Assembly (NCBI GenBank): GCA_964016885.1
Contig: OZ024749.1
Span: forward strand, 4,278,001-4,342,000
DNA from: Eledone cirrhosa
Taxonomy: Eukaryota
Length of the DNA stretch: 64,000 bases
Direction of reading: 5' to 3'
Part shown: piece after piece, positions 1 through 64,000 of the stretch
How positions within the stretch are numbered: position 1 is the first letter of the stretch
How the letters are laid out: every line of letters starts with the position of its first letter
Program-made: the position numbers and the translations under genes
Notes under the pieces: generated by a model
Told to the model about the DNA's origin: nothing
The model's input: only the letters and a program-made list of their open reading frames with translations
Databases searched by the model: none

Positions 1-15900: not shown

Positions 15901-16677
15901 ATGTAATATAGTATATATAATATAATTTTATATAATGTAATATAATATATATATAATATAATATAATTTTATATAAAGTAATATAAATTAATGCAGTTTG
16001 CATTGAAATATATTTGTTCACAAATCAAAGCCGTTTGACGTTAAGTGAGTTGCTTATATTATTAAAAGAATTGCAAGATTTAAATTAATATATATTTTCT
16101 TACTGAGTAATAACTGTTTCTACTTTAGGCACAAGGCCAGCAATTACCCAGTGCGTTACTGGTACTTTATTTCATCGACCCCGTAAGGATGAAGGGCAAA
16201 GTCAACCTCGGCGGGATTTGAACTCAGTAATATTACTGAGTAATAACACATTCTATTAATATTTATAAAATAAAAAAATACAAACGTCAAATAAAATTTA
16301 AAAAAATACGAAAATACGAATAAAGAAATACGAATAAGTATTTTCTATAATTGTTCGTAGGAAAGGAACTCTATCTGCCTCGACTATGTATTCCAGTTGT
16401 TCGATCACTGAAATGCCTGCTCAGGAAATTAATATATACGTTGCTGTGCGTTCAAAAGACAAATGCACACTTAATATAACATCACAGTTTTCAGTGAGTT
16501 TCAATGTAACATCGGTGCATGCCAAACCAAGCTATACATTACACGTACAGTCCCATCAAACAATGACTTCCTAACCATTTCTGTTCCCATTATTCCACTT
16601 ACCAACACGGGTCGATGTCCTACACACATTCACATCCAGAGCATATAACTGTCATAATGATGTGTGTATATATATAG

Positions 16678-16977
16678 AAAAAAAGATGAAATCGAAAATG
16701 TAACTGGAGACTTATTTAAAAAAAAATATACATATTTATTTGGTTCCTTTACCGGTAGAGATGGAAGGTCTGTGGTTTTCACAGACCCTCCATCTCAACT
16801 CTACTTTTGAAAAGCAGAAGAACTGCGAAACTGGTAAAGGAACCAAATAAATATATATATATTTTTTAAATAAGACTCAGGTTGCATTTTCGATTTCATC
16901 TTTTTTTCTTTATACTTTCACTCGTGTAGGACACCTCGGTTATTTTTCATGCTGTAAAATAAACCTCACTTTCTAAT
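16678..16977. repeat. Fold-back PLE-like end; homolog at ~63825-64000
   Basis: Arms at 16678-16757 and 16830-16910, with HHR 3' half GAAAC(T/C)GGTA and tail ACTCGTGTAGGACACCTCG. Confidence 0.7.
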
Positions 16978-16997
16978 ATATATATATATATATATAT

Positions 16998-19900
16998 GAA
17001 TATAGACATAGAATATTCGAAAATATTCTGTATGTTTATAATAAACATTTTGAAGACCTAATCGCTATAGAATAGAATACGTCACGTATTACAATTAGAT
17101 TCTCGATAAAAGCAAGGGAAGTAATCTACGCGTTTCATTCTTATTAGAAATCTTCAGGACTACATATCCAGTGCTTTTATCGAGAATGACACAGCTAGAG
17201 ACTTATAGAATACTTAGCTGTGTACAGGAACTGGTTTGAAAGAGCGGTTGCCGGTCCGGCAGAAATTAGAAATTGGAATAAATGCTCTGAAATAGCGATA
17301 TATATGTGAATATAGACATAGAATATTCGAAAATATTCTGTATGTTTATAATAAACATTTTGAAGACCTAATCGCTATAGAATAGAATACGTCACGTATT
17401 ACAATTAGATTCTCGATAAAAGCAAGGGAAGTAATCTACGCGTTTCATTCTTATTAGAAATCTTCAGGACTACATATCCAGTGCTTTTATCGAGAATGAC
17501 ACAGCTAGAGACTTATAGAATACTTAGCTGTGTACAGGAACTGGTTTGAAAGAGCGGTTGCCGGTCCGGCAGAAATTAGAAATTGGAATAAATGCTCTGA
17601 AATAGCGATATATATGTGAATATAGACATAGAATATTCGAAAATATTCTGTATGTTTATAATAAACATTTTGAAGACCTAATCGCTATAGAATAGAATAC
17701 GTCACGTATTACAATTAGATTCTCGATAAAAGCAAGGGAAGTAATCTACGCGTTTCATTCTTATTAGAAATCTTCAGGACTACATATCCAGTGCTTTTAT
17801 CGAGAATGACACAGCTAGAGACTTATAGAATACTTAGCTGTGTACAGGAACTGGTTTGAAAGAGCGGTTGCCGGTCCGGCAGAAATTAGAAATTGGAATA
17901 AATGCTCTGAAATAGCGATATATATGTGAATATAGACATAGAATATTCGAAAATATTCTGTATGTTTATAATAAACATTTTGAAGACCTAATCGCTATAG
18001 AATAGAATACGTCACGTATTACAATTAGATTCTCGATAAAAGCAAGGGAAGTAATCTACGCGTTTCATTCTTATTAGAAATCTTCAGGACTACATATCCA
18101 GTGCTTTTATCGAGAATGACACAGCTAGAGACTTATAGAATACTTAGCTGTGTACAGGAACTGGTTTGAAAGAGCGGTTGCCGGTCCGGCAGAAATTAGA
18201 AATTGGAATAAATGCTCTGAAATAGCGATATATATGTGAATATAGACATAGAATATTCGAAAATATTCTGTATGTTTATAATAAACATTTTGAAGACCTA
18301 ATCGCTATAGAATAGAATACGTCACGTATTACAATTAGATTCTCGATAAAAGCAAGGGAAGTAATCTACGCGTTTCATTCTTATTAGAAATCTTCAGGAC
18401 TACATATCCAGTGCTTTTATCGAGAATGACACAGCTAGAGACTTATAGAATACTTAGCTGTGTACAGGAACTGGTTTGAAAGAGCGGTTGCCGGTCCGGC
18501 AGAAATTAGAAATTGGAATAAATGCTCTGAAATAGCGATATATATGAGAATATAGACATAGAATATTCGAAAATATTCTGTATGTTTATAATAAACATTT
18601 TGAAGACCTAATCGCTATAGAATAGAATACGTCACGTATTACAATTAGATTCTCGATAAAAGCAAGGGAAGTAATCTACGCGTTTCATTCTTATTAGAAA
18701 TCTTCAGGACTACATATCCAGTGCTTTTATCGAGAATGACACAGCTAGAGACTTATAGAATACTTAGCTGTGTACAGGAACTGGTTTGAAAGAGCGGTTG
18801 CCGGTCCGGCAGAAATTAGAAATTGGAATAAATGCTCTGAAATAGCGATATATATGTGAATATAGACATAGAATATTCGAAAATATTCTGTATGTTTATA
18901 ATAAACATTTTGAAGACCTAATCGCTATAGAATAGAATACGTCACGTATTACAATTAGATTCTCGATAAAAGCAAGGGAAGTAATCTACGCGTTTCATTC
19001 TTATTAGAAATCTTCAGGACTACATATCCAGTGCTTTTATCGAGAATGACACAGCTAGAGACTTATAGAATACTTAGCTGTGTACAGGAACTGGTTTGAA
19101 AGAGCGGTTGCCGGTCCGGCAGAAATTAGAAATTGGAATAAATGCTCTGAAATAGCGATATATATGAGAATATAGACATAGAATATTCGAAAATATTCTG
19201 TATGTTTATAATAAACATTTTGAAGACCTAATCGCTATAGAATAGAATACGTCACGTATTACAATTAGATTCTCGATAAAAGCAAGGGAAGTAATCTACG
19301 CGTTTCATTCTTATTAGAAATCTTCAGGACTACATATCCAGTGCTTTTATCGAGAATGACACAGCTAGAGACTTATAGAATACTTAGCTGTGTACAGGAA
19401 CTGGTTTGAAAGAGCGGTTGCCGGTCCGGCAGAAATTAGAAATTGGAATAAATGCTCTGAAATAGCGATATATATGTGAATATAGACATAGAATATTCGA
19501 AAATATTCTTTATGTTTATAATAAACATTTTGAAGACCTAATCGCTATAGAATAGAATACGTCACGTATTACAATTAGATTCTCGATAAAAGCAAGGGAA
19601 GTAATCTACGCGTTTCATTCTTATTAGAAATCTTCAGGACTACATATCCAGTGCTTTTATCGAGAATGACACAGCTAGAGACTTATAGAATACTTAGCTG
19701 TGTACAGGAACTGGTTTGAAAGAGCGGTTGCCGGTCCGGCAGAAATTAGAAATTGGAATAAATGCTCTGAAATAGCGATATATATGTCGCTATTTCAGAG
19801 CGGTTGCCGGTCCGGCAGAAATTAGAAATTGGAATAAATGCTCTGAAATAGCGATATATATATCGCTATTTCAGAGCATTTATTCCAATTTCTAATTTCT

Positions 19901-21743
19901 GCCGGACCGGCAACCGCTCTTTCAAACCAGTTCCTGTACACAGCTAAGTATTCTATAAGTCTCTAGCTGTGTCATTCTCGATAAAAGCACTGGATATGTA
20001 GTCCTGAAGATTTCTAATAAGAATGAAACGCGTAGATTACTCCCCTTGCTTTTATCGAGAATCTAATTGTAATACGTGACGTATTCTATTCTATAGCGAT
20101 TAGGTCTTCAAAATGTTTATTATAAACATACAGAATATTTTCGAATATTCTATGTCTATATTCACATATATATCGCTATTTCAGAGCATTTATTCCAATT
20201 TCTAATTTCTGCCGGACCGGCAACCGCTCTTTCAAACCAGTTCCTGTACACAGCTAAGTATTCTATAAGTCTCTAGCTGTGTCATTCTCGATAAAAGCAC
20301 TGGATATGTAGTCCTGAAGATTTCTAATAAGAATGAAACGCGTAGATTACTTCCCTTGCTTTTATCGAGAATCTAATTGTAATACGTGACGTATTCTATT
20401 CTATAGCGATTAGGTCTTCAAAATGTTTATTATAAACATACAGAATATTTTCGAATATTCTATGTCTATATTCACATATATATCGCTATTTCAGAGCATT
20501 TATTCCAATTTCTAATTTCTGCCGGACCGGCAACCGCTCTTTCAAACCAGTTCCTGTACACAGCTAAGTATTCTATAAGTCTCTAGCTGTGTCATTCTCG
20601 ATAAAAGCACTGGATATGTAGTCCTGAAGATTTCTAATAAGAATGAAACGCGTAGATTACTCCCCTTGCTTTTATCGAGAATCTAATTGTAATACGTGAC
20701 GTATTCTATTCTATAGCGATTAGGTCTTCAAAATGTTTATTATAAACATACAGAATATTTTCGAATATTCTATGTCTATATTCACATATATATCGCTATT
20801 TCAGAGCATTTATTCCAATTTCTAATTTCTGCCGGACCGGCAACCGCTCTTTCAAACCAGTTCCTGTACACAGCTAAGTATTCTATAAGTCTCTAGCTGT
20901 GTCATTCTCGATAAAAGCACTGGATATGTAGTCCTGAAGATTTCTAATAAGAATGAAACGCGTAGATTACTTCCCTTGCTTTTATCGAGAATCTAATTGT
21001 AATACGTGACGTATTCTATTCTATAGCGATTAGGTCTTCAAAATGTTTATTATAAACATACAGAATATTTTCGAATATTCTATGTCTATATTCACATATA
21101 TATCGCTATTTCAGAGCATTTATTCCAATTTCTAATTTCTGCCGGACCGGCAACCGCTCTTTCAAACCAGTTCCTGTACACAGCTAAGTATTCTATAAGT
21201 CTCTAGCTGTGTCATTCTCGATAAAAGCACTGGATATGTAGTCCTGAAGATTTCTAATAAGAATGAAACGCGTAGATTACTTCCCTTGCTTTTATCGAGA
21301 ATCTAATTGTAATACGTGACGTATTCTATTCTATAGCGATTAGGTCTTCAAAATGTTTATTATAAACATACAGAATATTTTCGAATATTCTATGTCTATA
21401 TTCACATATATATCGCTATTTCAGAGCATTTATTCCAATTTCTAATTTCTGCCGGACCGGCAACCGCTCTTTCAAACCAGTTCCTGTACACAGCTAAGTA
21501 TTCTATAAGTCTCTAGCTGTGTCATTCTCGATAAAAGCACTGGATATGTAGTCCTGAAGATTTCTAATAAGAATGAAACGCGTAGATTACTTCCCTTGCT
21601 TTTATCGAGAATCTAATTGTAATACGTGACGTATTCTATTCTATAGCGATTAGGTCTTCAAAATGTTTATTATAAACATACAGAATATTTTCGAATATTC
21701 TATGTCTATATTCACATATATATCGCTATTTCAGAGCATTTAT

Positions 21744-21749
<6 letters not shown>
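16998..21749. mobile_element. 310-bp tandem array 2 (candidate retrozyme), fold-back: 9 units with HHR on minus strand, complex junction at 19788-19866, then ~6.1 units with HHR on plus strand
   Basis: Same unit as array 1 apart from two substitutions. Fold-back centre is GCGATATA|TATATCGC at 19858/19859. Flanked by (TA)n. Confidence 0.9.
19998..20040 (+). ncRNA. Minimal type I hammerhead ribozyme, CUGAAGA variant (6 plus-strand copies from 19998; 9 minus-strand copies from 17121-17163)
   Basis: GUAGUC-CUGAAGA-U-UUCU-AAUA-AGAA-U-GAAA-CGCG-UA^GAUUAC. Confidence 0.9.
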
Positions 21750-21821
<72 letters not shown>

Positions 21822-22029
21822 ACATGCATACATACATACATTCATACATACATACATACATACACATGTATTATTCAATTCAAGCGAGTTGGTTGATTGA
21901 AAATCTGCCGATTTTTAGCAGCGGAAACAAAGCACTCTACGATGTTTGTTCATCCGGAGTTTTATTATAATAAAATACAAGAATAATATAATAAAATATC
22001 GAGGAAAAACGGTCTCATATATTTTATAT

Positions 22030-22240
22030 ATTTTGTGTAAACAAGAATTAAAAATTTAAGAGCGATTATTAATAATTCTATACCTACTATTTATGATGTG
22101 TATTCTCTCAGTATTACAAAAGTCACACCCCCTTTGATCCAGTTTTGACCAAGAAAGGGTGTATTCCACTTGTTTATTTTTTAGTGACCAAATCAGTTCA
22201 GACAGGGCCTTGCTAGATCTTTTATCACCTCTGTTATATG
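22030..22240 (-). pseudogene. Decayed PLE GIY-YIG C-terminal fragment
   Basis: ALSELIWSLKNKQVEYTLSW...CDFCNTERIHI...INNRS*IFNSCLHK resembles the PLE C-terminus. An inverted pair of downstream segments lies at ~21870-21965 (-) and ~22650-22742 (+). Confidence 0.6.
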
Positions 22241-22369
22241 AATAGCCATCTCCCTCGACACTATTATAGGATCGATCGACTCTCGTCGAATCGGACCGAG
22301 GAAACAACGTTTCCGTTGGTCTTTCCACTGCTAATACTATCTATCGGTCGCAACTCCAGGTAGAAGGAG

Positions 22370-22486
22370 CAACGTGAAATAAAGTCTGTTGCTCAAGGAC
22401 ATAACGCATCGACCGGTACAAGAATCGAACTCACAACCTCAATATTCTGAAACCAATTCTCTAACCACTCAGCCACACGCCTTCAC
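22370..22486 (-). mobile_element. Second tRNA-derived SINE type (head plus GTCCTTGAGCAA core)
   Basis: Minus strand: TGGCTGAGTGGTTAGAG (A box), GAGTTCGATTC (B box), ATGTCCTTGAGCAACAGACTTT. Confidence 0.55.
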
Positions 22487-23005
22487 AACCTCGACACTAT
22501 AAATAGGGATAAACATATGAAACCGTCTTTCTTGTCTATTATCATAATTGTTTCTACGTTTGGCACAAGGCCAGCAATTACCAGGTACATTACTGGTACT
22601 TTATTTTATCGACCCCGTAAGGATGAAAAGCAAAGTTAACCTCGGCGGAATAAACTCCGGATGAACAAAAATTGTGGAGTGCTTTACATATGTTAAGAAG
22701 AAGTCGGAAAATTTACATTAAACCTACTTTCTTCAATTGAATATATATATATATGCGTGTGTGTGTCTGTGTGTATGTTTGTGTGCGTGTGTGTGTGCGT
22801 GAGTTATGTGTGTGTATATGGATGTGTGAGCGTGCGTGTGTGAGTTTCTGAAATGTATTTATGTATATACATATATGTATGTATACATGCATCCATGTAT
22901 ATCTAAGTAGCTATATATCTAGATATATATATGTGTGTGTGTGTTTGTCTGTGCTTGTAAGCGCGCGTGCGTGTGTTTGTGATTATATATATATATATAT
23001 ATATA

Positions 23006-23858
<853 letters not shown>

Positions 23859-23861
23859 ATT

Positions 23862-23894
<33 letters not shown>

Positions 23895-25227
23895 CTATCT
23901 CACATCTTATAGACGTGTTCTTGAGGCTAGTAGAATGAGGTATAGAAGCAGTTTAGGTATGATACATCTTATTACTAATTATATCTAAATGTTTCTTCTC
24001 TCTTCATAATGTACTTTTAGCTCTGATATTGGTTCAGTCCAATCCATTCGGATTGGTTTGTCCCAGTTATTCATAGAGCAACATCGGTTAAGGTTGGCAC
24101 CATTAACTCAAGGATGGATGTGGATATATTCATGTATATGTGTGTGTCCGCATGTATCTCTGTGTTTCTCAATATATTGTATATATATACATACATATAT
24201 ACATATTTAAGCTCGTAAACCTTCTCGTTTATCACATTATATTGGATTATTTGAATTCAAGATATATCTATGCCATATGATTTTTAACGAGATATGCTGT
24301 TATATAACAGTTTCGCTTCGTACTTCTACCAATATTAACTTTAATAATGATTTCTAGTATAGGCATACTACCATAAATTTGGGGAGATGGATAAGTAGAG
24401 TAAATTGACCCCTGTGCATTACTGTTACTTTATTTTATCGACCTGTAAAATGAAAGGCCAGGCTAACATAGGCTTGATTTTAACTGAGACCGTCAAGGGC
24501 CGTAACTCTATGCTGCGAAGCCTGGTGTCCAACGCTCTACCGATTCCACCAATCCACTTCCCTATAATATCTACTTTTTTGGTAACATTACATTACTTTG
24601 AATTTGAGGCGGCACTCCCAGCAAAGCTGAAATATAATTTGTGTTGATATCAATTATATGATATCAACATATATGATAACAGTTTAAGTTTGGGATAATA
24701 TATCCTCAATTCCTCATTCTATTATTTTCGAATTATTGTATTTGTTTCTTGATATTTAGGCTGCAGCCATGCGTCAGTAGCCTCTTTGTAGGGATTGCTA
24801 CTTCATATCGACCCCAGAACATTTGTTTCCAATTTGATACATATATGACTGTGGTTTGTATGTGTTCGTCCTTCATTGAGTTATTTGTTATCATTGGCTT
24901 TCATCATCAAAGTCTAACGTCTGTCCCGTGACCGGAAGTTTATCACGCTGGTGGTAATCCCGGTTTCGCTAAGGGACTAAGAGTTCAAGCCTTCACTCTG
25001 GGTAAAGCCCTCAGCTACTGCTGGAACACATATTCAGCTGAGTATACACATACAACATCAACGTGAACTGAAGTGTTTTGCTCAAAAACACAACACATAT
25101 CCCAGTCTACGAATCTAACCCATAGCTTTATGATCATAAGTCCAAAACACATACTACAAGGCCACGTATCGCAGCATGCATAGTATTTGTATTTATAATA
25201 TATTACATTATAATATATATAGATATA

Positions 25228-25316
<89 letters not shown>

Positions 25317-25515
25317 GCAAGTAGTTCCACAACACTGAGTTCACCAGGACCGATAACAATTGTTTCACCTTATTCGGATCATCAGCTAGCTGATGATCCG
25401 AACAATTGTTCCCAGTAATGTTAAACTAACTGTTGTGGAACTTTTTCTACCAAACTCGTTCCATAGACTGAGTGCTCTACTACTGCGGATATAACCCACC
25501 AGTTTTCTACTAATT

Positions 25516-25550
<35 letters not shown>

Positions 25551-26857
25551 CTGTGTGTGTATGTGTATATGTGTGTATGTGTGTGCTTGTGCGTGTGCGT
25601 GTGTCTGTGTGTGTGTCCGTGCGTGTGTGTGTTCGTGCGTGTGTATGTTTCTGCATGCGTGTGTCTTAACGAATAGAATTTCTGGATAAGTGATAATATT
25701 ATATAAATATATCTTTACTAACCGGCTGTATATATATCTTGTGTATGTAATCTATTAAGCTGTTTTTACGTATTTACTTGTTATTTCAGCGATTATACTA
25801 AGTATTAATCTAATTGCCTCCACTATACATTCGCCTATTCACATTTCTATACTGAATGTCTTAAGATAGTAGCGGCTTATATTACTTATATATATTCTTG
25901 TTGGATTTCTTGAATAGAGATTACTGCAAATAGTTGATTTGGTTGAACAGAAATGTCATGACAATCAGGTGTTAATAAAGAGAGCTAAAATGTTAAGAAA
26001 ATATATTTTACATATTTAATAAGACTTGATTAAACTCTGCATAATACGTTGGCTTTTTCAATAGGGTGGAAGGCATGAACAAGTCATATTAGTCTAGTGT
26101 GTATGGTAAAATATATAGGGATTTGAATATATTTATCATAAGTTTCGCTTTCCAAGTGGTTGTCACAAACATTGGCAATACTATAAAGAATACACGAAAT
26201 AGAAACGTATTTATCAAACTACATATTTAAAAAATCGACTTACAGACGAACACACACACACATACATACACACACATAAGGACACACACACACACGCAGA
26301 TACATATACACACAAACACACACACATGTATACACACACACACACATATGCACACACATACATACACACAGATACACACACTCACGTATACACACACACA
26401 CGCACACATATACACACACACACACAGATACACACTCACACATATACACACGCACACATACACACACACACACATATACATACACACACACATATATACA
26501 CACCCCCACACACACCCATGGTAGTGTGTAATGTGTGTGTGTTTGGTTCATGTCAGAGACTGTGTACGTCACAGTCACTCTGTATATACTTATATCTCTC
26601 CGTCCGACTTTCTATATAAGACATTTCCCCTGTTTTTGGAAATCATTCTCTCTCACTCACTCACTCTCTCTCTGTCTCTCTCTCTCTCTCTCTTTCTCTC
26701 TCTCCCTCTCTCTCTCTCTTTTTCTCTCTCTCTCTCTCTCTGAGCATCTGTTAGTGTGTATATACTTATGTATGTGTGTGTGTATACACATGTACATGTA
26801 TACATATTTATATCGCACCCTCTCTTCCCACTCTCTCTCTCTCTCTCTCTCTCTCTG

Positions 26858-26933
<76 letters not shown>

Positions 26934-26977
26934 TGAAAGGTATAGAAAACACTGCAGCAAAAAGCCAACAGCAATCC

Positions 26978-27055
<78 letters not shown>

Positions 27056-27167
27056 AGCTGAGTTTTATTGTAGCACACTAAAGCAACGCAAATATCGGAT
27101 AAGTAGCACTCCACAGTCTATAGGACTGGATGATAAATCATATAAGATCAAAAGATGGTTAAAAGAG

Positions 27168-27234
27168 TTTTATTATGCGCATTTCAAAAACAAATATCAT
27201 TATGGGATGATATTTGCGTTCTCATCAGATAAAA
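27168..27234 (-). ncRNA. Hammerhead ribozyme with extended stem II
   Basis: Minus strand: UUUUAU-CUGAUGA-(GAACGCAAAUAUCAU..AUGAUAUUUGUUUUU)-GAAA-UGCGCA-UA^AUAAAA. Stem III is the palindrome AUGCGCAU. Confidence 0.75.
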
Positions 27235-27408
27235 TAGGGAGACATGATATGAAGCTTAAAAAACAGGTGTGAGCAGTGAAGTGTTAAAGCAACATATATG
27301 TTGATTTAACACTTCACGATGATATTTGTTTTTGAAATGCGCATAATAAAATACATGGAACTATTTTAAGCATCTTTTGATATTATATTATATCTATCTA
27401 TCTATCTA

Positions 27409-27476
<68 letters not shown>

Positions 27477-27589
27477 GAGAGAGTGGTATATATGTTTGTG
27501 TTGTGTGTGATGGTATATGTGTATATACTGTATATATATATATATATAGAGAGAGAGTTGTGTAAATATGTTTGTGTTGTGTGTGAGTG

Positions 27590-28490
<901 letters not shown>

Positions 28491-29003
28491 TATATATATA
28501 TAAATAGATAGATAGATCAATAGATAGATAAACGTGTGTGTGTGCTTGAGTGTCTGTGTGTGTGTGGGTATGTGTGTGTGTATATGTACATGTGTGTGTG
28601 TTATGCCTGTGTTTGTTGCTCTATGTCTGTGTGTATATAGTCACAGTGTGTTTCTGTAGCCAACCGCTGTGTGTTATTGCTGTGGGGTTAGTTCCGCATT
28701 GATGATTAATATTCGTCGGCAAAAGAAAAATACATAGAGCCGTGGGAATAGAGGAAATTCTATAACATTACAAATTGGTGACAACAATTCTGTGTATTTT
28801 TTCAGAAGGCAATATATGACAGACTAAAAACTGAACTTTGTCAATTATTGGTTTCTGCGTTTAAATATTTATTATCTTCCTCCATGATTTCCCGATATAA
28901 TAGGCGCACGTTATTAGGTGTTGGCTGTTTATTGTGTTATTTCACAGCATAATAATAATGTTAGTGTTTGATATTAATAGCAGCCAGACAATTCTTATAG
29001 GAC

Positions 29004-29039
<36 letters not shown>

Positions 29040-29333
29040 ATATATACACATATATATATATATATATTATATATTATATATATTTATATAGATTAGGTAG
29101 TAACTGGTGGCCACGCCGTATTTGACCACATAGAATTAGTCTGCCAGTTGCGATTTTATAAAACCTTCTGAATAGGAAATAAAGATGAGTATTCACGCAC
29201 ATGTGACGCGAGCCCACACCCTTGGCATGCTGGTCAATGCCCATGCTTTTTTCGTACCTCACTATTTGTATACATATATATATATATATGATATGGTTAT
29301 ACAGCTTTTAATTGAATGGAGGTAAGCATGGGT

Positions 29334-29404
29334 GGCGTTTTGGTGTAATGGTTACACATTGGTCCGGCAAACCAAGGACGTGGGTTCATGTCCCATGTAC
29401 GCCA
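29334..29404 (+). tRNA. tRNA-like cloverleaf (GGC at anticodon position); probably a pseudo-tRNA within a repeat
   Basis: Acceptor GGCGT/ACGCC, D stem GTGT/ACAC, anticodon stem TTGGT/ACCAA, T stem GTGGG/CCCAT. C33 and the T loop TTCATGT are non-canonical. Confidence 0.5.
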
Positions 29405-29572
29405 ATGGTCATCCTTCTTTTTCCATTCAGAGGGTTTTTTTAAAATCATAACTGGTAGACTAATACTGCGTGGTAAAATACGGCGTAGTCTGCTGGCCGT
29501 TTGTGAACAAGGCCTGCTGCCTGTCTTCAGATGTGTATACATATTTATATAAGTATATATACCTACATATAT

Positions 29573-29617
<45 letters not shown>

Positions 29618-30072
29618 CATTGCAAACTTGACTGTCAGCACATATTATGAACCTGAAGATTGCGAAAACATGAAAGTACTTGTTCAATTAACACTGAGAA
29701 TTTAATATTCTATTATACTATTTCATTATAATACCATTATAAATTTTAAAGGATCGTAAATAAAACGAGTAAAACAGAAAAGTTTGAATTCCTCTTATTA
29801 ATATAATCTTCTATACTCAATCATACACACCAGTGTATATTTATCTCTCTCTCTCTAAATATATATATATATGTATATATAAGAAAATGTTCAGGACCCC
29901 GACGGCATAGCTGAAGTCGTTTCGACCACTATTTCTGGACGCCATAATCGAAACGGCTTGAGCTCTGCTGTCGGGGTCCTGAACCTTTTTTCTTAGTACC
30001 CACTCTACTAACCAAAGTGTCGAGTACTCTGGTGCGTTTTGGTACACCTGGATCCTTACCACACTTCCTTCG

Positions 30073-30205
<133 letters not shown>

Positions 30206-31902
30206 TGTGTGTGTATGTGCGCGTGTGTGTATGTGTGTATTTCTATACACATACATATGTGTGCGTATGCGTATGTGGCGGCGTGCGTGCTGAAAGCCAG
30301 TGAGTAAAACAGAGGCAGCATGACCGAATAGAAATTGCCTAATCTGATCCCCTTACCATGAAAACCTGAGAGGAGCATGTATGGTTTTAATATACATACC
30401 GATGTCCTCTAGCAATATACATGCCAGTGTATTGGAATGTGCATGTATATATGCCTCTGTGTGTATATGTCCTTGCTTGTAGGTCATTATATTGAAATAC
30501 TTCGTCAACGAACTCAACCATATCTCTGGTTATTCTCACATCTGTCAAACATTATTACCATGCATGATGAACGATTTAAATATACATTAATGTTTCCCTG
30601 TGTACTCTTAAAATACTGAAATGGAAGAAGATTTACATAGTTGAGATAGAGATTCTGAATACTTACACGTGCTCTTTCACAATGATACAATTAGGTCATA
30701 TAAGGTAAACTCTCTTGTGATTGATGGCATCAGTCAAGGGAATAGTGTATTTTCAGTTGCAGATAACCTTAATGCAATTGCAAGCTTCTGCTAATCCTAG
30801 ATTGAGTTTTTCGTTGATGCAAATGTGTTATTCTATTCTGACGGCAATTGTTGCGGATTATGTTTATATATTCACGAATAACTTCTAAACTGTTTAACTT
30901 GCAACGAATCAGATTATCACATAAATATTTCATCACCATAGCAATAACACATTACCAACTTGATTTGGTCATTCAGCAGATCGAGAATACAAACCGAATC
31001 AAAGATATATTACAAATGCGCTGCGATTACAAGCAACAAAATAAATGAACTTCTAGTCTTAGCAATTGAATTACGGCTCAAAATTTGACGAGAGAAAGAA
31101 GAGGGTAGGTTATTTAGATTTGACTATAGCAATTGTCTCTATTTCAAATTAATCGTCATATCTAAATAACTTATACTACAGTTTCTGTATCTGCATGTTG
31201 ATGTGCTCATTAATTATCGACGCTTGCATGTCAGTCTGACTAACAAATATATATATATATTTATATATATAGTCCTTCGTCAGTGATTTTCCAACTATCA
31301 TTAGTATTTCATCGCATTACAAATCATATACCTCAGGTTGGTGCGAGCAATAACTAAAAAAAGTTATTGGGACCAGTAATTCGCGTAAAGCGAGGGGGAG
31401 AAGTAAACAACATAGAAGGATAAAAGCAAACCAAAGATAGGAAAATAAACAGGCCACATGGTTGTCCGGTCAGCATAAGCCGGGTGGATTTCATGAGCGA
31501 GAGAGGTACAGACCGTCCGATGAACGACAGCCGAAATAATAAGGAAAACACCGATGAGGCAAAAACCCAATTACATGACCCCATGTAAAAATATACAACC
31601 GACCCCATTCCGGAATATGTAACCACCTAACGCTGCCAAACTTCGATGTTTACCAATTGTACTAATGTATTTATGAAATCAGACAACAAGCTAGAATTAA
31701 GAAAGAGAAAATCTTTATCAGAAATTTGAACTCACTTGCAACATAAGTTTTCAACACTAAAGTAGGGAAGAGTTACGCCGCTTGTCACCGATTATAATGT
31801 TCCCACACAGTAGCGACAAACAAATCAGTTGTGGAATTTAATTTAGCAAGAACAGAAGGGACCTACACCAATATGGTCGAGAATCAGCATGCAAGAAAGG
31901 AT

Positions 31903-31951
<49 letters not shown>

Positions 31952-32355
31952 ATATACTAGGTGCGTTTTTCAAACCCTTTTTATTATAATTTTCCTTATA
32001 TAACGTTAAGAGTACAGAAATTTATCGAACTTTTTTGTCACTATATATATAGATGTATATAGATATATACGAATATAGATATATACATAGAAATCAAATA
32101 GAAGTAGAATAAGTAAGTTTTAGTTTTTGAACTGATATATGTTGAAGTTATATCATATAATAAACACAAGACATTCTAACGGATAGAAAGCTTGTAATCG
32201 TTACAAACATTTCATATATTATAATGACAGTTCTTACACATAATGCCATATATCACGTAACTTGTACACAATATATGAGGCGGGACACAATTTCTCCTAA
32301 AGTTGGGCAATCTGACAAAGCTAGTATTAACACTTTTGCATATTTATATATATAT

Positions 32356-32964
32356 ATGGTGGCTGCCAACGCGCTTTCAAGTACGGCGCCACTACCTTAT
32401 ATCCATGTAGGAGAACCCCTACCGATGCGCTGAACAAGTGTGACTTTTTAGTCCAGCCAACGATTGAAAACTCTAGTACAAACACTACACTTGTGACAAT
32501 TATTGACACATAGTGCCGGGCCCATGGTACCCTGTGATGACAATTGCAGAGAGATCTCCAGATATAAAGTAATGCCTGTGCCGCGAAGATTTTATAGTGA
32601 GCAAAGCACTTCACAAAGCCAGTCCCACACTCTTAACCAAGATGATATTTACCAAAAAGAAGTACAATCAACATCATTGGATACCATCAGGGTTGCAGGT
32701 GTTATATCAGAGTTTTACTTCTCCTAGAATTCTGCCTTGAGAAAGGCTAAGGGGTCATCTCTCCCGGTGATTTTGGATGGCCATTGACTCTTAAGAGCTC
32801 CTTTGCCCTTTGATAGGTTTTGTTTTTAGTTCTGCAGGATGTCCAAAATCACCATCCCCACCAAGAAACCTTGGTGGGGTTACCTATTTAGTCGCCAACG
32901 ACCCGACCATGAGACAGGTTGTACTGGGATACATGTTACCAGTAGCACCAACTTGTGACCTGAC

Positions 32965-32967
<3 letters not shown>
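32356..32967 (+). repeat. Dispersed repeat between TA tracts; homolog at 12137-12662
   Basis: Shared blocks TGCCTGTG..GAAGAT, TTCTCCTAGAA, GGATGGCC.TTG.CTCTTA and GTTACCAGTAGCAC..GTGACC.GACATA. Confidence 0.6.
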
Positions 32968-33012
<45 letters not shown>

Positions 33013-33579
33013 TACGTGTGTTTGTGATACGTGTGTGTTATGGGGGTTGCGTATCTATTAGCATAATACCCGTCGGAATATCGGGGTTATTTGTAAAAGC
33101 TATATTGAATTATAATTACTTGATTGCATCATTATAACTATAGTGTCTGTATCTTCCACTTGCCACTCCGGCCAACGTAATATTTCATTTACCTTCATTT
33201 AAACTAATTATAACAACCTTGTTTCTATATTTTCTGTAAACATTATCAATATTATGCGGTTAATTGGCAGAATCGTTAGAAATTCAGATAGAAAGCTTTG
33301 TGGAATTCCTGGGACCCCTCTGCTCTCTGTCTTCAAATCTCGCCGACGTCAACATTGCTTTTCATCGATTCATGTTGGGGAACAAATCAACAGTGATTCT
33401 TTGCTTGCAAAGTTGTTTTTTTTTCAGACAGTAGAAGGCTGGTTACACAATTTCTCTGTTTAGTACTAAATGTGTACGGACATGGAAGAGCCGAACTCCC
33501 ACTGTCATCACCTCCATCTTTCTCGCCCTCTCCATCACACTGTATTATAAGCAAATGGTATCCCACGTGGTGGCTGCTG

Positions 33580-33833
33580 CACGTCACCGGCTGACAGATG
33601 GTGAAGGTGTTTCTCCGGAGGATAGTAAGGCAGATGCGCTGAAAGAGCCATTCCATCTCGTGAGACTCGCACCTGCAACTAGCCGGCTCAGCGCCTATGG
33701 TCGTATGTAGGGAGTTAACCGTAAGGCCAAGGAAACCAGAAGTCTCCACTGCCAGTGGCACGACTGCAAACTTGTTGGAGAGTTTGCTCGAAGTACAGCA
33801 GAGCCTGGATTTGTGTCTCTTTGTCCCATCCAC
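33580..33833 (-). pseudogene. CRE-like non-LTR retrotransposon C-terminal restriction-like endonuclease remnant
   Basis: VPLAVETSGFLG...EMEWLFQRICLTILRRNTFTI matches the typical P.AVET.G..G / QRIS.A..RGN C-terminus. Confidence 0.65.
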
Positions 33834-34097
33834 TCTCTCCCTTTCTCACCTCTTATCTGTAAGTAATGTGCTGTATTCAGACGAGGAGAGGATTGGGTGA
33901 CAAATGTTTACAAACGTCGTATCTCAATATGGTGCTCCTACGACACCCTTGGGAGTCACGGGGCCATGCATCCGTTTCTAAATATATTTTCATTAAATTA
34001 TGATTAATTTATTCTGATTTCGTATAAATCTTTGAGCCGTTATTGTGTTTAGTATTGTTGTTCATGGGGAAATAAACATCAAGAAGTAGCTATAGAC

Positions 34098-34538
34098 CAG
34101 GGTTTCCCAACCTGGGCGATATCGCTCACAGGTGAGCGATTTCAACTATCGGGTGGGCGATGAACGATTTTTTAGGAAATGGTGGGCGACCTAAAATGTT
34201 GGTGAGCGACATGGATTTTCAGTAAGTAAGTATGTTATTGATCATATAATGGCAGGCATACTGTAATCACAGAGCTCGGATTCGTTCTTCCCTAGTCTAG
34301 ACACGCTGAGCTTTCATTAAGAAACTTTTAGCAATAAAAAATGTCATTCTTCTGCATAACGTTTTAACTCCAAATCCCCATTTTACAATATTTCATCTCA
34401 ATAAATATTTCATTTTTTAAGCAACCGTTCTGAATAATGCTTAATTTTGGCGTACTTAAAATTACTGCACAGGTGGGCGATGGGAATGTTTGTGTGTGGA
34501 AAAGTGGGCGATAACGATAAAAAGGTTGGGAATCCCTG
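34098..34538. mobile_element. hAT (Charlie-like) non-autonomous DNA transposon, 441 bp
   Basis: TIRs are CAGGGTTTCCCAACCT / AGGTTGGGAATCCCTG. The 8-bp TSD is CTATAGAC / CTATAGAG. Subterminal GGGCGA repeats are present. Confidence 0.85.
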
Positions 34539-35035
34539 CTATAGAGAGTCAGGCAGACAGATAGGTAGGTAGAGAAATAGATAGGCAGATCATGTTTCAT
34601 ACTTCGAAGTGCCATATTTAATTACGTATGTATAAAACATATTTTAATTTATTGTAGTTATACTTTGTGTGCTGATCAGTGTATCGTCTTCTCGGTGTGT
34701 TGATTTCTCTCTTTCTTTCTATATGTCTTTCAATCTCTCTTTCTCGCTCAACCGTCTCATATAATCACATCTTTCGCTCGCTTACAATACATGCTTTCAT
34801 GCCACCCTTGCTAATTTCAATTTCCCCAATACAAGGAATACAACAAAGACAGAGCCAGTTATATATGTGTATTTGATGTCAAAGTTGGCAAAATAACCAT
34901 CCTCAAATATAACAATACACACACACATTACCCAGTCACGCACACACTCGCACACACACTCACCCACACACACACACCACACACACACACATATATATAT
35001 ATAAGAACAAAAGATGGTTAAAAGAGTTCCATGTA

Positions 35036-35102
35036 TTTTATTATGCACATTTCAAAAACAAATATTATCATGCAATAATATTTGTGTTTTCATCAGATAA
35101 AA
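35036..35102 (-). ncRNA. Hammerhead ribozyme, same family as 27168-27234
   Basis: Minus strand: UUUUAU-CUGAUGA-(AAACACAAAUAUUAU..AUAAUAUUUGUUUUU)-GAAA-UGUGCA-UA^AUAAAA. Flanks are homologous to 27150-27290. Confidence 0.7.
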
Positions 35103-35774
35103 CAGGAAGACATGATATGAAGGTTAAACAACACTTGTGGATAGTGCAGTTTTAAATCAACATATATATATATATATAACCAAAGATTAGTATGGTTCGT
35201 TGATTACTCAATGAATACAATTTTACAATAGATTAGATGCACTCAACAAAGAAGTTTTCCTGGAGTTTTTAATATTATTCAAAATATTAACAATTGAAAA
35301 ATATTCTCATAATAAAAATATAGACTTTATTTATATATTTCAAAGGTACTGTGATGTTTGGCCCACGACCACAATATAATGAAATCGATTCTCGTCAACA
35401 CACTGTAGTTCGAGAATACACATATCCGGAGATGGATTTCTATCTGTAATTCAGAAGGTCAACTGAGTCTATTTGGGCCTCCAAGGGAATCTAAAATCCT
35501 TCAGGTAAGTATGAAATATATTACCTCGTAATACTCAATTCGGACTGAGGCTGTACTATCACGGGTATATGTGGCTCTATGTTTGTTCTATATAGTGATT
35601 TGTAGATTCATTGTTCTGTGAATTGCCATTAAGGGGAAGATATATTGTTTGCTAGAGTGGTATATAATTTACTCAAAGCTGAATATTAAGCATTCATTAT
35701 TAAGGGTTCTTGTTCCTATTCCTCAGGCAGACTTACATTTCCCTACAACTTCGCCACCAATTACTCTTCATTTT

Positions 35775-35793
35775 CACACACACCCACACATAT

Positions 35794-35868
<75 letters not shown>

Positions 35869-36056
35869 TATATATATATATATATATATATGTATACATA
35901 TATATGTATATATGTATATGTATATTTATATATATATATATACATGTATACATATATATATATGTATTTATATATATATATATATTTATATATATGTATA
36001 TATATACATATATATATACGTATATATGTGTATATATATATATATATATATACGCA

Positions 36057-36129
<73 letters not shown>

Positions 36130-36158
36130 ATACATATATATGTATATATATATATGTA

Positions 36159-36211
<53 letters not shown>

Positions 36212-36213
36212 AC

Positions 36214-36251
<38 letters not shown>

Positions 36252-36284
36252 ATATGTATATATATACATATATATATATACGTA

Positions 36285-36369
<85 letters not shown>

Positions 36370-36374
36370 GCATA

Positions 36375-36433
<59 letters not shown>

Positions 36434-36460
36434 GCATATATGTGTATATATATATATATA

Positions 36461-36503
<43 letters not shown>

Positions 36504-36514
36504 GCATATATGTG

Positions 36515-36559
<45 letters not shown>

Positions 36560-36590
36560 GTACATATGTGTATATATATATATATATAAT
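35775..36590. repeat. Long compound (TA)n microsatellite (similar tracts at 14025-14440, 42180-42630, 45695-46370, 46695-47430, 54850-55465, 56230-56550)
   Basis: Seen directly in the sequence. Confidence 0.95.
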
Positions 36591-36949
36591 TATTGGTTGC
36601 ATCGTTTCCTTGCCGCTAGCTCATGTTTTATTTTGCAGTGATTATCTAATGACCACCATTGTCTAATACTTTCCCGCAAGTGAGGTACCCGAATTCCATC
36701 GCTGATTTTTCAATACCCAACTCTCTCTCTCTATCTATCTATCTATATATCTCTCACACGCACTTTATTTCTCTCTCTCTTTCTTTCTCTCCCTCTCTCC
36801 ATGTATCCCTGCTCTACCCCATATGCACTTTCTATTTCCCCTCTTTCTCTTTCTGACACGCTCTTAATTTCACTCTCTCTCTCTCCCCAATTTCTCAATC
36901 TGCCTCATTTTATATGCTATATTTCAGCAGCTATTGATTTTACTATTAG

Positions 36950-37005
<56 letters not shown>

Positions 37006-37816
37006 ATAATAATAAATATATATATATATATATATATATAGTAATAATAATAAATATATATATATATATATATATATAGTAATAATAATAAATATATATA
37101 TATATATATATACATATGAATATATATATGTATATATATATATAAATATACATACATATGTAATATACATACGTATGTTGATATTTTTCTTCAAGTAATT
37201 ATAAGTTTAAGTGCCTCGAAAATATACGCATTACATTACCCATGCATGCAACGTATACGTACACCAATAAAATCAAGCGGTCGGCTGTCGAAGAAACAAC
37301 ATCAAGCGTTCGAACTTCCTGCTTCCTGAAAAGAGCCTTCTTTTCTTTGGAACTTTCATTAATTTCAAATTTGTATAGGTTTTGCCGTCTATAGAACTCA
37401 CGCTATCGTATCTCATAATCCGCAGATATAATAATAGATATTTGGATAAAACTCATTCAACTGATTAATGCATGCTGTCCTGTAATAAAGATTGTTTCTA
37501 CTTTAGGCACAAGGCCAGCAATGATCCAGTGCATTACTGGTACTTTATTTTATAATGCATGCTATCCTGTAATAATAATTGTTTCTACTTTAGGCACAAG
37601 GCCAGCAGTCACTCAGTGTATTACTGGTACTATAATTTATCGACCCCGTAACGATGAAAGGCAAAGGTAACGTCGGAGGGATTTGAACTCAGAGTGGAAA
37701 GGGCCGTAACTCTATGCATGAAAGCATGACGTCCGACACTCTACCGATACTGCCAATCCATCGTATATATACACACACACACACACACATATATAATATA
37801 TATATATATACATATA

Positions 37817-37877
<61 letters not shown>

Positions 37878-38566
37878 GAATAAAGTTAGTCCTTCATCAG
37901 TGATCTTCCAACCATCATTGGTATTTCATCGCTTTAAAGACCATATACCGCCGGTTGGTGCGTACAACGGCAAAGAAAGTCGTTGGGACATGTAAATAAA
38001 GGGAACAGCGAGAGTGTAAACAAATAAAGATGGTGAAGCAACGAAAAGTGAGGAAGACCGAGTCAAGTCCCAAATTTCCATGAATATAAGTTCGGTGAAA
38101 TCGTGAACGAGAGAGAATAAAGACCATCAAACCTGGTTGAAATGTGAGCAAGGAAAGAATTTCGCACAGGTCTAACGGGAGGAAGAAGGGGTCTAGTCCG
38201 TGAATTCGGTAAAGATAAGTTCTGTGAAATCATAGACGAGAGAGAGAAAAAATTTCAACCGGCCTGGCCAAGCCTGCGAAAGAAAAGAATTACGCACAGG
38301 TCAAACGGGAAGAAGGAGCAGGAGGAGAGGTAGTAACAGAGAGTGAGTGAGTGAAGGGTGAGGAACAGACTAACAGAGAGAGAGTGACTGTTAGAGAGGG
38401 TAAAGATACAGAGAAAGAGGTCCTTACGGGTTCGATAACATAAAGTACAAATAATGTACTGGGTAATTACTGGTCTTGTGCCAATAGTAAAAACAATTGT
38501 ATATATATATTATATATATATGTACACAGTATATATTTTTATGCATGTATATATATATAGTATAAA

Positions 38567-38599
<33 letters not shown>

Positions 38600-38655
38600 T
38601 ATGTATTTGTTGCTGTTTATATTTGTGTGAGTGTGTAGTATACATACTAATTTGG

Positions 38656-38716
<61 letters not shown>

Positions 38717-39179
38717 ATGTATATATATGGATATATATATATATATACGGATATATGCTGTATAACAATAGGAAGTGATGTATTCGTTCATTAGCTAGAC
38801 AGGGTGCACTTCAGTTAATTATATCTTATTCAAGTAACATTGGCCAGTATCAACTTCATTCTCTAGATATTCAATACTACTGGTGAAAGCGAATATTTAT
38901 TAAATAGAGAATGAACATTATTTACCTATACACGGCAGTTATTTTTCCTGACACAGGCATATTATCGCAATATGCATATTGAAGGCACAATAATTCTAGT
39001 TGTCATTTATTGAAAATGTTTTCTGTTTGTCTCTTTCTCTAGCAGTCTCTCTGTCTTACTCTGTATATATATATATATATATATATAGGAACGAGTAGGA
39101 CCCCGACGGCTGAGCTCAAGCCGTTTCGACGGCTAATTCTGGACTATGGTCCACCTGGTTCCTTACCACATTTCCTTCG

Positions 39180-39249
<70 letters not shown>

Positions 39250-39462
39250 ATGCTTTGGGAGGGTCATGTTGTCAATAAGTTTCAACACACGATTTCAGAT
39301 AAAGAATCTTGCTAAACAAATTCAGAAACGAAATATATATATATATATATATATATATATCTGTGTGTGCGTATATATCACATGCACACACACACAATTG
39401 GCACAAGGCTGGACTGGGGATGGCCCGCCCATTCCGATTAATTGTAACGGCAGGCCATCCCC

Positions 39463-39525
<63 letters not shown>

Positions 39526-40055
39526 GTTTCTACTTTTGGTACAAGGCCAGCAAACAAACTTGTGTATTACTGGTACTTTATTTTAACGACCCCGCAATGA
39601 TGAAAGGCAAAGTTAACCTCGGCGGGATTTGAACTCATAATGGAAAATGCCCTAACACTTTGCGTCAAAGCATGGCATCCGACCCTCCACCGAGAATACC
39701 AATCCACCGCCTATGTATATATATATACATAATGTTAAGTATATATGTAGAAAAGGTAAAGGAAAGAAGTGTGCTCTATGTATAATACTAAATATCATCT
39801 GATGAACGAAATCAGACGTCTCTGTCAGAATCGTCTAATCCTTGGGCTATGGAGTAATTATATTCTGTTGTTTAATTCATAATTAAACATATATATATAT
39901 ATAAAATTCACTCACGTCGACGTTACTATTTACCAACCGATCTCCAAGTTTGTCCACTTAATACACACGTGTTTCTTTTCTCCCCATTTTTTCTCATATT
40001 CCCAATTCTTCCTCTCATTAGTCTCTACTTTCTATGTATTTTCCTTTTCTACCTC

Positions 40056-40095
40056 TATCTTCTGATGAAGGACTAGTGTCCGAAACGTGAACACT
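40056..40095 (+). ncRNA. Degenerate minimal hammerhead (PLE pLTR type)
   Basis: CTGATGA-A-GGAC-TAGT-GTCC-GAAA-CGTG. The cleavage site and stem I are imperfect. Related 5' halves occur on the minus strand at ~31271-31285 and ~37887-37905. Confidence 0.45.
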
Positions 40096-40188
40096 CGCTT
40101 CCTATTATTTCAAACTGTGAACTAATATATTTCTTCCATGTAATGATCTGTTATTTTTGTTTGACTTTCTTACACACAATGACATACC

Positions 40189-40272
<84 letters not shown>

Positions 40273-41203
40273 AATTAATAAAAGCAATGAATAAAAACAA
40301 AGAACAAGTTCCTTATATTAAAAAGTCATCATTTTATGATCATTTCTAGGATATATATGTGTGTTGTTATGTATCTCATATAGATCTATGTAAAAATATT
40401 ACAAATTATCAGAGGAAATATACATACATTCACATATATATATGCTGTCTTCAGATATATATATATGTGTGTGTGTGTGCGGGTGCGTGTGTGTGTGTGT
40501 GTAGTCCCTCAGTGTTTCATCCTGTCTCTTCAGTATGTCCAATCTGATGGCGACGGGATTTGAACTAATATGGGAAAGATCCGGAAAACAGCGAAAGTAC
40601 TAACGCGTTAAATGACTTGTTCGAAAATATAACTTAATCGCTATAACTCACACGTGTCTGATCGATCAGAGCTGATTGGGAGCAAACAAAGATAGAATCC
40701 AATACCTTTATTTGACATTTTAAAATGCCAACAGTACCTATTATCATATTTTATTAGAAATAATGTGTTTAATCTCTCATTAGTGAATCTAATCCTATTT
40801 TGCTCAGCATTGAACTTATAACGATATATTTAGTTTTGCTAACCAAATTAAAGATAATTGTTAGAGGAGAAAAAAAAACATTTATAGAATGCCTTGTAAT
40901 TTCATTCGTTGATATCATAAATTCTATAAATTCGTATTTAACGGCGAGGATAATTTTAACGAGCGCCCGAAGTAGTAATGCAGTAAATATATAAGCTATT
41001 CTACGGTCAGTCAACTTATGTTCATTCGGGTGTAGAATTGACGTGCATCGATGTACATTCTGCTTGGAAGAGATAGTTAACTGCTATAGGAATAGAAATG
41101 CTTATATTGCCTATCTTTCACACTGCATATGGAGACAGTTGTGTACAAATACATACATACACACCAACACTCGCGCAACCATATATGTGTGTGCATTCGT
41201 ATG

Positions 41204-41238
<35 letters not shown>

Positions 41239-41339
41239 GCATGCATAGATACGCATACATACACCCACACAGACACATGTATGTGTATGCACATATAGAC
41301 ATATAATCATCTGCGCACGCGAGTCCTGTGGAAGGTATT

Positions 41340-41396
<57 letters not shown>

Positions 41397-41489
41397 TATA
41401 TATATATATATGTGTGTATAAAGAGAGAAAGAGAGAGATATTTTGATGAGTATGTGTGAACGCATAATACGGCACATATACCTTTAAGC

Positions 41490-41546
<57 letters not shown>

Positions 41547-42222
41547 ATATAGAGAGAGAGACGTAGAGAGAGAAGGAGATAGTTACAGGCAGAGAGAGAG
41601 AGAGACAAATGGATATAAGATAAACCTGGTTAGTTTGCCAAATTGGGAAAATAATCTCTAAATTTGATAGCTTTCCAATTAGAAAGAGAATCATCAAAAG
41701 CGAGTGCCTCCCCATACAACCGAGCTTTCACCCTTCTATCACCGTTCACTGTTCGCTTGTATCCCTCCCTATTTCTTTGATTCGTTGCCTGCCTGGTCAC
41801 AACGCTATAAAATTCAGCTGAATGTTACGACAAGGTATCTTTCGTTTTATTCCACGTTTGAAGCCATAGCATATAGTTTATTGTTATTATATACAAGACT
41901 TATGTGGTAGACCTTAACGAAGTTCACAATGAAGGTAATCGCAATTCGGAATAACAAGCCATGCAGAAAGCAGAAATTTTGGCAAAGGCTATGCAATTTA
42001 CGCATTTCAATAAAAGAGTGTTGGTACTGAAGCTAAGGAAAGCTTTAGGAATACATATAATGAAGAATATAACGTGGACTAGTAGGAGGAACGGGGAAAT
42101 ATGAACGTGATCTATAGTCCCCCACCCCTCACTATTTCTACACACACACACACACACACCCACACGCCCACACACAAACGCACATATATATATGCATGTA
42201 TTTATATATACAAATATATATT

Positions 42223-42310
<88 letters not shown>

Positions 42311-42426
42311 TATATTATATATATATATATATATGTACATATATGTACATATATTATATATAAATATATATATATGTACATATATGTACATATATTATAT
42401 ATATATATATATGTACATATATGTAC

Positions 42427-42504
<78 letters not shown>

Positions 42505-42556
42505 TATATGTACATATATTATATATATATATATATATATATGTACATATATGTAC

Positions 42557-42604
<48 letters not shown>

Positions 42605-43386
42605 CATGTATTTATAATATAAATATATGTATACGAACATTTCTATAGGATTTCAATGATTAAAATAAAAGTGTGTATAAGTGACTTCATTATTTTCTTT
42701 CCGTTGGCTTATTTCCTTTCGTTATAAATCCGATAGACTAACAACTCCCGAGAAAACAAACAGTTTTACTGTCTATATCAATGCTATTTTCCAATTCCAG
42801 CGTTATATTTGGGTCATTGGATAGTCGCTCTAGCCAATTAAAATATATTAAATTTCCTTTTATTTTTATACGTGTATGATATATAATTAATTAGGTAAAT
42901 GCCATGAGAGACCGATGTCTCGCAATATATCATCATCAGGTTGATCATATTTAACGTCCAGTGTCCTTGCTAGCGAGGTTTGGACGGGTTTCACCAGACC
43001 TGTCAATATCTAAACACGGGGAGTACCATGAGTACCAAACGGGGAGTACCATGATAAATGTGCCCCCAAACGTTGAGAAATTAGGCAAAATGAGGAAATT
43101 TAAACAATGAAAGCTATACACATTTTCACAAGTGATGACATCCCTTACCCACATCAAAGTGGCTGCGAGATCTCCATGCTGGACGGCGAGAGTTGACAGG
43201 TCTGCCTCAAACACTAGTTAAGTACTGATGCGGAGCTATGGACCTCCCAAACAGCACGTGTGTTCACATCGCACTTACGGTTCCACGTTCTACCAATTTA
43301 TCGTGACAGCAGCACTAAAGAGATCGTCATGTCTTTGACACAAATGTAACACATTTTTTGTTTGGTATTGTATATTACTATTAGTT

Positions 43387-44720
43387 GCGGTGAATTGGCA
43401 GTATCGGTGGAATGTTGGACATGCTTTCCACCATAGTTATGTTCCTTTACGATCCGAGTTCAAATCCCACCGAGGTTAACTTTGCCTTTCATCATTACGT
43501 TGTCGATAAAGTAAAGTATCAATTATGTCCTGGGTAATTGCTGACCTGGTTCCAACAGAAGAAACATTTATTAGTTGCAGTAAATGCGGTGGATTAATAG
43601 TATCACTAGAGCGTCGGACAACCTGCTTTAAGGCAGAGAGTTACGGCTATTTACGTTCTGGGTTCAAGTCCCACCGTTGTTGGCTTTACCTTTCATCCTT
43701 GCGGGGATAAAATAAAGTACCAGCAACGCACTCGTGTCGTCTTTCCACTCGCCCAAAAATTGCTATCATTGTACCTCTAGAGGAAATCATTATTAGTAGC
43801 TGGATTGACAGTATCAGTAGAGCGTCAGACACCATGTGTTGCAGCACAGAGTTATGACCCTTTACGTTCTGAGTTCAAATCCCGCCGAGAATAGCTTTTC
43901 CTTTTATCATTACGAGGTCGTTAAAATAAAGTACCATTAATGCACTGGGGTAATTGCTGGCCTTGTGCCAAAAGTGGGAACAATTATTATTAGTTGTAGT
44001 ATTAATATTAGCTGGGTGCAACAATTGGGCGGACGGAGTCGCGACAGGAATCGAAGGTGCTGGTTGCCAGGTTATCTGTGGCGTCCCAACGGTCCAATAA
44101 CCCACGGGACAGATGAGCTGAGATGAGTATTATTAGTATTATGGCCAAAGGGTTGTGAATTGGCAGTATCGGTAGAGGATCTGACAACATGCTTTGCAGC
44201 AAAGAGTTACGGCCCTTTATAGTCTGAGTTCAAATCCCGCCGAGGTTCACTTTGCCTTTCATCCTTACGGGGTCGATAAAATAATTGATGCTACTTTTGG
44301 CACAAGCCATTACTGGTACTTTATTTTATCGACCCCGTAAGGATGAAACGCAAAGTAAACCTCGGCGGGATTTGAACTCAGACCATAAAGGGCCGTAACT
44401 TTTTGAATGTACCAGTAATGCACTAATTAATTGCTGGCCTTGTGCCAAATGTAGAGACTTGGACAAAATATTTTGGATTATGAGTTCAAATCGCGGCGAG
44501 GGTAAAAACGCCTTATATTCATTCGGTAATGATAGGATTTAGTACCAGTCACCTACTGGGATCAATTTAAGTGAATGTCCCTCCACACAGTCATCTACCA
44601 ACCATTCCAGTTGTCTCAGTTGCAGTTTTAATGTATCTCATAGGCACAAGGCCGGCAATGTTCAAGGAGAGGAATATTGATTATATCGACGCCAGTATAA
44701 CATTTCTATTTCAGTTTATT
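43387..44720. mobile_element. Cluster of tRNA-derived SINE copies (Nin-like core) in both orientations
   Basis: Repeated TGGCAGTATCGGTAG (A box), GAGTTCAAATCCC (B box), GCCTTTCATCCTTACGGGGTCGATAAAATAAAGTACCAGT and the tail TTGCTGGCCTTGTGCC. Confidence 0.8.
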
Positions 44721-45691
44721 GTACCCGTCTGTGTGTGTGTGCTTGAGTTTATATATAAGCGTGTGTTTCTATGTGTGTGTGTTAGTGTGTGTGTTTAACC
44801 TCCGCCGATTTAGACCACGTGTATTCCAGTTGCTCGACAAGAGATGCGGCCTTCAATCGAAACTAATATATATGTTGTTTCGAATTTCAGTCACAATATT
44901 AACGTAGTTCTCGGGGAGATCCAACGAGGTTTAGTGTATTAGAGGTACATTTCGGTTTTTTTCGGGCGATTTTGTTTAAATTTCTTCAACTGAGGCACTG
45001 TAAGACATAATTGTTTTTACTTTTGGCACAAGGCCAGCAATTATCCCAGTGTATTACTGGTGCTTATTTTATCGACCCCGTAAGGATGAAAGGCAAAGTT
45101 AACTTCGGCGGGATTTGAGACACAACATAACGCATTGGAATCGAAATCAGATATTCAATATCGTATACCGAACAGTCCAACGTGTTATGGGATACCTGGA
45201 GTTTGGCTAACAATTTCAATTGAAATTGCATCAGGTTATCACTCTCCGTAAGGTGTCATCAATTAATCTAAGTAATCGAAAATAAAATCAATATTGTATT
45301 TCATTTTTATTTAATATTCAACGCTATTAATTTTGTTTCTTACACAGTCGTGAAACATAGATAATCGATGAGGTATTTTACTTATTATATCAAGACTGGT
45401 ATTCGTAGCCAATAGCTGGTTTAAATTAATTGGTTGCAAGCAACAGACTACTATATATTGGAGTGACAATAGGAATGTGAAGTGTAGATTAACAAGTTTC
45501 CATAGAGCTATTCAACATGACAGAAATAATTGGCACCAGCATGGAGATCCGTTTGTCTGCTTCCTTTGACCAGTCGATAATAATAAAAATAATAAAAATA
45601 ATGAAATTCAAATTCATTAAAACGAATCCAATAGACAGCTACCTGGTATGTGAGTAGTTACACGTCTGTGTCTGTATGTGCGTGCATGGGA

Positions 45692-45857
<166 letters not shown>

Positions 45858-45928
45858 GAGTATATATATATATGTATATATATGTATGTATGTGAGTATA
45901 TATATATATGTATATATATGTATGTATG

Positions 45929-45993
<65 letters not shown>

Positions 45994-45998
45994 GTATA

Positions 45999-46036
<38 letters not shown>

Positions 46037-46042
46037 TGTGTG

Positions 46043-46074
<32 letters not shown>

Positions 46075-46084
46075 TGTTTGTGTG

Positions 46085-46116
<32 letters not shown>

Positions 46117-46246
46117 TATGTGTGTGTATATATATATATATACCTATATATATATATATATGTATGTGTGTATATATATATATGTATATATATATCTATA
46201 TATATATTTGTATATATATATATATGTATATATATATCTATATATA

Positions 46247-46369
<123 letters not shown>

Positions 46370-46705
46370 ACTGTATAAATGTGCAAGAATGTATATATGT
46401 ATGAATAAATGTATGTGTGTAATTTCGAATCATTTAATTACATCCATACATTACAAGGTCGGGCAACGACGCTCGGATATACATGGAAGTTGTGAATAGA
46501 TATCAATAATAGAGAATTCTAGGATCGATATTGTGGCATCCGTGAAATGGATGGAAAACAGGTAGAAATAATATGGAAGAGGAGACTTGCAATTTTAAGG
46601 AAGTGTACATTGGCTAATTATATACGTTTAGATATATCAGCACGGCAAAATCACATAACAGCATATAATCTGACAGACTCACACACATACAAACACGTAT
46701 ATATA

Positions 46706-46759
<54 letters not shown>

Positions 46760-46969
46760 AATATATATATATGTATACATATATATATATAAATGTATAT
46801 ATATGTATACATATATATATATATATAAATATATATGTATACACATATATATATATATATATATATATGTATACATATATATATGTATACATATATATAT
46901 ATGTATATATATATATATATGTATATACATATATATATATATGTATATACATATATATGTATACATATT

Positions 46970-47010
<41 letters not shown>

Positions 47011-47085
47011 GTGTGTGTGTATATATATATATATATGTATATACATATATATATATATGTATATACATATATATGTATACATATT

Positions 47086-47126
<41 letters not shown>

Positions 47127-47275
47127 GTGTGTGTGTATATATATATGTGTGTGTATATATATAAATATGTGTGTGTGTATATATATATGTGTATATATAT
47201 AAATATATGTGTGTATATATGTATATATATGTGTGTATATATGTATATATATATATGTGTATATATATGTATATA

Positions 47276-47329
<54 letters not shown>

Positions 47330-47350
47330 TACATACATATACATATATAC

Positions 47351-47426
<76 letters not shown>

Positions 47427-47641
47427 GAGCGTGTGTGTGTGTGCGTCCTTTGGCTAAGTGTGAAATTGTTGCGCTCTAACAATAGACTTGCTCTGTCAAA
47501 GGATCTATTCATTGAAAATACAATATATACTGGTCAGAAATCTAGTCGAATATATATATATATATAGTGGTGTGTGTGCGTGTGTGTATACATGTGTGTG
47601 TATATATGTGTGTGTGTATAAATATATACATATATATATAA

Positions 47642-47696
<55 letters not shown>

Positions 47697-47708
47697 CACA
47701 TATATATG

Positions 47709-47746
<38 letters not shown>

Positions 47747-48099
47747 TATATATACCTATGTATGTGTATATATTTATAATGTGTATGTATGACTATATAT
47801 AGTGTATGATGTATTATAATGTGAGAGGAAACTGTCGATGCTATCGATCAGAGAATGACAGTCTTCTGATAATGGCTTGTGGAATAGCAGACATTCCATA
47901 ATCTCTATTGATACAGCAGAAACATATAACAAACGTTATGTAGACACGCACACGCGCATACACAGTCTCTTTTACACACACACATACACCCACACGCACC
48001 TAACACTCAGACACACACATATATGTATATATATATATAAGTATTTATGTATATATATATATATATATGATATATATATACATATATATATATATATAT

Positions 48100-63829: not shown

Positions 63830-64000
63830 AAACCCTCCATATTAATTCTACTTTTGAAAGGCGAAAAGAACTGCAAAACCGGTAAAGGAACAAAATAAAT
63901 ATATTTAAAAAAAAAGACTCCAGTTGCATTTTCGATTTCATCTTTTTTCCTTATACTTTCACTTGTGTAGGACACCTCGTTTTTTTTTTTCATTTTGTAA

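What the first reader, a model, noticed from the sequence alone, without database searches (positions are those of the whole stretch)
17121..17163. The only two fixed differences between arrays 1 and 2 fall at tolerant ribozyme positions
Seen by eye: the arrays differ at CUGAUGA vs CUGAAGA and at loop II AACA vs AAUA, and nowhere else in 310 bp. Established: position 7 of the core is the freely variable one. Each array is homogeneous for its variant on both sides of its inversion. Inference: each array was copied from a single template, as rolling-circle reverse transcription would predict, and ribozyme function is preserved. Two sites are weak statistics.
Basis: partly seen in the sequence, partly recalled or inferred. 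Interest (0 to 1): 0.7.

Follow-up and report, generated by a model that had tools for sequence, protein, structure and literature searches.

The report
Selection on a jumping ribozyme circle
The two differences are common variants of a 310-letter repeat with a predicted self-cutting RNA fold that occurs about 15,500 times in this animal genome, and changes shared by whole repeat blocks avoid the cutting site and the predicted RNA stems, which suggests that each block was copied from one working RNA molecule, likely a circle.

Summary
Observation confirmed. Arrays 1 and 2 differ at exactly two fixed sites, hammerhead N7 (U/A) and loop II (AACA/AAUA). Alone this shows little: two random changes miss core and helices 63% of the time. 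Both sites are genome-wide subfamily markers of a very young retrozyme (about 15,500 units, at least 1,286 insertions).

In 153 arrays, array-wide changes hit core or helices 1 of 43 times, against 46 of 200 for within-array changes (p=0.001; 0.012 without A>G). Only 59 of 15,539 units carry a core change; 70 are expected from within-array noise and 227-313 if neutral. Eighteen private variants span both arms, implying a one-unit template. Array-wide changes are enriched in sense-strand A>G at paired sites (14 of 43 against 16 of 200), ADAR-like but confounded with selection.

Against: no RNA or cleavage data; two arrays fit a linear multimer; units are exchanged after insertion; array 2 has five within-array variants. 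The scan already reported this family's two-armed Penelope-type layout, and ADAR-type marks in Penelope copies, on other DNA of this genome.

The parts
3164..4041 (-). Array 1, left arm (about 2.8 units), ribozyme sense pointing left, ending in a TA tract at unit position about 130-139 (numbered from the cleavage site)
4040..6236 (+). Array 1, right arm (about 7.1 units), ending at the tail (unit position 165-167) in a TA tract; haplotype U7 / AACA
16988..19786 (-). Array 2, left arm (9 units); haplotype A7 / AAUA; within-array changes at 18547, 19167, 19510
19787..19861 (.). Array 2 inversion junction, with short re-copied inverted pieces of the unit
19856..21749 (+). Array 2, right arm (6 units), ending at the tail (unit position 165); within-array change at 20042 and 20662 (outer stem I)
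17115..17171 (-). Type I hammerhead of the first array-2 unit: stem I with internal loop, core CUGANGA (17157-17151), stem II, GAAA (17136-17133), palindromic helix III, predicted cleavage between 17127 and 17126
   Evidence: sequence; fold; weak Rfam HH9 match, 17 bits, E 0.27, below gathering score 52; two-copy fold
17153..17153 (-). Fixed difference 1: core position N7 (A here, U at 3329 in array 1); U, A and C are all fixed somewhere in the family
17143..17143 (-). Fixed difference 2: loop II, third base (U here, C at 3319 in array 1); C, U and A are all fixed somewhere in the family
17099..17187 (-). Perfect 16-bp helix (17099-17114 with 17172-17187) under the ribozyme; holds two of the three most recurrent array-wide A>G changes (unit 20 and 259)
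16671..16990 (.). Older inverted fragments (80% and 89% identical) of the terminal repeat of an RT + GIY-YIG Penelope-like element; array 2 lies in the TA tract at its end

Best explanation
The two arrays are separate insertions of two common variants of a young 310-bp hammerhead repeat, and each was likely reverse-transcribed by a Penelope-type enzyme from one monomeric RNA, probably a circle, that would have needed a working ribozyme and an intact fold to serve as template. Shown: the family, its head-to-head layout with two fixed outer ends in TA tracts, uniformity within arrays, and the lack of core and helix-breaking changes among array-wide variants. Inferred steps: (1) a tandem array is transcribed; (2) neighbouring hammerheads pair through the palindromic helix III and cut out 310-nt monomers; (3) monomers close into circles; (4) a GIY-YIG endonuclease cuts (TA)n, and both DNA ends prime on the same RNA at two sites about 26-35 nt apart; (5) each end copies many laps, and the arms join at variable points with 0-5 bp overlap. 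Any change in that one RNA, whether inherited from a donor unit or made on the RNA, fills both arms. A unit with a dead core is not released and founds no array, so variation collects at N7, loop II and position 10.1. Part of the array-wide variation likely comes from A-to-I editing of the RNA stems (this step about 0.55).
For: Two fixed sites only. Flanks of the two arrays show no BLAST match. Genome counts of the exact motif: U7/AACA 4,208, A7/AAUA 1,369, intermediate A7/AACA 815, of 6,956. 160 of 173 loci are two-armed, 149 of 160 left ends map to one site, and 133 of 160 have more than one unit in both arms. 149 of 153 arrays are uniform at both sites. 18 private variants fill both arms. 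Same-index variants are shared between arms in 5 of 156 comparisons, against one linear multimer read twice. No indel at 1,650 crossings of the predicted cleavage site in the kept units, and 5 of 250 inner arm ends lie within 5 nt of it, against end-to-end jumping on linear monomers. Core or helix-breaking changes: 1 of 43 array-wide vs 46 of 200 within-array, p=0.001; without A>G 1 of 29 vs 43 of 184, p=0.012. Outside the ribozyme arm, non-A>G array-wide changes hit strongly paired sites of the circular fold 0 of 18 times vs 43 of 132, p=0.002. Core changes in 59 of 15,539 units vs 70 from noise and 227-313 if neutral. Two copies fold into a double hammerhead. The inverted copy, one-sided tail and microsatellite targets match Penelope-like elements (PMC8557442). 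A>G: 14 of 43 vs 16 of 200; recurrent at unit 259, 20 and 276 on 6, 5 and 4 backgrounds; 819 units carry A259G in whole-array blocks, against 9 scattered units for the CpG change C255U in the same helix.
Against: No RNA, circle or cleavage was observed. The Rfam match is below threshold. Both window haplotypes have a U-U mismatch at 10.1/11.1 instead of the usual pair; if A10.1 was ancestral, the commonest haplotype carries a fixed helix-weakening change. In the sample alone the core test is not significant (0 of 43 vs 10 of 214, p=0.22). The genome count does not show whether the 59 core changes cluster. L089 and L068 share variants at the same rank in both arms, as a linear multimer predicts. 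Repeated variants within arrays and between arms (L047, L069, L074, L178, L198, array 2) show unit exchange or duplication after insertion. One dropped unit (L210) has a deletion across the cleavage site. No Penelope terminal repeat with homology to the unit was found among 37 GIY-YIG loci. A>G opposite U keeps pairing, so selection also favours it. The 5' neighbour bias is clear by events (U 19, G 0 of 27) but not by distinct sites (G 1 of 14, p=0.31). The rarer variants, including the A>G ones, were not listed at a 1% share in contigs of X2 and X3. In PMC-independent tests of other retrozymes, 8 of 9 Xenopus dimers showed no cleavage in vitro, so an intact motif does not prove activity.
Confidence: 0.72

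Rival explanations
1. Each array is uniform because of DNA-level homogenisation: a short insertion grew by unequal exchange or slippage and was kept uniform by gene conversion, as satellites are.
For: Variants repeat at two-unit spacing in array 2 and at other spacings in L074, L047, L163, L209; some are shared across arms at different ranks (L069, L178, L198). Li et al. 2026 discuss local amplification from a Penelope terminal repeat.
Against: Of 200 within-array variants 176 are single, 15 are below 20% and 9 are at 20-50%, so few are on their way to fixation, while 18 private variants fill both inverted arms. DNA-level turnover cannot see the RNA fold, yet array-wide changes avoid core and stems and are strand-biased. 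Both outer ends are fixed.
Confidence: 0.1
2. The template is a long uncut linear transcript of an existing array, read from both DNA ends; arrays are uniform because the donor was.
For: L089 has two units of one haplotype outermost on both arms and another haplotype inside; L068 shares a variant in the outermost unit of both arms. A short helix III predicts slow cleavage (PMC4209133).
Against: 151 of 156 same-rank comparisons are unshared (though some variants may post-date insertion). L059 switches at one site midway along one arm and is uniform on the other. Array-wide private variants and the purge of core changes need a one-unit step in some generation.
Confidence: 0.12
3. The single template is a linear cleaved monomer, and the enzyme jumps from its 5' end back to a 3' end at each lap.
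For: It gives the same one-unit bottleneck and the same need for cleavage. Occasional template changes are seen (L089, L059).
Against: No indel at 1,650 crossings of the cleavage site and no pile-up of arm ends there (5 of 250). Jumps to other molecules should mix haplotypes, but only 4 of 153 arrays are mixed at the two sites.
Confidence: 0.04
4. Uniformity and inversion are assembly artefacts (collapsed consensus, fold-back reads).
For: Tandem arrays are hard to assemble; some recurrent variants could be mis-ordered reads.
Against: Arrays differ from each other by stable haplotypes, arms are unequal with two different fixed ends, single-unit variants are retained, and contigs of public runs show the same main variant sites.
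Confidence: 0.02

Closest known systems
Metazoan non-LTR retrozymes (Cervera and de la Pena 2020, PMC7229834: part 2 of 6 and passages seen; Li, Clavereau and Pollet 2026, bioRxiv 10.64898/2026.07.22.740005: parts 1-3 of 5 seen)
   Same: Tandem units of 150-450 bp, low GC, one type I hammerhead per unit, no LTR, no coding capacity seen, stable predicted fold, thousands of copies, proposed circular RNA intermediate and Penelope-type helper.
   Different: Here nearly all insertions are head-to-head with two fixed ends ('inverted' and 'selection' have 0 occurrences in PMC7229834). The family is young enough to separate template-stage from later changes. RNA circles were shown in coral and mussel but not here.
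Penelope-like elements with GIY-YIG endonuclease (Craig et al. 2021, PMC8557442, passages; Cervera and de la Pena 2014, PMC4209133, passages)
   Same: Inverted 5'-truncated copy next to the main copy, a 30-40 bp tail on one end only, (TA)n targets, hammerhead with a short palindromic helix III expected to act as a dimer.
   Different: No ORF; both arms are multi-unit; no sequence-matched autonomous partner found among 37 GIY-YIG loci.
Twin priming of LINE-1 (recalled, no paper read)
   Same: Both cut DNA ends prime on the RNA and give an inverted insert joined with short microhomology.
   Different: Here both ends start about 26-35 nt apart at fixed sites and copy the same sequence many times, instead of dividing one linear RNA between them.
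ADAR A-to-I editing of repeat dsRNA (Porath et al. 2017, PMC5625713, passages)
   Same: A>G on the RNA strand at paired adenosines, with few upstream G; octopus is reported there as a very high editor.
   Different: Here the changes are single, recurrent and present in genomic DNA across whole arrays; editing itself was not observed.

Membership tests
Type I hammerhead ribozyme | Core CUGANGA ... GAAA ... UH in a three-helix junction, helix I open | tested here: met
   Sequence; stems I and II in folds; Rfam HH9 aligns over the full model but at 17 bits, E 0.27, below the gathering score.
Type I hammerhead ribozyme | Paired 10.1-11.1, usually G-C | tested here: not met
   U-U in both window arrays; A or G at 10.1 restores a pair in 37 of 153 arrays.
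Type I hammerhead ribozyme | Short palindromic helix III allowing a dimeric active fold | tested here: met
   Two copies fold with a 6-bp shared helix III and free cores, -22.3 kcal/mol vs -8.1 for one copy; prediction only.
Type I hammerhead ribozyme | Self-cleavage | not testable with these tools
   Only indirect: depletion of core changes.
Non-LTR retrozyme | Tandem 150-450 bp units with a complete hammerhead in consecutive units, low GC, dispersed | tested here: met
   310 bp, 34% GC; 15,480 intact-core units; 1,286 tail ends.
Non-LTR retrozyme | Expressed as linear and circular monomer RNA | tested here: inconclusive
   No run on record as RNA was listed; contigs cannot tell a circle from a tandem array.
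Non-LTR retrozyme | No protein-coding capacity | not tested
   No ORF scan was run on the unit; at 310 bp it cannot hold an RT.
Non-autonomous Penelope-like element | Inverted truncated copy, one-sided 30-40 bp tail, microsatellite target | tested here: met
   160 of 173 loci two-armed; ends at about 130-139 and 165; TA flanks.
Non-autonomous Penelope-like element | Homology to the terminal repeat of an autonomous element in the same genome | tested here: inconclusive
   RT + GIY-YIG ORFs exist, but only 37 loci were checked and none showed a terminal repeat matching the unit; 10,597 candidates, 150 scored.
ADAR-edited retroposed copies | Sense-strand A>G excess at paired sites with upstream-G depletion | tested here: inconclusive
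   Excess, pairing and recurrence met; neighbour bias only by events; confounded with selection for G-U pairs; no RNA data.

The most novel reading that the evidence does not exclude
These arrays are a natural deep-sequencing record of single RNA circles: each insertion stores many reverse-transcriptase laps over one molecule. The family therefore gives in vivo evidence that hammerhead catalysis and the fold of the whole circle are required for retrozyme mobility, and that ADAR edits made on the circle in the germ line become inherited alleles that found new subfamilies.
Probability: 0.45. Interest if true: 0.75.

Novelty: new variant of a known kind. Interest (0 to 1): 0.58.

Why it matters
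That retrozymes spread through ribozyme-made RNA circles is proposed in the papers read, but rests on RNA detection and co-occurrence with Penelope elements. A very young family with about 1,500 multi-lap insertions separates changes that passed through the RNA from changes that came later. That split tests whether the ribozyme is needed for mobility, maps which positions of the circle are free in vivo, and may show RNA editing feeding inherited variation. Four literature searches listed no paper making this test; the library lacks most subscription papers and supplements were not read.

Tried and rejected
1. DNA search of the own genome with the whole unit returned nothing; that search skips very common words, so patterns were used instead.
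2. Rfam at gathering threshold found only one tRNA-like match in the window.
3. Expression: no RNA holder listed; the six runs are contigs of unknown kind, so they say nothing on expression, circles or editing. Runs X4-X6 hold the unit as one looped 340-nt contig, which fits a tandem array as well as a circle.
4. Local duplication of one array into the other: rejected; no flank similarity, different junctions, and both haplotypes are common genome-wide.
5. Fold-back copying of the first cDNA as the source of the second arm: rejected as the general route; the tail-less arm is the longer one in 69 of 160 arrays.
6. Search for the helper element: 37 GIY-YIG loci checked, no matching terminal repeat.
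7. Dimeric circles (alternating units throughout both arms): not seen in the variant lists.
8. Junction mapping failed in 15 of 125 arrays; those rows were left in the 250 arm ends and add noise.
9. Inosine as the cause of the mixed N7 site in L162: not adopted, since U is the majority there.

Full report
1. Observation. The window holds two arrays of a 310-bp unit, at 3164-6236 and 16988-21749, each with an inversion. Against an array-2 unit, all array-1 hits differ at the same two positions and no other (window 3319/17143 and 3329/17153). On the ribozyme strand these are loop II AACA vs AAUA and N7 U vs A. Array 2 also has five within-array substitutions at three sites; two of the sites recur at a two-unit spacing, and one lies in outer stem I. 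Two random changes would avoid core and helices 63% of the time, so the window alone cannot show selection.

2. The ribozyme. The unit folds more stably than shuffles (z = -4.5). It has a type I hammerhead on a perfect 16-bp helix. Rfam HH9 aligns along the full model but below threshold. Helix III is a short palindrome, and two copies fold into a double hammerhead, the form described for metazoan hammerheads (PMC4209133, passages). Position 10.1/11.1 is U-U in both window arrays. Both haplotypes give the same circular fold energy. That N7 is freely variable, and the numbering, are recalled; the passages read did not state it. Loop II makes tertiary contacts in canonical hammerheads (PMC3088659, passages), so it is not free a priori.

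3. The family. This 3-Gb genome (G000) has 15,539 matches to the ribozyme frame and 1,286 exact tail ends. Its identity as an octopus is my inference from recalled repeats and the scan's notes; no call of mine names it. Of 6,956 matches to one 35-letter motif, 4,208 are the array-1 type, 1,369 the array-2 type and 815 the intermediate A7/AACA. The two differences are therefore subfamily markers that arose in separate steps. The flanks of the two arrays do not match: they are independent insertions.

4. Sample. I fetched the first 100 tail ends on contig C1 and 73 more from one tail subtype on C1-C3, and added the two window arrays. This is not a random sample. Two duplicated loci were removed (173 left). 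153 arrays with at least three near-full units were analysed (1,574 units). 14 units with clustered differences were dropped, and 14 of 214 within-array substitutions were removed because they equal an allele fixed elsewhere. 'Array-wide' means at least 80% of at least three covering units.

5. Layout. 160 of 173 loci are head-to-head. One arm ends at unit position 165 by selection of the sample, and 149 of 160 other arms end at about 130-139, both in TA tracts; 133 have more than one unit in both arms. Arms join with 0-5 bp overlap in 81 of 125 mapped arrays, at spread-out positions; 15 mappings failed. An inverted truncated copy, a one-sided 30-40 bp tail and (TA)n targets are described for Penelope-like elements (PMC8557442, passages). 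Long RT + GIY-YIG ORFs exist in the genome. No terminal repeat matching the unit was found in 37 loci. Earlier scan notes report this layout for the same family; I had reached it before the look-up.

6. One template per array. Diversity is 0.0012 within and 0.0098 between arrays. Eighteen variants seen in only one sampled array fill both of its arms. Of 200 within-array variants 176 are single. Variants at the same rank in both arms are shared in 5 of 156 cases. The kept units cross the predicted cleavage site 1,650 times without an indel, and 5 of 250 inner ends lie within 5 nt of it; one dropped unit has a deletion across it. This favours a closed monomer. Against: L089 and L068 fit a linear multimer, and several arrays show repeated or cross-arm variants, so units are also exchanged or duplicated after insertion.

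7. Selection. Changes to core, helix III or pairing in stems I, II and the basal helix: 1 of 43 distinct array-wide substitutions vs 46 of 200 within-array ones (p=0.001); without A>G, 1 of 29 vs 43 of 184 (p=0.012). The 10.1/11.1 pair was kept out of that class because its ancestral state is unknown. The core alone is not significant in the sample (p=0.22). Genome-wide, 15,480 of 15,539 units have an intact ten-base core. The 59 exceptions compare with 70 expected from within-array changes alone and 227-313 if array-wide changes were neutral. Array-wide changes come in blocks of about ten units, so the effective expectation is about 15 arrays. Outside the ribozyme arm, non-A>G array-wide changes avoid strongly paired sites of the predicted circle (0 of 18 vs 43 of 132, p=0.002). 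N7 and loop II are the most variable sites: 7 of 15 possible changes are fixed somewhere vs 27 of 687 elsewhere (p=2e-6, post hoc). That explains why two neighbouring arrays differ exactly there.

8. A>G excess. A>G on the RNA strand makes up 14 of 43 array-wide changes and 16 of 200 within-array ones (p=7e-5). The sites are more paired than other adenosines (p=0.0009). Three sites recur on 6, 5 and 4 haplotype backgrounds. In strong helices, A>G is fixed at 9 of 26 A-U pairs and C>U at 0 of 19 C-G pairs. Genome-wide, A259G is in 819 units, in whole-array blocks among the 100 listed, and C255U in 9 scattered units (one site each). Upstream G is absent by events (0 of 27) but not significantly so by sites (1 of 14); upstream-G depletion is the ADAR motif (PMC5625713, passages). 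Selection for G-U pairs and recombination between templates could give part of this pattern. These rarer variants were not listed in contigs of X2 and X3 at a 1% share. Earlier scan notes report ADAR-type hyper-editing in Penelope copies of this genome; I did not check those loci.

9. Comparison with known systems. It works like a metazoan non-LTR retrozyme and meets the sequence criteria (PMC7229834, part 2 of 6 and passages; bioRxiv 10.64898/2026.07.22.740005, parts 1-3 of 5). Expression as a circle and cleavage were not testable; in the second paper 8 of 9 tested dimers did not cleave. It inserts like a Penelope element, but the helper is not identified. Searches listed no paper that tests selection on retrozyme ribozymes this way or reports edits in retrozyme arrays; PMC7229834 mentions editing only as a possible cause of circRNA heterogeneity. 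Supplements were not read and may bear on this.

10. Verdict. The element is a variant of a known kind. Its value is as an evolutionary test of the circle-and-ribozyme model. Confidence in a single functional monomer template, probably circular: 0.72. Confidence in an ADAR contribution: about 0.55. Interest 0.58.

Noticed in passing
window 16671-16990 and 63803-64000: Fragments (80-89% identical) of the terminal repeat of an RT + GIY-YIG Penelope-like family (L234, L235, L239); those at 16671-16990 are inverted, and array 2 sits in the TA tract at their end. The repeat holds a hammerhead-like stretch with an altered core, by eye only.
   Followed up: partly
window 57903-58161: A diverged (about 76%) inverted relative of the 310-bp unit; similar relatives lie in L036, L100, L105, L114, L132 and L234:1332-1705, sharing the tail region.
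   Followed up: no
L089 (G000:C1:136716276-136726205): Chimeric array: the two outer units of both arms are one haplotype and the inner units another. It fits a linear template, a joint template switch, or regrowth from a broken centre.
   Followed up: partly
L059 (G000:C1:61292870-61302799): A276G is absent from the first four units of the tail arm, present in its inner two and in all seven units of the other arm, as if the template changed during copying and the tail arm was made first.
   Followed up: partly
L162 (G000:C1:300827697-300837626): N7 reads G in 3 and U in 11 units, scattered over both arms, as if one ambiguous base was read repeatedly.
   Followed up: partly
160 two-armed loci: Lengths of the two arms are correlated (rho 0.28, p=0.0004).
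   Followed up: no
runs X4, X5, X6: Three runs filed under other organism codes hold the unit as one looped 340-nt contig with a single haplotype; contamination, a related species or RNA cannot be told apart.
   Followed up: no
L237, L238, L160: A second Penelope-like family has a hammerhead motif about 380 bp after its ORF.
   Followed up: no
window 53361-54626: A 468-bp tandem repeat of 2.7 copies, 98% matches; not examined.
   Followed up: no
window 29334-29404: tRNA-like match (51.8 bits), possibly the head of a SINE.
   Followed up: no
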